In this document: positions 1 through 47,664 of the stretch, piece after piece
Layout of the letters: every line of letters begins with the position of its first letter
Numbering within the stretch: the first letter of the stretch is position 1
Virus record (IMG/VR): IMGVR_UViG_2639762844_000003
Reading direction: 5' to 3' (one strand)
DNA: 47,664 nt
Source: a virus
Lineage: Duplodnaviria; Heunggongvirae; Uroviricota; Caudoviricetes
Made by a program: the position numbers and the translations under genes
Notes under the pieces: generated by a model
What the model was told of the DNA's origin: nothing
The model's input: the letters and a program-made list of their open reading frames with translations, nothing else
Database searches by the model: none

Positions 1-1
1 A

Positions 2-1297
2 TTAATTTTTCATTGCTTCGTTATGGGGCATGGTTGGGGCAAACTCGCTTAACTGTGTATTTAACAAAGCTACCTGTGCATTATTGTTTTCAGACATCCA
101 TTTTCCGTATACCTGAAATACCATTTGCGCATCTGCATGGCCCATCTGGTTTGCTATAAATGCCGGGTTAGCACCAGCTGTCAGCGACCAGCAGGCATAA
201 GTATGTCTCGACTGATATGATTTTCGATGGCGGAGTCCGGCACGTTTTATCGCTGCGTCCCACATCTGCCTTATTGAGTCAACGGTAAAATGGTCACCAT
301 AATTTTTTACTCTCGCTGACACTTCAGGTTGAAAAACAAAGGTGCATTTATGTTTTTCTGTTCTGCCATACTCTCTGAGGTGAACATCAATGATATGCTC
401 TTTGCTCAGTCTCGTTAATGTCATCTGACTCCGGAGAGCGTCGATTGCTGGCTTAATAAGATGAATGACCCGATTGGTTCCCGCCTGTGTTTTTGGTACC
501 GTGAAACGGTCTTTTGCTAAATTTCTCCTGATCATCATTGTTCCATTTTTCAGATCTATGTCCTCCCATCCAAGTGCACACAGCTCACCAGGGCGAACGC
601 CAGTATAAACAGAAACACACCATAAATTTTTGGCTTGCTGATTTCTGCACGCATCGATAAGACGGATGAATTCCTCCCGCGAAAGAGGATCCGGAATGGT
701 TCTTGATTCCTTTAATGGCGAGATCCCCTTAAACGGGTTATCTACCAGGTAACCGTTATCAACACCAAACTGGAACACGGCGTTAAGATTTGTCATGTAA
801 TTATTTACAGTTACAGCCGATCTCCCTGGTTGTGTAACAATATAGTTACTTTTGGGGATCTGGTATCCAGTCAGTAGCTCTTTACGAACCTCCAGTAATT
901 TTTCTTTATTAATCGATGAGGCAAGATTTTTTTCACCGATTATGCTCAGGATATTTTTGATGACGGCACGGTATGTGTTGAGTGATGTTTTTGCGACTTC
1001 AGTTTCTTTCAGTGCCAGAAATTTTTCAGCCAGTTCTTTTATGGTTAAATCTTGTCGGGCCTCACCAAATTTTTCCAGATTGCGTGAGGAGGGAAACTGT
1101 TTTGCATAGTCGAAAACACCAGTTTTTATTGCGTAACAAACAGAGGCGCGTAGCTCACCTGCAACGCGCCTGTTTTTTGCTGTGTCAGGAACCCCCAGGT
1201 TTTCCCTGACTCTTACGCCTTTATAAACAAACCAGATACGTAATTTCCCTCCATGGTTTTCCACGCCTGTCGGATATTTCATTTCAACTTCTCTCAT
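2..1297 (-). CDS. int: Phage integrase, tyrosine recombinase family
   Basis: 431-aa ORF with the C-terminal catalytic region typical of lambda-type integrases (..HTYACWSLTAGANPAFIANQMGHADAQMVFQVYGKW..); sits at the prophage end next to an excisionase-like gene. Confidence 0.9.
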   Translation of the reverse strand: MREVEMKYPTGVENHGGKLRIWFVYKGVRVRENLGVPDTAKNRRVAGELRASVCYAIKTGVFDYAKQFPSSRNLEKFGEARQDLTIKELAEKFLALKETEVAKTSLNTYRAVIKNILSIIGEKNLASSINKEKLLEVRKELLTGYQIPKSNYIVTQPGRSAVTVNNYMTNLNAVFQFGVDNGYLVDNPFKGISPLKESRTIPDPLSREEFIRLIDACRNQQAKNLWCVSVYTGVRPGELCALGWEDIDLKNGTMMIRRNLAKDRFTVPKTQAGTNRVIHLIKPAIDALRSQMTLTRLSKEHIIDVHLREYGRTEKHKCTFVFQPEVSARVKNYGDHFTVDSIRQMWDAAIKRAGLRHRKSYQSRHTYACWSLTAGANPAFIANQMGHADAQMVFQVYGKWMSENNNAQVALLNTQLSEFAPTMPHNEAMKN

Positions 1298-1316
1298 TAG
1301 TTAGTGTGGCTTTTAG

Positions 1317-1568
1317 TCAAGTAAGATGACGTCTTGGTCTTGCTGATGCCTGGCGCTCAATCCAGCGATCAATTTCTTCCAGGTTGTAAAAGCATGGACT
1401 GTTATCCCATGGCATACCGTCATGAGCGACATGCTTATATTCCCTTCCTTCCATAAACGATTTTTCCCGGGCCTTTTTTAAGGTACCTTTTTTTATTCCT
1501 TTCAGCGCAATTAACTGCTCTTCGGATACCCATTTGCCGGGAGAGACAATCATGATTACTTCGCTCAT
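1317..1568 (-). CDS. xis: Excisionase-like small DNA-binding protein
   Basis: 83-aa basic ORF immediately upstream of int on the same strand; classic xis position. Confidence 0.6.
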   Translation of the reverse strand: MSEVIMIVSPGKWVSEEQLIALKGIKKGTLKKAREKSFMEGREYKHVAHDGMPWDNSPCFYNLEEIDRWIERQASARPRRHLT

Positions 1569-1640
1569 CGATTTCTTTATCTCTTACATTAGACGAGCGC
1601 CGGTTGCAGAATACCAGTCACAACCGGCGACAGTTGAACA

Positions 1641-4112
1641 TTAAGAATCAGCCTGACTCGGGATCAGTTTTTGCCAGATAACTGAAACGTATTTTGCCTG
1701 GTAACGGGCGTCATCAAGTGCATTATGGCGCTCACCTTCGAATTGAATAGCCGTTCTGGCATCGAAGTCTATGGCTTTCCCCAGCTCAACGATTGTGCGT
1801 ACATCGCGATCGTTGTAGTAACGCCACGGGCAGGGGATCCCCTGCCGTTCGTATGAACGGCGCAAAATCGTGTTGTCGAAGTTGGCTCCATTTCCCCAGA
1901 CCTGAACAAAAAATTCACCGGAGTTTTCGTCGATAAATTCCCGCAATTGTAACAGTGCATCATCTAACGGGATTTCATCGGTCATAATGGCAGATTGCGC
2001 TTCGCGTGATTGCTTAAGCCACCATTTAATGGTGTCCCGATCAATGACTCCGCCAGCAGTTTCCAGATCGATAGTCTTACTAAATTCCGGTCCCATATCT
2101 CCGGTTTGCGGATCGAAAAATATTGCACCTATTGAGATGATCGGGGCATCAGGATTTTTTCCCATGGTTTCAAGGTCGATCATTAGATGGTCACACGTCC
2201 TGCTGGTGGATGTGATTTCGTGATGACCGTTCACCTTAATTGAGTGATCTGCCGTCTCGCCAGTTTCATTATCGCTATCGTGATGCTGATTGCCGCCAGT
2301 GTTCTCCTTGTGTGGATGTTCAGCGCCTTCCATTTTCTCCGGATCATCTTCCTGAACTTCAACCTGATACTCTTCATCGAATGTTTCCTGGTATGTTGCG
2401 TCGCCCATTACCGCGCCACAATCAGGGCAGTTGCCGCCGCCGGTCTGACCGCAGGCGGTGCAGACTTTTTCCACTTTCTGTTGCGCCACTGATTCAGGCT
2501 GTTTCGTTTCTGGCTCGTTTTGTAACGCATTTGGGCTGTTTTGTTCCGCTTTTTGGTAGTTCCGTTCCGATTCATGCTGGTTCTGGTTCACAGAATCGCG
2601 GGTCTGGATCCCCTTAACCCATTTCGGATCATTCGGGTCACTAATCCCTTCAACAAATTCACCACGTGATGCAGCAAGCAACTTATCGGCGTCAGGCTGG
2701 ATGATATTGGCTGCCTGCATAATTTTGTTTACTTCGTCAGCGGTAACTTTTATCGGCTCTGGTTGTTCTGAATCTTCAGCGGTATCTACATTTTGCGGTA
2801 AGCCCGTGTATGTGCCATTTTTTCGGGCAAAATATTCTTCTTTTGTGATTTCAGTGGCGCCAGCAGCCAGTGCCTTATCCAGACCAGAAAGTTTGTTTGC
2901 GCGACCGTATTTTTCTCCGTCCTTATCTGCGAAGAGGAAATAGAACGGCCCCTCACGCTCTACAGATGGTTCAGCTTCCGGCGCGGTTTCATTTTTTGGG
3001 ATATCAGATACCTCAGTTTCCACTGCATCAGTTTGTGTTTCTGATGACTGGAGAACATCAACAGTGCCCAGGTCTGTTTCTTCATTCTCAAACACGCCCT
3101 TTGTCGTCAGGTATTCGCAGATATATTTGTTCAGTGCTACGGGATCTTTGTGAATGTCGATCGGACGTTCACGGACAAGGCCAAAAATAGTTTGGCGGTC
3201 GTAGCGAAGGGCATCAGGCTGTTTGCGCATTGATGCCGAGATACGCTTCCAGTCTTCGCGGTCGTTATCGATAACTTCATTTTTTGCCCAGCGATGGATG
3301 CTGCCGTCAATGTTTCCGGCATCCACATCACCAGGCCAGAGAGCGTAGGCCAGTTCGTCATCCAGTGTTTTCCATGTCTGCTTGTATTCGCGATGAATGG
3401 CAGCAATGACCGGGCTGATTTTTCCTGTTGAATTTTCAGTGTACTGTTGATTGGCTCTGGCGCGGGCGAGATCAACAACAGACGTGTATTTTCCGGTTTC
3501 CTTGCGTTCACCTTCGCGACGTTTTTTCCAGATGCGCATCTCTGCCTGAATTTCGGGCCATTTGGCACCAGGAATACATTTATGCTTAACCCACCCAATG
3601 GCGTGCAACTTAAGCTCCGGATACATGGCGTTAACTTCTGGCATTTTCATCAACGCTTCAACGATATGTCCGTCGAATGTTGCCATGTCTTCCTGCAACA
3701 ATTCCTGTGCGCTAATAACCATATCAACGGTGATGTTTTCACATGTGTCGAACTTAACCATGACAGCGTTCTGTACTTCAGGGGCCAGCTTGTCAAAAGT
3801 GACGTTCATCGGATCGGATTCAGTCTCAACCGGGACAAAAGAAGCAGACTCCTCATCCCAGCGGTTTTCCTGCATATATTCAGCATCCCATGAATCGAGG
3901 GCAGGGCGGGGTATGCCAGGTTTATCCTCGCAGACAATAAATTTATAAGCGCAGTCCTGAGCAGCCGGATAATGTTCCAGGAATTGCCAGTGAAATTTTG
4001 CTCGAGCACGGCGTTCGTCGCTAGCTTCAATGGCTGTGGCTACAGCCACAGCGCCTTCTTCCCTTGTTGCCAGTTCGTCAGGAATAGCGGCGCAAATAAA
4101 GACTTTACTCAT
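1641..4112 (-). CDS. Phage exonuclease, 823 aa, with C-terminal DnaQ-like DEDDh 3'-5' exonuclease domain and a central Cys4 zinc ribbon
   Basis: C-terminus carries Exo I (MIDLETMG), Exo II (WGNGANFDNTIL) and Exo III (HNALDDARYQAKY) motifs; CTACGQTGGGNCPDCG zinc ribbon mid-protein; occupies the recombination-gene position next to xis-int. Confidence 0.8.
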   Translation of the reverse strand: MSKVFICAAIPDELATREEGAVAVATAIEASDERRARAKFHWQFLEHYPAAQDCAYKFIVCEDKPGIPRPALDSWDAEYMQENRWDEESASFVPVETESDPMNVTFDKLAPEVQNAVMVKFDTCENITVDMVISAQELLQEDMATFDGHIVEALMKMPEVNAMYPELKLHAIGWVKHKCIPGAKWPEIQAEMRIWKKRREGERKETGKYTSVVDLARARANQQYTENSTGKISPVIAAIHREYKQTWKTLDDELAYALWPGDVDAGNIDGSIHRWAKNEVIDNDREDWKRISASMRKQPDALRYDRQTIFGLVRERPIDIHKDPVALNKYICEYLTTKGVFENEETDLGTVDVLQSSETQTDAVETEVSDIPKNETAPEAEPSVEREGPFYFLFADKDGEKYGRANKLSGLDKALAAGATEITKEEYFARKNGTYTGLPQNVDTAEDSEQPEPIKVTADEVNKIMQAANIIQPDADKLLAASRGEFVEGISDPNDPKWVKGIQTRDSVNQNQHESERNYQKAEQNSPNALQNEPETKQPESVAQQKVEKVCTACGQTGGGNCPDCGAVMGDATYQETFDEEYQVEVQEDDPEKMEGAEHPHKENTGGNQHHDSDNETGETADHSIKVNGHHEITSTSRTCDHLMIDLETMGKNPDAPIISIGAIFFDPQTGDMGPEFSKTIDLETAGGVIDRDTIKWWLKQSREAQSAIMTDEIPLDDALLQLREFIDENSGEFFVQVWGNGANFDNTILRRSYERQGIPCPWRYYNDRDVRTIVELGKAIDFDARTAIQFEGERHNALDDARYQAKYVSVIWQKLIPSQADS

Positions 4113-4205
4113 TTTGTTTTAACCTCATGACAGATTTAAGGATGAACAAATCCCTGCCATTGCTGGCATATAAGAATGAAACCGGATATTTATTACGGAA
4201 CTGTT

Positions 4206-4397
4206 TTAAAGACCTGCCGGGATTTCGATATTATACTGGTGAATAACTTTATCGACCGGGTAACAGTTACCGGGAATTTTCTGTTCGGTTGCTGCAGTCA
4301 TACACTCCTGCATTGTCCTGTGAACACTGACTGCAATATCAACTGGCTCTCCGGAAACAAGAAAAACTGTCAGAACAAGCGCAAATGCTGAATTCAT
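4206..4397 (-). CDS. ydfD: YdfD-like small protein (63 aa) with N-terminal hydrophobic segment
   Basis: Starts at the internal ATG (MNSAFALVLTVFLVSG...); size and position downstream of dicB match Qin ydfD. The ORF-track start further upstream is less likely. Confidence 0.5.
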   Translation of the reverse strand: MNSAFALVLTVFLVSGEPVDIAVSVHRTMQECMTAATEQKIPGNCYPVDKVIHQYNIEIPAGL

Positions 4398-4582
4398 TGT
4401 GCACATCCTTTTGGCATCAGACGTAAACGAGCCAGCATTGAAACAATGCATATTTTATTTAATAGCTCCCGTTCTTGTTTTCTCTTGTTAATGGCATCTT
4501 CAGTAAATACAGGGTTACTGATAGTGACACCAATTTCAAAACAACCTTCAGACGTATTAACGTTTGGTAATAACGTTTTCAT
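4394..4582 (-). CDS. dicB: DicB-like cell-division inhibitor (62 aa)
   Basis: Internal ATG with GAGGA Shine-Dalgarno 7 nt upstream; 62-aa product MKTLLPNVNTSEGCFEIGV...; follows the dicF-like RNA as in the Qin dic operon. Confidence 0.6.
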   Translation of the reverse strand: MKTLLPNVNTSEGCFEIGVTISNPVFTEDAINKRKQERELLNKICIVSMLARLRLMPKGCAQ

Positions 4583-4755
4583 TATCGCGTCCTCAACAAT
4601 GAATTTTGTGATGCAGTGCCTGGTGCCTCCAGGTGACGTTAACCAGTTAACAATTAACGCCGGATACAGAGAATCCACCCATAACACTGTTTTTGGTTTT
4701 AACTGTTCCGCGTGCGCTTAGCCGCATTCACCGCATCACAAAATTCACTTTAAAA

Positions 4756-4808
4756 ACGGCGGCAGAGCAGTCACGGAGTAAAACTGATACCGCCAAACGT
4801 CACCAGAA
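4756..4808 (-). ncRNA. dicF: DicF-like small RNA (antisense regulator of ftsZ)
   Basis: Minus strand reads TTTCTGGTGACGTTTGGCGGTATCAGTTTTACTCCGTGACTGCTCTGCCGCC followed by a T-run, matching the recalled DicF sequence; lies between the ydfA-like genes and dicB. Confidence 0.55.
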
Positions 4809-5068
4809 AATTGATAACAGAGGGCGTTGCAGCGGGGTTGTCACTTAAGCGTATGGTCAACCTGACAACTCGGTGTCCTCAACGGGGAAGGAATAACCCC
4901 GCCATACTTACCGCCGCGCCATTTCGCGGGTTGCCACAACCGGAAGCGCACGGTCGAATTAAATTTAACGACACCGTACAGTGAGACGAACTTCGCCGTG
5001 CGCTTTCGTGTTGTGTGCCTGCTTTTAACCACGTCAGGCGAGGTGGTATCCTTAAAATCACCACAGTT

Positions 5069-5644
5069 TTAAGGATTCATTAAGCAATGTCGCAACCACC
5101 AATAAATCCGCTTAAGAACATGAAAATTGATTACTGGTATAAAGCGCTTACAGTTGTTGGCGCTGCGTTGTTTGTCTTTAATGGAACGTCTTTTTTTGAC
5201 AGATATCCCGTTGTTCCATTGGGTTTTTTGTCCTCCGGCATCTTTTTTATTGGTTTGGGGGAGTGGATTAATCACCCTCTCAAAGTGAGATTTATTGGTC
5301 CTGGAGTTTGGACTCGTGGATATAATCGTTCTTCGTGCGCACTCGGTATCATCTTCGACATACTTGGTTGTTTCCTGATTGTTACAGGAGTCGTCAAGTT
5401 CTTCTGATGTAAAACCGCAAATGGGGCACGTAACGGGAATTTTGAAAAGCGTTTCTCCGGGTTCCAGAACAAAATTTTCTGCGGTCTGATTTTGCTTCTC
5501 ATATTTGTGCTCCGCGTCATTGTGAGAGCACATTCTTATTCTGAGTGCCTGTTTAAACTCACTGAAGCTGAGAGCTTCTTCGCCTTCGGCAAGGCCTTCG
5601 AAGTATTCTTCGTAAGCCTTTTCCATGATTGTGTCGAAATCCAT
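5069..5644 (-). CDS. Hypothetical protein in the ydfB/ydfC position; 3' half doubtful
   Basis: ATG at 5644 is coupled to the stop of the upstream ydfA-like gene (TGATATG) with a GGTGAG Shine-Dalgarno. The acidic N-terminal ~85 aa look protein-like; the K/R/N-rich C-terminal half overlaps a plus-strand membrane ORF and may be read-through. Confidence 0.35.
   Translation of the reverse strand: MDFDTIMEKAYEEYFEGLAEGEEALSFSEFKQALRIRMCSHNDAEHKYEKQNQTAENFVLEPGETLFKIPVTCPICGFTSEELDDSCNNQETTKYVEDDTECARRTIISTSPNSRTNKSHFERVINPLPQTNKKDAGGQKTQWNNGISVKKRRSIKDKQRSANNCKRFIPVINFHVLKRIYWWLRHCLMNP
5087..5407 (+). CDS. Small multi-pass membrane protein, hypothetical
   Basis: 106-aa ORF with about three hydrophobic helices; lies antisense to the 3' half of the 5069..5644 ORF, so only one of the two is likely real there. 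Confidence 0.35.
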   Translation: MSQPPINPLKNMKIDYWYKALTVVGAALFVFNGTSFFDRYPVVPLGFLSSGIFFIGLGEWINHPLKVRFIGPGVWTRGYNRSSCALGIIFDILGCFLIVTGVVKFF

Positions 5645-5645
5645 A

Positions 5646-5803
5646 TCACTCACCTGAGTTTCTTTCCAGCCAGCGACGGGCACCATTTTCGGTTTTAAAC
5701 GTTTTGCTTTTGGTATACGTCATCGCGGTGAACGTACCGTCCTGGTTGGGGAACACGCCACATACCAGAGATTCGCTGTTGCCAAGATCGATAGTATCCA
5801 TGC
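5646..5803 (-). CDS. ydfA: YdfA-like small protein (52 aa)
   Basis: ATG with GAGG Shine-Dalgarno 6 nt upstream; 52-aa product MDTIDLGNSESLVCGVFPNQDGTF...; first gene of the leftward operon below the repressor. Confidence 0.55.
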
Positions 5804-5877
5804 TGACCTCATTTCCCCTTAACGCCGGGGTAGCGGAACTGTTTGCTGAGAACACCGTGCGGTGTCTTGATGGAAGT

Positions 5878-5930
5878 AATTTAGTTTTCTCATTATTTTT
5901 CGTCAAGGTTTTTTGATGAGAAAACTCAAG
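5878..5930 (-). promoter_or_regulatory. Leftward PL-like promoter with flanking operator motifs
   Basis: On the minus strand: -35 TTGACG (5901-5906), 17-nt spacer, -10 TAAATT (5878-5883). The motif ATGAGAAAACT occurs at 5916-5926 and, inverted, at 5883-5893, bracketing the -35. Confidence 0.45.
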
Positions 5931-5993
5931 TATTGGCGCAAGATAAAGCCAATACATTGAAATGTAAGGCTTTAAAATTTTGTGAAGGGATGA

Positions 5994-6401
5994 TTATTGA
6001 TGCTTGTTGCGTTTGCGAGCCTCTAATAGCTCGGTGAACAGGCGATTAAAATTCTCAACGCGGGCGCGGAGTTCGCTGAGTTGTGCTTGTTGCTCTGATT
6101 TAGGAAGTGCGCGATACAAACGCAGCATCTCTAACTCATCTTCCGATAAGTCTAAGGCACTATCGAGTGAAACAGGGGGAGCTGGTGTTTTGTCCTCGTC
6201 GCCAAACAGTATCCAGGTTGGTGAACATTGCAATACCTCGGCGAGGCGATGCAAATTTTGCCCGCGCGGGGCTGTATGGTCACTTTCCCATAATGAAATT
6301 GATGAGCCAGATACGCCAGCAGCTTTGCTTAAACCGTTTTGACTTAAGCCTACCTGCTTACGTCTTTCTCTAATGCGTTGACCTAAAGTTTTCTCGTTCA
6401 T
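5994..6401 (-). CDS. dicA: DicA-like HTH (XRE family) prophage repressor
   Basis: MNEKTLGQRIRERRKQVGLSQNGLSKAAGVS... helix-turn-helix and the ..LQCSPTWILFGDEDK.. motif recalled from DicA; diverges from a cro-like gene. An alternative upstream ATG at 6452 would give a leaderless start. Confidence 0.8.
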   Translation of the reverse strand: MNEKTLGQRIRERRKQVGLSQNGLSKAAGVSGSSISLWESDHTAPRGQNLHRLAEVLQCSPTWILFGDEDKTPAPPVSLDSALDLSEDELEMLRLYRALPKSEQQAQLSELRARVENFNRLFTELLEARKRNKHQ

Positions 6402-6423
6402 ATTTAGATATCTTAATAACCCT

Positions 6424-6466
6424 TGACTTGAGATTCCTTGAGTGATTAGCATTGAGAAAACTCAAT
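6424..6466 (+). promoter_or_regulatory. Rightward PR-like promoter with palindromic operator
   Basis: -35 TTGACT (6424-6429), 18-nt spacer, -10 TAGCAT (6448-6453), overlapped by the inverted repeat ATTGAG-AAAA-CTCAAT (6451-6466); GGAGG Shine-Dalgarno and cro-like ATG follow. Confidence 0.5.
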
Positions 6467-6478
6467 ATTGGAGGTGCG

Positions 6479-6706
6479 ATGTTTAAATCAGACGTAATTA
6501 ATTTTTACGGTACGAAAGCCAAAGTAGCGAAAGCTGCTGGCGTTGACCCATCTGCTGTTTCTCAATGGCAAGAGCTGGTTCCTGAAGGTCGCGCGATGCG
6601 TCTACAGGAGGCATCTGGCGGCGAGCTTCTGTATGATCCCAAGGTTTATGACGAATATCGTAAGACGAAGCGGGCGGGGCGGTTGAACAATGAAAATCAC
6701 TCCTGA
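6479..6706 (+). CDS. dicC: Cro/DicC-like small regulator
   Basis: 75-aa product from ATG at 6479, with GGAGG four nt upstream; divergent from the repressor. The ORF-track start at 6452 is a TTG inside the operator. Confidence 0.7.
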   Translation: MFKSDVINFYGTKAKVAKAAGVDPSAVSQWQELVPEGRAMRLQEASGGELLYDPKVYDEYRKTKRAGRLNNENHS

Positions 6707-7211
6707 ACAGGCTCGTGAGGCTCTGGATGCCTGGATATGTCGACCAGGAATGACACAGGAGCAGGCGACGATATTAATCACTGAAGCATTCTGGGCTTTG
6801 AAAGAGCGCCCGAACATCGATGTTCAGCGTGTCACAGATGAAGGTGGCGCGGTTGATCAGCGAGCGCTTGGCGTTAATCGAGTGAAGATATTCGAACGCT
6901 GGAAGGCTATCGACACTAGGGATAAGCGTGAAAAGTTCACGGCGCTAGTGCCTGCAATTATGGAGGCTATCCGGATTAATGATTTCAGGTTGTATCGTGA
7001 AATTAGTGACGGAAAAAGCATCACGTACATGATCGCCGGGTTAAACAAAGAATATGGCGATGTGGTGGAGTCCGGACTGCTTTTTGCTGATCCTGCCGTA
7101 GTGGATCGTGAAACTGACGAACTTATAGAAAAAGCAATTGCTTTCAAACTTGCGTATCGACAGCAATACAAACAAAAAGCTGGATGGAATTATGAGCCTT
7201 CTTTTTGCTGA
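6690..7211 (+). CDS. YdaT-like early regulator
   Basis: 173-aa ORF directly after the cro-like gene, the position held by YdaT/CII-type proteins in Rac-like immunity regions. Confidence 0.55.
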   Translation: MKITPEQAREALDAWICRPGMTQEQATILITEAFWALKERPNIDVQRVTDEGGAVDQRALGVNRVKIFERWKAIDTRDKREKFTALVPAIMEAIRINDFRLYREISDGKSITYMIAGLNKEYGDVVESGLLFADPAVVDRETDELIEKAIAFKLAYRQQYKQKAGWNYEPSFC

Positions 7212-8157
7212 ACGCCCACTGGTTATAAACACACAGCTTGCGATGAAGATTGGCTTAAATGAAGCCATTGTGTTGCAGCAGTTGCATTACTGGTTGAGAG
7301 ATACCAATTCCGGCATGGAATGTGATGGTGTTCGCTGGATTTACAACACAACGGAACAATGGCTGGAACAGTTCCCATTCTGGTCAGAGTCAACGTTAAA
7401 GCGCGCGTTTGCAAGTCTGAAAACGCTGGGGCTTTTGCGTTGTGAAAAGCTCAATAAATCAAAGCGCGATATGACCAATTTCTACACGATCAACTACGGG
7501 AGCGAGCTTTTAGATGGTGGCAAATTGAGCGAATCCATCGGTTTAAAATGCGCCGCTCCATCAGGTCAAAATGACACGATGGAAGAGGTCAAAATGAAAC
7601 GCTCCATTGGTTCAAAACGACCCAATGTCATCGGGTCAAAATGGCCTGATGATCTTACAGAGAATACAACAGAGATTACTACAGAGAATAAAAACACTTT
7701 TCGTCCGGAAGCTTCGCAACCGGACCCGCAGACCGCTGAACAGGATTTTTTAACCCGGAACCCCGACGCGGTTGTGTTTAGTGCGAAAAAACGCCAGTGG
7801 GGTAGCAGGGAGGATTTGGCGTGTGCGCAGTGGATTTGGGGGCGGATCGTGAACCTTTACGAACAGGCTGCCAGCGACGATGGAGAGATCATGCGACCAA
7901 AAGAGCCTAACTGGACAGCCTGGGCCAATGACGTGCGCACAATGCGGATGCTGGATGGCAGAAGCCACAGACAAATTTGCGAAATGTTTGGTCGGGTACA
8001 GCGAGATCAATTCTGGGTAAAAAACATCATGAGCCCGTCAAAACTCCGCGAAAAATGGGACGAACTGGTCATCCGCCTGGGACGTTCACCTGTACAGCGT
8101 TGTATGAATCATATTTCTGAACCGGATACAGAAATTCCGCCTGGTTTCAGAGGATAA
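7192..8157 (+). CDS. Phage replication initiation protein (replisome-organiser N-terminus, DnaT-like C-terminus)
   Basis: 321-aa product from the internal ATG at 7192; the coding sequence contains a five-copy iteron array, as lambda O does. Confidence 0.7.
   Translation: MSLLFAERPLVINTQLAMKIGLNEAIVLQQLHYWLRDTNSGMECDGVRWIYNTTEQWLEQFPFWSESTLKRAFASLKTLGLLRCEKLNKSKRDMTNFYTINYGSELLDGGKLSESIGLKCAAPSGQNDTMEEVKMKRSIGSKRPNVIGSKWPDDLTENTTEITTENKNTFRPEASQPDPQTAEQDFLTRNPDAVVFSAKKRQWGSREDLACAQWIWGRIVNLYEQAASDDGEIMRPKEPNWTAWANDVRTMRMLDGRSHRQICEMFGRVQRDQFWVKNIMSPSKLREKWDELVIRLGRSPVQRCMNHISEPDTEIPPGFRG
7540..7643 (+). repeat. Origin-like iteron array, GGT(C/T)AAAA(T/C)G x5
   Basis: Direct repeats at 7540-7550, 7564-7573, 7587-7596, 7609-7619 and 7634-7643, spaced about 23 bp, followed by an A-rich tract with ACAGAGA repeats (7650-7700). 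Confidence 0.55.
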
Positions 8158-8197
8158 GTTTTGATTTCAGGTCATGAGGTAATTTTAAGGGGGACTT

Positions 8198-8599
8198 GTG
8201 GCAAAAGTTTTTACACAAGAAGAGCGGGAAAAAATTAAAGGGCAGGTGGTGGAACTCGTGCGCCAGAGCGGTCGTGAGACGTTACGGCAACTGGAAGCTA
8301 AAACAGGTGCGACTAGATATCTGATGAGCGTTCTTGCCAGAGAGCTGGTAGCCAGTGGCGATGTATACAACTCCGGCTACGGGTTATTCCCGTCTGAACA
8401 GGCGCGTAAGGACTGGCAAAACGCCCGCAAAAAACTATCGAGGGCAAAGGTGAAGAAAACAGCTGTGGTTGATCCGGACCTTATCTGGTCGTTACCTGAT
8501 GGAGAAATACGTCGCTACGACAGTCGCCTAAACATAATCTGTCGCGAGTGCCGGATGAGTGAAGTTATGCAGCGCATACTGGCATTTTATCAGGGATAA
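8198..8599 (+). CDS. Hypothetical protein
   Basis: 133-aa ORF with GTG start preceded by AAGGGGGA; backbone GC content. Confidence 0.55.
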   Translation: MAKVFTQEEREKIKGQVVELVRQSGRETLRQLEAKTGATRYLMSVLARELVASGDVYNSGYGLFPSEQARKDWQNARKKLSRAKVKKTAVVDPDLIWSLPDGEIRRYDSRLNIICRECRMSEVMQRILAFYQG

Positions 8600-8696
8600 T
8601 GTTAGGTATTTTAGACGTTACTAGATTAAAAAGCATTAGTTCAGGAGTGAATTGACATTCTCATTTTTCATGGCACAGGGTAGATCTGGCGTGGTT

Positions 8697-8720
8697 GTCC
8701 GCTTTGTGCCAGAAGCGGAC
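8697..8720. repeat. Hairpin GTCCGCTT-N8-AAGCGGAC at the left edge of the AT-rich island
   Basis: 8-bp perfect stem; a near-identical stem (GTCCGCT-N10-AGCGGAC) occurs at 10404-10427 at the island's right edge. Confidence 0.5.
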
Positions 8721-8799
8721 GTTACAATACAATCACTATGCTAATGCGCATTGATATGTGATATAACAATAATCAACCGTTCAAAAAGGAGCATTTATA

Positions 8800-9821
8800 T
8801 GAGCAGGATGATAATTGATACAAATATTCTTTACTCACTAGTTGGTCTGTCGACAAACCAAAAAATAATTAACTCCCCTATAGATCAATTCAAATTATCC
8901 ATTACGACACCATCACTCATAGAAGTGATCTCTAAATATTGCAATGACTTAGGGGCTGTAAAAAAATGCATTAGCCCAATCATAAACGGAAATATTGAAC
9001 TAATTAGCATTGGTCATACTCCAATCTCAAATGAATTTCTTTATAGGTTGCATTTTTCAGACAAAATAGACGAAGTAAAAGATATTATTGATAATGTTAG
9101 AGCACTAAAAATATCTAGAGAGGCTGAGTTTTATAGGTTCATACTCATACTGGTTGTCTCTGGTTTGTTTGAGGTTATTAGAGAAGATGGATACAAGTTT
9201 GATAACGATGTACAAAATCAAAGTCAACTTAGTCTTGTGCAGACTCTACTTGAATCTAATATGGAATTAATTTTAGACTTCTTTAAAGATGAGTTGCGGA
9301 ATGGATATATTAATGGAAATGAGCAGCAATCAGCTTTGAAAGCTTTTGAAACCATGCTTATCGGACTCCTACATGCTTTTCATGTCAACTATCATATGAT
9401 TAAAACTGACACAGTTAACATTTCCGGAAGCCAAGACAGACTCAAAAATCTGTATGATAGTATAAAAAATGATAATTTTGATAAAAAGTTTAAAAAATAT
9501 ATGGAGAATCCAATATCCCTTGCCTGCAAAAAAAAACACGAATCAGTAGTTGATAACTACCTGAAAGAAATGGAGGAGGGGATTTCTGGCGCTCGTGGGC
9601 TTACTAAGAATTCGTTGAGCTTTCTAATGAGCAAGGTTGAGGATGCATATAAAAATGGTCGTAAATTACGAAAAAATGACATATTTGACTTTCTAATAGT
9701 TATTTCTCTAAATATGCCAGACACTTTGATTTTAACACTTGATAAAGGTTTTTTAAAAGACCTTAAAGATCTTCACCCTAACAGCTATAAAAAGTGTCTG
9801 GATTTCGGTTTTGTAAATTAA
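8800..9821 (+). CDS. AT-rich cargo protein, 340 aa, unknown function; N-terminus weakly PIN-like
   Basis: AAGGAG Shine-Dalgarno then ATG at 8800; strongly AT-biased I/N/K/D-rich codon usage unlike the prophage backbone; N-terminal MIIDTNILYSLVG resembles a PIN first strand with its acidic residue; no other motif recognised. Confidence 0.6.
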
Positions 9822-10403
9822 AAATATATTGATGTAAAATAAAACGCACCCACATTTAACTTAGCTAGACTATATCCTTCAATTATTCTATCTGCTTTTT
9901 GTTAAATGTGGGGTTGCAGATGTTACGAGTCAATTAAATTTGCAAGTCAGGTAGAATTGATAAGAATTGCAATACGAATCCGTGAACATTAATGCTAACG
10001 CTAAGTATACGAAAGATATTGTAAATATACTTCTTTTTTTGTTTTTAAGTTCTTTTATTTGACAGTAGTTCCATCATTCAATTGCGTATTATCTTCCAAT
10101 GCCAGTGACACTCCCTCATTATGAGAGGATTGTGGTAATCAAAAGAAAAATTAATATCACGCCAAGAATATTCGAAACCAACCCTATGGTGTTAAGTCCT
10201 GGTGATGTCATTTAGTTTGCTCTAGGTTTATTATTCAGAAAGCAAAGAATATTCGTTAAATTATTATGTTAGCTTTAATTATTAAAAAACATGTTAATTA
10301 TCATCAAATGAGCACTTATCATCATTTTAGTCAAAGAGGTAGTGAGTATTCATTCTGGATCATAACTGCCTTCCTGTTTACGCTAGTGTTTTTTAAAGTC
10401 GAT

Positions 10404-10427
10404 GTCCGCTCATCGCTCAAAGCGGAC
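10404..10427. repeat. Hairpin GTCCGCT-N10-AGCGGAC at the right edge of the AT-rich island
   Basis: Same stem sequence as the 8697-8720 hairpin; the hok locus begins just downstream. Confidence 0.5.
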
Positions 10428-10892
10428 TAGAAGGTTAGCTTGTGTCGGACTTTGCGTATTAAATGACTAGTGGTTGAGCCCCATTTCCACAGAAAAAATC
10501 AGAGAAACTATACCCAATAGTTGTATTGAATCACTGACGAGACAGCCTCATATTCATCAGGACTGGTGTACGTCCAATACAGGAGGTTGTGGTGCTGGTT
10601 CTCAAATGTGCGCTGGCTATTACGGCTGTAATGGCGATTTATTGTCTTGCTATTGTTCTTATGGATCGCCTTTCTGACTGATTTCACATTGGCGAGGTAA
10701 CGGTAGTTAAGTAGAATGGCTGCGGGTGCTTGAGGCTATCTGCCTCGGGCATGAACACCAACGGCAGATAGAGAAAAGCCCCAGTTAACATTACGCGTCC
10801 TGCAAGACGCTTAACATTAATCTGAGGCCAATTTCATGCTAGACACATGTAGGTTAGCCTCTTACGTGCCGAAAGGCAAGGAGAAGCAGGCT

Positions 10893-11048
10893 ATGAAGCA
10901 GCAAAAGGCGATGTTAATCGCCCTGATCGTCATCTGTTTAACCGTCATAGTGACGGCACTGGTAACGAGGAAAGACCTCTGCGAGGTACGAATCCGAACC
11001 GGGCAGACGGAGGTCGCTGTCTTCACAGCTTACGAACCTGAGGAGTAA
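10893..11048 (+). CDS. hok: Hok/Gef-family type I toxin (membrane-depolarising peptide)
   Basis: 51-aa product MKQQKAMLIALIVICLTVIVTALVTRKDLCEVRIRTGQTEVAVFTAYEPEE, near-identical in pattern to Gef/HokC; in-frame upstream ATG at 10836 is mok-like. Confidence 0.8.
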   Translation: MKQQKAMLIALIVICLTVIVTALVTRKDLCEVRIRTGQTEVAVFTAYEPEE

Positions 11049-11117
11049 GAGACCCGGCGAGGGAGAAATCCCTCGCCACCTCTGATGTGGCAGGCATCCT
11101 CAACGCACCCGCACTTA

Positions 11118-11148
11118 ACCCGCTTCGGCGGGTTTTTGTTTTTATTTT
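11118..11148 (+). terminator. Rho-independent terminator after hok
   Basis: CCCGC-TTCG-GCGGG hairpin followed by a long T-run. Confidence 0.7.
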
Positions 11149-11264
11149 CAACGCGTTTGAAGTTCTGGACGGTGCCGGAATAGAATCAAAAATACTTAAG
11201 TAGCGCGCAGGGATAAGAGGGATGGTCCCTTAAAGGGGAGAGCTAATTATCCGGAAGGATTCTG

Positions 11265-11516
11265 ATGATGAACATCGAAGAACTGCGTAAAATTTTTTGT
11301 GAAGATGGCCTCTATGCGGTGTGCGTTGAAAATGGAAATCTTGTTAGTCATTACCGCATTATGTGTTTGCGAAAGAATGGGGCTGCGTTAATTAATTTTG
11401 TGGATGGTCGAGTGACAGACGGATTTATCTTGCGCGAAGGTGAGTTTGTCACTTCATTACAGGCACTGAAAGAGATCGGAATAAAAGCAGGCTTTTCAGC
11501 TTTTGCAGAAGAATAA
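11265..11516 (+). CDS. rem: Rem-like small protein (83 aa)
   Basis: 83-aa ORF next to hok, matching the size and position of Qin rem. Confidence 0.5.
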   Translation: MMNIEELRKIFCEDGLYAVCVENGNLVSHYRIMCLRKNGAALINFVDGRVTDGFILREGEFVTSLQALKEIGIKAGFSAFAEE

Positions 11517-11582
11517 ACTCATCTACAATCTTGCGCGGGGCTGAACTCCCGCTGAGTAACACCGTGCCACCGGAGAAAACCG

Positions 11583-11861
11583 ATGGCACGCAACGTAAAA
11601 TATTACAATTCTGATAATTCGCCCGTTCTTGCCTGCACGCACGAGCGGTATTCTCACGCATTCAAGTCTGAATGGTTCCAACACCCTCCATGCACTGAAG
11701 AGCAGGCTGAATGGATAATTCAGTGTTACCGCAGGCGCGGATACGAGGTTAAGAAAGCCCTTAGTCTCGACTACCGTCACTGGATAATCTCAGTCAGATT
11801 GCCTTACTCCGAACGCCCACCACGTGCGTCCCGCACTTTCCAGCAACGGATCTGGAGGTAA
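11583..11861 (+). CDS. Hypothetical protein
   Basis: 92-aa ORF, ATG with GGAG upstream; its stop overlaps the Shine-Dalgarno of the next gene. Confidence 0.5.
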   Translation: MARNVKYYNSDNSPVLACTHERYSHAFKSEWFQHPPCTEEQAEWIIQCYRRRGYEVKKALSLDYRHWIISVRLPYSERPPRASRTFQQRIWR

Positions 11862-11862
11862 C

Positions 11863-12912
11863 GTGCGGGTATTACTTAGACCTGTTCTGGTGCCTGAGCT
11901 TGGGCTGGTGGTCCTTAAGCCGGGCCGTGAATCCATACAGATATTTCATAATCCTCGAGTGCTGGTGGAACCGGAACCAAAAAGCATGCGTAATCTGCCA
12001 TCCGGAGTCGTTCCTGCCGTTGGCCAGCCGCTGGCGGAAGACAAAACATTGCTGCCGTTTTTTAGTAACGCACGGGTAATTCGTGCTGCTGGTGGTGCTG
12101 GTGCATTGTCTGACTGGCTGTTGCGCCATATTAAATCCTGCCAGTGGCCACACGGCGATTATCATCACAGCGAAACCGTTATTCACCGTTATGGTACCGG
12201 CGCAATGGTGTTGTGCTGGCACTGCGACAACCAGCTGCGTGACCAGACATCCGAATCACTCGAGCAACTTGCTCATCAAAATCTGTCAGCATGGATGATT
12301 GACGTCATCGGTCACGCAATAAGCGGTACGCAGGAGCGTGAATTATCTCTGGCTGAATTATCCTGGTGGGCGGTCCGCAATCAGGTGGCGGACGCGCTAC
12401 CGGAAGCGGTATTACGTCGTTCGCTGGGGTTGCGTGCGGAAAAAATCCGCTCAATGTACCGTGAAAGCGACATCGTACCGGGAGAGCAGACCGCCACCAG
12501 CATACTGAAACAGCGCACAAAAAATCTTGCGCCGCTGCCTCACGCCCACCAGCAACAGAACCCACCACAGGAAAAGACGGTGGTCAGCATTGCCGTTGAT
12601 CCTGAGTCTCCGGAATCTTTCATGAAACGACCTAAACGTCGCCGCTGGGTTAACGAGAAATACACACGCTGGGTGAAGACACAGCCGTGTGCGTGTTGTG
12701 GTAAGCCAGCCGACGATCCCCATCACCTGATTGGTCATGGTCAGGGCGGAATGGGGACAAAATCTCACGATATTTTCACGCTACCGCTGTGTCGGGAGCA
12801 TCACAACGAGCTTCATGCGGATCCTCTGGCGTTCGAAGAAAAGCATGGTTCTCAGGTTGATTTAATTTTTCGTTTTCTTGATCACGCCTTTGCAACTGGC
12901 GTGCTTGGGTAA
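11863..12912 (+). CDS. ydfU: DUF968 (YdfU-like) protein with C-terminal HNH-like Cys/His motif
   Basis: GGAGG then GTG at 11863 gives a 349-aa product; C-terminal CACCGKPADDPHHL...CREHHNELH motif; nin-region position. Confidence 0.75.
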   Translation: MRVLLRPVLVPELGLVVLKPGRESIQIFHNPRVLVEPEPKSMRNLPSGVVPAVGQPLAEDKTLLPFFSNARVIRAAGGAGALSDWLLRHIKSCQWPHGDYHHSETVIHRYGTGAMVLCWHCDNQLRDQTSESLEQLAHQNLSAWMIDVIGHAISGTQERELSLAELSWWAVRNQVADALPEAVLRRSLGLRAEKIRSMYRESDIVPGEQTATSILKQRTKNLAPLPHAHQQQNPPQEKTVVSIAVDPESPESFMKRPKRRRWVNEKYTRWVKTQPCACCGKPADDPHHLIGHGQGGMGTKSHDIFTLPLCREHHNELHADPLAFEEKHGSQVDLIFRFLDHAFATGVLG

Positions 12913-12924
12913 AAGAGGTGAGTG

Positions 12925-13299
12925 ATGCTCATAGATTTGGTTTTACCTTACCCGCCGACGGTGAACACTTACTGGCGACGCCGTGGCAGCACATATTTTA
13001 TCTCGGAGGAGGGAAAGCGTTATCGCCGGGCTGTGGCGCTTATTGTTCGCCAGCAGCGGCTGAAATTAAGCCTGTCCGGAAGGCTGGCGATAAAGGTGAT
13101 TGCAGAGCCACCGGATAAGCGTCGTCGCGACCTGGACAATATCCTGAAAGCACCGCTGGATGCGCTGACGCATGCGGGAGTGTTAATGGACGATGAGCAG
13201 TTTGATGAAATCAATATCGTTCGTGGTCAGCCAGTATCTGGTGGACGTCTGGGGGTGAAGATTTACCCCATAATGCATGAAGAGCAGGTCAAAAAATGA
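12925..13299 (+). CDS. rusA: RusA Holliday-junction resolvase
   Basis: 124-aa product with ..DKRRRDLDNILKAPLDALTHAGVLMDDEQ.. closely paralleling E. coli RusA; AAGAGGTG Shine-Dalgarno. Confidence 0.85.
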   Translation: MLIDLVLPYPPTVNTYWRRRGSTYFISEEGKRYRRAVALIVRQQRLKLSLSGRLAIKVIAEPPDKRRRDLDNILKAPLDALTHAGVLMDDEQFDEINIVRGQPVSGGRLGVKIYPIMHEEQVKK

Positions 13300-14117
13300 A
13301 ACTGGAAGATTTACCGAAATACTACTCCCCAAAATCCCCTTGCCTGACCGATGCATCGGCCTCAACGTCAAAAGATGCGCTGAGTATCACTGATGTGATG
13401 GCCGCGCAGGGCATGACACAGAATCGGGCTGAGATGGGGTTTTCTGCGTTCCTGGGGAAAATGGGCATCAGTATGAATGACAGGGCGCGGGCAACAGAAT
13501 TACTGGCAGATTATGCACTCAGTCGGTGCGATCGTGTGGCGGCGTTGAGAAAACTTCCGGTAGAAATAAAACCGTTAGTGATGCGCATTATGGCTTCGTA
13601 CGCTTTTGAGGATTATGCCCGCAGCGCAGCGAGTAAAAAGCAGTGCCCTTGTTGCTATGGGGAAAAATTTATTGAAAGCGTAGTTTTTACAAACAAGGTC
13701 CAGTATCCGGATGGTAAGCCGCCGGTATGGGCAAAGTGTACGAAAGGTGTGTATCCGTCTTACTGGGAAGAATGGAAAAAAGTCAGGGAGGTGGTAAAAG
13801 TTGCCTGTCCGGAGTGTGGCGGAAAGGGTGAGGTTTCCACCGTCTGTAAGGATTGCCGTGGGCGTGGTGTCGCCATTCACCGTGAAGAGTCGGTAAAACG
13901 TGGTATGCCTGTTATCAGAGACTGCCAGCGTTGTGGTGGTCGTGGCTATGAAAGACTACCATCAACGGAGGCATTTAATGCTATATGCGAGGTGACAAAC
14001 CAGATAACACGCGCGTCATGGGAAAAAACAGTTAAGAAATTCTATGATGCGCTGGTGACCCGGTTTGATATTGAAGAAGCATGGGCTGAGCGGCAGTTAA
14101 AAAAGGTAACTAGGTAA
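13296..14117 (+). CDS. Late antiterminator Q (Cys-rich zinc-binding type)
   Basis: 273-aa ORF with several CxxC pairs, start overlapping the rusA stop (ATGA), immediately upstream of a promoter-terminator pair. Confidence 0.8.
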   Translation: MKLEDLPKYYSPKSPCLTDASASTSKDALSITDVMAAQGMTQNRAEMGFSAFLGKMGISMNDRARATELLADYALSRCDRVAALRKLPVEIKPLVMRIMASYAFEDYARSAASKKQCPCCYGEKFIESVVFTNKVQYPDGKPPVWAKCTKGVYPSYWEEWKKVREVVKVACPECGGKGEVSTVCKDCRGRGVAIHREESVKRGMPVIRDCQRCGGRGYERLPSTEAFNAICEVTNQITRASWEKTVKKFYDALVTRFDIEEAWAERQLKKVTR

Positions 14118-14121
14118 CAAG

Positions 14122-14149
14122 GTTGATTTTTCCGGAATCTGTGGTAAAT
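14122..14149 (+). promoter_or_regulatory. Candidate late promoter pR' (Q utilisation region)
   Basis: -35 TTGATT, 16-nt spacer, -10 TAAATT just after the Q stop. Confidence 0.5.
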
Positions 14150-14199
14150 TCGTCATAACGATGGGCTTTTTATACCTGACGTTAGAAGAGTTTCTACAA

Positions 14200-14222
14200 C
14201 CCGCCACCGAGCGGGTTTTTTA
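14200..14222 (+). terminator. tR'-like rho-independent terminator
   Basis: CCCGC-CACCGA-GCGGG hairpin plus TTTTTTAT, about 50 nt downstream of the candidate pR'. Confidence 0.65.
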
Positions 14223-14260
14223 TTGCGGAATTAATTACGGACCGTTATTATTCTGCTCCC

Positions 14261-14336
14261 GGTCCTTTAGCTCAGTGGTGAGAGCGAGCGACTCATAATC
14301 GCCAGGTCGCTGGTTCAAATCCAGCAAGGGCCACCA
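14261..14336 (+). tRNA. tRNA with CAU anticodon (Met, or Ile2 ileZ-like)
   Basis: Cloverleaf read by hand: 7-bp acceptor stem, GCTCAGTGG D-arm, CAU anticodon loop, GGTTCAAATCC T-arm, 3' ACCA. Confidence 0.85.
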
Positions 14337-14441
14337 TCACAAACCGCCATGAGCTTATCAGGAAGAGCAGACGACACGATAACAGGGTTGTTGGTGCGGG
14401 GGGGGGGCGGGTCCCCGATGGCGGTCCATTATCGGTATTCA

Positions 14442-14518
14442 GCGTTGTTAGCTCAGCCGGACAGAGCAATTGCCTTCTAAGCAATCGGTCACTGGTTCGA
14501 ATCCAGTACAGCGCGCCA
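14442..14518 (+). tRNA. tRNA-Arg (UCU anticodon)
   Basis: Acceptor GCGTTGT/ACAGCGC, D-arm GCTCAGCCGGACAGAGC, anticodon stem ATTGC/GCAAT with loop CTTCTAA, T-arm GGTTCGAATCC, 3' GCCA. Confidence 0.85.
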
Positions 14519-14628
14519 TATTCATTCTTCCAGATTCCTTCCGGCAGAGCCTTATACTGGAATATACCTGGCTCAGGATATTGTTGAAAATATTATATGT
14601 TTGTCAAAAATAAAAGTTCTGTTAAGTA

Positions 14629-14982
14629 TTGATTGAGTGTTTGTTATACGGTCTAATGGTTTTTTCAGCATTAAATATTTATCATTCATATGGTGTGGGT
14701 AGAGTGAATATTGATGAGGCGTCGGGGTGTTTCATCCTTAGGCAGCGTATTGATATAGTCAATGCAGCACGAGCAAAGGCCTTCAGCCGTTTGACAGTTT
14801 TGTTCTGTGCTCCTGATCGTCTTTCGGGAAGAGACGTTATTATTCTGAATAGTGATGCTATACAGAGGGTTTGCGATGAGTTCATGGTTGCTAATTCAGA
14901 ATTATTTGCTCTTGTTCAGGAGTACAACAGAATAGCCAGGACCTGTGGTATGGATGAACTTCGGATTACTCATCTGGGGTAG
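14629..14982 (+). CDS. Hypothetical protein (weak call)
   Basis: 117-aa ORF with GTG start and no clear Shine-Dalgarno. Confidence 0.3.
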   Translation: MIECLLYGLMVFSALNIYHSYGVGRVNIDEASGCFILRQRIDIVNAARAKAFSRLTVLFCAPDRLSGRDVIILNSDAIQRVCDEFMVANSELFALVQEYNRIARTCGMDELRITHLG

Positions 14983-15456
14983 ATACATATCTGGATTATC
15001 ACCTGTTACGGTAAAAAGTGATTGCTTACTGTTTTTGTGAATGGCATTGCAGCAGCCGGATAATGTCAGTGCTGGCTGACGGTGTGCTGGTGGCGGGTGT
15101 GGTGGTTGTTGCTTTCCCGTTGCTGAAAAAGAAAACGCCAGACTGTTAGCCGGGTATCAGTTAGCGGGAGAAATTTTTAAATACTTCACAATTCAGGCGG
15201 TTGACTGTTCTCTGGTTTGCGGGGAGTTTGTTAAAAGAAACTGGCATGGTGAATCCCCCTGTGCGGAGGGGCAATCAGCGAGTAGGTATATGGGATAATC
15301 GCGGATTCAGGTGCTGGTACTGAATTCACCGGGAGGCACCCGGCACCATGCACTTCAATAGATTCTCTCCACATTATGGATATTCTTTCAGAATATCCCA
15401 CGCAGACTTTGTGTAAATGTTAACAAATGTGCGTTTTATTTGATCTGATTCGCTGT

Positions 15457-15486
15457 TTGAGCGTCCAAAACAACGGTATATATAAT
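15457..15486 (+). promoter_or_regulatory. Sigma70-like promoter upstream of the first TolA-like lipoprotein gene
   Basis: -35 TTGAGC (15457-15462), 18-nt spacer, consensus -10 TATAAT (15481-15486); GAGGA Shine-Dalgarno and ATG follow. Confidence 0.5.
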
Positions 15487-15515
15487 CCTTTACTATATGA
15501 CATATGTGAGGAAAA

Positions 15516-15944
15516 ATGGGTTTTCGTAGCGCATCAATTCTTACGTTGATTATTAGTGGGATTATTATCGGGTGCACTGATGCTGTATCGACAAATTATC
15601 ATGACCGTACATCATATTACTCCGATAAAGCAATAGAGACACAGTATGTGAGTTCATCTGAACGTACTTCTGATGTTAGTGAGGATATCCGTCTGTATGC
15701 CCATCAAATCAAGAGCGCCATCGAAAAACAGTTCGGGGATGCGAGTAAGTATTCAGGAAAAGAGTGTACACTGAGAATGCATATGGCCCCGAATGGCCTT
15801 CTACTGGAGGTTAAAAGAGAAAGTGGAGACCTCGATTTATGTCGTGAAGCGATGAATGCGATAAAGAATGCTGATATACCTGCCCCCCCTTCGCCGGAAG
15901 TATATAAAGTATTTCAAAATGGGGTGCTGGATTTTAAACCCTGA
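15516..15944 (+). CDS. Lipoprotein with TolA C-terminal (domain III)-like domain
   Basis: Signal peptide with IIGC lipobox; C-terminal ~85 aa (HQIKSAIEKQFGDASKYSGKECTLRMHMAPNGLLLEV...LCREAMNAIKNADIPAPPSPEVYKVFQNGVLDFKP) align motif for motif with the recalled TolA C-terminus (..IKSAIESKFYDASSYAGKTCTLRIKLAPDGMLLDIK...LCQAALAAAKLAKIPKPPSQAVYEVFKNAPLDFKP). Confidence 0.8.
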   Translation: MGFRSASILTLIISGIIIGCTDAVSTNYHDRTSYYSDKAIETQYVSSSERTSDVSEDIRLYAHQIKSAIEKQFGDASKYSGKECTLRMHMAPNGLLLEVKRESGDLDLCREAMNAIKNADIPAPPSPEVYKVFQNGVLDFKP

Positions 15945-16094
15945 TATTTATTGTTTTGTAATAAACGGTTTCGGCTTAGGTTTGTTCTGACACAACTACG
16001 GCACTGAGCTAAATCTAGCGGATAGTCAGCTCTGAGCCAGTGGCGGACGTAACAACTACTATTGCTGAGATTTTAATGGATTGAGGAGCAAGAA

Positions 16095-16490
16095 GTGGGA
16101 TTAAAGAAAATCGTTATGTTGACTTTTTGGGTCAGTTTTGTTGCGGGATGCACACCTTTACACCCTTCAGATTGCCACAAAACTACTGCTACAGGTAGTT
16201 GCAGTTCAGGACGCTGGGATGATCAGGATGAATGGGGGGCGCAAGCGCGGGGAATCAGAGCTGCAATTAATGCCAAACTTGATGAGCCGCATAACTGGAA
16301 AGGGAAAAAATGCAGGTTGCATATGGAATTCTCTCAGGATGGCACGGCGTTAAAAATATCTACCAGTAACGGTGATAAAGCCTATTGCGAAGCGATAAAG
16401 TCCGCAGCTCATAAAGCCAAATTTCCGGCCTTCAACAATCCGGAAGTCTACAGAGATTTTCAGAAATCTGGCTTTGACATGCGAGGTTAG
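16095..16490 (+). CDS. Lipoprotein, diverged paralog of the TolA-domain lipoprotein
   Basis: GTG start after GAGGAG; VAGC lipobox; C-terminus KKCRLHMEFSQDGTALKIS...YCEAIKSAAHKAKFPAFNNPEVYRDFQKSGFDMRG keeps the same motif order as the upstream paralog. Confidence 0.75.
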   Translation: MGLKKIVMLTFWVSFVAGCTPLHPSDCHKTTATGSCSSGRWDDQDEWGAQARGIRAAINAKLDEPHNWKGKKCRLHMEFSQDGTALKISTSNGDKAYCEAIKSAAHKAKFPAFNNPEVYRDFQKSGFDMRG

Positions 16491-16741
16491 CTCTTCAATT
16501 ACTATATCTCATTCATAGCAAACTGACAGATTTGATGATGTTCTATATACGAAACCTGTGATGTCAAGTCTGAGCTAATACAAATAAACATAATATCAGA
16601 GAAATACATTTTATTAGCTCGCTACGGCGAGCTTTTTATATTGCATCGTCTCCAGCATATATATCAATTAAGGCTCTGATTGATGTGTCTGGAAGCCTAC
16701 ACATAATAACTATGCCATCCGTTCCGTGCGGAGGTGAGGCT

Positions 16742-16957
16742 ATGAAATCCATGGACAAAATTTCAACAGGCATTGCCTACGGCACCTCCGCAGGCAGTGC
16801 TGGCTACTGGTTTTTACAGCTGCTCGATAAAGTCACGCCCTCACAGTGGGCAGCAATAGGTGTGCTGGGTAGCCTGGTATTTGGCCTGCTGACGTACCTG
16901 ACAAACCTTTATTTCAAGATTAAAGAAGACAAGCGTAAGGCTGCACGGGGAGAGTAA
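16742..16957 (+). CDS. Phage-21-type pinholin (class II holin) with dual-start motif
   Basis: [71 protein letters not shown] closely matches recalled S21; two in-frame ATGs (MKSM) for antiholin and holin; GGAGGTGAGG Shine-Dalgarno. Confidence 0.85.
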
Positions 16958-16961
16958 TTCA

Positions 16962-17306
16962 ATGACTCAAAAATATGAACTGATTGTGAAAGGGATCCGC
17001 AATTTTGAGAATAAAGTTACGGTAACTTTAGCGTTACGGGACAAAGAACGCTTTGACGGTGAAATTTTTGACCTGGACATCTCGCTGGACCGTGTTGAAG
17101 GTGCCGCGCTGGAGTTTTATGAGGCAGCAGCCAGAAGGAGCATCAGACAGGTCTTCCTGGATGTTGCTGCCGGGTTATGTGAAGGGGATGAGCTGTCGCC
17201 GGAAAAGCGCCCCATAATTTTAGAGGCGCAGAATGTGTGGATAACCTACAAAGGAAAGCTACCGGGAAGAATTACTGGTTCTCTGAAGACTCCGCCGAAA
17301 TGGTAA
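16962..17306 (+). CDS. YdfR-like protein between holin and endolysin
   Basis: 114-aa ORF directly after the holin, as ydfR sits between essQ and rrrQ in Qin. Confidence 0.55.
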   Translation: MTQKYELIVKGIRNFENKVTVTLALRDKERFDGEIFDLDISLDRVEGAALEFYEAAARRSIRQVFLDVAAGLCEGDELSPEKRPIILEAQNVWITYKGKLPGRITGSLKTPPKW

Positions 17307-17476
17307 TTTCACCAGCATATTTTTCTTCCAGTAATACCGCCAGCCACTTGAAAGAATTTTGTTGTTGCTGGGACCATTTGGGGTTGAGTGATTCAAGCTG
17401 GAGCGATGCCAGTGTTGGTTGCATTTGTTCCTTGGGAATTGAGAATTGAAGTGGTCAACAAAAACTGGCCACCGAG

Positions 17477-18624
<1,148 letters not shown>

Positions 18625-18902
18625 TATGGCACCTGTGTTGTTCTGAGGTGAGCATATCACCTCTGTTCAGGTGGCCAAATTCAGTAAACCACTTCAAATG
18701 CCAGATATGAAAATGCGACAGTAAGGGCATTTACATCATCCCGAAGCTTGGAAATGCAGTCGAGCAACTCCTGTAGAGAAATGGTGCTATTGTCCATAAA
18801 CAATCCTCTCTATTGTATTTAACTATTCCTTGCCTGATTCAACAGGCCGGGACAGATAAACATATCCAGGGTTCAGAAACCGATAAATCCTGATAAATAT
18901 CC

Positions 18903-19445
18903 ATGAACGTAAAAATCAGATACGGCCTGTCGGCTGCCGTTCTGGCACTGATTGCCGTCGGTGCGCCTGCGCCTGATATTCTCGACCAGTTTCTGAATGA
19001 AAAAGAAGGTAACCACACAACGGCATACCGCGATGGTTCCGGCATCTGGACCATCTGTCGGGGTGCCACGGTGGTGGATGGAAAACCCGTTTTTCCCGGT
19101 ATGAAACTGTCGAAGGAAAAATGCGACCAGGTTAACGCCATTGAACGGGATAAGGCGCTGGCATGGGTGGAGCGCAATATTAAAGTGCCACTGACCGAAC
19201 CACAGAAAGCGGGTATAGCGTCATTTTGTCCCTATAACATTGGCCCCGGTAAGTGTTTCCCGTCGACGTTTTATAAGCGGCTGAATGCCGATGATCGTAA
19301 GGGGGCATGCGAGGCGATTCGCTGGTGGATAAAAGATGGTGGGCGTGATTGCCGCCTGACAAAAGGGCAGAAGAATGGCTGTTATGGGCAGGTCGAGCGG
19401 CGCGATCAGGAAAGCGCACTGGCGTGCTGGGGGCTGGAGCAATGA
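18903..19445 (+). CDS. SAR endolysin (phage-21 R-type lysozyme)
   Basis: N-terminal signal-anchor-release segment (GLSAAVLALIAVGAPA) followed by the E-D-T catalytic triad context EGNHTTAYRDGSGIWTICRG. Confidence 0.85.
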   Translation: MNVKIRYGLSAAVLALIAVGAPAPDILDQFLNEKEGNHTTAYRDGSGIWTICRGATVVDGKPVFPGMKLSKEKCDQVNAIERDKALAWVERNIKVPLTEPQKAGIASFCPYNIGPGKCFPSTFYKRLNADDRKGACEAIRWWIKDGGRDCRLTKGQKNGCYGQVERRDQESALACWGLEQ

Positions 19446-19978
19446 AAATTAATCCGGATCTTATAGGCGTTGTCGTTATTGCTGGCCTTTCGGTCGCTCT
19501 CGTCAAGAGTTGCTCTCACGCCAGTAATCTTCAGAGCGATAACGACGTTCTGCGAAGTGACAACTCTATGCTGGGGCAGGTAATCGCCACCCAGGCATTC
19601 AACTTCAATCGATTCAATCAGGTTGCAGAACATGCCAACAGTCTTAACTCCCTGATCGACACCAGCACCGAAAAAACCGTAATCGAATACCGGGAGATTC
19701 TCCGCCGTGAAAAAACCTGTGATCTGCCTGTTCCTGCTGATATCGCTGGTGGGTTGCTCGAATACACGTACCGTTTACGTGCCAGCGCCATGCACACCGA
19801 TACCGGCAGACCTAATGAAGCCTATGATCGTACCGCTACCACCAGCTCAATGACCTACTGCCAAGCTGTCTTGTGGATTAAGCCGCTACTGGCGTTGATA
19901 GAAAAAGGAAATAATAATTTTTCGAGTATTCGTGAAATTGATGAGTTGCGTTACAGACCATCTGAGCATGGCCAGTAA
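19442..19978 (+). CDS. Rz i-spanin
   Basis: 178-aa product with N-terminal transmembrane segment; start overlaps the endolysin stop (ATGA). Confidence 0.8.
   Translation: MKINPDLIGVVVIAGLSVALVKSCSHASNLQSDNDVLRSDNSMLGQVIATQAFNFNRFNQVAEHANSLNSLIDTSTEKTVIEYREILRREKTCDLPVPADIAGGLLEYTYRLRASAMHTDTGRPNEAYDRTATTSSMTYCQAVLWIKPLLALIEKGNNNFSSIREIDELRYRPSEHGQ
19707..19853 (+). CDS. Rz1 o-spanin lipoprotein, embedded in the +1 frame of Rz
   Basis: Hand-translated 48-codon ORF (GTG start): KKPVICLFLLISLVGC SNTRTVYVPAPCTPIPADLMKPMIVPLPPAQ, with lipobox LVGC and a Pro-rich mature part. Confidence 0.65.
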   Translation: MKKPVICLFLLISLVGCSNTRTVYVPAPCTPIPADLMKPMIVPLPPAQ

Positions 19979-20052
19979 GGTTGCAGGAAATTTAAAATCT
20001 GGCGATGAAATTTAATATTAGAAATTCATTGCCTAGTGAGATTAATAATGGG

Positions 20053-20095
20053 CATCCCTTTGTGACGATAAGCTTTAACACATTCACAAAGGGAT
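20053..20095. terminator. Bidirectional hairpin between Rz and the minus-strand cargo gene
   Basis: ATCCCTTTGTGA-N18-TCACAAAGGGAT, a 12-bp inverted repeat with A/T-rich flanks on both sides. Confidence 0.5.
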
Positions 20096-20146
20096 ATTTA
20101 ATATAGGGTGGTTAATTCCCACTTGCTGTGGTGTTTAGGGGGTAAT

Positions 20147-20839
20147 TCAAATCTTATCTAACTCATTATAGGCTTCGATAATAAAAATTCTGATTTTAAT
20201 AAGGCATGATTCAATGAAAGGAATTACTTCATGGTCATTCCCATGGAATCTTATTTTTTTCTCTTCGGTAATGACTATGTTTAAAGGTACACCATTACCA
20301 CTTCTTTGTAATTTCCCATTTTCGAAAGTAAAGTCTTCTAATTTTTTGCCATTGATGTGGTTGTTTTTAAAGAGAATTTTTGCTGAGCTTCCTGCTGTGA
20401 TTAAACCAAAACCATCTACGCTCACACTTAGGTCTTTAACAGAACTCTCTTCTCTTAAGGGGATTGGTTGTCTGTGCTTTACTTCATTAGTGAGATTACA
20501 CATCATTTCCAACCAAGATTCGCCAGTGTGATAATCCTGTATAGAAGTAAAAATTTTATATAATGGAGAAGATGATGGTGGGTTTATTTTTAGCGTCTTT
20601 GAGAAAAATTTATCAATAAACTCTTTTTTTCCGTAAGGGAAATATATTTTGGGGCGCTCATCATTACTGCGTGGAGAAATATATTTATCATAGGTATCAT
20701 TAGCGAGATACTCTAAGGAACTTCGTAAGTTTTCCAAAATAGCTTTGACTTTTACAGGCTTGATATGCTGTGTCTGTCTCATTATGTCAAGACTTTCTTC
20801 AACTTCTTGCAATAAGTCCAACGAGCCTTCTCTAGACAT
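20147..20839 (-). CDS. AT-rich cargo protein, 230 aa, unknown function
   Basis: GGAGAA Shine-Dalgarno 8 nt before the ATG at 20839; opposite strand to the late operon; AT-rich codon usage; no recognisable motif. Confidence 0.6.
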   Translation of the reverse strand: MSREGSLDLLQEVEESLDIMRQTQHIKPVKVKAILENLRSSLEYLANDTYDKYISPRSNDERPKIYFPYGKKEFIDKFFSKTLKINPPSSSPLYKIFTSIQDYHTGESWLEMMCNLTNEVKHRQPIPLREESSVKDLSVSVDGFGLITAGSSAKILFKNNHINGKKLEDFTFENGKLQRSGNGVPLNIVITEEKKIRFHGNDHEVIPFIESCLIKIRIFIIEAYNELDKI

Positions 20840-21224
20840 ACAGGTAATTCTCCTTTATGAATTTTCAACATGTTATAACTAATAATATATTTATCATATA
20901 ACTGTATGAATAAATTGTGAGATTAGTAATGCAAGTTTCTATCCATAGTGTTCTCTAAGTACCCGCTTCCATCATGTTGTTACGGACGGTATGGCTAAAA
21001 CAAAGCACCTGAAGTTAAACGTTCTGAACTTTATGCTCGTTGAGCATATGAATTATCTGTAACCCGATGCGCTGGTTGTGGTTCACATTGATGGTCGTAA
21101 TCAGCAGCGGTGGTGCCTGATGGCATGCAACTTCTTACTTATAAAACTTCGTATGGAATTGTTGCCATAACGAGCCCAGCTTAGCAGTTTTTAATGGGTC
21201 CTCCCGGCAGTGTGTCCTGCCACG

Positions 21225-21236
21225 GGGCGGGAGCGT
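21225..21236. other. Candidate cosN cohesive-end site
   Basis: GGGCGGGAGCGTCGCGG resembles lambda cosN (GGGCGGCGACCTCGCGG) and lies about 185 bp upstream of the small terminase start, the lambda cos-to-Nu1 distance. Confidence 0.4.
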
Positions 21237-21410
21237 CGCGGAAAAAGGCTAGTTTTTGAAATTTCATTCGTCATCACCACTACTGTAATGTATTGATATT
21301 ACAGTGGTTTTATTTTTGTGGTGTCGATTTTGATTGTTTTTTGTTCATCACTAACACCGTTTGCCTAAAGTTGTTCGCAAGATGCATGTTTAAAACATTC
21401 TGGAGCGGGT

Positions 21411-21905
21411 ATGGATCGAGAGTTAAAAAATCTGACGCTGAATATCAGTCAACTGGCGGCTCTGTCAGGTGTACATCGCCAGACTGCTGCGGCAAGGCTG
21501 CAAAATCTACCCGTTGCAGGGGGGCATGAAAGCAACCTCAAGCTTTATCGGGTGGTTGATATTGTGTCGGCATTTCTGGCATTACCACCGCCGGTTGCAG
21601 AAGGCGAAATGGACGCGCATGAGCGCAAAGCCTGGTATCAGTCTGAACGTGAGCGTCTTAAGTTCGAACAGGAAACGGCACAACTCATTCCGGCCAGTGA
21701 TGTCAGACGGGAGTTTGCCATCTGGGCAAAAGCGGTCGTGCAGGTGCTGGAGACATTACCGGATATTCTTGAACGTGACTGCGGTCTGCAGCCTGCCGCT
21801 GTGAGCCGTGTTCAGTCCATTATTGATGATCTGCGCGATCAGATAGCCCTGCGGGTGACCGAAGCAGGTGCGGATGATGAGGAGGAATTACAGCGGGAGG
21901 AGTAA
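21411..21905 (+). CDS. Terminase small subunit (Nu1-like)
   Basis: 164-aa ORF with N-terminal HTH (LNISQLAALSGVHRQTAAARL) directly upstream of the large terminase. Confidence 0.75.
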   Translation: MDRELKNLTLNISQLAALSGVHRQTAAARLQNLPVAGGHESNLKLYRVVDIVSAFLALPPPVAEGEMDAHERKAWYQSERERLKFEQETAQLIPASDVRREFAIWAKAVVQVLETLPDILERDCGLQPAAVSRVQSIIDDLRDQIALRVTEAGADDEEELQREE

Positions 21906-24007
21906 TGCTGAATCAGGAAACCGCAAAGGCAGCACGAACCGATTCAGGTTATATCCTTCGCGCACCGAGACGAATGCGGGTTGCTGATGCCGTTGCTCAG
22001 TATATGCGGGTGCCCATGGGGGCAGGGAACTCAGTCCCGTGGGATCCGCTGGTGGCACCGTATGTTATTGAGCCGATGAACTGCCTGGCCTCGCGTGAAT
22101 ACGACGCAGTGATATTTGTTGGCCCGGCACGAACCGGCAAGACTATCGGCCTGATTGACGGCTGGGTGATTTACAACGTGATTTGCGATCCTGCTGATAT
22201 GCTGATCATACAGATGACGGAGGAAAAAGCCCGCGAACACTCCAAAAAACGACTCGCCAGAACGTTTCGCGTCAGCCCGGAAGTGGTCAGTCGCCTGAGT
22301 CCGAACAAAAATGACAACAACGTTTATGACAGAACATTCCTTGCTGGTAACTACCTGAAAATCGGCTGGCCGTCAGTCAATATCATGTCCTCATCAGATT
22401 ATAAATGCGTCGCGCTGACGGATTATGACCGTTTTCCGGAAGATATTGATGGCGAGGGGGATGCTTTCTCTCTTGCCTCAAAACGTACCACAACATTTAT
22501 GTCCAGTGGTATGACGCTTGTGGAGAGTTCCCCCGGCAGGGATGTGAAGGATGTGAAATGGCGACGGACTTCACCGCATGAGGCTCCACCAACCACGGGG
22601 ATACTGTCGCTCTATAACCGTGGCGATCGCCGTCGCTGGTACTGGCCTTGTCCACACTGTGGTGAGTATTTTCAGCCCTGCGGCGATGTGGTTGCTGGTT
22701 TCCGTGATATTGCCGATCCCGTGCTGGCAAGTGAGGCGGCTTATATTCAGTGTCCTTCCTGTTCAGGACGGATTATGCCTGAACAAAAACGTGAGCTGAA
22801 CGGACGTGGGGTCTGGTTGCGGGATGGTGAATCCATCAATGCGGATGGCAGTCGTTATGGTGATCCCCGACGCTCACGTATTGCGTCATTCTGGATGGAG
22901 GGTCCGGCAGCTGCTTACCAGACACTCTCGCAACTCGTTTACAAACTGCTTACTGCAGAACAGGAATACGAGACAACCGGAAGTGAAGAAACACTCAAGA
23001 CGGTTATCAATACCGACTGGGGATTACCTTATCTTCCCCGCGCCAGCATGGAGCAACGAAAAAGTGAACTGCTTGAGCAGCGGGCAGAGCCAGTTCCTTC
23101 CCGCAGTGTGCCGGATGGCGTTAATTTCCTTGTGGCGACAGTGGATGTGCAGGCGGGACGTCATCGCCGTTTTGTGGTTCAGGTAACGGGCTATGGCAGC
23201 CGTGGCGAACGCTGGATTATTGATCGTTACAACATCACGCAGTCATTGCGCGGTGACAGCGACGGGGAGAGCCAGCGAATTGATCCGGCCAGCTATCCGG
23301 AAGACTGGGATGTCCTGCTGACGGATGTTTTTCATAAAAGCTGGCCGCTGGCCTCCGATCCTTCTCAACAAATGCGACTGATGGCAATGGCGGTGGACTC
23401 CGGCGGTGAAGACGGGGTCACTGATAATGCCTATAAATTCTGGCGTCGTTGCCGTCGTGATGGCCTTGGTAAACGTATTTACCTGTTTAAGGGCGACAGC
23501 ATCCGGCGCGCAAAACTGATCACCCGTACATTCCCTGATAACACCGGACGAACGGGCCGACGGGCGCAGGCCGCAGGTGATGTGCCGCTCTGGCTTCTTC
23601 AGACGGATGCACTGAAAGACCGGGTGAATAACGCGTTATGGCGTGACTCGCCAGGTCCCGGCTATGTGCATTTCCCTGACTGGCTGGGGAGTTGGTTTTA
23701 CGACGAACTGACGTATGAAGAGCGGAGCAGTGACGGGAAATGGAGTAAGCCAGGTCGCGGTGCCAACGAAGCTTTTGACCTGATGGTGTATGCCGAGGCT
23801 CTGGTCATTCTGCATGGATACGAAAAGATCCGCTGGCCGGATGCACCGGAGTGGGCGAGCCGGGAAACCTGGCTGGAGTGTGTCCCGGACAGTACCGAAC
23901 CGTCACCCACACCGGAACCGGTATCCACGCCTGTTAAAAAACAAAAACGGAAGAAAACAGTAACTGACGATGTTAACCCCTGGCTGACTTCCGGAGGATG
24001 GTTATGA
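21905..24007 (+). CDS. Terminase large subunit (gpA-like)
   Basis: 700-aa ORF with Walker A-like GPARTGKT; start overlaps the small-subunit stop. Confidence 0.9.
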   Translation: MLNQETAKAARTDSGYILRAPRRMRVADAVAQYMRVPMGAGNSVPWDPLVAPYVIEPMNCLASREYDAVIFVGPARTGKTIGLIDGWVIYNVICDPADMLIIQMTEEKAREHSKKRLARTFRVSPEVVSRLSPNKNDNNVYDRTFLAGNYLKIGWPSVNIMSSSDYKCVALTDYDRFPEDIDGEGDAFSLASKRTTTFMSSGMTLVESSPGRDVKDVKWRRTSPHEAPPTTGILSLYNRGDRRRWYWPCPHCGEYFQPCGDVVAGFRDIADPVLASEAAYIQCPSCSGRIMPEQKRELNGRGVWLRDGESINADGSRYGDPRRSRIASFWMEGPAAAYQTLSQLVYKLLTAEQEYETTGSEETLKTVINTDWGLPYLPRASMEQRKSELLEQRAEPVPSRSVPDGVNFLVATVDVQAGRHRRFVVQVTGYGSRGERWIIDRYNITQSLRGDSDGESQRIDPASYPEDWDVLLTDVFHKSWPLASDPSQQMRLMAMAVDSGGEDGVTDNAYKFWRRCRRDGLGKRIYLFKGDSIRRAKLITRTFPDNTGRTGRRAQAAGDVPLWLLQTDALKDRVNNALWRDSPGPGYVHFPDWLGSWFYDELTYEERSSDGKWSKPGRGANEAFDLMVYAEALVILHGYEKIRWPDAPEWASRETWLECVPDSTEPSPTPEPVSTPVKKQKRKKTVTDDVNPWLTSGGWL

Positions 24008-24216
24008 ACCAGAATGATATCGAAGCCATGATTCAGCGTTATACGGAAGCTGAAATGGCGGTGCTGGACGGAAAATCCGTCACCTTTAATGGTCAGCAGA
24101 TGACCATGGAAAACTTATCTGAGATCCGGCAGGGGCGGCAGGAGTGGGAGCGCCGCCTTGCGGCTCTGATTACACGACGACGGGGGCATCCCGGGTACCG
24201 GCTGGCGAGGTTCTGA
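24004..24216 (+). CDS. Head-tail joining protein (gpW-like)
   Basis: About 70-aa ORF between terminase and portal ending ..RRRGHPGYRLARF, as lambda W ends ..RRRGPAGFYV. Confidence 0.7.
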   Translation: MNQNDIEAMIQRYTEAEMAVLDGKSVTFNGQQMTMENLSEIRQGRQEWERRLAALITRRRGHPGYRLARF

Positions 24217-25724
24217 TGGCAATTCTTGATGATGTGATTGGCGTTTTTTCACCAGGATGGAAAGCGGCAAGGCTGCGTTCCCGTGCGGTGATCCAGGCTT
24301 ATGAGGCCGTAAAAACGACGCGGACACACAAAGCCCGGCGGGAAAACCGAACTGCCGACCAGTTAAGCCAGTACGGGGCCGTGTCGTTACGTGAGCAGGC
24401 CCGTTACCTTGATAACAACCACGATCTGGTCATTGGTGTATTTGACAAGCTGGAAGAACGGGTGGTGGGGAAAAACGGGATTATTGTCGAGCCACATCCG
24501 GTATTACGCAATGGGGCCATTGCCCGTGACCTGGCTGCGGAGATTCGCACCCGATGGAGTGAATGGTCTGTCAGCCCGGAAGTCACCGGGCAGTTTACCC
24601 GTCCGATGCTGGAACGTCTGATGCTGCGTACCTGGCTGCGCGATGGTGAGGTGTTTGTCCAGATGGTTTCCGGGCGCATAAACAGCCTGACGCCTTCTGC
24701 CGGTGTTCATTTCTGGCTGGAGGCACTCGAGCCGGACTTTATTCCCATGACCAGTGATGAGAGCAACAGGCTGAATCAGGGCGTGTTTGTTGATGACTGG
24801 GGGCGTCCCGAAAAATATCTGGTGTATAAAAGTCGTCCCGTATCCGGACGGCAGATGGAAACCAAAGAAGTGGATGCAGAGCGAATGCTGCATCTTAAAT
24901 TTGTTCGCCGTCTGCACCAGATGCGCGGGACGTCTTTGTTGTCCGGTGTGCTGATCCGCCTCAGTGCCCTGAAAGAGTATGAAGATTCTGAGCTGACTGC
25001 AGCAAGGATCGCCGCTGCTCTGGGGATGTACATCCGGAAAGGCGACGGGCAGAGCTATGAACCGGATGGTAATGGCAGCAAGGATAAGGAACGCGAGCTT
25101 ACCATTCAGCCAGGCATTATTTACGACGATCTGAAACCCGGCGAAGAAATCGGAATGGTGAAGTCGGATCGTCCCAATCCTAACCTTGAAACTTTTCGTA
25201 ATGGTCAGTTGCGTGCCGTGGCGGCGGGCAGTCGTCTGAGTTTTTCCAGTACGGCACGCAACTATAACGGCACTTACAGCGCCCAGCGTCAGGAGCTGGT
25301 TGAATCCACTGATGGCTACCTGATCCTGCAGGACTGGTTTATTGGTGCCGTCACCCGCCCGATGTATCGTGCCTGGCTGAAACAGGCTGTGGCATCCGGT
25401 GTTATCAGGCTACCCCGCGATCTTGACCGTTCTTCACTGTATACCGCGGTGTATTCCGGACCGGTGATGCCGTGGATTGACCCTGTTAAGGAGGCTGAGG
25501 CCTGGAAAATTCAGATTCGTGGTGGAGCAGCGACAGAATCAGACTGGGTACGTGCAGGTGGTCGTAATCCGGATGATGTCAAACGTCGGCGCAAGGCCGA
25601 AATTGATGAAAACCGCACGCTGGATCTGGTATTTGATACCGATCCGGCCAGTGATAAAGGAGGCAGCAGTGCCGCAACGAAACGACAGGAGCCGCAGCAC
25701 ACCGACGACCAGTCCGAAGAATAA
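24216..25724 (+). CDS. Portal protein (gpB-like)
   Basis: About 500-aa ORF from the ATG at 24216 that overlaps the gpW stop; lambda gene order. Confidence 0.85.
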   Translation: MAILDDVIGVFSPGWKAARLRSRAVIQAYEAVKTTRTHKARRENRTADQLSQYGAVSLREQARYLDNNHDLVIGVFDKLEERVVGKNGIIVEPHPVLRNGAIARDLAAEIRTRWSEWSVSPEVTGQFTRPMLERLMLRTWLRDGEVFVQMVSGRINSLTPSAGVHFWLEALEPDFIPMTSDESNRLNQGVFVDDWGRPEKYLVYKSRPVSGRQMETKEVDAERMLHLKFVRRLHQMRGTSLLSGVLIRLSALKEYEDSELTAARIAAALGMYIRKGDGQSYEPDGNGSKDKERELTIQPGIIYDDLKPGEEIGMVKSDRPNPNLETFRNGQLRAVAAGSRLSFSSTARNYNGTYSAQRQELVESTDGYLILQDWFIGAVTRPMYRAWLKQAVASGVIRLPRDLDRSSLYTAVYSGPVMPWIDPVKEAEAWKIQIRGGAATESDWVRAGGRNPDDVKRRRKAEIDENRTLDLVFDTDPASDKGGSSAATKRQEPQHTDDQSEE

Positions 25725-25737
25725 TTCCTGGTTCAGG

Positions 25738-27696
25738 ATGCAGGCTGGTCACCAGAGTGACGCGGATATTTATATTTATGACGAGATTGGTTTCTGGGGT
25801 GTTACAGCGAAGCAGTTTATCAGTGATCTGAATGCACTGGGCGATATCACCCACATTAATCTCCATATCAATTCACCGGGTGGCGATGTCTTTGAAGGCA
25901 TCGCCATTTTTAATGCACTGAAAACACATGGTGCGTCCATTACCGTTTATGTCGACGGTGTGGCGGCGTCAATGGCGTCGGTCATTGCGATGGTGGGAAA
26001 CCCGGTCATTATGCCGGAAAACACCTTCATGATGATTCATAAACCATTTGGCTTTACGGGCGGTGATGCGGAGGACATGCGCACCTATGCCGACCTGCTC
26101 GATAAGGTTGAGGCGGTTCTGTTACCCGCTTATGCACAGAAAACCGGGAAAACCACCGATGAAATTGCTGCCATGCTGGCGGATGAGACCTGGATGTCCG
26201 GTGCCGAATGTCTGGCACATGGATTTGCTGATCAGGTGACGCCAGCCGTTAAGGCAATGGCATGTATTCAGTCAAAACGTACAGAGGAATTTAAAAAGAT
26301 GCCGGAATCCATTCGAAACATGATTACTCCGCCACGCAACAGTGCTCCACGCGTACAGGATGATGAACCTGCAGCCTCCCGGACGCCAGTGCAGGCAGCA
26401 GCACCCGTGGTGGATGAAAACAGTATCCGTGCGCAGGTACTGGCAGAGCAAAAAGCGCGTGTAAACGGTATTAATGATCTGTTTGCCATGTTTGGCGGGC
26501 GTTATCAGACGCTGCAGGCTCAGTGTCTTGCCGATCCTGAATGTTCGCTGGAGCAGGCCCGCGAAAAGCTGTTGAACGAGATGGGGCGCGAGTCCACGCC
26601 ATCCAATAAAAATACACCGGCTCATATTTATGCCGGTAACGGTAATTTTGTGGGGGACGGGATCCGCCAGGCGCTGATGGCGCGTGCCGGATTTGAAAAA
26701 ACCGAACGTGATAATGTCTACAACGGGATGACCCTGCGTGAATATGCCCGTATGTCACTGACTGAACGGGGTATTGGGGTTTCCAGTTATAACCCGATGC
26801 AGATGGTCGGTGCGGCGTTCACACACAGTACGTCTGACTTCGGTAATATTCTGCTGGATGTTGCGAACAAAGCCATTCTGCAGGGCTGGGAAGATGCTCC
26901 TGAAACCTATGAACAGTGGACGCGGAAAGGTCAGTTGTCTGATTTTAAAATTGCCCATCGTGTGGGTATGGGGGGCTTCAGTGCTCTGCGTCAGGTGCGT
27001 GAAGGGGCGGAATATAAATACGTCACCACCGGAGATAAACAGGCCACTATTGCACTGGCGACCTATGGCGAGCTGTTCAGTATCACCCGTCAGGCCATTA
27101 TCAATGATGATCTGAATATGCTGACCGATGTCCCGATGAAACTGGGCCGTGCGGCGAAATCCACTATTGCCGATCTGGTTTATGCCATTCTGACGTCTAA
27201 CCCGAAAATCTCCACAGATAATGTAAGTCTGTTCGATAAAGCGAAACATGCAAACGTACTGGAGAGCGCTGCAATGGACGTGGCATCGCTGGATAAAGCC
27301 CGCCAGTTGATGCGCGTTCAGAAAGAGGGGGAGCGTCATCTGAATATTCGTCCTGCGTTCGTACTGGTACCGACGGCGATGGAGTCTGTTGCTAACCAGG
27401 TCATTCGCTCCTCAAGTGTCAAGGGGGCTGACATTAACGCCGGTATTATTAACCCGGTGAAAGATTTTGCGACCGTTATTGCAGAGCCTCGTCTTGATGA
27501 TAACAGCCAGACCACCTTCTACCTGGCTGCGTCAAAAGGCTCCGATACGATTGAAGTGGCTTATCTCAACGGTGTGGATACGCCATATATTGATCAGATG
27601 GAGGGCTTCAGTGTGGATGGCGTGACAACGAAAGTGCGTATTGACGCCGGTGTCGCGCCAGTTGATCACCGCGGTCTGGTGAAATGTACGGCGTAA
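25738..27696 (+). CDS. Prohead protease (ClpP-like) fused to major capsid protein
   Basis: N-terminal ClpP-type motifs (INSPGGDVFEGIAIFNAL, MASVIAM, MMIHKP) continuous with a C-terminal capsid-sized domain; the start codon choice is uncertain. Confidence 0.8.
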   Translation: MQAGHQSDADIYIYDEIGFWGVTAKQFISDLNALGDITHINLHINSPGGDVFEGIAIFNALKTHGASITVYVDGVAASMASVIAMVGNPVIMPENTFMMIHKPFGFTGGDAEDMRTYADLLDKVEAVLLPAYAQKTGKTTDEIAAMLADETWMSGAECLAHGFADQVTPAVKAMACIQSKRTEEFKKMPESIRNMITPPRNSAPRVQDDEPAASRTPVQAAAPVVDENSIRAQVLAEQKARVNGINDLFAMFGGRYQTLQAQCLADPECSLEQAREKLLNEMGRESTPSNKNTPAHIYAGNGNFVGDGIRQALMARAGFEKTERDNVYNGMTLREYARMSLTERGIGVSSYNPMQMVGAAFTHSTSDFGNILLDVANKAILQGWEDAPETYEQWTRKGQLSDFKIAHRVGMGGFSALRQVREGAEYKYVTTGDKQATIALATYGELFSITRQAIINDDLNMLTDVPMKLGRAAKSTIADLVYAILTSNPKISTDNVSLFDKAKHANVLESAAMDVASLDKARQLMRVQKEGERHLNIRPAFVLVPTAMESVANQVIRSSSVKGADINAGIINPVKDFATVIAEPRLDDNSQTTFYLAASKGSDTIEVAYLNGVDTPYIDQMEGFSVDGVTTKVRIDAGVAPVDHRGLVKCTA

Positions 27697-27719
27697 ACGT
27701 CGCAGACAACAACTCTGAT

Positions 27720-27739
27720 GGCCCGTAAGGGCTTTTTTT
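27720..27739 (+). terminator. Rho-independent terminator or attenuator after the capsid gene
   Basis: GCCC-GTAA-GGGC hairpin plus a T7 run. Confidence 0.6.
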
Positions 27740-27782
27740 GTACCTGAAATCAGCCCCTGAACGGGGCTGTGCGGAGACAGTT

Positions 27783-28106
27783 ATGGCAAAGAATTTTGTA
27801 GAAGAAGGAAAAACGGTGGCGATTGTTGCCAGTGCAGCCATCAGCAGCGGAGATCTGGTGCAGGTGGGTGATGTTTTTGCGGTGGCGCTGACCGATATTC
27901 CACAGGGTGAAACAGGCGACGGCATGACCGAAGGTGTGTTTATGCTGCCTAAGCTGAAAACGGATGACATGAAAACGGGTAAGAAGGTTTATCTGAAGTC
28001 CGGAAAAGTTCAGCTGACTAACAGCGGCTCTGATCCGCTGGTCGGGGTTGTCTGGGCAGATGCCGGAACCAGTGCAGAAGAAGTGCCGGTAAAACTCAAT
28101 GTCTGA
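27783..28106 (+). CDS. Head decoration / DUF2190-like protein
   Basis: 107-aa ORF after the capsid gene; GGAGA Shine-Dalgarno. Confidence 0.55.
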   Translation: MAKNFVEEGKTVAIVASAAISSGDLVQVGDVFAVALTDIPQGETGDGMTEGVFMLPKLKTDDMKTGKKVYLKSGKVQLTNSGSDPLVGVVWADAGTSAEEVPVKLNV

Positions 28107-28374
28107 TCCCTTTTCCCGGCTGGCAGCGCATATGGATGCGATCACGGTCAGAAAGATGGGAAAGACAGCCTCGATTAATGATGCCGATATGACTGTGATC
28201 CCGGGAGAAACACTGGCAGAGCTGAATGCTCTGTCCGGACCTGCGGTCTCTCTGGTGGTGTTTTCTTCGGGATACCGCCCACGGCGCGGGGATCGCGTTG
28301 TTTATGACGGACAACAATGGACGGTCACACGGCATGAACGTTTTAACGGTAAGCCAATGATCTTTATTGAGTAA
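28099..28374 (+). CDS. Head-tail connector (head completion) protein
   Basis: 91-aa ORF between head and tail modules. Confidence 0.5.
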   Translation: MSDPFSRLAAHMDAITVRKMGKTASINDADMTVIPGETLAELNALSGPAVSLVVFSSGYRPRRGDRVVYDGQQWTVTRHERFNGKPMIFIE

Positions 28375-28385
28375 AGAGGTGTGGG

Positions 28386-28964
28386 ATGAAGGGGCTTGAG
28401 AATGCCATCCGTAATCTGAACAGCCTTGATACCCGTATGGTGCCACAGGCCAGCGCATGGGCGATAAACCGTGTGGCACAGAAAGCGGTCTCGGTCGCCA
28501 CCCGGCAGGTTGCCGGGAATACCGTTGCGGGAGATAACCAGGTGAAAGGGATCCCCCTGAAACTGGTACGTCAGCGTGTCCGGGTGTTTAAAGCCAGTCC
28601 GTCAGGAAAAATGACGGCCAGGATCCGCGTTAACCGGGGCAATCTGCCCGCTATTAAGCTGGGGACAGCCCGGGTCAGACTGGCCCGGCGTGGTGGAAAA
28701 CTGCAGTACCGTGGCAGTGTGCTGAAGGTGGGTAAATATCTTTTCCGGGATGCGTTTATTCAGCAACTGGCGAATGGTCGCTGGCATGTGATGCGGCGTA
28801 TTGATGGCAAAAATCGTTACCCCATTGATGTGGTGAAAGTCCCGCTGTCCGGACCGCTGACACAGGCATTTGAAGATGCCCGCGACCGCATTATTGCTGC
28901 GGAAATGCCGAAACAGCTGGGGTATGCACTGAAACAACAACTGAGGTTATGGCTGACCCGATGA
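28386..28964 (+). CDS. Tail completion protein gpZ
   Basis: 192 aa with IKLGTARV...FIQQLANGRWHVMRRIDGKNRYPIDVVKVPLSGPLTQAF matching recalled lambda Z. Confidence 0.8.
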   Translation: MKGLENAIRNLNSLDTRMVPQASAWAINRVAQKAVSVATRQVAGNTVAGDNQVKGIPLKLVRQRVRVFKASPSGKMTARIRVNRGNLPAIKLGTARVRLARRGGKLQYRGSVLKVGKYLFRDAFIQQLANGRWHVMRRIDGKNRYPIDVVKVPLSGPLTQAFEDARDRIIAAEMPKQLGYALKQQLRLWLTR

Positions 28965-29362
28965 ACCGACATACACAAATCCGCCAGGCCGTACTGGCAC
29001 GCCTTCGGGAACAGTGTGGAGACAGCGCCACGTTTTTTGACGGGCTTCCGGCATTTATTGATGCGCAGGAACTGCCTGCCGTGGCGGTGTGGCTGAGTGA
29101 TGCTCAGTACACCGGAAAAATGACGGATGAAGATGACTGGCAGGCTGTTCTGCATATTGCTGTCTTCATCCGGGCACAGGCACCGGATTCAGAGCTGGAT
29201 ATGTGGATGGAGAGCACCATTTTCCCGGCTCTGAATGATATACCGGCACTTTCCGGACTCATCGACACCCTGATCCCTCTCGGTTTTAACTATCAACGTG
29301 ATAATGAGATGGCCACCTGGGCGATGGCGGAAATCACATACCAGATCACGTACACGAATTAA
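28961..29362 (+). CDS. Tail terminator gpU
   Basis: ..ATFFDGLPAFIDAQELPAVAVWL...PDSELDMWMES.IFPALNDIPALS.. parallels recalled lambda U. Confidence 0.8.
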   Translation: MNRHTQIRQAVLARLREQCGDSATFFDGLPAFIDAQELPAVAVWLSDAQYTGKMTDEDDWQAVLHIAVFIRAQAPDSELDMWMESTIFPALNDIPALSGLIDTLIPLGFNYQRDNEMATWAMAEITYQITYTN

Positions 29363-29373
29363 AGGAGGTGGCA

Positions 29374-30117
29374 ATGACCACACCAAATCCACTGGCAAAA
29401 ACGAAAGGTGCGGGAACGACGTTCTGGATGTACACCGGCAAGGGCGATGCGTTTGCGAACCCTTTATCGGACACTGACTGGCTGCGTCTTGCGATGGTGA
29501 AGGATCTGCAACCTGGCGAAATGACCGCTGATGCAGAAGATGACACTTATCTCGATGATGAAGATGCAGACTGGAAAACGACAACCCAGGGGCAGAAATC
29601 CGTCGGTGATACTTCGGCGACGCTGGCCTGGCGTCCGGGTGACAGCGGGCAGAAAAAACTGGTTCAGTTGTTCGACTCCGGTGAAGTCTGCGCGTTTCGT
29701 ATCAAATATCCCAACGGCACTGTTGATGTTTTCCGTGGCTGGCTGAGCTCACTGGGTAAAACCATTGCCTCAAAAGACGTGATGACCCGCACAGTGAAAA
29801 TCAGCGGTGTGGGGCGTCCGCATCTGGCAGAGGAAGGCACTGAAACAGTGAGCGTTACCGGGCTGACGGTGGCACCGGCATCTGCCAGTGTAAAAGTGGG
29901 AGCAACCACCACGCTGACCTTTACAGTAAAACCTGACGGAGCCAGTGACAAAGCGATCAGTGTGCATTCGACAGATCCACAGACTGCCACGGTGACCCTG
30001 AACGGGCTTGTGGCCACGGTGAAAGGCGTGAAGCAGGGCAGTGTCAGCATTGTGGGCATGACTTCTGACGGCGATTTTGTGGCCGTGGCTGCGGTGGCTG
30101 TCAGCGCCGCAGGTTAA
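29374..30117 (+). CDS. Major tail protein gpV with C-terminal Ig-like domain
   Basis: AAGGAGG Shine-Dalgarno then ATG; 247 aa; repetitive Ig-like C-terminus (VTGLTVAPASASVKVGATTTLTFTVKP...). Confidence 0.85.
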   Translation: MTTPNPLAKTKGAGTTFWMYTGKGDAFANPLSDTDWLRLAMVKDLQPGEMTADAEDDTYLDDEDADWKTTTQGQKSVGDTSATLAWRPGDSGQKKLVQLFDSGEVCAFRIKYPNGTVDVFRGWLSSLGKTIASKDVMTRTVKISGVGRPHLAEEGTETVSVTGLTVAPASASVKVGATTTLTFTVKPDGASDKAISVHSTDPQTATVTLNGLVATVKGVKQGSVSIVGMTSDGDFVAVAAVAVSAAG

Positions 30118-30137
30118 CAGGACGATACTCATCATTT

Positions 30138-30161
30138 GCCCCGGTTATCCGGGGCTTTTTT
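30138..30161 (+). terminator. Hairpin attenuator between V and G
   Basis: GCCCCGG-TTAT-CCGGGGC plus a T6 run. Confidence 0.55.
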
Positions 30162-30174
30162 GCAGGTGGAGAAC

Positions 30175-30564
30175 ATGATGTTTCTGAAACAGGGCTCGTT
30201 TAATTATGAAAAGCAGTCCGTGGTGCTCAGTGAGCTGTCCGGGCTGCAGAGAATTGAATATCTGGCGTTTGTTCAGCAGCGAACGGCAAAGTTTGATGCC
30301 GAAGAGGGAGAACTGCCGGAGGCTGAACGACAGATTGCTTTTCTGCGGATGGGGATGGATATCAATGCCTGGCTGGTTTCCCGCTCACTGTGGAATGCGG
30401 AACAGTCTCAGGATGTTGAGACGCTTTGCGCATCCGTTATTACAACATGGTCGTATGATGCCCTAGGAGCGGGGGCGGAGATGGTTCTGTCGCTGAGCGG
30501 TATGGGAGCCATTGAGAATGCCGGGGATTTGGAGCATGAGGTGCTGACGCCGGAAAAGTCCTGA
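30175..30564 (+). CDS. Tail assembly chaperone gpG
   Basis: MMFLKQGSFNYEKQSVVLSELSGLQRIEYLAF... parallels lambda G (MFLKTESFEH..VTLSELSALQRIEHLAL). Confidence 0.8.
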   Translation: MMFLKQGSFNYEKQSVVLSELSGLQRIEYLAFVQQRTAKFDAEEGELPEAERQIAFLRMGMDINAWLVSRSLWNAEQSQDVETLCASVITTWSYDALGAGAEMVLSLSGMGAIENAGDLEHEVLTPEKS

Positions 30565-30572
30565 CGCGGGAA

Positions 30573-30902
30573 ATGCAGTTTGTCATGCGGCTTGCCCGGG
30601 AGTTCCGGCGGGCAGACTGGCGGCGGATGCTGTCGGAAATGTCGGCCACTGAGCTTGGTGAATGGGGCGATTATTTCCAGATGCATAGCTTCAGTGATGT
30701 GTGGATGGATGCGCAGTTTGCCTCGCTGAAGGCATTGATCGTGAGAATGGTGTCCGGTAGCAGTGATGCTGCGGTGGCTGATTTCAGCCTTTTACCGGAA
30801 GAGAACGGGATACCGGAGCGAACGGACGAAGAACTGATGCATCTTGGGGAAGGTATTTCCGGAGGTGTGCGTTATGGACCAGATAGCCAACCTGGTCATT
30901 GA
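30573..30902 (+). CDS. gpT segment of the G-T tail assembly fusion (-1 frame relative to G)
   Basis: The -1 frame is open from about 30540 across the G stop; candidate slip site CGGAAAAG at 30551-30558. Confidence 0.6.
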   Translation: MQFVMRLAREFRRADWRRMLSEMSATELGEWGDYFQMHSFSDVWMDAQFASLKALIVRMVSGSSDAAVADFSLLPEENGIPERTDEELMHLGEGISGGVRYGPDSQPGH

Positions 30903-33900
30903 TTTGGGGATTGATGCGGCAGAGTTTAAAAATGAAATTCCCCGTATCAAAAACCTTCTGAATGGTGCAGCCAGCGATGCAGAACGGTCTTCTGCCCGTA
31001 TGCAGCGTTTTATGGAGCGTCAGACTCAGGCCGCCCGGCAGACAATGCAGGCGGCTTCTTCGGCTGCAACAGCCGCATCCGTCCATGCGCAGACGGTGGA
31101 GAAGAGCGCACAGGCTCATGAACGCATGGCCCGCGAGGTGGAGCAAACCCGCCAGCGTATGGAGGCACTGAGCCAGAAAATGCGCGAGGAACAGGCGCAG
31201 GCCATGGCTCTGGCGGAGGCTCAGGATAAAGCGGCTGCCGCGTTTTATCGTCAGATTGACAGTGTGAAACAGGCCAGTGCGGGACTGCAGGAATTACAGC
31301 GTATTCAGCAGCAGATCCGACAGGCCAGAAACAGTGGCGGGATTGGTCAGCAGGATTATCTGGCGCTGATTTCTGAGGTTACGGCGAAAACCGGTGTTCT
31401 TACGCAGGCTGAGGCAGAGGCTACCCGACAGAAAGTGGCGTTTATCCGTCAGCTTAAAGAGCAGGCAACCCGCCAGAATCTTTCTTCTTCTGAGTTGCTT
31501 CGTGCTAAGGCTGCCCAGCTGGGGGTAAGCAGTGCTGCAGAAGTGTATATCCGCAAAATGGAGCAGGCAGGAAAAGCCACGCATTCGCTGGGTCTGAAAA
31601 GTGCAGCGGCCCGCCAGGAGATAGGCGTTCTGATAGGTGAACTGGCTCGCGGCAATTTAGGTGCGCTGAGGGGATCCGGGATAACGCTGGCTAACCGTGC
31701 CGGATGGATAGACACACTGATGTCACCGAAAGGCATGATGCTGGGCGGGGTTATTGGCGGTATTGCCGCGGCCGTCTATGGTCTGGGTAAAGCCTGGTAT
31801 GATGGTCAGAAGGAGGGGGAAGAATTTAACCGCCAGTTGTCGCTGACGGGGCATTATGCCGGAGTCACTGCCGGGCAGCTGTGGACGCTCAGTCGTGCTA
31901 TTTCCGGGAATGGTATTACGCAACATGCTGCAGCCGGTGCGCTGGCTCAGGTGGTGGGGAGTGGTGCATTTCGTGGAAACGATATCGGTATGGTGGCGAG
32001 AGCTGCCGCACAGATGGAGCGATCGGTTGGCCAGTCGGTCAGCGATACCATAAATCAGTTTAAGCGGCTGAAGGATGATCCTGTAAATGCCGCGAAGGCT
32101 CTGGACAATGAGCTGCATTTTCTTACTGCCACTCAGCTTGAGCAGATACGCGTCCTTGGGGAACAGGGGCGGTCCAGTGATGCGGCACGGATAGCCATGT
32201 CTGCACTGGCAGAGGAAACCGGTCGGCGTACTGCGGATATTGATAATAACCTCAATGCGCTGGGCAGTACGCTGAAGTATCTGTCTGATTTATGGAGTCG
32301 TTTCTGGGATGCGGCCATGAATATTGGTCGTGAAGACTCGCTGGATGAACAGATTTCCGCTTTACAGGAGAAAGTGTCGCGGGCGAAAAGACTCCCCTGG
32401 ACGGCATCATCTTCTCAGGTTGAGTACGATCAGCAGCGTCTTAACGAGCTTCAGGAGAAAAAACGCCAGAAGGATTTGCAGGATGCAAAAGAGCAGGCAG
32501 AGCGGAATTATCAGGAGCAACAGAAACGCCGTAATGCTGAAAATGCTGCACTGAACCGGATGAATGAAACGGAAGCAGCACGACATCAGCGTGAAATTGC
32601 GCGTATTAATTCCATGCAGTACGCCGATCAGGCTGTCAGGGATGCGGCGATACAACGTGAAAATGAACGTTACGAGAAAGCCCTGGCATCCGGTAAGAAA
32701 AAAACACGCGACCCCCGTAATGATGAGGCCACCCGGTTATTGCTGCAGTACAGTCAGCAACAGGCACAGGTGGAAGGACAGATTGCTGCTGCCAGACAGT
32801 CAGCAGGCATTGCCACGGAAAGGATGACAGAAGCGCATAAACAGCTTCTGGCTCTGCAGCAGCGCATCAGCGACCTGGACGGGAAAAAACTGACGGCAGA
32901 TGAAAAGAGTGTGCTGGCCCGTAAAGATGAACTGATTCAGGCACTGACGCTGCTGGATGTAAAACAGCAGGAGCTTCAGAAACAGACGGCACTCAACGAG
33001 CTGAAGAAAAAAACAATTCAGCTGACCAGTCAACTGGCTGAAGAAGAGCGCGCTCAGCGTCAGCAACATGACCTGGATATCGCCACTGTGGGTATGGGTG
33101 ATCAGCAGCGGCAGCGATATCAGGTACAACTGAGTCTTCGCCAGAAATACCAGCAACAGCTGGAGCAGTTGAGGCGGGATAGTGAGCAGAAAGGAACATA
33201 TAACACGGATGACTACAGAAAGGCCGAGCAGGCGCTGACGGAGAGCCTGAACCGACAACTGAATGAGAATCGCCGTTACTGGCAACAGCTTGAAGTTGTG
33301 CAGGGTAACTGGAAAAACGGAGTCCTGCGTGCATTTCAGGATTTTACCGTGGATGCAGATAATACGGCAGGAACAGCAGAACAGGTGTTCTCGTCAGCCT
33401 TCAGCAACATGGGAAATGGCCTGGCAACTTTTGTCACTACCGGCAAACTCAATTTCAAATCCTTCACCTCTTCTGTGCTGTCAGATATGGCGAAAATCCT
33501 GGCGCAGGCAACCATGATGAAATCGATAAAAGGGATTGGCAGTGTACTGGGATTTGATCTCAGCAGCCTTTCCCTGAATGCCAATGGGGGGATTTATCAG
33601 TCTGCTGATTTGAGTCGTTACAGTGGCACGGTGGTTAACCGTCCGACGTTTTTTGCTTTTGCAAAAGGCGCGGGTGTGATGGGGGAAGCGGGACCTGAAG
33701 CCATTCTGCCACTGCGTCGTGGTGCTGACGGTAAGCTGGGGGTTGTGGCGGATATTGGTGGTTCAGGTATGGCGATGTTTGCCCCGCAGTACAACATCGA
33801 GATCAATAACGATGGCACGAACGGGCAGATAGGTCCGGCTGCCCTGAAGGTGGTTTATGACCTCGGGAAAAAAGCGGCAGCGGACTTTATGCAACAGCAG

Positions 33901-33939
33901 GCCCGTGATGGTGGTCGGTTAAGTGGAGCATATCGGTAA
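30874..33939 (+). CDS. Tail tape measure protein gpH
   Basis: About 1020 aa, coiled-coil and Q/A/R-rich, GGAGG Shine-Dalgarno; lambda gene order. Confidence 0.9.
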   Translation: MDQIANLVIDLGIDAAEFKNEIPRIKNLLNGAASDAERSSARMQRFMERQTQAARQTMQAASSAATAASVHAQTVEKSAQAHERMAREVEQTRQRMEALSQKMREEQAQAMALAEAQDKAAAAFYRQIDSVKQASAGLQELQRIQQQIRQARNSGGIGQQDYLALISEVTAKTGVLTQAEAEATRQKVAFIRQLKEQATRQNLSSSELLRAKAAQLGVSSAAEVYIRKMEQAGKATHSLGLKSAAARQEIGVLIGELARGNLGALRGSGITLANRAGWIDTLMSPKGMMLGGVIGGIAAAVYGLGKAWYDGQKEGEEFNRQLSLTGHYAGVTAGQLWTLSRAISGNGITQHAAAGALAQVVGSGAFRGNDIGMVARAAAQMERSVGQSVSDTINQFKRLKDDPVNAAKALDNELHFLTATQLEQIRVLGEQGRSSDAARIAMSALAEETGRRTADIDNNLNALGSTLKYLSDLWSRFWDAAMNIGREDSLDEQISALQEKVSRAKRLPWTASSSQVEYDQQRLNELQEKKRQKDLQDAKEQAERNYQEQQKRRNAENAALNRMNETEAARHQREIARINSMQYADQAVRDAAIQRENERYEKALASGKKKTRDPRNDEATRLLLQYSQQQAQVEGQIAAARQSAGIATERMTEAHKQLLALQQRISDLDGKKLTADEKSVLARKDELIQALTLLDVKQQELQKQTALNELKKKTIQLTSQLAEEERAQRQQHDLDIATVGMGDQQRQRYQVQLSLRQKYQQQLEQLRRDSEQKGTYNTDDYRKAEQALTESLNRQLNENRRYWQQLEVVQGNWKNGVLRAFQDFTVDADNTAGTAEQVFSSAFSNMGNGLATFVTTGKLNFKSFTSSVLSDMAKILAQATMMKSIKGIGSVLGFDLSSLSLNANGGIYQSADLSRYSGTVVNRPTFFAFAKGAGVMGEAGPEAILPLRRGADGKLGVVADIGGSGMAMFAPQYNIEINNDGTNGQIGPAALKVVYDLGKKAAADFMQQQARDGGRLSGAYR

Positions 33940-34268
33940 TGGAGACGTTTCACTGGAAAGTGCGCCCGGATATGAATGTGGTATCAGAGCCGAAAGTGGT
34001 GACAGTGAAGCTGGGCGATGGTTATGAACAGCGTCGTGCGGCGGGACTGAATAACCAGTTGTCGATTTACAGCGTGACGATACGTGTTCGTAAATGTGAA
34101 CACCCATCTTTAAAAGCCTTTCTGGAACGGCACGGTGGCGTCCGCGCATTTCAGTGGACGCCACCTTATGACTGGAAGCCGATCAGGGTGGTTTGTCGTA
34201 AATGGTCGGCAAGCGTGGGGGCGCTGTGGATAACCATAACGGCAGATTTTGAACAGGTCGTGGCATAG
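33939..34268 (+). CDS. Minor tail protein gpM
   Basis: 109 aa; position and size as lambda M. Confidence 0.85.
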   Translation: METFHWKVRPDMNVVSEPKVVTVKLGDGYEQRRAAGLNNQLSIYSVTIRVRKCEHPSLKAFLERHGGVRAFQWTPPYDWKPIRVVCRKWSASVGALWITITADFEQVVA

Positions 34269-34277
34269 GAGGCTCTG

Positions 34278-34976
34278 ATGCAGGATATTCCACAGGAAAC
34301 ACATCATGAGACGACACGCCTCACTCAGTCAGCCCAGGTGGTGCTCTGGGAAATCGATCTGACAGAGGTCGGTGGTGAACGTTATTTTTTCTGTAATGAG
34401 CAGAACGAAAAAGGTGAGCCGGTTACCTGGCAGGGGCGGCAGTATCAGGCATACCCCATTCAGGGGACGGGATTTGAACTGAATGGCAAGGGCAGTGCTG
34501 CCCGTCCGACACTGACGGTTTCTAACCTGCACGGCATGGTCACCGGGATGGCGGAAGACCTGCAGAGTCTGGTCGGCGGAACGGTGGTCCGGCGTAAGGT
34601 TTACGCCCGTTTTCTGGATGCGGTGAACTTCGTCAACGGAAACAGTGACGCCGATCCGGAGCAGGAGGTGATCAGCCGCTGGCGCATCGAGCAGTGCAGT
34701 GAACTGAGCGCGGTGAGTGCCTCTTTTGTACTGTCCACGCCGACGGAAACGGACGGTGCCGTTTTTCCGGGACGTATCATGCTGGCCAACACCTGCACCT
34801 GGACCTATCGCGGTGATGAGTGCGGTTATCACGGTCCGGCGGTCGCGGATGAATATGATCAGCCGACGTCCGATATCACGAAGGATAAATGCAGCAAATG
34901 CCTGAGCGGCTGTAAGTTTCGCAATAACGTCGGCAACTTTGGCGGCTTCCTTTCCATTAACAAACTTTCGCAGTGA
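34278..34976 (+). CDS. Minor tail protein gpL
   Basis: 232 aa with C-terminal Cys cluster; GGAGG Shine-Dalgarno. Confidence 0.85.
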   Translation: MQDIPQETHHETTRLTQSAQVVLWEIDLTEVGGERYFFCNEQNEKGEPVTWQGRQYQAYPIQGTGFELNGKGSAARPTLTVSNLHGMVTGMAEDLQSLVGGTVVRRKVYARFLDAVNFVNGNSDADPEQEVISRWRIEQCSELSAVSASFVLSTPTETDGAVFPGRIMLANTCTWTYRGDECGYHGPAVADEYDQPTSDITKDKCSKCLSGCKFRNNVGNFGGFLSINKLSQ

Positions 34977-35725
34977 ATCCCATGACAGAGACAGAATCAG
35001 CGATTCTGGCGCACGCCCGGCGATGTGCGCCAGCGGAGTCGTGCGGCTTCGTGGTGAGAACACCGGAGGGGGAAAGATATTTTCCCTGCGTGAATATATC
35101 CGGTGAGCCGGAGGAGTATTTCCGGATGTCGCCGGAGGACTGGCTGAGTGCAGAAATGCAGGGAGAGATTGTGGCGCTGGTCCACAGCCACCCCGGTGGT
35201 CTGCCCTGGCTGAGTGAGGCCGACCGGCGGCTGCAGGTGCAGAGTGATTTGCCGTGGTGGCTGGTCTGCCGGGGGGCGATTCATAAATTCCGCTGTGTGC
35301 CGCATCTCACCGGGCGGCGCTTTGAGCACGGGGTGACGGACTGTTACACGCTGTTCCGGGACGCTTACCATCTGGCGGGAATTGAGATGCCGGATTTTCA
35401 TCGCGGGGATGACTGGTGGCGTCACGGTCAGAATCTCTATCTGGATAATCTGGAGGCCACAGGGCTGTATCAGGTGCCGTTGTCATCAGCACAACCGGGC
35501 GATGTGCTGCTGTGCTGCTTTGGTTCATCGGTGCCGAATCATGCCGCCATTTACTGTGGTGACGGCGAGCTGCTGCACCATATTCCTGAACAACTGAGCA
35601 AACGAGAGAGGTATACCGACAAATGGCAGCGACGCACACACTCCCTCTGGCGTCACCGGGCATGGCGCGCATCTGCCTTTACGGGGATTTACAACGATTT
35701 GGCCGCCGCATCGATCTGCGTGTGA
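34973..35725 (+). CDS. Tail assembly protein gpK (JAB/MPN and NlpC/P60 motifs)
   Basis: HSHPGG metalloprotease motif and a Cys/His peptidase region; overlaps the gpI start. Confidence 0.8.
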   Translation: MNPMTETESAILAHARRCAPAESCGFVVRTPEGERYFPCVNISGEPEEYFRMSPEDWLSAEMQGEIVALVHSHPGGLPWLSEADRRLQVQSDLPWWLVCRGAIHKFRCVPHLTGRRFEHGVTDCYTLFRDAYHLAGIEMPDFHRGDDWWRHGQNLYLDNLEATGLYQVPLSSAQPGDVLLCCFGSSVPNHAAIYCGDGELLHHIPEQLSKRERYTDKWQRRTHSLWRHRAWRASAFTGIYNDLAAASICV

Positions 35726-36264
35726 AAACGGGGTCCGAAGCCATCCGGGCGCTGGCCATGCAGATCCCGGCATTTCGTCAGAAACTGAGCGACGGCTGGT
35801 ACCAGGTACGCATTGCCGGGCGTGATGCAGGTGAAACCGAATTGTCTGCCCGTCTTAATGAGCCGCTGGAAAATGGTGCCGTGATCCATATCGTGCCGCG
35901 TCTGGCAGGAGCCAAAAGTGGCGGTGTGTTTCAGGCTGTGCTGGGGGCGGCTGTTATGGCGGTTGCTATATGGATGCCGGGGGTAGGAATTATGGCGAGT
36001 AATCTGCTGTTTTCTCTCGGTGCCAGTATGACGCTTGGCGGTGTTGCACAGATGCTGGCCCCTAAACCCAAAACCCCCCGCACACAGACAACGGATAACG
36101 GCAAACAGAATACCTATTTTTCTTCACTGGATAACATGGTTGCCCAGGGCAATGTTCTGCCGGTTCTGTACGGTGAAATGCGCGTGGGGTCACGCGTGGT
36201 TTCTCAGGAGATCAGCACGGCAGACGAAGGGGATGGTGGTCAGGTTGTGGTGATTGGTCGCTGA
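35623..36264 (+). CDS. Tail assembly protein gpI
   Basis: MAATHTLPLASPGMARICLYGDLQRFGRRIDLRV... and C-terminal ..NGKQNTYFSSLDNMVAQGNVLPVLYGEMRVGSRVVSQEISTADEGDGGQVVVIGR as recalled for lambda I. Confidence 0.8.
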   Translation: MAATHTLPLASPGMARICLYGDLQRFGRRIDLRVKTGSEAIRALAMQIPAFRQKLSDGWYQVRIAGRDAGETELSARLNEPLENGAVIHIVPRLAGAKSGGVFQAVLGAAVMAVAIWMPGVGIMASNLLFSLGASMTLGGVAQMLAPKPKTPRTQTTDNGKQNTYFSSLDNMVAQGNVLPVLYGEMRVGSRVVSQEISTADEGDGGQVVVIGR

Positions 36265-36324
36265 TGCAAAATGTTTTATGTGAAACCGCCTCCGGGCGGT
36301 TTTATCGTTTATGGAGCATGACGA

Positions 36325-39300
36325 ATGGGTAAAGGCAGCAGTAAGGGGCATACCCCGCGCGAAGCGAAGGACAACCTGAAGTCCACGCAGCTGCTGAGTG
36401 TGATCGATGCCATCAGCGAAGGGCCGGTTGAAGGTCCGGTGGATGGATTAAAAAGCGTGCTGCTGAACAGTACGCCGGTGCTGGACAGTGAGGGGAATAC
36501 CAATATATCCGGCGTCACGGTGGTGTTCCGGGCCGGTGAGCAGGAGCAGACACCGCCGGAGGGATTTGAATCCTCCGGCTCCGAGACGGTGCTGGGTACG
36601 GAAGTGAAGTACGACACGCCGATTACCCGGACCATCACGTCGGCAAACATCGACCGTCTGCGCTTTACCTTCGGTGTGCAGGCACTGGTGGAAACCACCT
36701 CAAAGGGGGACCGGAATCCGTCGGAAGTTCGCCTGCTGGTTCAGATACAGCGTAATGGTGGCTGGGTGACGGAAAAAGACATCACCATTAAGGGCAAAAC
36801 CACCTCGCAGTATCTGGCCTCGGTGGTGGTGGATAACCTGCCGCCGCGCCCGTTTAATATCCGGATGCGCAGAATGACGCCGGACAGCACCACAGACCAG
36901 CTGCAGAACAAAACGCTCTGGTCGTCATACACCGAAATCATCGATGTGAAACAGTGCTACCCGAACACGGCACTGGTCGGCGTGCAGGTGGACTCGGAAC
37001 AGTTCGGCAGCCAGCAGGTGAGCCGTAATTATCATCTTCGCGGGCGCATTCTGCAGGTGCCGTCGAACTATAACCCGCAGACGCGGCAATACAGCGGTAT
37101 CTGGGACGGAACGTTTAAGCCAGCATACAGCAACAACATGGCCTGGTGTCTGTGGGATATGCTGACCCATCCGCGCTACGGCATGGGGAAGCGTCTCGGT
37201 GCGGCGGATGTGGACAAATGGGCGCTGTATGTCATCGGCCAGAATTGCGACCAGTCGGTGCCGGATGGCTTTGGTGGCACGGAGCCGCGCATCACCTGTA
37301 ATGCCTACCTGACCACACAGCGCAAGGCGTGGGATGTTCTCAGTGATTTCTGCTCGGCGATGCGCTGTATGCCGGTATGGAACGGGCAGACGCTGACGTT
37401 CGTGCAGGACCGACCGTCGGATAAGGTGTGGACCTATAACCGCAGTAATGTGGTGATGCCGGATGATGGCGCGCCGTTCCGCTACAGCTTCAGTGCCCTG
37501 AAGGACCGTCATAATGCCGTTGAGGTGAACTGGATTGACCCGGATAACGGCTGGGAGACGGCGACAGAGCTTGTTGAAGATACGCAGGCCATTCTCCGTT
37601 ACGGTCGTAACGTCACGAAGATGGATGCCTTTGGCTGTACCAGCCGGGGGCAGGCGCACCGCGCCGGGCTGTGGCTGATTAAAACGGAACTACTGGAAAC
37701 GCAGACCGTGGACTTCAGCGTGGGTGCGGAAGGGCTTCGCCATGTGCCGGGCGATGTCATTGAAATCTGCGATGATGACTATGCGGGGATCAGCACCGGC
37801 GGGCGCGTGCTGGCGGTGAACAGCCAGACCCGGACGCTGACGCTCGACCGTGAAATCACGCTGCCATCCTCCGGTACCACGCTGATAAGCCTGGTTGACG
37901 GAAGTGGCAATCCGGTCAGCGTGGAGGTCCAGTCCGTCACCGACGGCGTGAAGGTAAAAGTGAGCCGTGTTCCTGACGGCGTTGCCGGATACAGCGTATG
38001 GGGGCTGAAGCTGCCGACGCTGCGCCAGCGCCTGTTCCGCTGCGTGAGTATCCGTGAGAACGACGACGGCACGTATGCCATCACCGCCGTGCAGCATGTA
38101 CCGGAAAAAGAAGCCATCGTGGATAACGGGGCGCACTTTGACGGCGACCAGAGCGGCACGGTGAATGGTGTCACGCCGCCAGCAGTGCAGCACCTGACTG
38201 CCGAAGTCACCGCAGACAGCGGGGAGTATCAGGTACTGGCCCGCTGGGACACGCCGAAGGTGGTGAAGGGCGTGAGTTTCATGCTTCGCCTGACCGTGGC
38301 AGCGGATGACGGCAGTGAGCGGCTGGTCAGCACGGCCCGGACGACGGAAACCACTTACCGCTTCACACAACTGGCTCTGGGGAACTACAGGCTGACAGTC
38401 CGGGCAGTAAATGCGTGGGGGCAGCAGGGCGATCCGGCGTCGGTATCGTTCCGGATTGCCGCACCGGCAGCGCCGTCGCGGATTGAGCTGACGCCGGGCT
38501 ATTTTCAGATAACCGCCACGCCGCATCTTGCGGTTTATGATCCGACGGTACAGTTTGAGTTCTGGTTCTCGGAAAAGCGGATTGCGGATATCAGGCAGGT
38601 TGAAACCACAGCACGCTATCTTGGCACGGCGCTGTACTGGATAGCCGCCAGTATCAATATCAGGCCGGACCATAATTATTATTTTTACGTTCGCAGTGTG
38701 AACACCGTTGGCAAATCGGCATTCGTGGAGGCTGTTGGTCAGCCGAGTGATGACGCATCCGGCTATCTGGATTTTTTCAAAGGCGAGATAGGGAAAACCC
38801 ATCTGGCTCAGGAGCTGTGGACGCAGATTGATAACGGTCAGCTTGCGCCTGACCTGGCTGAAATCAGGACATCCATTACGGATGTCAGCAATGAAATCAC
38901 ACAGACCGTCAATAAGAAACTGGAAGACCAGAGTGCAGCGATCCAGCAGATACAGAAGGTTCAGGTTGATACAAATAATAATCTGAACAGCATGTGGGCT
39001 GTGAAGCTGCAGCAGATGCAGGACGGACGCCTTTATATCGCGGGTATCGGTGCCGGTATTGAGAACACCCCCGACGGCATGCAGAGTCAGGTGCTGCTGG
39101 CGGCAGACAGGATTGCGATGATTAATCCTGCAAATGGCAACACAAAACCGATGTTTGTTGGTCAGGGTGATCAGATATTCATGAATGAAGTGTTCCTGAA
39201 ATATCTGACGGCTCCCACCATTACCAGCGGCGGTAATCCTCCTGCATTTTCCCTGACACCGGACGGAAAGCTGACCGCTAAAAATGCAGATATCAGTGGC

Positions 39301-39804
39301 AGTGTGAATGCGAACTCCGGGACGCTCAACAACGTTACGATAAATGAGAACTGTCAGATTAAAGGGAAACTGTCAGCCAACCAGATTGAAGGCGATATTG
39401 TCAAAACAGTGGGTAAGGCTTTCCCGCGGGACTCCCGGGCACCGGAGCGGTGGCCATCAGGGACCATTACCGTCAGGATTTATGACGATCAGCCGTTTGA
39501 CCGGCAGATTGTTATTCCGGCGGTGGCATTCAGCGGTGCTAAACATGAGAGAGAGCATACTGATATTTACTCCTCATGCCGCCTGATAGTGAAGAAAAAT
39601 GGTGCTGAAATTTATAACCGTACCGCGCTGGATAATACGCTGATTTACAGTGGTGTTATTGATATGCCTGCTGGTCACGGCCACATGACGCTGGAGTTTT
39701 CGGTGTCAGCATGGCTGGTAAATGACTGGTATCCCACAGCAAGTATCAGCGATTTGCTGGTTGTGGTGATGAAGAAAGCCACCGCAGGCATCAGTATCAG
39801 CTGA
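36325..39804 (+). CDS. Host specificity protein gpJ (central tail fibre)
   Basis: 1159-aa ORF in the lambda J position. Confidence 0.9.
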
Positions 39805-39823
39805 ATTTTATAACCCATATACG

Positions 39824-39848
39824 GGCGCCAGAAATGGCGCCTTTTTTA
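39824..39848 (+). terminator. Rho-independent terminator after J
   Basis: GGCGCC-AGAAAT-GGCGCC plus a T-run. Confidence 0.7.
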
Positions 39849-39871
39849 TTGCAGAAAAGCGAGAGGTAATT

Positions 39872-40471
39872 ATGCGTAAAGTTTGTGCAGCCATTTTGTC
39901 CGCAGCCATCTGTCTGGCCGTATCCGGTGCGCCTGCATGGGCGTCTGAGCAGCAGGCCACACTGAGCGCAGGGTATCTTCATGCCCGTACGAACGCTCCC
40001 GGCAGCGATAATCTGAACGGGATTAACGTGAAATACCGTTATGAGTTTACGGACACACTGGGGATGGTGACGTCGTTCAGCTATGCAGGAGACAAGAATC
40101 GCCAGCTTACCCGTTACAGCGATACCCGCTGGCATGAAGATTCCGTGCGTAACCGCTGGTTCAGCGTGATGGCGGGGCCGTCTGTACGCGTGAATGAATG
40201 GTTCAGCGCGTATGCGATGGCAGGCGTGGCTTACAGCCGTGTGTCGACTTTTTCCGGGGATTATCTCCGCGTAACTGACAACAAGGGAAAAACGCACGAC
40301 GTGCTGACCGGAAGTGATGACGCTCGCCACAGTAACACCTCTCTGGCGTGGGGAGCTGGCGTGCAGTTTAACCCGACCGAATCCGTGGCCGTTGACGTCG
40401 CTTATGAAGGCTCCGGCAGCGGTGACTGGCGTACCAACAGTTTCATCGTTGGTGTCGGTTATAAATTCTGA
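39872..40471 (+). CDS. lom: Lom-like outer-membrane beta-barrel protein (Ail/OmpX/PagC family)
   Basis: Signal peptide, alternating aromatic beta-strands, C-terminal ..VGVGYKF; lambda lom position between J and stf. Confidence 0.85.
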
Positions 40472-40498
40472 TTAGCCAGGTAACACAGTGTTATGACA

Positions 40499-40524
40499 GC
40501 CCGCCGGTTCAGGCGGGCTTTTTT
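40499..40524 (+). terminator. Rho-independent terminator after lom
   Basis: GCCCGCC-GGTTCA-GGCGGGC plus a T6 run. Confidence 0.7.
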
Positions 40525-40535
40525 GTGGGGGGAAT

Positions 40536-43500
40536 ATGGCAGTACGGATTTCAGGTGTACTGAAAGATGGCGCAGGTAAGCCGATACAAAACTGCACCAT
40601 TCAGCTAAAGGCCAGGCGCAACAGCACCACGGTGGTGGTGAACACAGTGGCCTCAGAAAACCCGGATGAAGCCGGGCGTTACACAATGGACGTCGAGTAT
40701 GGTCAGTACAGCGTCAGTCTGTTGGTGGAGGGATTCCCGCCGTCACACGCCGGGATTATCACCGTATATGAGGACTCAAAGCCGGGCACACTGAATGATT
40801 TCCTCGGTGCAATGACGGAGGATGATGTCCGGCCAGAGGCACTGCGCCGTTTTGAACTGATGGTGGAAGAGGTGGCGCGTAACGCGTCCGCAGTGGCACA
40901 GAACACGGCAGCCGCGAAGAAGTCAGCCGGCGATGCCGGCACATCTGCCCGTGAGGCGGCAACCCATGCGACTGATGCTGCAGGCTCAGCACGCGCAGCC
41001 AGCACGTCAGCCGGACAGGCCGCTTCGTCGGCTCAGTCAGCGTCTTCCAGCGCAGGAACGGCATCAGCAAAGGCCACTGAAGCATCAAAAAGTGCTGCCG
41101 CTGCAGAGTCCTCAAAAAGCGCGGCGGCCACCAGTGCCGCTGCGGCAAAAACGTCAGAAACGAATGCGGCAGCGTCACAACAATCAGCAGCCACTTCAGC
41201 ATCCACCGCGACCACGAAAGCGTCAGAAGCTGCCACCTCAGCCCGGGATGCGGCGGCCTCAAAAGAGGCAGCGAAATCATCAGAAACGAACGCATCATCA
41301 AGCGCCAGTAGTGCCGCTTCCTCGGCAACGGCGGCAGGCAATTCCGCGAAGGCGGCAAAGACGTCTGAGACAAACGCCAGGTCTTCTGAAACGGCAGCGG
41401 GACAGAGTGCCTCAGCTGCGGCAGGCTCAAAAACAGCGGCTGCGTCGTCTGCCAGTGCCGCGTCAACAAGTGCCGGGCAGGCCTCAGCCAGTGCCACCGC
41501 CGCCGGAAAATCGGCAGAAAGTGCTGCATCGTCCGCTTCAACAGCCACAACGAAGGCTGGCGAAGCCGCTGTACAGGCCAGCGCAGCAGCGAGGTCTGCT
41601 TCCGCAGCGAAGACATCCGAGACGAACGCGAAAGCGTCGGAAACCAGCGCAGAATCCTCAAAAACGGCTGCCGCATCGTCCGCCAGTTCGGCGGCGTCAT
41701 CGGCATCATCTGCGTCTGCTTCAAAAGATGAGGCGACCAGACAAGCGTCCGCAGCGAAGGGCAGCGCCACGACGGCATCCACGAAGGCGACAGAGGCAGC
41801 TGGCAGTGCGACGGCGGCAGCTCAGAGCAAAAGTACGGCGGAATCCGCGGCAACGCGCGCTGAGACAGCGGCAAAACGGGCAGAGGATATTGCATCCGCC
41901 GTGGCGCTTGAGGATGCGAGCACGACGAAAAAGGGGATAGTACAGCTCAGCAGTGCGACCAATAGCACTTCCGAGTCACTGGCGGCAACGCCAAAAGCCG
42001 TTAAGGCCGCGTATGACCTGGCTAACGGGAAATACACCGCACAGGATGCAACGACAGCACAGAAAGGGATAATCCAGCTAAGCAGCGCGACCAACAGCAC
42101 GTCTGAAACGCTGGCGGCAACGCCAAAGGCAGTAAAATCAGCCTATGACAATGCAGAGAAACGTCTGCAGAAAGACCAGAACGGCGCTGATATACCCGAT
42201 AAGGGACGCTTCCTGAACAACATTAACGCGGTCAGTAAAACAGACTTTGCTGATAAGCGTGGTATGCGTTATGTGCGGGTTAACGCTCCTGCAGGTGCAA
42301 CATCTGGAAAATATTACCCTGTTGTTGTTATGCGTTCTGCTGGCTCAGTAAGCGAACTGGCATCAAGGGTCATTATCACCACGGCAACGCGAACCGCAGG
42401 CGATCCGATGAATAACTGCGAGTTTAACGGATTTGTTATGCCTGGTGGCTGGACTGACAGGGGGCGTTATGCTTATGGAATGTTCTGGCAATATCAAAAC
42501 AATGAACGAGCCATCCACTCAATAATGATGAGTAATAAGGGCGATGATTTGCGCTCTGTGTTCTATGTTGATGGCGCTGCTTTCCCTGTTTTTGCGTTTA
42601 TCGAAGATGGCCTGTCAATATCCGCACCTGGTGCTGATCTCGTTGTTAATGATACGACCTATAAGTTTGGGGCAACAAATCCAGCGACTGAATGTATCGC
42701 GGCGGACGTTATCCTTGATTTTAAGAGTGGGCGTGGTTTTTATGAGTCTCATTCGTTAATCGTTAACGATAACTTGTCGTGCAAAAAACTTTTTGCCACA
42801 GACGAAATTGTAGCGCGTGGTGGTAATCAGATTCGAATGATAGGTGGGGAGTATGGGGCATTATGGCGTAATGATGGCGCTAAAACTTACCTGCTGCTTA
42901 CCAATCAAGGTGATGTTTATGGTGGATGGAATACATTAAGACCGTTTGCTATTGATAACGCAACCGGCGAACTGGTTATTGGAACCAAGCTGTCTGCAAG
43001 TCTGAACGGTAACGCATTGACAGCAACAAAGCTGCAAACGCCAAGACTGGTTTCTGGGGTTGAGTTTGATGGTTCAAAAGATATTACTTTAACCGCCGCG
43101 CATGTGGCTGCTTTTGCCAGAAGGGCAACGGATACATATGCCGATGCGGATGGTGGCGTTCCCTGGAATGCCGAATCAGGCGCTTACAATGTCACCCGCT
43201 CTGGCGACAGCTATATTCTGGTTAACTTCTATACCGGAGTCGGAAGTTGCCGGACCCTGCAGATGAAGGCGCATTACAGAAATGGTGGTCTGTTCTACCG
43301 TTCTTCAAGAGACGGTTATGGTTTTGAGGAAGACTGGGCAGAAGTTTATACCTCGAAAAATCTTCCACCAGAAAGCTACCCAGTCGGCGCACCAATCCCG
43401 TGGCCATCAGATACCGTTCCGTCTGGTTATGCCCTGATGCAGGGGCAGACTTTTGACAAATCTGCTTACCCGAAACTTGCGGCCGCTTATCCGTCAGGCG

Positions 43501-44066
43501 TGATCCCTGATATGCGTGGCTGGACGATTAAGGGCAAGCCCGCCAGTGGTCGTGCCGTATTGTCTCAGGAACAGGACGGCATTAAATCGCACACCCACAG
43601 CGCCAGCGTATCCAGTACGGATTTGGGTACGAAAACCACATCATCGTTTGATTACGGCACTAAATCCACGAATAACACTGGTGCGCATACTCATAGTTTA
43701 AGTGGCAGCACGAATGCAGCTGGTAATCACAGCCATAGAGATGGCCGTCGATTTAACCCCAGTGTTTTTAAAGATACTTATCAATATGGTTATACAAGCT
43801 CAGGTCAAAATACCTGGGGTGTACAAGGTTCAGTAGGTATGTCTACGGGGTGGTTAGCTAATACCAGTACAGATGGTAATCATAGCCACTCACTGTCCGG
43901 CACAGCAGCATCTGCAGGTGCACACGCGCATACTGTCGGTATTGGTGCTCATACGCACTCCGTTGCGATTGGTTCACATGGACACACCATCACCGTTAAC
44001 GCTGCTGGTAATGCGGAAAACACCGTCAAAAACATCGCATTTAACTATATTGTGAGGCTTGCATAA
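40536..44066 (+). CDS. stf: Side tail fibre protein (Stf-like)
   Basis: N-terminus [37 protein letters not shown]... matches recalled lambda Stf; long Ala/Ser-rich repeat region; His-rich C-terminus. Confidence 0.85.
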
Positions 44067-44647
44067 TGGCATTCAGAATGAGTGAACAACCACGGACCAT
44101 AAAAATTTATAATCTGCTGGTCGGAACTAATGAATTTATTGGTGAAGGTGACGCATATATTCCGCCTCATACAGGTCTGCCAGCAAACAGTACCGATATT
44201 GCACCACCAGATATTCCTGCTGGCTTTGTGGCTGTTTTCAACAGTGATGAGGCATCGTGGCATCTCGTTGAAGACCATCGGGGTAAAACGGTTTATGACG
44301 TGGCTTCCGGCGACGCGTTATTTATTTCTGAACTCGGCTCATTACCGGAAAATGTCACCTGGTTATCCCCGGAAGGGGAGTTTCAGAAGTGGAACGGCAC
44401 AGCCTGGGTGAAAGATGCAGAAGCAGAAAAACTATTCCGGATCCGGGAGGCGGAAGAAACAAAAAACAGCCTGATGCAGGCAGCGAATGAGCATATTGCG
44501 CCACTTCAGGATGCTGTAGATCTGGAAATCGCAACGGAGGAAGAAAACTCGTTGCTGGAAGCCTGGAAAAAGTATCGGGTGTTGCTGAACCGTGTTAATA
44601 CAACAACTGCACCGGATATTGAATGGCCAGTAGCACCTATAGGGTAA
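44066..44647 (+). CDS. tfa: Tail fibre assembly protein (Tfa-like)
   Basis: 193-aa ORF whose start overlaps the stf stop; lambda order. Confidence 0.85.
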
Positions 44648-45236
44648 ATTCGTAATGATTACCTAAATACGTTATTCTTTTGTTCAAAAAGTGATTTTGC
44701 TATAGGTAGGGAGTATGTTCTTGGATTAAGAATAAAAAATCGCCATGAAAGAGCTTCATGGCGAGTACATAAACGTACAAAATGTGATGAAAGTAGAGTG
44801 GCGTAAGCCACTATATTAAGATATGACAATAGCGAACAAAAGTAAATAACATTTTATGGACGTTTAATTGTTAATTATAAAAACTAGAGTGCCCGATATT
44901 GTTTATCTTGCTTTAAAATAATGTACTCAAACCAAATTTTTGAGCTAAAAGCTCAAATAATATAAATGCAATGATAATGTTTAATAAGACAATTAGCTTG
45001 CTTTGTATTTTCATTTCGGAATACTGTTAAGTAACTTTGATGACCCTAACAATAGATCGGAATTTTCTTAGAGTCAATGGTCACTGTTTTTGTTTGCAAA
45101 GCAAATGTTTTGGTGGTTATAAGTTTTCCTAATATAGTCACCTATGCAACTTGTTCCGTGTGGAGATTAAAGGTTAAAATTTAATGCGAAGATGGAATTA
45201 TAATATATTTTTTTATAATTAATTTAACCTTAACAT

Positions 45237-45335
45237 CGTTGCTGGCGGCATGGAAGAAATATCGGGTCTTGCTGATATCGTGTTGGCACTTCCTTAGTGC
45301 GGTTATCGAATGGCCAGCTGTACCTGTGGGGTAAA
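45237..45335 (+). repeat. Degenerate copy of the tfa 3' end (remnant 1)
   Basis: About 70% identical to 44552-44650; in the tfa frame it still reads [12 protein letters not shown]...EWPAVPVG then stop. Confidence 0.7.
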
Positions 45336-45466
45336 AACTTTATATGGATGCTATTTTTATAATAGCTGGTAAAAACTGGCCGAACTGAAATTCACTGTTG
45401 ATAAAAAAGATGTGTTTGAGTGTATGTCATTGTTTTCTTAATGGAATCCACTAGAATGCAGCGAAT

Positions 45467-45664
45467 TTAAGAAGGTGGGTTTTTATTGGAATATAAACTA
45501 CAATAATGCTCAACTCGTTCGTAGAATTGTTTTTTCTTATTTCTTGGAATGCTAACCATTATATGCATTATGGGGGCGATACTTCCTGATAATTTACATG
45601 ATGCATACATTGAAGCAATAAATTCAATATCATTGTCATCAAAGTTAAAGCTTTCTCCGTCCAT
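45467..45664 (-). CDS. Hypothetical small protein (weak call)
   Basis: 65-aa ORF with AAGGA Shine-Dalgarno 6 nt upstream, in the AT-rich region between the two tfa remnants. Confidence 0.25.
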   Translation of the reverse strand: MDGESFNFDDNDIEFIASMYASCKLSGSIAPIMHIMVSIPRNKKKQFYERVEHYCSLYSNKNPPS

Positions 45665-45991
45665 TTCAATTCCTTATGTGTTTGGCACAACTGATGCTGT
45701 ATCCCATGAGAATTTATGCAAGTTGTTATGTTTGATTTGATATTGCAATGATAATTGTAGCTAATTGTTTTCAATTGAGTGAAAGTTTATTTCGAGTGAT
45801 TAAGTCGAAAAAAAAGATTTCTCACGGTTAGTAAGCATATTAGGTCAGTATTCAGATATGAATGGTATTAATGACTAAATTTTCAATCATATATGGATTT
45901 TTATGCTGATGAAGATGTTTTATTTGGCGATTCGTCAAGCATCTTCACTTAAGTAATCGTATATTTTAAGAGTGCAAAAGAGAAAGGGACA

Positions 45992-46090
45992 ACGTTGCTC
46001 GCACTCTGGATTAAATATAGGGTGTTGTTAAACTGCGTTGATACATAATTGTACCGGATATTGAGTGGTCTGAAGTCCCAGTCATTAAGT
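45992..46090 (+). repeat. Second degenerate copy of the tfa 3' end (remnant 2, frameshifted)
   Basis: Alignable to the tfa 3' end (..GGATTAAATATAGGGTGTTGTTAAACTGCGTTGATACA..CCGGATATTGAGTGG..) but with an early stop and frameshift. Confidence 0.6.
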
Positions 46091-46380
46091 AATCGTTTCG
46101 TGATATGCCGCAGAAACGTTGTATGCAATAACGTTCTGCGGTTGGCTGATGCACTTTCGAGAGTGTATTGAATAATTTCAAGCCGTTATTGTTTTTACGC
46201 GTAACACCATGAAAAGACTGCTTATCTGTTGGGGTGTTTTTTGGGGCATATATGGGACAGAAATAGGCCACAGATAGATAGTAAGATCGAACTCAGGATG
46301 CTTTTGAAAAAATGTAACTATCTGAAAAAACCTAGAAAGCGCCAAGGAAACCACAGAATGAGAAAAAACATCTGTGAATT

Positions 46381-47664
46381 ATGGATTTCCAGTTATATTC
46401 GCTCGGCGCAGCGTTAGTGTTTCATGAAATATTTTTTCCTGAATCATCAACGGCAATGGCGTTAATTTTGGCAATGGGAACCTACGGTGCAGGTTATGTG
46501 GCGCGTATTGTCGGAGCATTTATTTTCGGCAAAATGGGCGACAGAATAGGGCGTAAAAAAGTGCTCTTTATTACCATCACCATGATGGGGATCTGTACCA
46601 CCTTAATTGGTGTGTTACCGACCTATGCACAGATTGGTGTTTTTGCCCCCATCTTGCTGGTGACGCTGCGTATTATTCAGGGGTTGGGTGCAGGTGCGGA
46701 AATTTCCGGTGCCGGTACGATACTGGCGGAATATGCACCAAAAGGTAAGCGCGGAATTATCTCCTCATTTGTAGCTATGGGAACTAACTGCGGAACCTTG
46801 AGCGCAACGGCAATCTGGGCCTTTATGTTCTTCATTCTCAGTAAAGAGGAACTGCTGGCGTGGGGATGGCGTATACCGTTCCTGGCGAGCGTTGTCGTGA
46901 TGGTCTTTGCTATCTGGTTACGTATGAATCTGAAAGAAAGCCCGGTCTTTGAGAAGGTTAATGACAGCAACCAACCCACAGCAAAACCTGCACCTGCTGG
47001 TAGCATGTTCCAGAGCAAATCCTTCTGGCTGGCAACAGGGCTGCGTTTTGGTCAGGCGGGTAACTCCGGGTTAATTCAGACTTTCCTTGCAGGCTATTTA
47101 GTGCAGACGTTATTGTTTAACAAAGCAATTCCAACAGATGCATTGATGATTAGTTCGATTCTCGGCTTTATGACCATTCCGTTCCTTGGTTGGTTATCCG
47201 ATAAAATTGGTCGCCGGATCCCGTATATTATTATGAATACCTCCGCGATTGTGCTGGCATGGCCAATGCTTTCTATCATTGTAGATAAAAGCTATGCCCC
47301 GAGCACCATTATGGTTGCACTGATTGTGATTCATAACTGTGCGGTGCTGGGATTATTTGCTCTGGAAAACATTACCATGGCAGAAATGTTCGGCTGTAAA
47401 AACCGCTTTACCCGGATGGCTATTTCTAAAGAAATTGGTGGTCTTATCGCTTCCGGTTTTGGTCCTATCCTGGCGGGTATTTTCTGCACCATGACGGAAT
47501 CCTGGTATCCGATCGCCATTATGATCATGGCATATTCAGTGATTGGTTTAATCTCTGCGCTGAAAATGCCAGAGGTGAAAGACCGTGATTTAAGTGCGCT
47601 GGAAGACGCTGCGGAAGATCAACCGCGTGTTGTAAGAGCTGCGCAACCTTCCAGAAGTCTGTAA
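46381..47664 (+). CDS. ydfJ: MFS-type transporter, YdfJ-like, 3' portion (chromosomal gene at the prophage junction)
   Basis: 427-aa polytopic membrane ORF at backbone GC content; matches the recalled size and position of ydfJ, the Qin-interrupted transporter gene. Confidence 0.7.
   Translation: MDFQLYSLGAALVFHEIFFPESSTAMALILAMGTYGAGYVARIVGAFIFGKMGDRIGRKKVLFITITMMGICTTLIGVLPTYAQIGVFAPILLVTLRIIQGLGAGAEISGAGTILAEYAPKGKRGIISSFVAMGTNCGTLSATAIWAFMFFILSKEELLAWGWRIPFLASVVVMVFAIWLRMNLKESPVFEKVNDSNQPTAKPAPAGSMFQSKSFWLATGLRFGQAGNSGLIQTFLAGYLVQTLLFNKAIPTDALMISSILGFMTIPFLGWLSDKIGRRIPYIIMNTSAIVLAWPMLSIIVDKSYAPSTIMVALIVIHNCAVLGLFALENITMAEMFGCKNRFTRMAISKEIGGLIASGFGPILAGIFCTMTESWYPIAIMIMAYSVIGLISALKMPEVKDRDLSALEDAAEDQPRVVRAAQPSRSL

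Follow-up and report, generated by a model that had tools for sequence, protein, structure and literature searches.

The locus raises two questions: whether the leftward gene cluster beside its repressor is a complete dic division-inhibition module on an intact phage, as an earlier note made from the letters had proposed, and whether it holds anything new. Within the window (the whole stretch of 47,664 nucleotides that was analysed), positions 4206–5803 turned out to be the known, well-studied dicF/dicB/ydfD cell-division-blocking operon, which is ordinary and already described. At a probability of roughly 0.93, they make up the promoter-proximal part of an early-left operon of the PL type, in an intact lambdoid prophage of the Qin/mEp460 type that is integrated between ydfJ and rspB. 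The dicBF operon runs leftward of a DicA-family repressor, and DicC and Rem are also encoded in the window.

The protein-coding parts were identified by comparison with Escherichia coli K-12 and by Pfam scores far exceeding the cut-offs. The 62-aa division inhibitor DicB (4394–4582, minus strand) is identical to its K-12 counterpart at 62 of 62 residues and scores 136.8 bits against PF05358 (cut-off 27), a family that its length also fits; judging from this identity, it would inhibit division here in the same MinC-dependent manner. The 63-aa lysis protein YdfD (4206–4397, minus strand) matches K-12 at 61 of 63 residues, the differences being V6A and D55Y, scores 90 bits against DUF1482 (cut-off 25) and is labelled 'lysis protein YdfD' by RefSeq in a 100% identical genome. 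Both alignments are well clear of the 40% identity below which the earlier note would have withdrawn its assignments. As in K-12, ydfD and dicB overlap by 4 nt (ATGA), the arrangement expected for translational coupling. The 51-aa YdfA (5646–5801, minus strand) shares 49 residues with the K-12 protein and scores 96.2 bits against DUF1391. Downstream in the same operon lies a gene for a full-length 823-aa exonuclease (1641–4112, minus strand; Pfam Rv2179c-like), the intact counterpart of the K-12 ydfE pseudogene, and by blastn positions 3346–5026 are 98% identical to the K-12 stretch from ydfE' to dicF. These part identities can be read from the sequence itself, as can the retained processing duplex, the terminator and the layout of promoter and operators.

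A 53-nt DicF segment followed by a T-run had also been recognized, and the match is real, but the coordinates then given (4756–4808) were one off: dicF extends from 4809 to 4757 on the minus strand. A search with the Rfam DicF covariance model (RF00039), which the earlier note had suggested as a check, matched 4808 to 4757 on that strand at 72.5 bits (gathering score 48; E = 3.6e-14), covering model positions 1–52 of 52. In the aligned 53-nt RNA, 52 positions are identical to K-12 dicF, the lone difference being a C to G change at the last, unpaired position, and TTTTT follows directly 3'. The single-stranded 5' region, the two-part stem-loop and the 3' terminator with its U-run are all present, every pair being standard in the Rfam alignment, and the gene sits between ydfA/ydfB' and dicB with an RNase III-type duplex upstream. 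This long imperfect duplex, found in a minus-strand fold at 4935–5015 (arms 5015–4992 and 4958–4935), is likely the RNase III substrate that gives rise to the 190-nt DicF precursor, with a cleavage position that we infer for this prophage; in K-12, RNase III as well as RNase E processes DicF (PMC10448788). The precursor region (4946–4757) is identical to K-12 at 188 of 190 positions and the duplex is kept. Between ydfA and dicF, the minus strand showed no intrinsic-terminator-like site. The dicF–dicB spacer (4550–4759, minus strand) resembles the prophage sRNA family STnc100 (RF02076) at a sub-threshold 34.5 bits (gathering score 47; E = 3e-5), and the K-12 spacer gives the same match at 34.4 bits.

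The module is complete in a narrower sense than had been claimed: dicF, dicB and ydfD are intact, but ydfC, a member of the K-12 operon, is missing, with no tblastn match anywhere in the window, and only 34 codons are left of ydfB, joined to foreign sequence. Whereas K-12 has ydfC and a full-length ydfB, a 517-bp cassette (5027–5543) that is not in K-12, as delimited by blastn against Qin, here stands in for the 3' end of ydfB and the whole of ydfC. The acidic ORF mentioned in the earlier note is thus present (start 5644, minus strand), but not as a free-standing gene; it consists of YdfB residues 1–34 fused in frame to an ORF with a CPxCGF motif (5069–5644), which passes antisense through the whole of a 106-aa gene and whose native start is likely Met38, at 5533. 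The cassette is found in 805 of 5426 complete E. coli genomes (~15%), in 785 of them at 99% identity or more. Of 80 IMG/VR loci that carry it, 72 show ydfA, ydfB', dicF and dicB, and none has ydfC. A scan of viral contigs with the family alignment returned only E. coli copies that were 98–100% identical, unusable for divergence tests.

The regulatory region has the layout of K-12 with different specificity. As had been noted, a DicA-like repressor (135 aa; 5994–6401, minus strand) lies above the leftward operon; it scores 239.4 bits against the NCBIfam DicA model NF007257 (cut-off 101). It is 57% identical to K-12 DicA, and the candidate operators (TTGAG-N4-CTCAA) differ from the K-12 ones (TGTTAG-N6-CTAACA); it is a different immunity allele of the same DicA family. 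A promoter scan combined with repeat and pattern searches located a PL-like dicBp candidate (5878–5929, minus strand; -35 TTGACG, -10 TAAATT) flanked by two operator-like palindromes (5880–5893 and 5916–5929), and a PR-like candidate (6423–6465, plus strand) with a perfect operator palindrome, TTGAGAAAACTCAA, at 6452–6465. In the pattern search, operator palindromes were confined to the two intergenic regions either side of the repressor gene. K-12 has this layout of a promoter with two flanking operators too, with other operator sequences, and the dicBp candidate would be the putative promoter of the operon. The Cro-like dicC (75 aa; 6479–6706, plus strand) scores 165 bits against NCBIfam DicC (cut-off 130), matches Pfam P22_Cro and is 70% identical to its K-12 counterpart. 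The rem gene (11265–11516, plus strand) is annotated in a 100% identical genome, and its product is 96% identical to K-12 Rem, an antirepressor that relieves DicA repression (PMC10448788). Given the 57% identity of the repressor to DicA and its other operators, Rem regulation and the inducing signals may differ here from those in K-12.

Whole-window alignment to Qin placed both prophages at the same chromosomal site, with the same gene order and orientation of the dicBF operon (ydfABC-dicF-dicB-ydfDE in K-12), and rem and hokD/sok are shared by the two. Qin, however, carries IS2 in intQ/ydfE and has lost most of its genes, whereas the lambdoid prophage in the window is intact, resembles mEp460 and occupies the Qin site (ydfJ/rspB). 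Its structural and lysogeny genes form a complete set, with integrase, the exonuclease, Q, terminase, portal, tape measure, J and side tail fibre, and the window aligns at 62–78% coverage and 96–97% identity with the functional phage mEp460_ev081, its best overall match, so the description as an apparently complete prophage holds. That this prophage is nonetheless defective like Qin, its module left behind as a remnant with no working phage around it, seems very improbable: attL is absent from the window and many dicBF-bearing prophages of E. coli O157 are defective (PMC5069750), but genes broken or lost in K-12, including integrase, exonuclease, replication genes, Q, terminase, portal and tail genes, are full length here, and long stretches are 96–99% identical to plaque-isolated phages.

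The observation was correct but not new, since a 2023 paper (PMC10448788) had already named mEp460_ev081 as a functional phage that carries dicB, dicF, dicAC and rem. The functional lambdoid phages mEp460_ev081, HannyBb and Tritos all share dicF, dicB, ydfD and a DicA/DicC-type immunity region with the window, and the GenBank record of Tritos annotates DicF, dicB and ydfD, which means that the value of the locus as a fresh substrate for studying the module in its native phage context had been overstated. The isolated phage HannyBb is 99.5% identical over 4100–6500, cassette included, whereas at the cassette's place mEp460_ev081 and Tritos have ydfC or other genes, and Tritos has a different repressor. 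The 2.4-kb region also occurs at 100% identity in many RefSeq E. coli genomes.

How the operon would work is deduced from experiments in K-12 (PMC10448788, PMC5069750, PMC6832061, PMC8835842). In the lysogen, the DicA-family repressor would occupy the operators flanking the dicBp-like promoter and keep the operon off until repression is lifted by the Rem antirepressor, by the DicA/DicC switch or by prophage induction. A single leftward transcript would then start with ydfA and the ORF fused to ydfB', continue over the antisense of the 106-aa gene to dicF, dicB and ydfD, and go on into the exonuclease gene, xis and int. RNase III would cleave this RNA at the long duplex that lies upstream of dicF, leaving RNase E to trim the product to the 53-nt DicF, which would end at its own terminator hairpin. 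Together with Hfq, DicF would pair with the ftsZ, manX, xylR and pykA mRNAs, targets that are host genes outside the window; Hfq dependence and pairing with ftsZ and manX are to be expected from an RNA identical to that of K-12 except at the last, unpaired position. DicB would bind MinC, bring it to the septum and block Z-ring assembly, and would also inhibit ManYZ, while YdfD would inhibit IspG and cause lysis.

The same parts might instead serve mainly in lysogenic conversion and defence rather than in blocking host division during the lytic cycle. Low or sporadic dicBF expression in lysogens would then let DicB–MinC inhibit ManYZ and exclude incoming lambda-like phages, with DicF retuning sugar metabolism. 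Transient dicBF induction does protect K-12 against lambda through ManYZ (PMC6832061), ~1% of K-12 cells spontaneously derepress dicBp and DicF accumulates in stationary phase (PMC10448788), and, in sequence, DicB and DicF are here practically the same as in K-12. However, the operon occupies the position of lambda kil and Rac kilR, with exo, xis and int downstream in an early-left operon that is kept repressed, which ties the bulk of dicBF expression to induction, and we consider a primarily defensive role unlikely. The defensive and lytic-cycle roles are not mutually exclusive.

The cassette carries on its plus strand a gene for a 106-aa membrane protein (5087–5407), antisense to the operon, that RefSeq leaves without annotation. 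The earlier note had overlooked this conserved opposite-strand gene. The family comprises 60 homologues, the most distant at 34% identity, in which the DYWYKA and GLGEWxNHP motifs are invariant, and the structure model (pLDDT 82.8) consists of three helices and a beta hairpin. Neither this ORF nor the minus-strand ORF had any match in Pfam, NCBIfam or PADLOC, and the only PHROGs match, phrog_35040 for the minus-strand ORF, is a family made up of near-identical copies. PADLOC also matched no model to DicB, YdfD or YdfA. When the structure model was searched against the PDB with Foldseek, no hit had an E-value below 0.6. The gene adjoins the repressor gene in six other prophage loci. Across 27 non-prophage loci it has no conserved partner gene, and there is therefore no two-gene system to support a function. 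A simple promoter scan gave no 9-of-12 site upstream of it; an extended -10-like block was seen in the four-lineage alignment only. As a convergent gene between ydfB' and dicF, it could leave less read-through to reach dicF, whether through antisense pairing or through interference with transcription.

The layout parallels that of Rac (racR-ydaG-ydaF-sieB-kilS-kilR) and lambda (N-sieB-...-kil), in which a repressor and PL are followed by small promoter-proximal genes, YdaF of Rac being a DUF1391 protein like YdfA. In both, an opposite-strand membrane-protein gene precedes an FtsZ inhibitor, with a small RNA gene between them in Rac that is unannotated in the lambda stretch; KilR and KilS of Rac are unrelated to DicB and DicF. 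The 106-aa gene thus holds the position and orientation of sieB, inside the early-left operon near the repressor, but the analogy is positional only: as a candidate SieB the protein was rejected, with no Pfam match and hhalign probabilities of 0.1–0.2% against Rac and lambda SieB.

Past residue 34 of YdfB, the minus-strand ORF departs from K-12 homology and then runs opposite the 106-aa gene. In every prophage lineage examined (GC 0.40–0.46), this frame has zero stops over 107 codons, whereas the antisense frame of non-prophage homologues with GC below 0.50 contains 1–17 stops (5–10 at GC 0.39–0.44), and stops abound in the antisense frames of sieB from Rac and lambda. The chance of no stops is ~0.04–0.07 per lineage, and in all lineages the ORF ends 5–12 codons beyond the start of the plus-strand gene. 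The CPxCGF motif, which lies outside the overlap, varies almost only at synonymous third positions. The stop-free leftward frame in all examined prophage lineages, together with the conserved CPxCGF motif, suggests that the two form an antisense overlapping gene pair. A dual-coding test on third-position divergence went in the expected direction (~0.55 versus 0.65 in controls), a weak and confounded difference.

A rival explanation is that only the 106-aa gene is real and the minus ORF a non-functional read-through of the ydfB remnant, to which we would give somewhat less than an even chance. The RefSeq (PGAP) label of ydfB pseudogene fits it, as do frameshifts in some database copies (P0077, P0078, P0080, P0083) and the restriction of minus-ORF homologues to enterobacteria. 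Opposite a membrane-protein gene, the codon-complement frame also has a tendency to stay open, and in GC-rich homologues the antisense is open by chance. Set against this are the absence of stops in lineages of low GC, its small per-lineage probability, the similar end of the ORF in all lineages and the synonymous variation of the motif.

The alternative that we tentatively put forward, and hold at a little short of even odds in all its parts together, is that the cassette is a dual-coding unit in which a younger leftward CPxCGF ORF was overprinted on the entire antisense of an ancestral plus-strand membrane-protein gene. On this dual-coding account, lambdoid prophages of enterobacteria took up a stand-alone three-helix gene in their sieB slot; as this gene has a conserved extended -10-like block of its own upstream, its expression in the lysogen, with a role in exclusion or immunity, would be probable. 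Selection would keep the leftward ORF stop-free, either because its protein could act in early lytic development or because unbroken translation could protect the early-left transcript against Rho and let it extend to dicF, dicB, exo, xis and int. A parallel exists in Pseudomonas phage Fc02, where, beside the immunity region, a lytic-operon gene and one on the strand of the repressor overlap in antisense, and superinfection exclusion is conferred by genes of both strands (PMC9936078). Fc02 is an unrelated Mu-like phage in which sequence similarity is not expected, and any function of the cassette products would be putative.

The dic module as found adds little, its spread over many E. coli prophages having been published and functional carrier phages having been sequenced and cited. 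The prophage could be a convenient intact lysogen in which to ask what use the phage itself makes of DicF and DicB, although mEp460_ev081 and HannyBb already offer that. The one unusual detail is a small segment of the operon that seems to code for proteins on both DNA strands, and this possible antisense overlapping pair is the sole part that deserves further attention. The cassette, a common allele, may change the amount of transcription that reaches dicF and dicB, and it could matter as a case, argued from comparative genomics, for two genes that overlap in antisense within the immunity region of a phage.

The dicBF locus is carried by many prophages across many strains of E. coli, with several copies present in some cases (PMC5069750), and dicB, dicF, dicAC and rem are all found in the functional temperate phage mEp460_ev081 (2023 regulation paper, PMC10448788). 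The intact dicF-dicB-ydfD set that an earlier note had described below a DicA-like repressor is thus already known, being annotated or cited in intact phages, and both the observation and its interpretation hold. An Rfam scan of the whole window matched the DicF model over its full length on the minus strand, at 4808-4757, with 72.5 bits (gathering score 48), and alignment to E. coli K-12 placed the 53-nt RNA at 4809-4757, with 52/53 positions identical; the sole difference is the last, unpaired base, after which a TTTTT run follows. On the same strand, DicB (4394-4582) is identical to the K-12 protein at 62/62 residues, YdfD (4206-4397) at 61/63 and YdfA (5646-5801) at 49/51, and the Pfam models DicB, DUF1482 and DUF1391 were each exceeded by a wide margin. 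Because a DicF match was found and DicB and YdfD proved near-identical to K-12, at well over 40% identity, the assignment stands, with the coordinates originally proposed correct to within one to two bases.

In K-12, dicBp is repressed by DicA and relieved by the antirepressor Rem, with spontaneous flipping via the DicA/DicC switch, and cleavage of the polycistronic transcript by RNase III yields a 190-nt species, cleavage by RNase E the 53-nt DicF (PMC10448788). DicF targets ftsZ, manX, xylR and pykA (PMC5069750), DicB affects both the Z ring and ManYZ by way of MinC (PMC6832061), and YdfD causes cell lysis through IspG inhibition (PMC8835842). Transferred from these K-12 experiments through sequence identity, the same mechanism would apply to the module in the window. 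Its cis elements are also kept: the region of the 190-nt precursor matches K-12 at 188/190 positions, the predicted 5' terminus of this species (4946) falls within a 24-bp imperfect duplex (5015-4992 with 4958-4935), and no terminator-like sites were found on the minus strand from ydfA to dicF. No N-like antiterminator for early-left transcription past the DicF terminator was evident. Between the PL-like promoter and ydfA, the leader (5802-5877, minus strand) holds two hairpins, ACACCGCACGGTGT and CCCCGGCGTTAAGGGG, and is conserved in K-12; judged from translated upstream sequences only, its 3' part is also conserved in the related prophage loci L006 and L134, before a different first gene. 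The dicF-dicB spacer (4550-4759, minus strand) is similar to STnc100 (RF02076), a prophage sRNA family, at a sub-threshold score (34.5 bits; gathering score 47; E 3e-5), sharing an outer helix and the hairpin CACCnGGAGGCACCnGGCAC. The K-12 spacer does so equally strongly, the resemblance was also noted at L003 (4433-4642), and a 2026 preprint on the STnc100 and PasD sRNAs does not mention DicF. A full STnc100 copy lies upstream of the lysis genes (15215-15405, 114 bits).

The repressor to the right of the module (5994-6401) belongs to the DicA family (NCBIfam, 239 bits; cut-off 101), with DicC (165 bits; cut-off 130) encoded divergently. Two palindrome copies, candidate operators, flank a promoter-like site on the minus strand (5906-5878; -35 TTGACG, -10 TAAATT), and the perfect form, TTGAGAAAACTCAA, is located at the PR-like promoter; these three sites are exactly the best three palindrome matches in the 47.6 kb. 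K-12 has the same layout, but its operators read TGTTAG-N6-CTAACA. With different operators and a repressor sharing only 57% identity with K-12 DicA, the window carries a different immunity allele of the K-12 system. Despite the diverged repressor, Rem (11265-11516) is still 96% identical to K-12 Rem; either the conserved C-terminal half of DicA is what Rem recognises, or the two pair without allele specificity.

Whole-window alignment to K-12 identifies the prophage as the apparent intact counterpart of cryptic Qin, at the same chromosomal site. The aligned segments comprise intQ (1-1161), ydfE' through dicF (3346-5026), ydfA with the 5' part of ydfB (5544-5875), hokD, rem and ydfU (10879-12912) and the host gene ydfJ (46108-47664). 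Kept in the window but lost from K-12 are the integrase, Q, terminase, portal, tape measure, J and side tail fibre, and an 823-aa exonuclease is the intact form of K-12 ydfE. Copies of a 2.4-kb region that are 100% identical occur in many RefSeq E. coli chromosomes, where the prophage adjoins rspB and ydfD, dicB, ydfB (pseudogene), ydfA and DicC are labelled, with hokD and rem further on. The nearest phage records are mEp460_ev081, HannyBb, PhiR42_1 and Tritos; HannyBb, which was obtained as a phage isolate, matches 4100-6500 at 99.5% identity, and the Tritos record already has DicF, dicB and ydfD annotated. Elsewhere in the prophage we noted a sok antitoxin with hokD (10724-10898, 115 bits), tRNA-Met (CAT; 14261-14336) and tRNA-Arg (TCT; 14442-14518) downstream of Q, a run of ~10 G between these tRNA genes (14398-14409) that may be slippage-prone, and an IS009 RNA feature within the tail-fibre assembly region (44409-44607, 212 bits).

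Homology to K-12 is interrupted between 5026 and 5544, where 517 bp take the place of a 396-bp stretch that in K-12 comprises the ydfB end and the whole of ydfC. The YdfB match is confined to residues 1-34 and YdfC had no match anywhere in the window; the "acidic ORF" of the earlier note does exist (5069-5644, minus strand), but as YdfB 1-34 fused in frame to cassette sequence, with ydfC absent. Of 5426 complete E. coli genomes, 805 have the cassette, in almost every case at ≥99% identity, and 72 of the 80 cassette-bearing IMG/VR contigs have the arrangement ydfA-ydfB'-dicF-dicB (ydfC in 0/80). In two related E. coli prophages, toxin-antitoxin pairs sit between the repressor gene and the corresponding leftward CPxCGF ORF, namely HigB with an HTH protein in L134 (2139-2803) and PaaA2/ParE in L135 (2252-2731), which identifies the repressor-adjacent stretch as an accessory-cargo hotspot.

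The cassette carries a plus-strand ORF of 106 aa (5087-5407), convergent with the operon, that is unannotated in RefSeq and is a real gene. Its 60 database relatives, of ~100-110 aa and down to 34% identity, come from Yersinia, Herminiimonas, Reinekea, many metagenomes, and MAGs and genomes across several phyla, with DYWYKA and GLGEWxNHP motifs invariant. The structure model (pLDDT 82.8, confident) has three helices and a beta hairpin, and a three-helix membrane protein is predicted. No family match was obtained in Pfam, PHROG, NCBIfam or PADLOC, no solved fold matched the model, and no conserved neighbour was found outside prophages. In the enterobacterial prophage loci examined, the gene always lies directly left of the repressor gene and convergent with it, while repressors and early genes differ. 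Its position and orientation match sieB in the Rac prophage and phage lambda: in Rac, the order racR, ydaG, ydaF (DUF1391), sieB (+), kilS sRNA, kilR parallels DicA, ydfA (DUF1391), the 106-aa gene (+), dicF sRNA, dicB. Comparison with SieB led us to reject homology; from position, an exclusion or immunity role may be suggested. Four lineages with proteins sharing just 51-84% identity have kept a 45-nt block upstream of the gene (5011-5056) nearly invariant; the block includes the extended -10-like motif GTGGTATCCT and shares part of its length with the 5' arm of the RNase III duplex preceding dicF.

The leftward ORF occupies the exact codon-complement frame of the 106-aa gene. Across 107 codons this frame has 0 stops in the window, L006 (84% protein identity), L134 and L135 (90%), L007-L009 (58%) and the Yersinia loci L010-L011 (51%); no prophage lineage examined had a stop, and all of them have a GC of 0.40-0.46. 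Non-prophage homologues with GC <0.50 have 1-17 antisense stops (5-10 at GC 0.39-0.44), and only GC-rich ones have an open antisense frame; under the codon usage of the window's phage, a stop-free frame would arise by chance with a probability of 0.04-0.07 per lineage. We put at a little under one half the probability that selection holds the leftward frame open, whether for its protein product or to protect against Rho polarity. For translation speak the end of the ORF, 5-12 codons past the plus gene's start in every lineage, and a conserved IPxxCP(I/V)CGF motif encoded just ahead of the overlap, whose codons differ among lineages almost only at synonymous third positions; in L006 and L134, moreover, the early-left operon opens with this ORF, preceded by the leader found before ydfA. 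For the ORF in the window, Met38 (5533) is the probable native start. Against translation, prophage pairs show only a slight reduction in the plus gene's third-position divergence relative to controls, some database copies of the ORF are frameshifted, and neither Rac nor lambda sieB has an open antisense frame, so that an open one is not general to the sieB slot. The plus gene and the leftward CPxCGF ORF are a possible antisense overlapping gene pair, for which the antisense-overlapping exclusion genes beside the repressor of Pseudomonas phage Fc02 offer a precedent (PMC9936078).

Follow-up and report, generated by a model that had tools for sequence, protein, structure and literature searches.

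Does a single repressor hold both early operons of this prophage silent, by way of one family of operators placed on the two sides of its own gene? The question is posed by a short palindromic motif in the 47,664-nucleotide stretch of tailed-phage DNA analysed here (hereafter the window), which the initial annotation had located at the rightward promoter and, with an inverted partner, at the leftward promoter beyond the repressor gene, likening the arrangement to that of lambda cI between OR and OL.

The window corresponds to a lambdoid prophage of E. coli located beside rspB, with the K-12 Qin prophage in the same neighbourhood. The minus strand comprises, in order, int, xis, the gene of an 823-aa exonuclease, ydfD, dicB, the DicF RNA, ydfA and the repressor gene, whereas the plus strand continues beyond the repressor with a Cro-like gene, a YdaT-family gene and the replication genes. 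The leftward operon thus begins with ydfA, followed by DicF (4757-4808; Rfam match, 72.5 bits) and dicB (4394-4582), with dicB and ydfD assigned by RefSeq annotation. The prophage appears to be complete, since it closely matches two functional phages, mEp460_ev081 and HannyBb, at near-identity; both of them carry near-identical immunity regions; mEp460_ev081 is a functional temperate phage with dicB, dicF, dicAC and rem (PMC10448788). The regions and genes on which the analysis turns are the following:

5646-5801, minus strand: ydfA (DUF1391), from the Pfam DUF1391 match and the RefSeq annotation of an identical locus
5876-6577: immunity cassette of about 700 bp, delimited by blastn breakpoints
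5994-6401, minus strand: gene of the DicA-type repressor, 135 aa, with the start assigned by homology and RefSeq annotation
6479-6706, plus strand: Cro-like gene, a DicC homologue of 75 aa (Pfam P22_Cro, E 3e-16; RefSeq name DicC)
11265-11516, plus strand: rem, a probable antirepressor, 96% identical to K-12 Rem

The window is 96-98% identical to Qin up to position 5875 and again from 6578, and between 5876 and 6577 the alignment is restricted to a short part of the repressor gene. The same segment is heterologous to the Qin, PPompW and E. ruysiae prophages, with flanks that are 94-98% identical. All the operator-like sites fall within it, as do the repressor gene and the half of cro that encodes DNA binding, and it corresponds to a classical imm region. 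This cassette is carried by 796 of the 5426 complete E. coli genomes (about 15%).

The two regulatory proteins of the cassette display clear relatives. The repressor aligns along its whole length with K-12 Qin DicA (57% identity over 127 of 135 residues) and matches in Pfam only the HTH_3-type (Cro/C1-type HTH) families, with no match to Peptidase_S24. Residues 1-72 align with the N-terminal domain of P22 c2 (E 8e-16), and the matches to PDB entries end at about residue 72; the architecture comprises (i) a c2-like HTH N-terminal domain and (ii) a short helical C-terminal domain. A longer open reading frame of 152 aa starting at 6452 was rejected for this gene, the 135-aa start at 6401 being common to all homologues and to RefSeq. 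The Cro-like protein matches the P22 Cro structure 1rzs (E 2e-12), and its C-terminal half is identical to K-12 DicC.

The 12-mer TGAGAAAACTCA occurs in two exact copies in the whole 47.6-kb window, at 5917-5928 and 6453-6464, both on the plus strand, and a third copy with one mismatch, TGAGAAAACTAA, lies inverted on the minus strand at 5881-5892. An exact 12-mer repeat is expected by chance about 0.006 times in the window. Allowing one mismatch, 3 matches were found against 0.21 expected, a number reached by one of 100 shuffled sequences, and all three fall within 590 bp and flank the repressor gene, which lies between them as originally described; matches with two mismatches stand at chance level only across the window. 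The full unit is a 14-bp pseudo-palindrome, TTGAG-N4-CTCAA, comprising 5-bp arms and four central bases. When only the arms are scored, with up to two mismatches, the window as a whole shows no enrichment (16 matches against 22.6 expected), and 5 of these 16 are located inside 5880-6465, where about 0.3 are expected; the matches outside that interval are at or below chance, with none near rem or elsewhere. Beyond the three strong sites, the arms-only score brings out two weaker ones, at 6403-6416 and 6428-6441. An unbiased repeat search over 5780-6500 returned the three strong sites as the direct and inverted repeats common to both intergenic regions, together with the 18-bp near-palindrome at 6401-6418, and disclosed no other repeated motif common to the two promoter regions. 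A further operator-like match (11 of 14 bases) at 6385-6398, in the first codons of the repressor gene, was rejected as chance, since the AAAA at its centre falls in codons E3-K4 and Buttiauxella has M at residue 4, where this centre could not persist. A literature search for the motif string returned unrelated primer sequences only.

The candidate sites and the promoters around them, the latter being consensus or homology predictions as regards both hexamers and start sites, are arranged as follows:

5878-5906, minus strand: predicted leftward early promoter (PL, equivalent of dicBp), from a consensus scan
5880-5893: candidate OL1-type operator, TTTAGTTTTCTCAT, reverse complement ATGAGAAAACTAAA
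5916-5929: candidate OL2-type operator, ATGAGAAAACTCAA
6403-6416: weak OR3-like site, TTTAGATATCTTAA, inside the 18-bp near-palindrome and collinear with P22 OR3
6410-6438, minus strand: putative repressor maintenance promoter (PRM-like), by homology to P22 PRM
6423-6452, plus strand: predicted rightward early promoter (PR, equivalent of dicCp), from a consensus scan
6428-6441: degenerate OR2-like site, TTGAGATTCCTTGA, with arms matching at 8 of 10 bases and collinear with P22 OR2
6452-6465: candidate OR1-type operator, TTGAGAAAACTCAA, a perfect 14-mer within a 16-bp palindrome (6451-6466)

On the left, the predicted PL comprises a -35 hexamer TTGACG (5906-5901), a 17-bp spacer and a -10 hexamer TAAATT (5883-5878), a layout common to Qin. 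OL1 overlaps the spacer and the -10, and OL2 lies 9 bp upstream of the -35, with 36 bp between the centres of the two sites. The inverted partner and the left copy of the motif therefore do bracket the leftward -35, as the initial annotation had proposed, and its placing of the motif at both promoters holds as well, with coordinates right to within 1-2 bases. On the right, the predicted PR displays a -35 TTGACT (6423-6428), an 18-bp spacer and a -10 TAGCAT (6447-6452). OR1 starts at the last base of this -10, spans the predicted start site and ends 5 bp ahead of the cro Shine-Dalgarno sequence GGAGG. The right copy thus stands at the rightward promoter; its supposed overlap with the -10 is only marginally true, since 1-2 bp of the hexamer are shared and it is mainly the predicted start region that is covered.

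The maintenance side of the right-hand region is occupied by the weaker sites. The PRM-like promoter would comprise a -35 AGGAAT (6438-6433), a 17-bp spacer and a -10 TAAGAT (6415-6410), with a predicted 5' end about 3 nt before the repressor ATG. No Shine-Dalgarno sequence precedes this ATG and the hexamers and spacing are identical to those of P22 PRM, so that the repressor transcript is likely to be near-leaderless. Transcription is predicted to start near 6404 for the repressor gene, 6459 for cro and 5871 for the ydfA operon. The OR3-like site, with arms that match at 8 of 10 bases, abuts the repressor ATG and overlaps the PRM-like -10, whereas the OR2-like site overlaps the PRM-like -35 and lies downstream of the PR -35. 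The latter site is made up of TTGAG direct repeats at 6428 and 6438, which were considered as extra half-sites and demoted to a doubtful relic. As regards a tripartite set of comparable sites, the right side comprises one perfect site and two with 8/10 arms, the left side two sites.

A close parallel is offered by immC of phage P22. When the annotated P22 genome is set against the window, OR1-3, OL1-2, PR, PRM and PL are collinear hexamer by hexamer. The right side of P22 reads CAT, AGTTAAGTCATCTTAAAT (OR3), aaac and TTGACT running into ACTAAAGATTCCTTTAGT (OR2), followed by agata, ATTTAAGTGTTCTTTAAT (OR1), ttcGGAG and the cro ATG; the window reads CAT, ATTTAGATATCTTAAT, aaccc and TTGACT running into TTGAGATTCCTTGAGT, followed by gattagc, ATTGAGAAAACTCAAT, attGGAGG and the cro ATG. 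P22 PRM (AGGAAT-17-TAAGAT) has its mapped 5' nucleotide 4 nt before the c2 ATG. On the left side, P22 OL1 and OL2 bracket the -35 as in the window and the early-left promoter shares the -10 hexamer TAAATT and the layout; P22 OL2, TTGAAGAAAACTTAAAT, and OL2 of the window differ chiefly in one position of each half-site. The operator geometry is equal, with 5-bp arms around four bases, and the cores are TTAAG-N4-CTTAA in P22 and TTGAG-N4-CTCAA in the window.

Besides these similarities, four differences are to be retained: (i) P22 c2, at 216 aa, carries an S24 domain for autocleavage and cooperativity, whereas the window repressor ends in a short, unrelated C-terminal domain; (ii) P22 displays three good sites at OR and at OL, whereas the window has two sites on the left and, on the right, a single strong site accompanied by two weak ones, and a P22-like third left operator (OL3), sought upstream of OL2, could not be recognised; (iii) the base-contacting helix is VSNVAISQWERS in P22 and VSGSSISLWESD in the window; and (iv) the leftward operon carries gene 24/N-like functions in P22 and ydfA-dicF-dicB in the window.

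The other parallel is with Qin. The Qin dicA-dicC locus has reportedly been studied by Bejar et al. (1986, 1988), Yun et al. (2012) and Ragunathan et al. (2023), and a repressor gene flanked by common operators is said to have been described for this homologue as early as 1988. Qin and the window share dicB-dicF-ydfA, the repressor, the divergent cro-like gene, the YdaT-like gene and the rspB neighbourhood; both repressors comprise 135 aa without an S24 domain. Qin is defective, whereas the window prophage is apparently complete. Both also display one palindrome between the cro-like -10 and the ribosome site and two around the ydfA/dicB -35, so that OR1 of the window is the positional equivalent of Qin Oc. 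The Qin palindrome at the dicC promoter, TTAGTTATGACTAA, is the core of Oc, which is printed as TTGTTAGTCATAACTAACAA (PMC3441716), and the ydfA/dicB promoter carries TTAGCCATGACTAA and ATGCTATAGCTAA around its -35. The sequences recognised differ: TTGAG-N4-CTCAA in the window against TTAG-N6-CTAA in Qin (Oc, TTGTTAGTTATGACTAACAA), together with the recognition helices of the repressor (VSGSSISLWES against ISHVSVSQWER) and of Cro (VDPSAVSQW against IRLASLYSW).

The Qin system has been addressed experimentally. DicA binds Oc in vivo, an A-to-C change of one base abolishes the binding, and Oc-bound DicA acts as a repressor of dicC and an activator of dicA, whereas the other predicted right-hand sites, Om and Oa, which are the equivalents of the two weaker right-hand sites of the window (Oa of the OR3-like one), are unbound by DicA in vivo (PMC3441716). 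In addition, deletion of dicA raises dicBp 22-fold, Rem derepresses dicBp 165-fold in K-12, DicA is devoid of an Ala-Gly cleavage site and DicC contributes to the bistable switch (PMC10448788). In ChIP-seq, dicA is flanked by DicC peaks with the palindromic motif TTNG...CNAA (PMC11430063).

Compared with these two systems, lambda is a more distant model. The likeness drawn by the initial annotation stands as far as topology is concerned, with the repressor gene between divergent early promoters that share one operator family and with cro divergent from it; the lambda maintenance transcript is leaderless, as we infer for the window. On the other hand, the 17-bp lambda operators show no sequence relationship to the sites of the window, strong sites are fewer in the window, and the repressor, in contrast to lambda cI, has no S24 domain and hence no RecA-dependent cleavage. 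The closest model is P22 immC or Qin dicA-dicC rather than lambda. The racR-ydaS-ydaT region of Rac resembles the window in that a divergent repressor/cro-like pair is followed by a YdaT (cII-analogue) gene; nevertheless, RacR is a different repressor and its four operators are confined to the racR-ydaS intergenic region. To our knowledge, no common operator has been described in Rac on the opposite side of racR. In the window, an inverted repeat resembling the YdaT box spans the ydaT start codon, at 6683-6700 (PMC11879457).

The sites are conserved islands in drifting DNA. Footprints were drawn from the window together with two Buttiauxella loci, whose repressors are 73-76% identical, and three E. 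coli copies at about 91% identity. The mean pairwise identity of the sites in this set is 0.89-1.00, against 0.61-0.68 for the other intergenic columns. OL1 reaches 0.94 (other columns, 0.61) and is invariant in the diverged E. coli copies; OR1 reaches 0.98 (other columns, 0.68), with immediate flanks that vary freely. The OR1 14-mer is invariant, including its AAAA centre, with the exception of B. gaviniae, which has G at the last base. OL2 shows single-base variants among the E. coli copies, and its position in Buttiauxella reads TTGAGAAAACTCAA/G, the perfect 14-mer occurring in Buttiauxella ferragutiae. The TTGACT of PR keeps its position in all homologous loci and in P22. As for the weak sites, the OR2-like site decays in Buttiauxella, whereas conservation of the OR3-like site is 100% across Buttiauxella, Citrobacter and the E. 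coli variants, perhaps because the putative repressor promoter overlaps it.

The comparison was extended to 19 further loci from genomes and three from phages. Within every immunity type, the best matches to the 14-mer that occupies the OR1 position lie in the left region of that type. For the window type, the cognate score amounts to 25-26 of 28 in the window and the two Buttiauxella loci and falls to 17-21 in the other types; for most loci, none of 300 shuffled controls attained the cognate score. The heteroimmune relatives carry different palindromes at the same positions, and the distance between the OL1 and OL2 centres is 34-36 bp in 11 of the heteroimmune loci. The recognition helices change together with the operators: repressor helix VS[GD]SSISLWES pairs with TTGAG...CTCAA operators, ISHVSVSQWER with the Qin palindrome and VAHVTISQWER with TTAGG/A...CTAA. 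The Cro helix also tracks the operator type, VDPSAVSQW occurring only in loci with CTCAA-type operator arms, as opposed to IRLASLYSW and VRLASVAAW.

Taken together, the three strong sites are best read, at a probability of roughly 0.85, as repressor operators laid out as in P22 immC and belonging to an immunity switch of the Qin DicA/DicC type. The alternative that the repeats bind no protein, being chance occurrences, promoter-architecture elements or RNA-level leader signals, could appeal to the A/T-richness of the motif, which resembles promoter regions in this respect, and to the absence of window-wide enrichment of the arms-only pattern. It appears extremely improbable against the very low chance expectation of the exact 12-mer repeat, the palindromic nature of the copies, their conservation within drifting intergenic DNA and their replacement by other palindromes at the same positions in heteroimmune relatives. 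An RNA-level signal is further opposed by the location of OL2 upstream of the -35, where it would not be transcribed; RNAalifold on the conserved leftward leader, with a crude alignment, gave 3 pairs only. It is also conceivable that the palindromes serve the Cro-like (DicC) protein only and that the DicA-type repressor acts elsewhere. The sole genome-wide binding data in the homologous system are those of DicC, whose peaks flank dicA (PMC11430063), the recognition helix of Cro covaries with the operator type, and Citrobacter braakii combines the Cro helix of the window and the CTCAA arm with a different repressor helix. We nonetheless regard such a division as very unlikely: Qin DicA itself binds Oc, the positional equivalent, in a manner abolished by a single base change (PMC3441716), the collinear P22 sites are annotated as C2 repressor sites, the repressor helix covaries as well, and no second repeated motif is common to the two promoter regions.

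The extent of the operator set is a separate matter. OR1 and the -10-proximal OL1 alone might be functional, with OL2 and the weak right-hand sites as relics of a P22-like tripartite arrangement, as could be argued from the Qin Om and Oa sites left unbound by DicA in vivo (PMC3441716), from the decay of the OR2-like site in Buttiauxella and from the single-base variants of OL2 in the E. coli copies. This reading is unlikely as a whole, given that OL2 matches the motif as well as OR1 does (13/14, and perfectly in Buttiauxella ferragutiae), that its distance from OL1 is kept in heteroimmune loci and that the OR3-like site is fully conserved, though possibly through the overlap with the repressor promoter. 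For the weak right-hand sites taken by themselves, function is possible but on balance doubtful: the poor conservation of the OR2-like site in Buttiauxella makes its role questionable and, together with the unbound Qin sites, renders a tripartite OR model weak.

With the three strong sites read as repressor operators, the homology of the repressor to DicA and c2, the site positions in P22 and Qin, the Qin experiments and the comparative data make control of both divergent early operons by one repressor the best reading of the locus, in agreement with the proposal from which the analysis started. Dimers of the 135-aa DicA-type repressor would recognise the 14-bp element TTGAG-(A/T)4-CTCAA. Bound at OR1, the repressor would switch off cro, the YdaT/cII-like gene and the replication genes; bound at OL1, over the PL -10, and at OL2, upstream of the -35, it would switch off the ydfA-dicF-dicB-exonuclease-xis-int operon. 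The Cro-like protein would most likely act on the same sites with different preferences, and the two weak right-hand sites (OR2- and OR3-like), which overlap the repressor promoter, could possibly contribute to autoregulation or to Cro-mediated shut-off. Because the repressor has no S24 domain, induction is expected to proceed via Rem and not by RecA-stimulated cleavage, the Rem antirepressor probably inactivating the DicA-type repressor, as the K-12 homologue suggests; the LexA box CTGT-N8-ACAG is absent from the entire window.

A further, tentative and rather unlikely possibility is that the cassette represents a natural specificity variant of P22 c2/Cro recognition whose repressor is controlled by a Qin-like Rem. 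Relative to P22, the variant would comprise one symmetric base pair in the operator (TTGAG against TTAAG) and the substitutions N32G, V33S and Q37L (P22 numbering) in the recognition helix. If this were true, Rem would be directed at the conserved part of DicA-type repressors, and several heteroimmune prophages sharing a cell could be cross-induced by it.

The arrangement discloses no new principle, being the textbook lambdoid one, known for decades. New are only the operator sequence of this immunity type, which the literature search did not bring up, and the base-by-base link to P22 immC. The analysis thereby provides a likely operator sequence and a promoter map for an immunity type that controls the dicF and dicB cell-division inhibitors, and the link to P22 immC leads to testable predictions on specificity swaps and on Rem-mediated induction.

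The leader of the leftward operon, running from the leftward promoter to ydfA, is conserved among the related immunity loci, and a conserved imperfect hairpin is located between the predicted operator OL2 and the stop codon of the repressor gene:
5802-5875, minus strand transcribed, leader of the leftward operon
5945-5975, imperfect hairpin AAAGCC-AATACATTGAAATGTAA-GGCTTT

The conservation of the leader spans both heteroimmune types and genera (loci L003, L005, L008, L010, L013, L015-L017 and L020-L022), with compensatory changes among loci in a first hairpin, ACACCG/CGGTGT versus AATCACT/AGTGATT. The motif GTTC(C/T)G is conserved in the leader too, which further has a second hairpin; in some loci this hairpin reads GCCCG-GAAAGA-CGGGC, similar to the boxB of lambda. 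By its appearance, the leader looks like a nutL-type site; no N-like gene to accompany it is evident, and the region has no match in Rfam. Regarding the 5945-5975 hairpin, its core ACATTGAAA is also retained in Buttiauxella, and the terminator scan did not call it as a terminator.

At the rightward side, mechanical calling yields a longest repressor ORF of 152 aa, starting at ATG 6452 inside the predicted operator OR1 (region 6402-6452), a start ruled out because all homologues and RefSeq begin at ATG 6401 (135 aa). The right-hand mosaic breakpoint lies at ~6577, within cro (6479-6706), the encoded Cro-like protein comprising a type-specific N-terminal DNA-binding half and a C-terminal half identical to K-12 DicC. 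A further repeat extends across the YdaT-family gene's start codon, at 6690:
6683-6700, TTGAAC-AATGAA-AATCAC

This repeat resembles the published YdaT-box TTGATT-N6-AATCAA, which in Rac and CP-933P likewise covers the ATG of ydaT (PMC11879457), and may represent a candidate cII-like site for an establishment promoter directed back at the repressor gene.

Other features of the window include one ORF with hydrophobic segments, situated between DicF and ydfB on the strand opposing the leftward operon and left without annotation in the identical RefSeq locus, and RNA genes matched in Rfam at gathering score, among which the sok antitoxin RNA adjoins hokD:
5087-5407, plus strand, 106-aa ORF
4757-4808, minus strand, DicF RNA
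10724-10898, 14261-14515, 15215-15405 and 44409-44607, sok, two tRNAs, STnc100 and IS009 RNA

Finally, since the probable antirepressor Rem (11265-11516) is 96% identical to its K-12 counterpart, yet the DicA-type repressor only 57% identical to K-12 DicA, Rem may target those parts of DicA-type repressors that are conserved (LQCSPTWILFGDEDK together with the C-terminal helices) and may act across immunity types.

Follow-up and report, generated by a model that had tools for sequence, protein, structure and literature searches.

Origins within initiator genes and the loading of DnaB

In phage lambda, the replication origin (ori-lambda) lies inside the gene of the initiator protein O, where an array of four iterons starts at nt 349. 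In Bacillus phage SPP1, the replisome organiser G38P also has its binding repeats (oriL) inside its own gene; G38P is of another protein family, and its partners, the G39P loader and the G40P helicase, are also encoded by the phage. In the ydaS-ydaT-ydaU-ydaV-ydaW module of the E. coli K-12 Rac prophage, the YdaU protein, which has a DUF1376 body and ends in …VSLPDSAIPPGFRG, is followed by YdaV, a DnaC homologue. A three-part layout has been described for the plasmid initiators of the RepA_N family. In pSK41 Rep, an N-terminal domain (NTD) of ∼120 aa binds repeats located centrally in its own gene, the origin encodes a disordered and dispensable linker, and a host-specific C-terminal domain (CTD) contacts host replication proteins (PMC5703833). 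Swapping of such NTD-plus-origin cassettes has been documented for pPR9 (PMC5703833).

Two further systems concern the C-terminal end of the initiator. DopC, a chromosomal, domesticated O-like protein with an HTH domain, has the C-terminal motif of DnaT where O proteins usually have their own C terminus; it is paired with the P-like protein DopE, and no iterons have been reported for this pair (Brézellec et al. 2017, PMC5509034). This pairing shows that a DnaT-like C terminus does not strictly preclude a P-like partner. DnaT itself (primosomal protein i) is encoded in E. coli directly upstream of dnaC. In the 2026 cryo-EM structure of the preprimosome, which included only DnaT residues 84 to 153 and left out the C-terminal tail, the DnaT CTD docks on the HD2/CTD portion of PriA via a conserved hydrophobic interface. 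The DnaT N-terminal domain was proposed there as the recruiter of DnaB/DnaC, and the handover of DnaB/DnaC from DnaT to the restart primosome was stated explicitly to be unknown (PMC13377028).

The initiator gene and its neighborhood

The DNA stretch analyzed here (the window, 47.6 kb) is an E. coli lambdoid prophage. Its initiator gene (positions 7192 to 8157, plus strand) is directly preceded by the immunity and early-right-operon region (5994 to 7211), which comprises a repressor gene on the minus strand (5994-6452), a Cro/YdaS-like gene (6452-6706), and a cII/YdaT-like gene (6690-7211), the last of them directly upstream of the initiator gene. On the other side, a 40-bp spacer (8158 to 8197) separates the initiator gene from a DUF977 (YdaW-like) gene at 8198 to 8599 on the plus strand (PF06163, E = 6e-27; phrog_142). 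The product of the latter gene carries, by visual inspection, the C-terminal motif of lambda Ren, and the respective PHROG family is named “Ren-like.”

This neighborhood resembles both the lambda gene order, cro-cII-initiator-(P)-ren-like, and that of Rac, with its flanking YdaS/Cro-like, YdaT-like, and DUF977/YdaW-like genes and an initiator that ends in PD..IPPGFRG and precedes the DUF977 gene. However, the body of YdaU is not built of the NTD and CTD described below, and the window has no counterpart of the DnaC homologue that follows YdaU.

The 321-aa initiator belongs to phrog_391 (“replication initiation O-like,” E = 1e-92) but has no match in Pfam or NCBIfam. It is 100% identical to a protein of phage mEp460_ev081 labelled “Primosomal protein I,” the RAST label for this very common Enterobacterales prophage protein, which is “hypothetical” in NCBI. 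The RAST label is a miscall. It reflects a resemblance of the C-terminal tail only, since the DNA-binding three-helix domain of DnaT (PF17948), which scores 3.6e-21 in E. coli DnaT, was not found by the Pfam search of the initiator and hhalign aligns the tail alone.

The iteron array

Within the initiator gene, positions 7512 to 7652 contain five clear 25-bp iterons and a degenerate one, 23 bp apart, with a unit of the form ccatcRggtc-AAAAT-gaccYgatgg. The clear units are iteron 1 (7535 to 7559, ccatcggttt-AAAAT-gcgccgctcc), iteron 2 (7558 to 7582, ccatcaggtc-AAAAT-gacacgatgg), iteron 3 (7581 to 7605, ggaagaggtc-AAAAT-gaaacgctcc), iteron 4 (7604 to 7628, ccattggttc-AAAAC-gacccaatgt), and iteron 5 (7628 to 7652, tcatcgggtc-AAAAT-ggcctgatga). 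The dyad symmetry involves 8 of 10 arm positions in units 2, 4, and 5 and is poor (4 to 5 of 10) in units 1 and 3. Cores of the GGT(C/T)AAAA(T/C)G type start at 7540/41, 7564, 7587, 7609/10, and 7634, and a repeat search recovered the five copies at spacings of 23, 23, 23, and 24 bp. The initial annotation had placed repeats of this type, at ∼23-bp spacing, within the initiator coding sequence, and the cores are found where it put them. Its count of five holds for the clear units and misses a weak sixth, iteron 0 (7512 to 7536, core GGCAAATTG), which lies in the 23-bp register at a position occupied by a good iteron in two relatives (L009 and L005).

The array stands out from the rest of the window. 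It contains three exact copies of the 10-mer GGTCAAAATG, and both strands of the 47.6 kb hold no further one. In a search for periodic chains (10-mers with at most 2 mismatches, periods between 12 and 40, and 1 bp of jitter), a chain of five with a period of 23 was found starting at 7541, as opposed to a longest chain of three in 100 dinucleotide-preserving shuffles; no second periodic array of this length was detected anywhere in the window. A cruder cluster count that disregards periodicity is weaker, with the observed value reached in 4 of 200 shuffles. A scan of positions 6400 to 8700 for DnaA-box and IHF consensus sequences returned a single DnaA-like box, at 8209, outside the proposed origin.

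The iteron cores occupy all three codon positions, so the constraint acts on the DNA rather than on a peptide repeat. Natural initiator variants of 290 aa are shorter by exactly 31 aa, corresponding to a loss of 93 bp between iterons 1 and 5.

The CAGAG 12-mer array

The iterons are followed by three tandem 12-mers, TACAGAGAATAC, AACAGAGATTAC, and TACAGAGAATAA, at positions 7654 to 7693, which form a candidate DNA-unwinding element. This tract has the top TRF score in the window, the lowest GC content (0.33), an AT skew of +0.35, and a purine-rich sequence. With an AT content of 67%, it is only moderately AT rich. Among the 40-mers of the initiator gene it has the lowest stability, and it ranks at the 98th percentile of the window. 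The A-rich tract reported previously after the iterons is thus real, but it is not mere A-rich DNA, since it represents a conserved, sequence-specific 12-mer array.

The CAGAG array was present in 39 of the 59 genes that encode this NTD (54 genome loci and five phage genes), across phyla. Judging from codon usage, it is conserved at the DNA level. The Glu codon at the CAGAG repeat positions is GAG in 81 of 85 cases, compared to 37% elsewhere (binomial p = 2e-30, a value that ignores shared ancestry), and a Pseudomonas phage retains the ACA/ACT codons in its array despite a GC content of 60%. The 12-mers are read in one frame throughout, as TENT/TEIT (T-E-x-T), so some protein-level constraint is possible as well. 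The array may act in a sequence-specific manner, as an element for unwinding or for single-stranded DNA binding that is tied to one initiator domain from Enterobacterales to Firmicutes.

Domain architecture of the initiator

The initiator consists of an NTD, an origin-encoded linker, a lambda-O-type CTD, and a DnaT-like tail. The NTD (aa 1 to 115, encoded at 7192 to 7536, plus strand), presumed to be an iteron-binding winged helix, shows 42 to 75% identity to initiators from phages of Enterobacterales, Bacillaceae, Staphylococcus, and Pseudomonas. The AlphaFold2 model of the protein, built from a shallow alignment and having a mean pLDDT of 52.7, served solely to place the domain boundaries and to look for matches of the NTD, which were weak. 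In this model, the NTD has an H-H-E-E-H-H-E-E pattern (pLDDT 55 to 75), residues 109 to 174 are predicted to be disordered, the CTD is helical, and the tail is disordered. The best structural matches of the NTD, all of them weak, are the NTDs of RepA_N plasmid initiators and DnaD-N; the top Foldseek matches are 4pql, 4pt7, and 5kbj (E from 0.03 to 0.1, from the low-confidence model). The three-part layout is also shared with pSK41 Rep. However, RepA_N proteins are encoded on plasmids rather than phages, the CTD of pSK41 Rep binds DnaG, and the RepA_N domain (PF06970) gives zero sequence matches in the initiator. Similarly, the Phage_rep_O domain (PF04492) was not matched at E values up to 10 in a search that assigned 5.7e-36 to lambda O.

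The CTD (aa ∼170 to 295, positions 7699 to 8076, plus strand) is homologous to the P-interacting CTD of lambda O. It aligns with aa 135 to 270 of lambda O with 34% identity (tblastn, E = 3e-23) and, over aa 170 to 294, has 36.8% identity to the O proteins of lambda, 21, and 434. A profile search of the PDB with a nine-sequence alignment returned nothing useful.

The features of the locus closely parallel those of lambda. In both, the origin lies inside the initiator ORF (aa ∼115 to 165) at the junction of two domains, the 4 to 6 dyad-symmetric iterons share a TCAAAA(C/T)G core and a spacing of 20 to 24 bp, and a purine-rich, easily melted AT tract is found on the promoter-distal side of the iterons. 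The prophage array starts at nt ∼321 to 344 of the gene (aa ∼108 to 115), and the CTDs are homologous. Differences include the arms of the iterons, the nature of the AT tract, which in the prophage is the specific 12-mer array, the absence of a P gene in the prophage, and the C-terminal ends, DnaT-like in the prophage as opposed to lambda-like (…DWIYGVDL). Taken as a comparison of sequences, the common position, dyad units, core, spacing, melting tract, and homologous CTD support the earlier proposal of a lambda-like origin within the initiator gene: positions 7512 to 7693, in the linker-coding part, very probably constitute a theta-type replication origin.

Exchange of origin cassettes

Iterons and the CAGAG array co-occur with the NTD in phages of Enterobacterales, Bacillaceae, Staphylococcus, and Pseudomonas and in a Campylobacterota metagenome-assembled genome (MAG), but they are not co-inherited with the CTD. 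Iterons with a CAAAWTG center were found behind the same NTD in loci from Klebsiella, Providencia, Edwardsiella, and Gilliamella, as well as from Staphylococcus, Geobacillus, Anoxybacillus, Bacillus, and the Campylobacterota MAG. Their arms are clade specific yet symmetric: GGTC/GACC, GTGC/GCAC, ACTC/GAGT, or GTTC/GAAC. Of 80 viral contigs that share no less than 91% identity with the window in the CTD and tail, 36 combine this NTD with these iterons, and 44 have another NTD, nearly all of the HTH_36 type; in L052, the one contig of the latter kind that was inspected, the repeats are different and 15 bp long. The NTD thus forms one cassette with the origin. The loci counted here and below share ancestry and are not phylogenetically independent.

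The DnaT-like tail and the helicase loader

The last 20 residues of the initiator (…SEPDTEIPPGFRG) match the extreme C terminus of the host DnaT. The tail (aa 301 to 321, VQRCMNHISEPDTEIPPGFRG, positions 8092 to 8154, plus strand) aligns end to end with the last 20 residues of E. coli DnaT (QRCMNHISEPDTEIPPGFRG) with 13 of 20 identities, and it occupies the extreme C terminus in both proteins. The match is short, with E values of 0.03 against the whole PDB sequence set and 2e-7 in a pairwise comparison. Homology of the entire lambda-O-type CTD to a DnaT domain was considered and rejected, as hhalign aligned the tail alone, with a probability of 37%. The N-terminal domain of DnaT was not found in the initiator either. 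The two proteins also differ in targeting, as the initiator is directed to a sequence-specific origin and DnaT to PriA-marked forks.

With the consensus (R/K)(R/x)D(V/I)N.(V/I)S.PD..IPPGFRG, this tail is also found at the end of numerous unrelated phage initiators, YdaU of Rac among them, and is the most conserved hydrophobic stretch common to DnaT and the phage proteins. Two pattern scans yielded ∼200 long ORFs ending in IPxGFRG, with at least 10 architectures; a DnaC-like gene was found downstream of 27 of these and a P gene or a DnaB-type helicase gene downstream of none. A literature search on the tail motif, solo initiators, and lambdoid O proteins without P returned nothing on the motif; an earlier mention in Weigel & Seitz 2006 is possible.

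No homologue of lambda P (PF06992) and no DnaC-like or DnaB-like gene was found anywhere in the 47.6-kb window, in which the sole ORF with a canonical Walker A motif (G-x4-GK[ST]) is the terminase. This motif search misses the GKN box of the YdaV-type DnaC homologues, so the absence of the latter is deduced from the gene order: a ydaV-type gene does not fit into the 40-bp gap (8158 to 8197), and no ORF of the early region is a candidate. The initial annotation was therefore right in noting that no separate DnaC- or P-like loader gene follows. In the close relative HannyBb, no helicase, loader, or primase is annotated. The DUF977 gene was considered as the missing loader and rejected, as it is present with or without P or DnaC-like genes. 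A 262-aa “Walker A” ORF downstream of one tail-bearing family proved to be a false positive, being ParB-like.

Comparison of the relatives shows which loaders accompany the tail. In 34 of the 80 contigs with near-identical initiators, a YdaV-like gene, recognized by a BLAST comparison with E. coli DnaC, begins 4 nt after the initiator stop codon, in the position of the 40-bp spacer of the window, which rules out a simple rule that the tail signifies no loader at all. Loader-less modules account for the remaining 46, for all 79 SfIV-like loci, and for ∼175 of the 202 ORFs from the pattern scans. Such solo modules are found in isolated phages (HannyBb, mEp460_ev081, PhiR42_1, and SfIV), and plaque formers or inducible phages with loader-less modules include HannyBb, SfIV, Klebsiella phage VIPKPNMC05, and mEp460 derivatives. 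In the three loci (L013, L224, and L226) that combine the same NTD, origin, and CTD with a lambda-like tail (…DWNSADGWEDVL or …HWNSPEAWENTL), the next gene is in every case Phage_lambda_P. A search for related loci with a lambda-tailed CTD as the query returned SfIV-like, tail-bearing loci only. In the loci surveyed, the loader gene after a tail-bearing initiator, where there is one, encodes a DnaC homologue; lambda P or a DnaB-type helicase was never seen in this position. The suggestion that the C terminus of the initiator acts in place of a loader, or that the phage uses host DnaC, gains support from the copy of the DnaT tail and from the DnaC-type loading predicted for the relatives; use of the host DnaC/DnaB by this phage is likely.

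Proposed mechanism and alternative explanations

Overall, the locus probably represents a loader-less variant of the lambda-style origin that employs host DnaC through mimicry of the DnaT tail. Judging from the gene order, transcription of the early rightward operon would pass cro and cII before reaching the initiator gene. The five or six palindromic 25-bp iterons, spaced 23 bp apart, would then be occupied by dimers of the winged-helix NTD, as suggested by their dyad symmetry and strict co-inheritance with the NTD. The resulting nucleoprotein complex could melt the adjacent purine-rich CAGAG array, where the stability of the gene is at its minimum and the DNA sequence itself is conserved. 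With no phage loader, the lambda-O-type CTD and the disordered DnaT-like tail would recruit the host DnaB-DnaC, a role suggested by the distribution of the tail and ascribed to P in lambda and to the YdaV-type DnaC in Rac-type modules. More tentatively, and with some doubt, the tail can be viewed as a portable peptide for recruitment of the helicase loader, common to DnaT, Rac YdaU, and at least 10 architectures of temperate-phage initiators, that docks DnaC or DnaB-DnaC; on this view, origin-bound solo initiators such as the present one would mimic DnaT to load the host helicase.

Even if the origin is assigned correctly, the tail could dock the initiator on PriA, so that the helicase would be loaded via the PriA-PriB-DnaT restart primosome rather than by direct contact with DnaC/DnaB. 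Such a route would fit the conserved hydrophobic interface between the DnaT CTD and PriA HD2/CTD in the cryo-EM structure (PMC13377028), since no other hydrophobic stretch common to DnaT and the phage proteins is conserved as well as the tail. However, that structure was built from DnaT residues that do not include the tail, the initiator has neither the DNA-binding domain nor the N-terminal domain of DnaT, and the genomic partner of the tail, where there is one, is a DnaC homologue. Loading through PriA therefore appears unlikely, and the chances that the tail is a docking element for DnaC or DnaB-DnaC, and not, for example, for PriA, are slightly less than even. Another explanation would make the locus a crippled Rac-type (YdaU-YdaV-like) module that has lost its dnaC homologue and depends on the loader of a helper prophage, with the tail as a relic. 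The ydaV-like gene located between the initiator and DUF977 genes in 34 of the 80 relatives, and the clean 40-bp gap in the window, would be expected from such a deletion, but loader-less modules are in the majority in each of the three samples and occur in plaque-forming or inducible phages, which makes this explanation very unlikely.

The remaining alternatives question the origin itself. Plasmid iterons also serve in handcuffing and autorepression, and the repeats could likewise be initiator-binding sites for autoregulation, copy control, or incompatibility, with the true origin elsewhere. This is most improbable in view of the conserved, easily melted element that flanks the array, as in real origins, the location at a position homologous to the proven origins of lambda and pSK41, and the lack of any other periodic array in the window. 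Still less can be said for repeats that have no function in the DNA and simply encode a low-complexity, repetitive peptide linker. The region does encode a predicted disordered linker, and the 12-mers always read T-E-x-T; nevertheless, iteron cores fall in three frames, the DNA motif is kept where the peptide is not, codon bias at CAGAG is strong, and the palindromic arms co-vary between clades. These comparisons effectively refute the peptide explanation for the iterons and leave it extremely improbable as a whole.

Implications for lambdoid phages and the restart primosome

The origin described here has a textbook architecture, and the main value of its recognition is in the correct annotation of the initiator. 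The CAGAG 12-mer array within the A-rich tract has previously gone unremarked. The cassette made of the NTD, iterons, and 12-mers is exchanged independently of the one made of the CTD and tail, and is a natural, clear-cut case of origin specificity that is modular, in phages of both Gram-negative and Gram-positive hosts. The distribution pattern of the tail bears on how DnaB is loaded onto the origins of loader-less lambdoid phages and on how DnaT passes DnaB/DnaC to the restart primosome. As the tail is common to DnaT, YdaU, and hundreds of phage initiators, with a DnaC homologue or nothing as its genomic partner, both questions are reduced to a simple experiment with a peptide and its partner. 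If the proposed role of the tail is true, the missing link in the recruitment of DnaB/DnaC to the restart primosome would be the tail of DnaT, instead of or besides its N-terminal domain.

Initiator Gene and Its Neighborhood

The 6400-8700 region of this E. coli lambdoid prophage is 100% identical to phage mEp460_ev081 and 97 to 98% identical to HannyBb and PhiR42_1, both isolated phages. A repressor gene (5994-6452, minus strand) is followed on the plus strand by a Cro/YdaS-like gene (6452-6706), a cII/YdaT-like gene (6690-7211), the gene for the 321-aa initiator (7192-8157), and a DUF977 or “Ren-like” gene (8198-8599). In some E. coli records, 448-aa proteins (P0002 to P0004) combine a YdaT_toxin domain with the complete initiator, which suggests that the cII-like and initiator ORFs, overlapping at 7192-7211 in the window, have been fused or frameshifted there. 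An AT-rich insert separating DUF977 from the nin/Q region holds a 356-aa ORF (8751-9821) with no match in Pfam, PHROGs, NCBIfam, or PADLOC, a candidate moron or defense gene; this region differs in HannyBb and apparently also in mEp460_ev081, where another gene is annotated. A 205-aa early-left ORF (5069-5686, minus strand) has no PADLOC match and is “hypothetical” in the HannyBb annotation. The prophage module also appears, at 99 to 100% identity, in contigs assigned to Veillonella parvula (L216), Bacillota (L218), and Collinsella (L235) MAGs, most likely through metagenome misbinning into these Gram-positive or Negativicutes MAGs rather than host range.

The initiator belongs to PHROGs family phrog_391 (“replication initiation O-like”; E value of 1e-92) and has no match in Pfam or NCBIfam; its many homologs are “hypothetical” at NCBI, and RAST labels it “Primosomal protein I.” Judging from sequence comparisons, it is a two-domain chimera. 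Residues 170 to 294 are homologous to the C-terminal domain (CTD) of lambda O (E values of 4e-18 to 3e-23). The N-terminal domain (NTD) of 115 residues is not lambda-like (a PF04492 search of the initiator gave no match) and shares 42 to 75% identity with phage or prophage initiators from Klebsiella, Providencia, Pseudomonas, Staphylococcus, and Bacillaceae.

Iterons and the 12-Mer Array

The repeats that the initial annotation had placed inside the initiator gene were confirmed at the same positions. Five clear iterons (7535-7652), spaced at 23 bp, share the 25-bp unit ccatcRggtc-AAAAT-gaccYgatgg and are preceded by a degenerate copy (7512-7536); in three of them, dyad symmetry reaches 8/10. 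By a periodicity-aware statistic, this five-repeat chain of period 23 is the longest in the window, and 100 dinucleotide shuffles gave no periodic chain longer than three; a cruder cluster count was marginal, being equaled in 4 of 200 shuffles. The iteron cores fall in all three codon positions, so the constraint acts on the DNA rather than on the peptide. The array begins at about nucleotides 321 to 344 of the gene, near the position at which lambda O carries four iterons with a TCAAAACG core (from nucleotide 349, 20 to 24 bp apart). Natural 290-aa variants (P0015, P0017, P0018, P0021, and P0022) have lost in frame exactly 31 aa (93 bp), from iteron 1 to iteron 5, and retain a single hybrid iteron. 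Such a loss is typical of recombination between direct DNA repeats, here apparently two iterons, and these variants may be origin-defective prophages, comparable to the lambda ori- deletions. Iteron number among relatives varies from 3 to 6.

The A-rich tract previously reported next to the iterons consists of three tandem 12-mers (7656-7693), which form the GC minimum and the least stable 40-mer of the initiator gene. In a search of 59 genes with the window-type NTD (54 genome loci and five phage genes), from Enterobacterales, Gilliamella, Bacillaceae, Clostridium, alphaproteobacterial and Campylobacterota MAGs, and a 60%-GC Pseudomonas phage, 39 had (A/C)CAGAGAWTAC units 3' of the iterons, in tandem arrays of two to five copies; related CAGAG units occur in Staphylococcus caprae. 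Glu is encoded by GAG in 81 of the 85 peptide-defined xE.. repeats versus 37% in the rest of these genes (binomial p = 2e-30, uncorrected for shared ancestry), and the codon before it ends with CA in 83 of the 85. This codon bias indicates conservation of the array at the DNA level. Loosely comparable to the oriC 13-mers or DnaA-trios, it would represent a sequence-specific unwinding element. The array grows and shrinks like a tandem repeat with its sequence retained (four units in L216, five in the Edwardsiella prophage L227). In lambda ori, an inverted repeat just past the AT-rich tract (L010:2505-2535) holds GTCAGAGAAT … CCTCTGAC; these two inverted CAGAG cores could be a chance likeness or a common element. 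The sole DnaA-box-like site in 6400-8700, TTTTACACA (8209-8217), is found early in the DUF977 gene, ∼520 bp from the 12-mers.

Iterons with a CAAAWTG center and 21- to 24-bp spacing usually follow the NTD where it occurs; their arms are clade specific yet symmetric (GGTC/GACC, GTGC/GCAC, ACTC/GAGT, and GTTC/GAAC). Among 80 viral contigs with CTD and C-terminal tail at least 91% identical to those of the window, 36 combine them with the window-type NTD and iterons and 44 with another NTD, nearly all of the HTH_36 type; the only one of these 44 examined (L052) has unrelated 15-bp repeats. SfIV-type and L130-type initiators each have their own repeat arrays. The co-occurrence of NTD and iterons, together with NTD replacement above a constant CTD and tail, implies two separately exchanged cassettes, one made up of the NTD and iterons and the other of the CTD, in agreement with the classical genetics of lambda, phi80, and 82 hybrids. 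Matching cassette exchange has been described in the RepA_N plasmids pSK41 and pPR9 (PMC5703833).

DnaT-Like Tail and Helicase Loading

No lambda P homolog is encoded in the window, and only a 40-bp gap follows the initiator gene, in line with the earlier observation that a loader gene is missing. Across the window, canonical Walker A motifs (GK[ST]) were found only in the terminase, a search that is blind to the GKN box of YdaV-type DnaC homologs. The absence of a YdaV-type gene follows instead from the short gap, the lack of a candidate early-region ORF, and the annotation of the complete HannyBb genome, which lists no helicase, loader, or primase. DUF977 was rejected as a substitute loader, as it occurs with or without P or DnaC-like genes.

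In a PDB sequence search, the last 21 residues of the initiator matched the extreme C terminus of DnaT, with 13 of 20 residues identical to E. coli DnaT in an end-to-end alignment; hhalign aligned this tail alone. The AF2 model shows the tail as disordered; in DnaT, the Pfam domain stops at residue 153, short of the tail. Scanning viral contigs with two degenerate DNA patterns for IPxGFRG-stop retrieved about 200 ORFs of 200 to 367 aa in at least ten architectures, with window-type, HTH_36, or DUF1376-like NTDs and lambda-O-type, Phg_2220_C, or true DnaT domains as CTDs. One phage protein (L163:9308-10180) carries the motif twice in tandem (…RDINQLPGPDKQIPAGFRGARQERDINQISEPDSTIPPGFRG), as a modular linear motif might be. 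In the K-12 Rac prophage, the DUF1376 protein YdaU (L357:2620-3477) has the C terminus …VSLPDSAIPPGFRG, with the DnaT-like tail …LLRQVNTVSLPDSAIPPGFRG. Its gene is followed by those for the DnaC homolog YdaV (L357:3484-4230) and the DUF977 protein YdaW, so that the ydaU-ydaV pair mirrors the host dnaT-dnaC pair, in which dnaT lies directly 5' of dnaC.

Neither lambda P nor a DnaB-type helicase was found downstream of tail-bearing initiators in any of the sets compared. DnaC-like genes followed in 34 of the 80 contigs sharing CTD and tail and for 27 of 107 long ORFs from the AGR-codon pattern scan, but for none of ∼95 long ORFs from the CGN-codon scan, 79 tail-bearing SfIV-like loci, or 11 tail-bearing species-representative genomes. 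In this last set, a loader of any kind accompanied 0 of 11 tail-bearing versus 18 of 41 other loci (Fisher p = 0.0095). Where the tail is lambda-like and the NTD, origin, and CTD match those of the window (L013, L224, and L226), Phage_lambda_P comes next, overlapping the stop codon, in 3 of 3 cases, and other-tailed relatives (mostly Firmicutes and one Gilliamella) have DnaC/DnaI-like loaders or DnaB-like helicases. That the tail simply means no loader was rejected, given the YdaV-like genes after tail-bearing initiators.

The simplest reading of these gene associations is that the tail would mark DnaC-type loading, the phage either carrying its own DnaC or, as in the window, using that of the host. 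Docking of the tail on PriA is a serious rival: a 2026 preprimosome structure, built from DnaT residues 84 to 153 only, has the DnaT CTD sitting on PriA, and its authors, who describe how DnaB/DnaC is recruited as unknown, favor the DnaT N-terminal domain (PMC13377028). DopC (PMC5509034), which is O-like, bears a DnaT_C motif, and has a P-like protein as its partner, is a precedent for the tail and also a partial counterexample to the partner pattern that points to DnaC-type loading. The initial annotation correctly identified a lambda-style origin, whose functional steps are all inferred here; it is set apart by its foreign NTD and accompanying iteron family, conservation of the CAGAG array, and a loaderless design with a DnaT-type tail.

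What the first reader, a model, noticed from the sequence alone, without database searches (positions are those of the whole stretch)
8697..10427. Hairpin-bounded AT-rich island with a 340-aa gene where relBE would sit next to hok
Base composition drops sharply between two hairpins that share the same stem (GTCCGCTT..AAGCGGAC at 8697-8720; GTCCGCT..AGCGGAC at 10404-10427). Inside are one well-initiated gene (8800-9821) with foreign codon usage and about 600 bp of AT-rich non-coding DNA. In Qin, hokD is the third gene of relBEF, yet no RelB/RelE-sized ORF lies upstream of hok here. This looks like a cargo swap at a toxin-antitoxin hotspot. The protein's N-terminus (MIIDTNILYSLVG) is reminiscent of a PIN first strand, so it is a candidate single-gene abortive-infection or defence nuclease, but this is tentative.
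Basis: partly seen in the sequence, partly recalled or inferred. Interest (0 to 1): 0.8.

Follow-up and report, generated by a model that had tools for sequence, protein, structure and literature searches.

The report
Repeat-bounded defence cassette with split-PIN nuclease
The AT-rich island is a discrete 1.7-kb mobile gene cassette, bounded by two conserved 24-bp inverted-repeat sites, that carries an uncharacterised PIN-type nuclease and belongs to a large family of anti-phage gene cassettes swapped between phages and satellites by an unknown mechanism.

Summary
Two hairpin-forming 24-bp sites (8697-8720, 10404-10427) bound a GC~0.32 island with one intact gene (8799-9821, not 8800). The "600 bp non-coding" DNA is a frameshifted remnant of a convergent 2-TM gene.

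The same cassette (~91% DNA identity) occurs in Enterobacter and Serratia elements, and homology ends at the two sites, exactly in Enterobacter and 4 nt inside them in Serratia. The same L/R sites bound at least 43 other cargoes, mostly known defence systems, downstream of lambdoid DUF977, P2 gene G (including fun(Z)) and umuC. Exchange breakpoints map inside the conserved 7-nt site cores.

Inverted repeats flanking P2 fun were reported in 2004. A 2026 study of P2/P4 hotspots still calls the swapping mechanism unknown.

K-12's relBE is a different rearrangement, not a swap between these sites. A defence function is inferred and untested.

The parts
8697..8720 (.). L site: a 24-bp inverted repeat that can form a hairpin (GTCCGCT-t-TGTGCCA-ga-AGCGGAC). 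It is the left boundary of the cassette.
   Evidence: Sequence. ssDNA fold -8.6 kcal/mol, z -3.0. Cross-genus homology starts exactly at 8697. The same site occurs in at least 120 viral contigs, in 39 non-redundant backbone contexts. Position 8 tracks the backbone and positions 16-17 track the cargo.
8706..8733 (+). Promoter-like match (GTGCCA-16 nt-TACAAT) that spans the L-site core and the first cargo bases.
   Evidence: Consensus scan only, 9 of 12 matches. The region as a whole is not clearly enriched in such matches (14 found against 9.0 +/- 3.3 in shuffles). Function is inferred, not shown.
8799..9821 (+). Gene for a 340-aa split-PIN protein (WP_022645725.1). PIN strands and helices lie at residues 1-70 and 290-340, with a helical insert at about 78-286. 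A Shine-Dalgarno sequence AAGGAG lies at 8786-8791.
9849..9912 (.). A 12-bp perfect inverted repeat (CCCACATTTAAC ... GTTAAATGTGGG) between the convergent genes. It may be a bidirectional terminator.
   Evidence: Read directly from the sequence. It was not picked up by the terminator scan, because the loop is about 40 nt. Its role is inferred.
9927..10211 (-). Decayed remnant of a 95-96-aa gene for a protein with two transmembrane segments. The gene is intact in the Enterobacter and Serratia copies.
   Evidence: The intact ORFs are L007 1974-2261(-) and L010 1597-1887(-). In the window the homologous DNA is spread over three reading frames and contains a stop. Only a 30-aa ORF remains, at 10119-10211(-).
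10404..10427 (.). R site: a 24-bp inverted repeat (GTCCGCT-ca-TCGCTCA-a-AGCGGAC), roughly the reverse complement of the L site (20 of 24). It is the right boundary of the cassette.
   Evidence: Sequence. ssDNA fold -7.2 kcal/mol, z -2.4. Cross-genus homology ends exactly at 10427. Backbone homology with other cargo variants starts inside the site core. Positions 1-9 track the cargo and positions 17-23 track the backbone.

Best explanation
Window 8697-10427 is a 1,731-bp mobile cassette, one member of a large family of anti-phage gene cassettes in Enterobacterales.

Each cassette is delimited by an L site (core TGTGCCA) and an R site (core TCGCTCA). Both sites have 7-bp inverted arms, GTCCGCT and AGCGGAC. 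The cassette entered the DUF977-to-hokD slot of this Qin-like lambdoid prophage by recombination within the 7-nt cores of pre-existing L and R sites, replacing earlier cargo. That the boundaries and breakpoints fall there is shown. The enzymology is not known. The options are a recombinase acting in trans or microhomology-driven template switching (inferred).

The cargo is one functional gene. It encodes a Mg2+-dependent PIN-family nuclease whose catalytic domain is split by a roughly 240-aa helical domain. I infer that this protein is a single-gene anti-phage (abortive-infection type) effector. In this model the insert holds the nuclease inactive or senses an infection cue, and the active enzyme then cleaves RNA (tRNA, rRNA or mRNA, as VapC-type PINs do) or nucleic-acid intermediates, stopping phage growth. 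The PIN fold and the conserved acidic residues are shown computationally. The defence role, the trigger and the substrate are inferred.
For: Cassette unit:
- blastn homology to the Enterobacter copies spans window 8697-10427 exactly, and to the Serratia copies 8701-10423, at about 91% identity, in three unrelated element contexts.
- A 63%-identical homolog also lies between an L and an R site.

Slot variability:
- The slot holds NUDIX+HAD or DUF4209 cargo between the same sites.
- This island is present in 72 of 5426 complete E. coli genomes.
- No genome has the two flanks within about 0.8 kb of each other, so no empty slot was found.

Site family:
- At least 120 viral contigs carry the L site.
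- They contain 80 L-to-R cassettes with 43 distinct cargoes, some in tandem arrays with a conserved 18-nt spacer.
- Cargo proteins hit PD-T7-1, PD-T7-5, PD-T4-2, ThsB, DarT/DarG, NsnA, LmuA, HEPN, GmrSD, RES and AbiC.

Breakpoints:
- Mutual-information analysis places them inside the site cores.

Reference phage P2:
- fun(Z) lies between an L-type site (P2 coordinate 15335) and a degenerate R-type site.

Neighbours of distant homologs:
- DarTG, a TerB-ATPase-helicase trio, Tn7-like transposon cargo and integrases.

Selection:
- dN/dS is 0.42-0.56.
Against: - There are no phenotype data.
- The protein matches no PADLOC model, so it is not a recognised defence system.
- No recombinase is linked to the sites in any context.
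- R-site stems often carry uncompensated mismatches (only 12 of 65 are perfect) and no compensatory covariation is seen. A hairpin structure as such is therefore not demonstrated to matter.
- The co-transferred 2-TM gene is decayed in E. coli, so the ancestral unit may have been a two-gene system that is now crippled.
- dN/dS of about 0.4-0.5 indicates only moderate constraint.
Confidence: 0.6

Rival explanations
1. The 24-bp elements are passive features, such as insulators, weak terminators or RNA 3'-end stabilisers of morons. Cargo exchange would then happen by ordinary homologous recombination in flanking phage genes, or by illegitimate or microhomology-mediated recombination (for example Red/RecT-type annealing or template switching at palindromes), with no dedicated site-specific system.
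For: No recombinase is linked to the sites in any context. Within Qin-like prophages the flanking DUF977 and hok DNA is highly conserved and could support homologous exchange. R sites are often degenerate. The 2026 P2/P4 study lists illegitimate recombination as a possibility.
Against: No T-run follows either site, and the terminator scan does not call them. The same 24 bp, including the loop sequence, is conserved in 39 (L) and 29 (R) unrelated backbone contexts, while conservation drops to background immediately outside apart from an inner RTT. Transfers between backbones end exactly at the sites, where no flanking homology exists. Breakpoints fall in the 7-nt cores. Cargo lies in either orientation relative to the sites, so the sites are not parts of a cargo promoter or terminator.
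Confidence: 0.3
2. The gene is the toxin of a toxin-antitoxin or addiction module (VapC-like) that stabilises the prophage rather than defending against phages. Its antitoxin would be lost, unrecognised, or supplied by the decayed 2-TM gene or by the insert domain.
For: The closest structural relatives are VapC toxins. The gene sits next to hok/sok, another stabilisation module. A second, co-transferred gene exists in other genera.
Against: No ORF lies in the 78 nt between the L site and the ATG, so there is no VapB-type upstream antitoxin. The putative partner is a pseudogene in the 100%-identical E. coli copies listed, yet the PIN ORF remains intact in all but one of the copies examined. Distant homologs have no conserved neighbour. 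At 340 aa with a 240-aa insert, the protein is unlike the 130-150-aa VapC toxins.
Confidence: 0.12
3. The protein serves the element itself, for example as an anti-defence factor, a host-takeover RNase, or a flap/5'-nuclease used in replication or recombination, rather than protecting the host.
For: PIN-like folds include FEN and 5'-nucleases. The slot lies just after the replication genes of the prophage.
Against: The gene is present in only 72 of 5426 genomes and is interchangeable with defence cargo. It also occurs in a satellite, in Tn7-like transposon cargo and in integrative islands beside DarTG and a Shango-like trio, none of which share a replication system. There is no PHROG family match.
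Confidence: 0.1

Closest known systems
Phage P2 fun(Z) moron and its flanking inverted repeats (Nilsson, Karlsson and Haggard-Ljungquist 2004, as summarised in PMC8987985)
   Same: The same site family. In P2 an L-type site, GTCCACTCTGTGCCAAAAGCGGAC (21 of 24 identical to the window's L site), lies 60 nt after gene G. A degenerate R-type site, TTCCGCTTCTCGCTCAAAGGAAAC, lies at the other end of fun(Z). The cargo is AT-rich, single-gene and anti-phage. Exchange at the repeats was proposed.
   Different: The backbone here is a lambdoid Qin-like prophage (the DUF977-to-hokD slot), not P2. The cargo is an unrelated PIN protein. The 2004 paper could not be read here, so how much of the wider distribution, the tandem arrays and the core-level breakpoints it already reported is unknown.
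P2 and P4 defence hotspots (Rousset et al. 2022, PMC9122126; Moura de Sousa et al. 2026, PMC13586616)
   Same: Variable loci in temperate phages and satellites that hold interchangeable anti-phage systems. About 30 of the 120 L-site contigs sampled place the L site just after the P2 tail-fibre assembly gene G.
   Different: Neither paper mentions hairpins, palindromes or inverted repeats. Both leave the exchange mechanism open. The present locus is in a lambdoid phage, and this one cassette is shared between a lambdoid prophage, another prophage and a P4-like satellite.
VapC-type PIN-domain ribonuclease toxins
   Different: A roughly 240-aa all-helical insert lies between the third PIN strand and the helix bearing the third acidic residue. 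There is no VapB antitoxin. The protein falls below the Pfam PIN threshold. No solved or viral predicted structure has the same overall architecture.
Integron gene cassettes and attC sites
   Same: Promoter-poor cargo units of one to three genes, bounded by structured imperfect-palindrome sites. They can be stacked in arrays and carry defence genes. Recombination occurs inside the site.
   Different: The sites are 24 bp, not 57-141 bp, and the consensus is different. There are two site types per cassette, in inverted orientation. No IntI or attI platform is present. The arrays are short. Hosts are phages and satellites.

Membership tests
PIN domain superfamily (PF01850-like nucleases) | An alpha/beta/alpha fold with a central parallel beta-sheet, superimposable on known PIN domains. 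| tested here: met
   [not shown]
PIN domain superfamily (PF01850-like nucleases) | Four conserved acidic residues in the canonical order: after strand 1, on helix 2, and two in the C-terminal half. | tested here: met
   D7, E42 and D297 are invariant, and D294 and D315 at least 90% conserved, across 51 relatives down to 15% identity. Whether they cluster in space could not be checked, because no coordinates were available.
PIN domain superfamily (PF01850-like nucleases) | A match to the Pfam PIN profile above its curated threshold. | tested here: not met
   The window protein gives no PIN hit even at E<=10. However, 23 of 51 family members hit PF01850 at E<=0.01 (best 5.5e-7) and 4 hit PIN_12.
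PIN domain superfamily (PF01850-like nucleases) | Metal-dependent nuclease activity. | not testable with these tools
   This needs biochemistry.
VapBC type II toxin-antitoxin module | A small antitoxin gene immediately upstream, co-transcribed with the toxin. | tested here: not met
   Only 78 nt separate the L site from the ATG, with no ORF between them. Homologs have no conserved neighbour.
P2 fun(Z)-type cassette bounded by inverted repeats | Cargo flanked by the same inverted-repeat sites that flank fun(Z) in phage P2. | tested here: met
   P2 has an L-type site at coordinates 15335-15358 and a degenerate R-type site before the FI promoter. The window's sites are at 8697 and 10404.
P2 fun(Z)-type cassette bounded by inverted repeats | The same cargo is found in different backbones, with homology ending at the repeats. 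| tested here: met
   Homology spans 8697-10427 (Enterobacter) and 8701-10423 (Serratia). Breakpoints lie in the site cores.
P2 fun(Z)-type cassette bounded by inverted repeats | Recombination at the repeats has been demonstrated. | not testable with these tools
   This needs genetic crosses. It is not known to have been shown experimentally.
Integron gene cassette | attC sites (R''-L''...L'-R' with a GTTRRRY core, 57-141 bp) together with an IntI/attI platform. | tested here: not met
   The sites are 24 bp with a different consensus. The annotated neighbourhoods show only phage-type integrases at element ends.
Catalogued anti-phage defence systems (PADLOC 2.0) | A match to a defence-system protein model. 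| tested here: not met
   The window protein gives no hit. Among 51 relatives there is only one hit, at chance level.
Catalogued anti-phage defence systems (PADLOC 2.0) | A location in a hotspot that otherwise holds known defence systems. | tested here: met
   Cargo proteins of sister cassettes hit 36 PADLOC families. Homologs lie beside DarTG and a Shango-like trio.

The most novel reading that the evidence does not exclude
The L and R sites could be the recombination sites of a dedicated, integron-like cassette-exchange system for defence genes. It would operate across lambdoid phages, P2-like phages, P4-like satellites and umuDC-linked loci in Enterobacterales.

Each site has 7-bp inverted arms around a 7-nt crossover core. 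The two cores differ, so L would recombine only with L and R only with R. That would give cargo replacement without an empty intermediate, catalysed by a recombinase acting in trans that has not yet been identified. The split-PIN protein would be a new single-gene abortive-infection nuclease.
Probability: 0.25. Interest if true: 0.9.

Novelty: new variant of a known kind. Interest (0 to 1): 0.68.

Why it matters
How anti-phage systems move between unrelated mobile elements is an acknowledged open question. [quoted passage not shown]

This locus gives a concrete, testable handle on that question. A 24-bp site pair delimits the cassettes. It is shared by at least four kinds of host locus, and exchange breakpoints fall in its 7-nt cores.

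The site pair also works as a discovery tool. Anything lying between an L and an R site is a candidate defence gene. That includes this PIN family with a large helical insert, which no profile library currently covers.

Tried and rejected
- **Rfam (E<=1) over 8500-11200:** only sok, outside the island.
- **Intrinsic terminator reading of the sites:** no T-run follows them, and the scan does not call them.
- **Target-site duplications or IS200/IS605-type ends:** the flanks show no duplication, and homology ends at the outer base of each site or 4 nt inside it. Rejected.
- **Integron attC:** site length and consensus do not fit.
- **Stem covariation as evidence for a functional hairpin:** none found. 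L stems are invariant and R stems are often mismatched.
- **Empty-site search with joined flanks:** none in 5426 genomes.
- **relBE as alternative cargo of the same slot:** rejected.
- **Foldseek against PDB and BFVD:** no full-length analogue.
- **afdb50 library:** unavailable.
- **The search for related loci with the divergent alignment A4:** failed. With A1 it returned only 5 loci.
- **Literature:** no paper contains the site sequences or WP_022645725. Nilsson 2004 and Odegrip 2006 are not held in the library.

Full report
**1. Observation.**
GTCCGCTTTGTGCCAGAAGCGGAC lies at 8697-8720 and GTCCGCTCATCGCTCAAAGCGGAC at 10404-10427. The shared-stem pattern is far above chance: 3 matches at up to 2 mismatches against 0.13 expected, and none of 100 shuffles reached 3. 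Both fold as ssDNA hairpins better than shuffled sequence, at -8.6 kcal/mol (z -3.0) and -7.2 kcal/mol (z -2.4). GC drops to about 0.29-0.36 between them, against 0.44-0.56 outside.

The downstream "non-coding" DNA is a decayed gene. In the Enterobacter and Serratia copies a 95-96-aa protein with two transmembrane segments is encoded convergently. In the window the homologous DNA (87% identical) is broken by at least 2 frameshifts and a stop.

**2. Context.**
The window is a Qin-like lambdoid prophage next to rspB. The gene order is int, xis, exo, dicB, a cI-like repressor, cro, ydaT, an O-like gene, DUF977, the island, hokD with sok, rem, ydfU, rusA and Q.

**3. The protein.**
Pfam, PADLOC, PHROGs and NCBIfam give nothing significant. 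Homologs are rare. There are 26 clusters at 90% identity among 5.8 billion proteins, and 154 representatives at 50% identity among 1.84 billion. Most full-length members are about 330-360 aa long.

Across 51 relatives down to 15% identity, D7, E42, E108, N293 and D297 are invariant, and T8, N9, Y12, D294 and D315 are at least 90% conserved. That is the PIN acidic set, in the canonical order. Twenty-three of the 51 relatives hit Pfam PIN. No relative hits a PADLOC model beyond chance.

The gene is under moderate purifying selection, with dN/dS 0.42-0.56 between genera. One of the two IS-bearing copies among the 72 E. coli genomes has an IS3 element inside the ORF.

**4. The island is a discrete cassette.**
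The 87%-identical homologs in Enterobacter hormaechei and Serratia liquefaciens sit in unrelated elements. One is a prophage tail-fibre/invertase region beside umuDC and a 1275-aa SIR2 protein. The other is at the primase end of a P4-like satellite. DNA homology to the window spans 8697-10427 exactly in Enterobacter and 8701-10423 in Serratia, at about 91% identity. A 63%-identical homolog also lies between an L-type and an R-type site, next to DarTG.

In E. coli the full island is in 72 of 5426 complete genomes, while one flank or the other is in thousands. Other genomes carry a NUDIX+HAD pair or a DUF4209 gene between the same sites, and the junctions fall at the sites. No genome has the two flanks within about 0.8 kb of each other, so no empty slot was found.

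**5. A family of such cassettes.**
- Sequence to the left of the site falls into a few backbone classes, while the sequence to its right is hyper-diverse.
- An R-type site typically follows 0.5-5 kb downstream. Some loci hold tandem arrays (L-cargo-R, an 18-nt conserved spacer, then L-cargo-R).
- Eighty L-to-R cassettes gave 43 distinct cargoes, mostly low in GC, with one to three genes in either orientation.
- The cargo proteins hit PD-T7-1, PD-T7-5, PD-T4-2, ThsB, DarT/DarG, NsnA, LmuA, HEPN, GmrSD, Mrr, RES, AbiC, RelA/SpoT and TIR.
- Host loci include lambdoid DUF977 (50 contigs), P2 tail-fibre assembly gene G (about 30; this is the Z/fun hotspot), the 3' end of umuC, a P2 gpD-like gene and lysozyme.
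- Reference phage P2 has an L-type site after gene G and a degenerate R-type site at the other end of fun(Z).

**6. Anatomy of the sites.**
The L site is roughly the reverse complement of the R site (20 of 24). Cassettes therefore have imperfect terminal inverted repeats, each of which is itself a palindrome. Across 39 (L) and 29 (R) non-redundant backbone contexts, conservation is confined to the 24 bp plus an inner RTT.

In L sites, position 8 co-varies with the backbone, while positions 16-17 co-vary with the cargo. In R sites, positions 1-9 co-vary with the cargo and positions 17-23 with the backbone. Exchange breakpoints therefore lie in the conserved 7-nt cores, TGTGCCA and TCGCTCA.

Stems show no compensatory covariation, and R stems are often mismatched. 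The functional form may therefore be a double-stranded inverted-repeat site rather than a hairpin. The layout of 7-bp inverted arms around a conserved core that differs between L and R resembles tyrosine-recombinase core sites arranged for cassette exchange. That is a hypothesis: no enzyme is linked to the sites.

**7. Comparison with what is known.**
A review states that Nilsson et al. [quoted passage not shown] The original paper could not be read here. The 2022 and 2026 P2/P4 hotspot papers do not mention hairpins, palindromes or inverted repeats, and both leave the mechanism open. No paper in the library holds the site sequences or the protein accession.

K-12's relBE arrangement is a different, larger replacement whose right junction lies 15 nt before the hok ATG. 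Only an L-like relic survives, between ydfW and flxA.

**8. Verdict.**
The PIN call and the cargo-swap reading are supported. The link to relBE is not. The defence function is inferred from the fold, from the stand-alone architecture and from strong guilt by association. It remains untested.

Noticed in passing
window 10589-10681 (+): An unannotated 30-aa hydrophobic ORF (MVLVLKCALAITAVMAIYCLAIVLMDRLSD) with a strong AGGAGG Shine-Dalgarno sequence lies in the conserved backbone between the R site and sok/hok. Against the diverged copy in L004, my by-eye count from the alignment is 4 synonymous and 3 conservative changes, which suggests a real small membrane peptide. It has no Pfam match.
   Followed up: partly
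window 16025-16048: A third, degenerate L-like site (GTCAGCTCTGAGCCAGTGGCGGAC, followed by GTAACAA) lies between two TolA-like genes upstream of the lysis genes. It does not fold as a hairpin (z 0.16). It recurs about 7 kb downstream of the DUF977 L site in several viral contigs (L056, L077, L086, L089, L107). It may be another slot or a relic of one.
   Followed up: partly
L003 about 7240 and L004 about 5040 (alignment A2, columns 242-255): A 14-nt insertion, AGAAGTGCTGGTGG, which contains a Chi site (GCTGGTGG), lies about 40 nt after the R site in some backbones. It is absent from the window and from L002.
   Followed up: no
L131 (K-12 MG1655), about 6996 in locus coordinates, between flxA and ydfW: An L-like relic, GTCCGCTAAGAGCAAGAAGCGGAA, survives at the left edge of the flxA-ydfV-relBE block of K-12 Qin.
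   Followed up: no
L005 1085-5064: In Enterobacter, an inverted L site lies immediately after umuC and faces a 1275-aa SIR2_2 protein. Several viral contigs also have an L site 13-17 nt after the umuC stop codon (61 nt in one contig), so umuDC-linked loci form another class of cassette slot.
   Followed up: partly
L070 and L074: Clusters of related hairpins have the same GTCCGCT/AGCGGAC arms but different cores (TGGGTCA, ACCCCC/GGGGGT). Further site classes may exist.
   Followed up: no
[not shown]
   Followed up: partly
L143 (NZ_CP099754) and L144 (NZ_CP147069): One E. coli strain has an IS3-family element inside the PIN ORF. Another has ISVsa5 inserted in the decayed 2-TM region of the cassette.
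   Followed up: yes
L009/L010 (Serratia), just upstream of the cassette: Two L-type sites lie in tandem, 17 nt apart, and the second has a degenerate 5' arm. The cassette is followed by a DUF6404 gene before the primase of the P4-like satellite.
   Followed up: no

Follow-up and report, generated by a model that had tools for sequence, protein, structure and literature searches.

The region from Q through the tRNA genes very probably represents a standard late-control unit of a lambda-like E. coli prophage combined with a tRNA cassette of the type found in Stx phages. The window, meaning the whole stretch of DNA analysed here (47,664 nt, IMG/VR record IMGVR_UViG_2639762844_000003), carries a Q - pR' - tR' - tRNA series whose resemblance to Stx phages, initially proposed in a first-pass annotation, is supported by direct homology and not by analogy alone; all elements named in that annotation were found where it had placed them. 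Judged by its gene content, the element is a stx-less relative and not an Stx phage, with the position of the toxin genes filled by other small cargo genes. The architecture is already known and changes no concept. The sequence establishes the identity and homology of Q, the geometry of the promoter, the terminator, both tRNAs, the pseudo-tRNA and the synteny with Stx phages; start site, pausing and antitermination are inferred from homology, and Q binding, a promoter of the cassette and its role in codon supply are likewise predictions.

The Q gene, the pR' promoter and the tR' terminator

The control unit comprises the following features:

13296-14117, plus strand: Q, late-gene transcription antiterminator, 273 aa (PF03589 'Antitermination protein Q', E 2e-54)
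14123-14150, plus strand: pR' late promoter (-35 TTGATT at 14123-14128, 16-nt spacer, -10 TAAATT at 14145-14150)
14129-14144, plus strand: -35/-10 spacer, TTTCCGGAATCTGTGG, containing the candidate Q-binding element (co-variation with Q subtype)
14157-14165, plus strand: predicted transcription start (+1 = 14157) and pause element, AACGAT followed by GGG
14157-14223, plus strand: short pR'-tR' leader RNA, about 64-68 nt (fold: 5' hairpin and terminator hairpin)
14198-14223, plus strand: tR' intrinsic terminator (AACCCGC-CACCGA-GCGGGTT followed by a T-run; terminator scan and fold)

The ORF ending at 14117 confirms the earlier placement of Q directly before the promoter. Its product shares 31% identity with lambda Q (E 5e-39), aligns with the solved lambda Q structures 7UBM and 4MO1 and matches phrog_127 ('anti-termination protein Q-like', 1.6e-109). 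The protein is full length and keeps all conserved cysteines, with the zinc-finger residues C184, C187, C210 and C213 invariant with lambda Q. It is 66 aa longer than lambda Q and carries an extra Cys-rich insertion of about 66 aa with a DnaJ-like CxxCxGxG motif, for which the DnaJ_CXXCXGXG match is sub-threshold. The same insertion is found in the Q protein of phi80 (gp17), a long-form Q of the same subfamily with 41% identity. These alignments identify Q as a member of the lambda/phi80 family. In the comparison with 933W suggested in the first-pass annotation, the tRNA cassette and the order of elements agree but the Q family does not. Q of 933W and Sp5-type phages is a 144 aa protein of the unrelated family PF06530, and the Q/pR' unit described here is therefore lambda/phi80-like and not 933W-like.

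Directly after Q, where a sigma70-like promoter had been predicted, the sequence TTGATT-16-TGnTAAATT reproduces the geometry of lambda pR'. The -35 hexamer begins 5 nt 3' of the Q stop codon and the -10 hexamer is extended by a TG at 14142-14143 (TGn-TAAATT). Since a generic sigma70 consensus scan scored this site at 8/12, below its threshold of 9, and did not list it, the pR' assignment relies on homology to lambda pR' and conservation across phages, that is, on sequence evidence only. TAAATT-N6-AACGATGGG is identical to lambda pR' at all 15 specified bases and is the same in P22. It occurs once in the window, compared to 0.09 occurrences expected even with two mismatches allowed. Nine comparator phages have the same layout behind Q, and in phi80, P22, ES18, mEp237, mEp460, SfV and Stx2_EH1910 it is combined with a terminator at +60 to +75.

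The arrangement resembles the Q / pR' / qut / tR' (6S RNA) region of lambda, where a PF03589 Q gene is likewise followed by TAAATT, a 6-nt gap and an identical AACGATGGG, and then by an intrinsic terminator and the lysis and morphogenesis genes. In contrast to lambda pR', the promoter described here has a weaker -35, a 16-nt spacer of unrelated sequence (the presumed Q-binding element) and the extended -10 TG. The -35-like TTGACT located just upstream of the lambda pause element is not conserved, and tR' lies at about +65 instead of +194. Lambda also lacks the tRNAs. The phi80 unit differs in its hexamers (TTGCAT and TAGATT) and pause element (AACGCT), has its first terminator at about +75 and possesses neither a tRNA cassette nor cargo genes before the holin gene.

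The AACGAT(GGG) element 6 nt after the -10 is identical in lambda and P22, and its columns are invariant in a 7-phage alignment. A sigma70-dependent pause element at this place is established lambda pR' biology, and the same promoter-proximal, sigma70-dependent function is predicted for AACGAT. Between phages, the -35/-10 spacer varies according to Q subtype whereas hexamers and pause element remain the same, a pattern expected of a Q-specific binding element. In the phi80 record a Q-binding site (TCGCGGA) is annotated at the corresponding place, 1 nt past the -35; the window reads TTCCGGA there. Based on a handful of phages and this one annotated record, the spacer sequence TTCCGGAATCTG is a candidate for the Q-binding element.

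The strong terminator previously noted about 50 nt downstream corresponds to a hairpin at 14198-14217 that begins 48 nt past the -10 hexamer and 41 nt past the predicted +1. Its stem has 7 pairs, 5 of them G-C, and a 6-nt loop, and is followed by TTTTTTATT. Terminator-like matches are no rarity in this region (5 against 2.4 expected), and the tR' call therefore draws its weight from related phages (Stx2_EH1910, mEp460, SfV, F1055 and Stx2c phages), which have the same hairpin in the same place and show only G-U changes in its stem. The SfV record annotates this hairpin as a rho-independent terminator. In 933W-type phages tR' is not the first hairpin after Q: Term-seq places it 258 nt from pR', and the pR'-tR' segment yields the StxS RNA (PMC7547250).

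The leader RNA would be expected to be made constitutively in the lysogen as the counterpart of lambda 6S RNA and StxS. Terminated pR' transcripts of short length have been described in lambda, 21, phi80, 82, P22 and Stx phages, and dRNA-seq combined with Term-seq in O157 identified pR' as constitutive and tR' as releasing a short RNA (PMC7547250). A further role of the RNA spanning 14157 to about 14223 as a functional trans-acting sRNA of the Hfq type in the lysogen, as for StxS (PMC7547250), is unlikely. Phages of a different Q subtype, including SfV, mEp460 and Stx2c phages, share about 80% identity in the leader, even though the Qs are only about 39% identical and the -35/-10 spacers unrelated; modular recombination together with the constraints of pausing and termination can, however, explain this conservation. 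Like Hfq-binding sRNAs, the leader has a Rho-independent terminator and a U-tail at its end, but a covariation test across 6 phages detected no compensatory pairs and no support for structure beyond the terminator, and the overall fold is unremarkable (z = -1.5). In sequence the leader does not resemble StxS, and the 258-nt leader of 933W-type phages is different. A by-product of antitermination control remains our preferred reading of this RNA.

Two other candidates overlapping the leader were rejected. An Rfam Trp_leader match at 14118-14224 scored 27.1 bits against a gathering score of 41 and reflects a hairpin and U-run only, and a 45-aa ORF at 14161-14298 has its ATG inside AACGATGGG and crosses the terminator into ileZ.

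The tRNA cassette behind tR'

The segment between tR' and the cargo genes contains four features:

14223-14251, plus strand: candidate promoter of the tRNA cassette (TTGCGG at 14223-14228, 17 nt, TATTAT at 14246-14251)
14261-14336, plus strand: ileZ, tRNA-Ile2, anticodon CAU, reads AUA (ARAGORN; Rfam 69.4 bits, E about 1e-14)
14344-14428, plus strand: decayed remnant of argN, tRNA-Arg UCG (alignment with intact ileZ-argN-argO)
14442-14518, plus strand: argO, tRNA-Arg, anticodon UCU, reads AGA and AGG (ARAGORN; Rfam 68.0 bits, E about 1e-14)

Two tRNA genes with CAU and UCU anticodons had been anticipated, and both were called by ARAGORN and Rfam. A single nucleotide separates the ileZ gene from that of Stx phages; the gene shares 88% identity with K-12 ileX and has diverged widely from metT/metU. 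PGAP annotation of an identical genome places a tRNA-Ile at this position. These comparisons mark the CAU tRNA as tRNA-Ile2 and not tRNA-Met, with a predicted lysidine modification of C34; its C4-G69 and C5-G68 pairs are known TilS determinants. An antisense Plastid-ycf2 match on ileZ is spurious. The argO gene is likewise 1 nt from its Stx-phage counterpart, a change giving a U4-G69 wobble pair, and is distinct from K-12 argU.

The 105 nt between ileZ and argO represent a degenerate third tRNA gene, argN. The remnant retains the acceptor stem and D arm, but its anticodon arm has turned into a long hairpin with a 3-nt loop and its T arm is broken by a G10 run (14398-14407), which is 5 nt long in mEp460_ev081 and 640R1. 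ARAGORN recognizes no tRNA in the remnant and neither does Rfam, even at E<=1. Together with the 3-nt loop and a fold z-score of -1.0, this led us to reject an unusual live tRNA. Substitutions in both live tRNAs preserve pairing as G-U wobbles, whereas argN is wrecked.

Positions 14221-14526, about 306 nt including a 40-nt 5' flank, share 86% identity with the ileZ-argN-argO cassette of Stx2 phages, both 933W-like and others. The cassettes of WGPS8 and EH1910 show the same gene order and flanks; here argN is reduced to a non-functional remnant. The alignment identifies the segment as the full Stx-phage cassette with a dead middle gene. 933W and Sp5-type Stx2 phages share the order of elements, this cassette with its flank and an STnc100 element, but possess three intact tRNAs and carry the stx2AB toxin genes as cargo. 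The Stx2a-converting phage Stx2_EH1910 (LC567834) is closer: its Q is 90% identical, pR', pause element, leader and tR' are nearly identical, ileZ and argO are the same, and STnc100 lies to the right of the cargo slot. In this phage, however, argN is intact, tR' is separated from the tRNAs by a hypothetical gene and a DNA methylase gene, and stx2AB takes the place of the phrog_2873 and DUF3927 ORFs found here.

The hexamers TTGCGG and TATTAT are our tentative assignment for a cassette promoter and predict a start about 3 nt before ileZ. If this promoter serves the tRNAs in the lysogen, they could be essentially independent of Q and pR', and their place behind tR' an accident of mosaic recombination, a reading that we regard as a serious contender although somewhat less than evenly probable. 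The mosaic joint falls exactly in the tR' T-run at 14221. Beyond it begins the conserved ileZ 5' flank, whatever lies upstream, and the 40 nt of this flank are conserved with about 250 Stx-phage records. In phages of the Stx2_EH1910/SfV type, hypothetical and DNA methylase genes separate tR' from the cassette or the later genes, and no tRNAs were found in the approximately 1.5 kb scanned downstream of Q in phi80, P22, ES18, mEp237 and Midgardsormr38. In O157, dRNA-seq and Term-seq revealed a separate primary start serving the tRNAs (Sy et al., PMC7547250). The candidate -35, however, matches at 3/6 positions only and the start is a prediction. Moreover, regardless of a promoter of their own, the tRNAs lie within the transcript that Q antiterminates and would be expressed as part of it after induction. 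Own-promoter and Q-driven expression are therefore additive and not exclusive.

Codon usage bears on the same question. The cassette would supply tRNAs for AUA and AGA/AGG codons, which are rare in E. coli and 3-7 times enriched in the early and accessory genes of the prophage. The TolA-like genes and ORF 20147-20839 are examples of AUA/AGA-rich cargo. ATA/AGA/AGG frequencies per 1000 codons are 15.2/9.9/6.2 in early genes, 20.6/16.0/9.2 in the post-Q cargo, 5.8/3.4/4.3 in structural late genes and 36.6/14.6/4.9 in stx2AB. As the highest rare-codon demand is located in early genes, before Q acts, codon supply fits only if the cassette promoter is real. Literature searches on ileZ/argN/argO together, TciB and TolA-like prophage lipoproteins returned nothing usable.

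The cargo slot and the late operon

Downstream of argO the following features precede the lysis genes or begin them:

14527-15185, plus strand: variable cargo slot, positional equivalent of stx2AB (Stx2-phage homology stops at 14526 and resumes at 15186)
14656-14982, plus strand: ORF of unknown function, phrog_2873 (PHROG match)
15018-15149, plus strand: ORF, DUF3927, TciB-like (PHROG match; called a DUF3927 protein by PGAP)
15215-15405, plus strand: STnc100-family sRNA, right-hand border of the cargo slot (RF02076, 114 bits)
15457-16633, plus strand: moron unit with two TolA C-terminal-domain lipoprotein genes (PF06519; promoter scan; terminator)
16742-16957, plus strand: holin, EssD / phage 21 S type (PF04971 at 1.8e-35; essD by PGAP)

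No stx homology is present in the slot at 14527-15185. Homology to Stx2 phages resumes in the STnc100 element, a family that also lies directly 3' of stx2B in these phages. The analysis thus identifies the stx position of Stx phages as a cargo slot of general use, with the tRNA cassette and the STnc100 sRNA as its borders, which non-toxigenic relatives load with other genes; this is useful background for considering the movement of stx between phage backbones.

The two TolA-like genes following STnc100 (15516-15944, lipobox IIGC, PF06519 at 2.4e-23; 16095-16490, lipobox VAGC, PF06519 at 1.3e-14) are matched by NCBIfam TolA models at their C-terminal ends only. With a promoter-like site at 15457-15486 (10/12 in the promoter scan) and an intrinsic terminator at 16616-16633 they look like an autonomous moron. 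Both they and the tRNAs probably have their own promoters. The earlier proposal that pR' drives unknown ORFs and the TolA-like lipoprotein genes is thus incomplete: the TolA-like genes have a promoter-like site and the tRNA cassette a conserved promoter-like element, and pR' is predicted to serve mainly the lysis and morphogenesis operon as a whole. The holin gene is the first gene of this operon that pR' and Q must reach, and is followed on the same strand by lysozyme (18903-19445), Rz and terminase genes (from 21411) through to the tail fibres.

In the proposed mechanism, RNA polymerase-sigma70 would initiate constitutively at pR' (+1 about 14157) and pause about 16 nt downstream as sigma70 re-binds the -10-like AACGAT. 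In the lysogen, the polymerase would terminate at tR' (about 14220) and free an RNA of about 65 nt. After induction, Q produced from the delayed-early transcript would bind its site in the -35/-10 spacer and load onto the paused polymerase, rendering it terminator-resistant. The modified polymerase would then cross tR', the tRNA cassette, the cargo genes, the terminator at 16616 and an IS911-like insertion before reaching the lysis and morphogenesis genes. A weak constitutive promoter probably belongs to the cassette as well and would provide basal expression in the lysogen, with a boost from Q-dependent readthrough.

A more far-reaching and very unlikely reading would have the cargo, a TciB-like peptide and two TolA C-terminal-domain lipoproteins, act as a decoy and the leader as an StxS-like sRNA made constitutively in the lysogen. 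If this were true, the late-control region would double as a hub of lysogenic conversion, with the decoy protecting the lysogen from Tol-dependent colicins or filamentous phages and an StxS-like leader common to lambdoid phages of different Q specificities, including Stx2c phages and SfV.

Integrity and distribution of the module

The IS911-like element (17447-18696) lies in the lysis region between ydfR and the lysozyme gene. Together with the dead tRNA gene it indicates that the late operon of this copy may be impaired. Erosion of the unit to a relic within a cryptic prophage, with Q, pR' and tR' still readable in the sequence but no longer controlling a productive late programme, nevertheless appears improbable. 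The decay of argN to a pseudo-tRNA, an IS66 about 190 bp away in a 100%-identical relative and a truncated argO in phage 640R1 would be in line with such erosion. Q, however, is full length with its conserved cysteines all present, and promoter, pause element and terminator are intact, with 97.9% identity to mEp460_ev081 over 14118-14262. ORFs for lysis, terminase, head and tail are all present as well, and the IS911-like element is intergenic on the late strand, where Q-modified polymerase would be expected to read through it.

A working late-control unit, our preferred interpretation, is also consistent with the distribution of the module, which we found in 357 of 5426 complete E. coli genomes (ca. 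7%). The isolated phage mEp460_ev081 (LR597641) carries it intact at 99.3% identity; over the interval between Q and the TolA-like genes, this phage and E. coli prophages like the one in NZ_CP180597 show 99.3-100% identity. At this level of identity, mEp460_ev081 and NZ_CP180597-type prophages are essentially the same element as the one described here. Public records of the module annotate only Q and the two tRNAs, and the value of the present analysis lies mainly in annotation, with pR', pause element, tR', candidate Q-binding element and pseudo-tRNA now placed. Differences from mEp460_ev081 and the E. coli prophages are found in the length of the argN-remnant G-run, single tRNA bases and the IS insertions of the lysis region.

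A lambda-type late-switch architecture at Q

The region of the late-gene antiterminator gene Q has the architecture of a textbook lambdoid late switch, joined to the known tRNA cassette of Stx phages. The first-pass annotation had described an order of Q, late promoter pR', intrinsic terminator tR' and tRNA genes as in Stx-converting phages. All four elements are present. The description was correct and concerns an ordinary, already known element, with Q and both tRNAs annotated in matching E. coli records. Small additions are a pseudo-argN, the assignment of the CAU tRNA to Ile2, a candidate element for Q binding, the precise position of the mosaic joint and a defined stx-equivalent cargo slot. 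The switch consists of:

13296-14117, + strand: Q gene, 273-aa ORF (Pfam PF03589, Antitermination protein Q, E 2e-54)
14123-14128, + strand: pR' -35, TTGATT (read against lambda)
between -35 and -10, + strand: 16-nt pR' spacer with 3' end TGg, extended -10 (read against lambda)
14145-14150, + strand: pR' -10, TAAATT (read against lambda)
14157-14165, + strand: AACGATGGG, six bases 3' of the pR' -10
14198-14217, + strand: tR' terminator-like hairpin, 7 pairs (5 G-C), then TTTTTTATT

Q shares 31% identity with lambda Q (E 5e-39), whose solved structures 7UBM and 4MO1 it also matches. Compared with lambda Q, the protein has an additional Cys-rich stretch of ~66 residues, an insertion also found in phi80 Q and other long-form Qs, with a sub-threshold Pfam match to DnaJ CxxCxGxG. 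Four zinc-finger cysteines are invariant in seven family members.

The sigma70-like promoter claimed directly after Q has, at the sequence level, the pR' design of lambda (TTGATT-16-TAAATT, 14123-14150). A generic sigma70 scan did not report it because the site scores 8/12 at a threshold of 9. The element TAAATT-N6-AACGATGGG is identical in the window, lambda and P22 and occurs once in the window, with 0.09 occurrences expected even allowing two mismatches. In lambda, AACGAT at +1 to +6 is a -10-like element that holds sigma70, creating the promoter-proximal pause where Q loads. A -10 followed after 6-7 nt by AACNNT is found after Q in phi80, P22, ES18, mEp237, Midgardsormr38, mEp460, SfV and Stx2_EH1910.

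Among the compared phages the hexamers and pause element are constant while the -35/-10 stretch varies with Q subtype. The spacer TTTTCC(G/C)GAA(T/A)CTG is common to the window, Stx2_EH1910, mEp237 and Midgardsormr38 (Q identity to the window Q of 90%, 54% and about 48-51%, respectively), the mEp460/SfV/Stx2c group possesses TTTTTCAAAAAATATGGA (Q ~39% identical) and lambda and P22 share a third, different sequence. The annotated Q site of the phi80 record is located at the same position, 1 nt 3' of the -35. Such a pattern is as expected of a Q-specific binding element, for which the window spacer is a candidate. The +1 is therefore set at ~14157, and the terminated RNA is predicted to be ~65 nt long.

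The first terminator lies at ~+60 to +75 in most of eight compared phages with the pR' layout, the first hairpin in Midgardsormr38 is found only at ~+138 and lambda's own terminator is much further downstream. As a rival reading, the short leader could be a regulatory sRNA in its own right; it is conserved across Q subtypes, but this reading has no covariation support and the fold is unremarkable. In every lambda-type pR' leader examined, including lambda, P22 and mEp237, the initial 4-5 nt of the transcript (AACGA) are able to pair with a conserved (T)CGTT lying ~20 nt downstream (14157-14183 in the window). The small 5' hairpin so formed overlaps the pause element.

The tRNA cassette and its relation to Stx phages

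Across the 47.6-kb window ARAGORN calls two tRNA genes and no more, with the CAU and UCU anticodons that had been predicted:

14261-14336, + strand: ileZ, tRNA-Ile2, anticodon CAT (ARAGORN; Rfam 69.4 bits)
14344-14428, + strand: argN remnant, acceptor stem and D arm kept (alignment to argN)
14442-14518, + strand: argO, tRNA-Arg, anticodon TCT (ARAGORN; Rfam 68.0 bits)

The CAU tRNA differs by one base from Stx-phage ileZ, is 88% identical to K-12 ileX, a tRNA-Ile(CAU), and is called tRNA-Ile by PGAP in a 100%-identical genome; a methionine identity was rejected, the sequence being far from metT and metU. The UCU tRNA is likewise one base from Stx-phage argO. Both substitutions turn an acceptor-stem Watson-Crick pair into a G-U wobble and thus keep the pairing. 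The 105 nt between the two genes align with argN (tRNA-Arg UCG), so the window contains the complete Stx-phage ileZ-argN-argO cassette with a dead middle gene. The remnant possesses a hairpin with a 3-nt loop in place of the anticodon arm, no anticodon loop and a G10 run in the T arm (14398-14407); neither ARAGORN nor Rfam (E of at most 1) calls it a tRNA. A truncated argO is seen as well in vB_EcoS-640R1, a phage with the same Q; erosion of the cassette is therefore under way in stx-less lineages. The poly-G run is 10 nt long in the window and NZ_CP180597 and 5 nt in mEp460_ev081 and vB_EcoS-640R1, and is thus a length-variable homopolymer.

Sequence comparison indicates that the resemblance to Stx phages is homology, not analogy. 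Over window 14221-14526, which includes a 40-nt 5' flank, identity to the cassette in 933W-like phages (WGPS8) and in other Stx2 phages is 86%. Homology restarts at 15186, inside an STnc100-family sRNA that lies directly 3' of stx2B in those phages, and the intervening cargo slot (14527-15185) therefore corresponds to the stx2AB position. The prototype Q of the 933W type is from a different family, PF06530. But the Stx2a phage Stx2_EH1910, whose Q is 90% identical to the window Q, has the same pR', leader and tR', followed by genes for a hypothetical protein and a DNA methylase and then by its three tRNAs and stx2AB. The mosaic joint of the window is located in the tR' T-run at 14221, with a leader common to SfV, mEp460 and Stx2c-type phages on the left and an ileZ flank common to about 250 Stx-phage records on the right.

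Several E. coli chromosomes carry the 3.3-kb module at 100% identity, and it is found at a coverage of at least 80% in 357 of 5426 complete E. coli genomes. Alternatively to a working switch, the unit could be a relic within a decaying prophage. The intact Q, pR' and tR' speak against this, as does the 99.3% identity of the module to that of the phage record mEp460_ev081.

Proposed operation of the switch and its cargo

In O157 Sakai Stx prophages pR' is always active, transcription in lysogens halts at tR' to yield the short RNA StxS, and the tRNAs appear to be driven from a primary start of their own, located between tR' and stx2AB (Sy et al., 2020; PMC7547250). The conserved ileZ 5' flank holds TTGC(G/A)G-17-TATTAT (window 14223-14228 and 14246-14251), which we propose as the promoter of that start. 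In a lysogen, pR' transcription would be constitutive and end at tR', and the cassette's candidate promoter would give basal expression of the tRNAs. After induction, Q would load at the pause and carry polymerase past tR' and the tRNAs, through the cargo, a strong terminator (16616-16633) and an IS911-like element, and finally into the lysozyme, Rz, terminase, head and tail genes. The tRNAs may instead be functionally independent of Q, a reading that overlaps in part with this model.

Codon counts support a codon-supply role for the cassette; E. coli averages are roughly 4 (ATA), 2 (AGA) and 1 (AGG) per 1000.

Codon use per 1000 codons (ATA, AGA, AGG)
Early genes: 15.2, 9.9, 6.2
Post-Q cargo: 20.6, 16.0, 9.2
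Structural late genes: 5.8, 3.4, 4.3
stx2AB (Stx2 phage, comparison): 36.6, 14.6, 4.9

An AT-rich 230-aa ORF (34% GC) on the opposite strand between the Rz and terminase genes (20147-20839, -; phrog_13652, function unknown) uses ATA (26 per 1000) and AGA (30 per 1000) codons very often and is likely a moron or defence gene making heavy use of both phage tRNAs.

Downstream of the cassette are found:

14656-14982, + strand: phrog_2873 ORF, function unknown, in the cargo slot, without PGAP call
15018-15149, + strand: DUF3927/TciB-like ORF, 43 aa, also in the cargo slot (phrog_1470 match)
15215-15405, + strand: STnc100-family sRNA (RF02076, 114 bits)
15516-15944 and 16095-16490, + strand: two paralogous TolA-like lipoprotein genes (TolA C-terminal domain, PF06519, phrog_5772)
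17447-18696, - strand: IS911-like IS3-family element, 1250 bp, antisense to the late operon and flanked by ydfR and the lysozyme gene

The STnc100 family is also present in Stx2 phages (L003 4197-4408; L002 6654-6869), occurs twice in phage 640R1 and has been linked to PasD sRNAs (2026 preprint).

The earlier suggestion that pR' drives the TolA-like lipoproteins holds in part. Their genes lie on the predicted Q-readthrough path, but the unit (15457-16633) has its own promoter-like site (15457-15486, 10/12) and the strong terminator at its end, and therefore resembles an autonomous moron more than a pure pR' target. A decoy function against filamentous phages or Tol-dependent colicins is possible for the lipoproteins, an idea that stems from the adjoining TciB-like 'colicin resistance' ORF; a literature search on these lipoproteins found nothing. 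The full phrog_1470 label reads 'TciB-like inhibition of cell division or resistance to colicin'.

The IS911-like element is bounded by 28-nt inverted repeats (17446-17473 and 18670-18697). NZ_CP180597, otherwise 100% identical, lacks it but carries IS66 ~190 bp further on, and the site appears to attract insertions. Typical Qin/Rac-like prophage accessories elsewhere in the window are a DicF antisense RNA (4757-4808, -), a hok/sok-type toxin-antitoxin locus (10724-10898, +; sok RNA; hokD and mokW are annotated in relatives) and an IS009 sRNA match in the tail-fibre region (44409-44607, +).

Follow-up and report, generated by a model that had tools for sequence, protein, structure and literature searches.

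Two lipoprotein genes of a Qin-type Escherichia coli prophage encode stand-alone copies of TolA domain III by sequence and predicted fold, and are possible decoys for Tol-dependent colicins and filamentous phages

A Qin-type E. coli prophage (IMG/VR record IMGVR_UViG_2639762844_000003; the window is the whole analysed stretch of 47,664 nucleotides) carries two small lipoprotein genes, herein called A and B. Sequence comparisons and predicted folds confirmed that both products are stand-alone copies of TolA domain III. In TolA, this domain is the periplasmic entry point common to group A colicins, the related klebicins and cloacins, and filamentous phages. We speculate, with slightly less than even confidence, that A and B are anchored in the outer membrane, face the periplasm, and act as uncoupled decoys of this domain. 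All that we propose for A and B beyond "TolA III lipoprotein" is inference from sequences and models. The features of the locus are as follows (positions in the window).

13296-14117, + strand, late antiterminator gene Q (273 aa; PGAP "antitermination protein"; same-length homologues carry PF03589)
14198-14217, terminator-like site after Q (motif match)
14261-14336, + strand, tRNA gene with anticodon CAT (Met according to ARAGORN; Ile, ileX/ileZ type, according to PGAP)
14442-14518, + strand, phage tRNA-Arg gene with anticodon TCT
15457-15486, + strand, sigma-70 promoter-like site TTGAGC-18 nt-TATAAT, 30 nt 5' of the ORF A start codon
15516-15944, + strand, ORF A, 142-aa prelipoprotein (ATG at 15516; Shine-Dalgarno GAGGA at 15508-15512)
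ORF A codons 1-20, signal peptide and lipobox IIGC (Cys20 at 15573-15575)
ORF A codons 21-54, linker, poorly conserved and predicted to be disordered
ORF A codons 55-142 (15678-15941), TolA domain III
15945-16094, + strand, A-B spacer of 150 nt, holding the B Shine-Dalgarno and the 3' part of the conserved B-family leader
16095-16490, + strand, ORF B, 131-aa prelipoprotein (GTG at 16095; Shine-Dalgarno GAGGAG at 16083-16088)
ORF B codons 1-19, signal peptide and lipobox VAGC (Cys19 at 16149-16151)
ORF B after Cys19, linker CTPLHPSDCHKTTATGSCSSGRWDDQDEWG, strongly conserved and Cys-containing
ORF B codons ~46-131, TolA domain III
16616-16641, + strand, intrinsic-terminator-like hairpin AGCTCGC-TACG-GCGAGCT (16616-16633), then TTTTTATATT (motif match only)
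16742-16957, + strand, holin gene essD, first of the lysis cassette (PGAP annotation)

Against the Pfam profile PF06519 (TolA_C), which has a gathering cut-off of 25 bits, ORF A scored 82.6 bits (E 2.4e-23) and ORF B 54.6 bits (E 1.3e-14). In phmmer searches of the TolA III chains in the PDB, residues 55-142 of A corresponded to TolA 334-421 (E 5.3e-28), and residues 51-129 of B to TolA 341-419 (E 5.4e-9). Both alignments were ungapped, with identity to E. coli TolA at 52 of 88 positions (59%) for A and 27 of 79 (34%) for B, and both proteins end at the last residue of TolA. The original prediction stated that the first ORF follows the TolA C-terminus motif for motif; IKSAIE, GK-CTLR, AP-G-LL, LC, IP-PPS, and VY-VF-N-LDFKP were all present in the alignment. 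It also suggested that the fold be modelled, and the AF2 models of both proteins (pLDDT >85 for residues 51-142 of A and >80 for residues 41-131 of B) superposed on solved TolA III, an alpha/beta fold with a three-stranded sheet and three helices. In Foldseek, the predicted structure of A matched 2x9a_B with an rmsd of 0.6 Å over 88 residues (TM 0.96), and that of B matched 3qdp with an rmsd of 1.0 Å (TM 0.92).

Neither A nor B is TolA proper because the full architecture is absent and the matches are restricted to the C-terminal end of the TolA profiles (positions 293-386 of 387 in NF007065 and 265-362 of 362 in TIGR02794). The NF007065 equivalog scores, 107.8 bits for A and 53.7 bits for B, were both below the cut-off of 213, and A passed TIGR02794 only via the last ~100 profile positions. 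Since ORF A lacks domains I and II and has a lipoprotein signal peptide instead, its PGAP gene name "tolA" is a misnomer.

The elements through which TolA III binds its ligands were retained to different extents. The TolB N-terminus, colicin N, and g3p-N1 each extend the sheet of TolA III at its beta3 strand (strand augmentation). This strand reads GVLDFKP in A, the LDFKP being that of TolA, and SGFDMRG in B, and neither protein has a proline at the D418 or K420 position. The disulfide pair (Cys363-Cys388 in E. coli) is kept in A and B, and both Cys were invariant in 20 of the 20 aligned homologues. The colicin A strand is LLEVKR in A versus LLDIKP in TolA, with K379 and K396 kept, and B is without the colicin A contact residues (ALKIST; K368E, K379S, and K396H). 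The roles of these binding sites in TolA III have been published (PMC4339652, PMC3365938). Affinities for TolA are ~1 µM for ColN, ~12-15 µM for g3p, and ~40 µM for TolB, and the TolA mutants D418P and K420P lose TolB binding, with leaky cells (PMC4339652).

The sequence also supports A and B being lipoproteins with Sec/LspA-type signal peptides. ORFs at 15516-15944 and 16095-16490 with a signal peptide and the lipoboxes IIGC and VAGC had been predicted, and both were found at these positions on the + strand. The segments preceding the lipobox Cys, MGFRSASILTLIISGIIIG in A and MGLKKIVMLTFWVSFVAG in B, start with a positively charged n-region, followed by a hydrophobic core and the lipobox (pattern [LVI][ASTVI][GAS]C). 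In the A and B families, the lipobox Cys does not vary and the Gly before it hardly does, and 59 of the 79 short homologues from a library of 1.8 billion proteins had a lipobox-like motif. By the Lol rule, established in E. coli, outer-membrane lipoproteins avoid Asp as residue +2. A and B both conform to this outer-membrane sorting rule; residue +2 is Thr in A (C-T-D) and B (C-T-P), and mostly Ala elsewhere in the B family. Linkers of ~26-34 residues separate the lipobox Cys from the complete TolA III fold in the predicted structures. PGAP places the B start at an internal ATG (16116), whereas we chose GTG 16095, which is better supported because plasmid homologues carry ATG at the GTG position. 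The B linker was almost invariant across the copies compared, and its extra Cys pair is strongly conserved. We rejected the B linker as a mimic of the colicin TolB box because GSCSSGRWDDQDEWG has only the Trp residues and acidic character in common with DG(S/T)GWSSE. The TolB box of ColE9 is GASDGSGWSSENNPW, with a distal Trp (PMC2821528).

A and B occupy the moron slot between Q and the holin gene where Stx phages carry stxAB, in agreement with the stx-equivalent position given in the original prediction. The pair had been placed after Q, pR'/tR', and the tRNAs; Q, a terminator-like site, and the tRNAs were recovered, whereas pR' was not pinpointed by a consensus scan. A and B together contain 4 AGA, 1 AGG, and 5 ATA codons. 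The promoter with a consensus -10 expected before the first ORF was found at 15457-15486 as a motif match only; this site agrees with the consensus at 10 of 12 positions and was the best + strand site within 14000-17000. An A variant with 66% identity (in L085/L087) has TTG and a -10-like box at the same upstream position, with flanks that are otherwise unrelated. No terminator-like site was found in the A-B spacer (15945-16094) by a motif scan, and the spacing was exactly 150 nt in 76 of 77 viral contigs. The TTGAAA box conserved 5' of chromosomal B genes is lost upstream of the prophage B, which suggests co-transcription with A. The hairpin at 16616-16633, with a 7-bp stem, 5 G-C pairs, and a T run, closes the A-B unit before the holin gene. 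Consensus-level promoter-like and terminator-like sites, both motif matches only, flank the unit, which has a G+C content of 42-46%. As in morons, A-B lies between conserved modules (Q/tRNAs and the holin) and its presence varies among related phages. The holin gene was 3' of A-B in all 68 viral contigs with sufficient DNA. The A-B-holin block is constant across mosaic backbones; only 33 of 72 contigs combine it with the same Q.

The A-B pair was present in 14% of complete E. coli genomes (5,426 in total), and identical copies of A and B were found in hundreds of genomes. Other prophages carry an A-type gene without B in this slot. B-type genes occupy unrelated chromosomal loci of ~26 enterobacterial species; B also directly follows the relaxase gene on MPF_I IncK2/Z plasmids, lies in the leading region of pO157, and in Serratia adjoins GmrSD and HEPN genes. 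Chromosomal B copies of Enterobacter, Leclercia, and Lelliottia sit amid metabolic genes, and many B genes are chromosomal without mobile-element neighbours. Conserved synteny around B was not found; the flanks were unrelated in most species, even within Enterobacter. These unrelated flanks suggest that B moves as a single-gene islet and is not inherited in place. A search around B for a mobilising element revealed nothing beyond a conserved leader of ~100 nt and, in some cases, GTCCGCT-N8-10-AGCGGAC hairpins. B is under strong purifying selection, with a dN/dS of 0.04-0.12 at a dS of 0.5-1.1 among phage, plasmid, and chromosomal copies, linker included. The corresponding values for A are 0.24 in the domain and 0.59 in the linker.

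The second ORF had been regarded as a diverged copy of the first. Its likeness to TolA III stands, but not its derivation from A, in view of the identity of only 29% between A and B and the separate B lineage. A tandem duplication as the origin of A-B was rejected on the same grounds, A being 59% identical to TolA and 29% to B. Since A is nearer to TolA than to B and occurs alone elsewhere, and B forms a separate, widespread lineage, we consider A and B to be two independently acquired modules.

The following mechanism may be envisaged for the decoys. Without TolA domains I and II, no connection of A and B to the TolQ-TolR motor is possible. Tethered under the outer membrane, they would meet colicin translocation domains on their exit from OmpF, and g3p would reach them after pilus retraction. 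A and B may then capture colicin translocation domains and g3p ahead of the real TolA. The captured ligands would receive no force and import would stall, such that a lysogen or plasmid host may become tolerant to Tol-dependent bacteriocins and filamentous phages. Two modules would widen the spectrum, with A as a near copy that partly keeps the colicin A site and B as a divergent, widely mobile form. In lysogens, A-B would be expressed from its own promoter, and Q-dependent read-through would boost expression after induction.

Several observations are consistent with A and B as decoys. The beta3 strand, the disulfide, and (in A, partly) the colicin A strand are retained, the affinities of colicin N and g3p for TolA exceed that of TolB, the lipobox Cys is invariant, purifying selection is strong, and the locus is moron-like (putative promoter and terminator, Q-holin slot). 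Titration at the TolA III hub also has precedents, namely, periplasmic g3p-N1 (PMC10424213) and, reportedly, an exported TolA fragment; both are described below. The spread of B over plasmids, pO157, the vicinity of defence genes, and varied loci fits a competition or defence gene. The pili of IncK2/Z (MPF_I) plasmids are receptors of filamentous phages. On the other hand, a decoy would also bind the TolB N-terminus, and a leaky tol phenotype is a possible cost. The colicin A contact residues are lost in B, and neither A nor B is matched in PADLOC-DB v2. A simple decoy would need no further specific partner, yet the nearly invariant B linker points to one, and the many chromosomal B genes without mobile neighbours make a physiological envelope role possible. 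Lambdoid lysogens are not known to owe colicin tolerance to such a route, and the literature searches gave no paper on it.

A and B have PF06519, the fold, the disulfide, and the C-terminal end in common with E. coli TolA III (~334-421; PDB 1S62, 3QDP/3QDR, 1TOL, and 2X9A). In contrast to TolA, their domains I and II are replaced by a short linker behind a lipoprotein signal peptide, so that domain III would be suspended from the outer membrane, where TolQ-TolR cannot energise it. Moreover, tolA is located in the tol-pal operon, whereas the A and B genes are on prophages and plasmids. Cor (phi80, N15, HK022, and mEp167) and Llp (T5) are small outer-membrane exclusion lipoproteins encoded by accessory genes of phages. 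They inactivate the receptor FhuA and protect the host against other phages and colicin M that share this entry route. A and B resemble Cor and Llp as small phage lipoproteins from accessory genes, but their fold is unrelated. Cor and Llp block a receptor, whereas A and B copy a periplasmic hub and would titrate the invader. According to Levengood-Freyermuth, Click and Webster (1993), export of a C-terminal TolA fragment to the periplasm reportedly led to tolerance to group A colicins and to leaky cells. This free periplasmic TolA III would be the artificial equivalent of the role proposed for A and B; the fragment was reportedly soluble and over-expressed, whereas A and B are natural and predicted to be lipid-anchored. 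Its reported leakiness represents a cost that a natural decoy must avoid. Sequestration of TolA by periplasmic g3p-N1 makes cells resistant to colicin A and lowers fd uptake by 4 logs (PMC10424213). This filamentous-phage immunity uses the same TolA III interface, and also excludes by titration (PMC10424213). It is a mirror image in that the ligand of the invader is oversupplied to block the hub, whereas A and B would supply a disconnected hub.

The main alternative is that A and B bind the TolB N-terminus or Pal and thereby dampen or redirect Tol-Pal. The stability of the outer membrane, vesiculation, or septal constriction would then be altered, and a weakened membrane would aid phage lysis and release. 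We regard this binding as somewhat unlikely, and the same applies to its outcome. The best conserved surface element is beta3, the TolB-binding strand, and the TolA mutants that no longer bind TolB through it (D418P and K420P) are leaky (PMC4339652). Both observations are in line with an action on Tol-Pal, as is the invariant B linker, which suggests a specific cellular partner. However, the affinity between TolA and TolB is weak (~40 µM; PMC4339652), such that much protein would be needed. The location of A-B in the late unit, directly 5' of the holin gene, points to lysis because Q read-through would raise A and B levels as for stx. Nevertheless, the A-B unit has its own promoter-like and terminator-like sites, the phage already encodes an endolysin and an Rz-like gene besides the holin, and the plasmid and chromosomal B genes are unlinked to lysis genes. 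A constitutive tol phenotype would also be costly, yet 14% of complete E. coli genomes keep the genes, which are under purifying selection.

B may instead be an ordinary accessory envelope lipoprotein of Enterobacteriaceae with another partner, unrelated to colicin or phage import and picked up incidentally by mobile elements, with A as a similar but separate case. Its position among metabolic genes in Enterobacter, Leclercia, and Lelliottia, the strong conservation of the linker and extra Cys pair, and the loss of the colicin A site at just 34% identity to TolA III are compatible with such a role. We nonetheless consider this improbable for B and likewise for A, since the unrelated flanks of B indicate movement as a single-gene islet, B recurs on conjugative plasmids, pO157, and in prophage moron slots, and the 59% identity and identical beta3 end of A are difficult to explain without binding of TolA ligands. 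That A and B are non-functional debris, namely, tolA fragments captured by recombination and free of selection, is very improbable. The proteins are short and PGAP names A simply "TolA"; however, each has gained an entire signal peptide with its lipobox and is preceded by a good Shine-Dalgarno sequence, neither the lipobox Cys nor the disulfide Cys pair varies, and hundreds of genomes carry identical copies. The dN/dS values effectively refute debris.

Returning to A and B as decoys, we more tentatively suggest that lipid-anchored stand-alone TolA III proteins are widespread mobile "import-hub decoys", with two lineages in the window, that are used by prophages, IncK2/Z plasmids, pO157, and islets. 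It is about equally conjectural that such proteins mimic the periplasmic entry hub and, thus, differ in mechanism from receptor blocking, immunity proteins, and intracellular anti-phage systems. If A and B are disconnected copies of the hub, part of the unexplained colicin tolerance in natural isolates would be explained, and hub mimicry would be a new principle in superinfection exclusion and bacteriocin resistance. The conserved gene of pO157 and of IncK2/Z plasmids would gain a function, as would a cassette that ~14% of complete E. coli genomes carry, and antimicrobials based on colicins or phages that depend on Tol for entry would be concerned. If Tol-Pal is perturbed instead, A and B would be natural tools for studies on TolA-TolB force transduction and vesiculation.

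The homology of A and B to TolA is not new; it is already in their RAST/PGAP names, "TolA protein" or [quoted passage not shown]. The PGAP name and the GO term "bacteriocin transport" were transferred from TolA and are labels only. A functional study of stand-alone TolA III lipoproteins was not found in the literature, and such genes are mentioned in passing, as annotation labels only, in PMC2948877, PMC11125564, and PMC6854850. No match to a defence family of PADLOC-DB v2 was obtained for A or B at E up to 1, and we therefore rejected A and B as a catalogued anti-phage defence system. Foldseek revealed no match for A or B among the BFVD viral structures at E up to 1e-3. Both proteins matched phrog_5772 over their full length (E 1.6e-62 for A and 8.5e-65 for B), and PHROG 5772 is labelled "unknown function". 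These results and the literature searches agree with the earlier statement that no characterised phage protein of this type was known. Among sequenced phages, only mEp460_ev081 carries A-B (megablast and tblastn, 50,697 phage records). A distant short homologue, P0193, is located on a 2.8-kb contig.

The C-termini of ORF A and ORF B, two predicted small lipoproteins, are TolA domain III (TolA III; E. coli TolA residues ~334-421, the target of Tol-dependent colicins and filamentous phage g3p). Pfam, phmmer against the PDB, ungapped alignment and the predicted fold concur in this assignment. Against PF06519, both proteins cleared the gathering score by a wide margin (A, E 2.4e-23; B, E 1.3e-14), and the only significant phmmer matches in the PDB (E 5e-28 and 5e-9, respectively) were E. 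coli TolA III entries, namely 1S62, 3QDP, 2X9A, 1TOL and recent full-length TolA cryo-EM entries. Residues 55-142 of A aligned with TolA 334-421 (52/88 identities) and residues 51-129 of B with TolA 341-419 (27/79), both without gaps; A and B end exactly at the last residue of TolA and retain Cys363 and Cys388. In AlphaFold2 models, the domain had pLDDT above 80-85 and the region preceding it was disordered. Foldseek superposed model A on 2x9a_B at 0.6 Å (TM 0.96); for model B, the match was 3qdp at 1.0 Å (TM 0.92). The original prediction had proposed alignment to the TolA C-terminus and fold modelling as checks, and both match TolA III. The resemblance is real and beyond chance.

The two ORFs were present as predicted, at 15516-15944 and 16095-16490, and each opens with the described signal peptide, in which a positively charged n-region and a hydrophobic core precede a canonical lipobox (protein starts: A, MGFRSASILTLIISGIIIGC; B, MGLKKIVMLTFWVSFVAGC). 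ORF B starts with GTG, six bases 3' of GAGGAG. Across 20 aligned homologues of both types, the lipobox Cys was invariant and the Gly before it nearly so. A and B lack TolA domains I and II; a linker of 26-34 residues, flexible or structured, leads to the TolA III domain.

When a profile built from A and B was searched against 1.84 billion representative proteins, 570 matched at E up to 1e-3. Among the best 150, 79 were 100-170 residues long, 59 of these with a lipobox-like motif near the N-terminus. For 58/73 short homologues, E. coli TolA III was a nearer match than either A or B, at identities of up to 67%. The short, lipid-anchored TolA-III-only protein is therefore a recurrent architecture, of which A and B are two branches. 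Homology to TolA is already in databases: RAST labels A in phage mEp460_ev081 'TolA protein', and PGAP names A 'tolA', uses 'TolA C-terminal domain-containing protein' for B and transfers the GO term 'bacteriocin transport'. The name 'tolA' is a misnomer for A because it scored 107.8 bits, below 213, against the full-length TolA equivalog NF007065 and passed TIGR02794 only via the last 100 profile positions. Both proteins match PHROG 5772 ('unknown function'), neither was matched by PADLOC, and BFVD gave no structural match. mEp460_ev081 was the only one of 50,697 sequenced phage records to carry these genes. A search of the full-text literature, which covers few subscription journals and whose silence is not proof, found no functional study of a protein of this type. 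In A and B, a domain already known is set in a lipoprotein architecture that is new, recurrent and mobile.

The view that B is a diverged copy of A did not hold: A and B share 29% identity, whereas A and the host TolA domain share 59%. Duplication in place was ruled out, as A occurs alone in other prophages and B belongs to a separate lineage. Solitary A-type genes (91% and 66-72% identity) lie between Q and the holin in other lambdoid prophages, as A does here, and tblastn found no B in that slot. B forms a lineage distinct from A, with 370 cluster representatives (identity at least 78% among the 120 best listed). It was present in 26 loci of species-representative genomes (Enterobacter, Leclercia, Lelliottia, Klebsiella, Raoultella, Citrobacter, Pluralibacter, Pantoea, Buttiauxella, Kluyvera, Yokenella and Serratia, together with a 98%-identical copy in Shigella flexneri and two MAG contigs). 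Flanking DNA was unrelated between most loci, within Enterobacter too. B matches occurred in 607 plasmid records; the gene lies directly 3' of a nikB-type relaxase in E. coli IncK2/Z conjugative plasmids (MPF_I) and between the hok/psiA leading region and toxB on pO157-type plasmids, and the upstream flanks of the two MAG contigs match these plasmid contexts. In Serratia, B adjoins GmrSD and HEPN genes. In the Serratia marcescens locus (L094/L095, 6957-8736), B is immediately upstream of a GmrSD_N (DUF262) gene and a HEPN-domain gene; the group resembles a small defence islet, bordered by nrdDG and by a gene of an arsenic-transporter family (PF03773, ArsP_1).

The window is the reverse complement of NZ_CP010344.1 1676006-1723669 (0 mismatches), the chromosome of the bovine mastitis isolate E. 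coli ECC-1470, and is a complete lambdoid prophage of Qin type integrated in ydfJ. A and B are located in its late region.

Features of the late region, from Q onwards, and other elements of the prophage
13296-14117, Q
14198-14217, terminator-like hairpin between Q and the tRNAs
14261-14336, + strand, tRNA(CAT), Met by ARAGORN and Ile by PGAP
14442-14518, + strand, tRNA-Arg(TCT), reading AGA
between tRNA-Arg(TCT) and STnc100, two small ORFs
15215-15405, + strand, STnc100 sRNA, full-length Rfam match (114 bits; gathering score 47)
15516-15944, ORF A, 142 aa
16095-16490, ORF B, 131 aa
16616-16633, terminator-like hairpin 3' of ORF B
16742-16957, holin gene essD, after this hairpin
~17455-18660, - strand, ISEc52-like IS3-family element, transposase frameshifted in the PGAP annotation
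4757-4808, - strand, DicF (Rfam match)
10724-10898, + strand, sok antitoxin RNA adjoining hokD (Rfam match)
44409-44607, + strand, IS009 (Rfam match)

Within this phage lineage, A and B are a fixed unit. Among IMG/VR contigs, B was 3' of A in 77/77 (spacing of 150 nt in 76/77) and a holin followed in 68/68; the same Q lay 5' in only 33/72. The pair was found at a query coverage of at least 80% in 774 of 5,426 complete E. coli genomes (14%), and 1,340 of these genomes had some match. STnc100 lies directly 5' of the promoter-like site of ORF A and was present together with the same Q in 33/72 A-carrying viral contigs. This sRNA is already known from prophages, and a relationship to PasD has been stated (bioRxiv 10.64898/2026.05.13.724894). 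A and B together contain four AGA, one AGG and five ATA codons at a G+C content of 42-46%; therefore, phage tRNAs may serve their translation, as proposed for stx. A lysidine-type ileX/ileZ tRNA, the type called by PGAP here, occurs in Stx phages. The ISEc52-like element is inserted between a ydfR-like gene and the lysozyme gene rrrQ, splitting the lysis cassette, so that lysis by this prophage may be defective.

Purifying selection on B is strong (dN/dS 0.04-0.12 at dS 0.5-1.1 across phage, plasmid and chromosomal copies, linker included). In A, the domain is constrained (0.24) and the linker is drifting (0.59). These values show that A and B are functional genes and not tolA debris; non-functional fragments are effectively excluded and scarcely credible. 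The B linker, CxPLHPSxCHKTTATGSCSSGRWDDQDEWG (codons 19-48, 16149-16238), has an extra conserved Cys pair and hardly varies among homologues from Serratia to E. coli, a conservation far beyond the need of a simple tether. Its likeness to a colicin TolB box was only superficial.

TolA binds the TolB N-terminus, colicin N and g3p-N1 by strand addition to beta3, which forms its extreme C-terminus, and proline at D418 or K420 abolishes such binding; the colicin A site is on the opposite face and comprises Leu375-Pro380 with Lys368, Lys379 and Lys396 (PMC4339652, PMC3365938).

Residues of TolA, A and B at the binding surfaces
beta3: APLDFKP, GVLDFKP, SGFDMRG
colicin A strand: LLDIKP, LLEVKR, ALKIST
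K368: K, H, E
K379: K, K, S
K396: K, K, H

Since neither protein has proline at the D418- and K420-equivalent positions, A and B plausibly keep the strand-augmentation site; colicin A binding is plausibly kept in A only. Affinities reported for TolA are ~1 µM (ColN), 12-15 µM (g3p-N1) and ~40 µM (TolB) (PMC4339652), so that a modest amount of extra TolA III would capture invaders in preference to TolB.

We propose that A and B may act as TolA III decoys that stall import, a reading that we place a little short of an even chance and that is the best-supported mechanism. Neither precursor has Asp at +2, and under the E. coli +2 sorting rule for lipoproteins, both would be anchored in the inner leaflet of the outer membrane. 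There, they would meet colicin translocation domains and g3p ahead of real TolA, which has to reach through the cell wall when energised; import would stall because these copies cannot couple to TolQ-TolR. There are two precedents. An exported TolA C-terminal fragment reportedly caused colicin tolerance and leakiness (Levengood-Freyermuth, 1993). Conversely, periplasmic g3p-N1 titrates TolA, which makes cells resistant to colicin A and lowers fd uptake by 4 logs (PMC10424213). Carriage of B by MPF_I plasmids would fit a role in protecting against filamentous phages that are pilus-specific and have TolA as co-receptor; 2X9A is the If1 g3p-TolA complex.

Alternatively, A and B may modulate Tol-Pal through TolB or Pal, possibly aiding lysis, and their position in a Q-dependent late unit just 5' of the holin is in line with this. 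However, the A-B unit carries a promoter-like and a terminator-like site of its own, lysis genes are not near the plasmid and chromosomal copies, TolB affinity is weak, and a constitutive tol phenotype would carry a cost; we regard this explanation as unlikely. The invariant linker of B and some plain chromosomal contexts suggest an unrelated envelope role for B with some other partner, which we consider rather improbable. As a decoy candidate, the A-B cassette offers a sharp hypothesis open to cheap assays, and it is common and resides on much-studied elements (Qin-type prophages, pO157 and IncK plasmids).

A ~100-nt leader with a TTGAAA box is conserved upstream of B genes (L105-L127, L088, L091 and L094); the box is absent from the window copy (16000-16094). 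GTCCGCT-N8-10-AGCGGAC hairpins occur on one or both sides of B in Citrobacter ANG330, Enterobacter chinensis and Serratia grimesii, and apart from the leader and these occasional hairpins, B flanks are unrelated. In pO157 pF8798-1 (L003, 4995-5426) and IncK2/Z pEC9682-2 (L002, 3444-3875), the annotated B gene begins at an upstream ATG (MVLRSIWIEEQYMGVKK...) and encodes 143 aa. The true start is more likely an internal Met because it aligns with the GTG start of the window and yields a proper signal peptide. The mature B proteins of pO157 and the IncK2/Z plasmid are identical.
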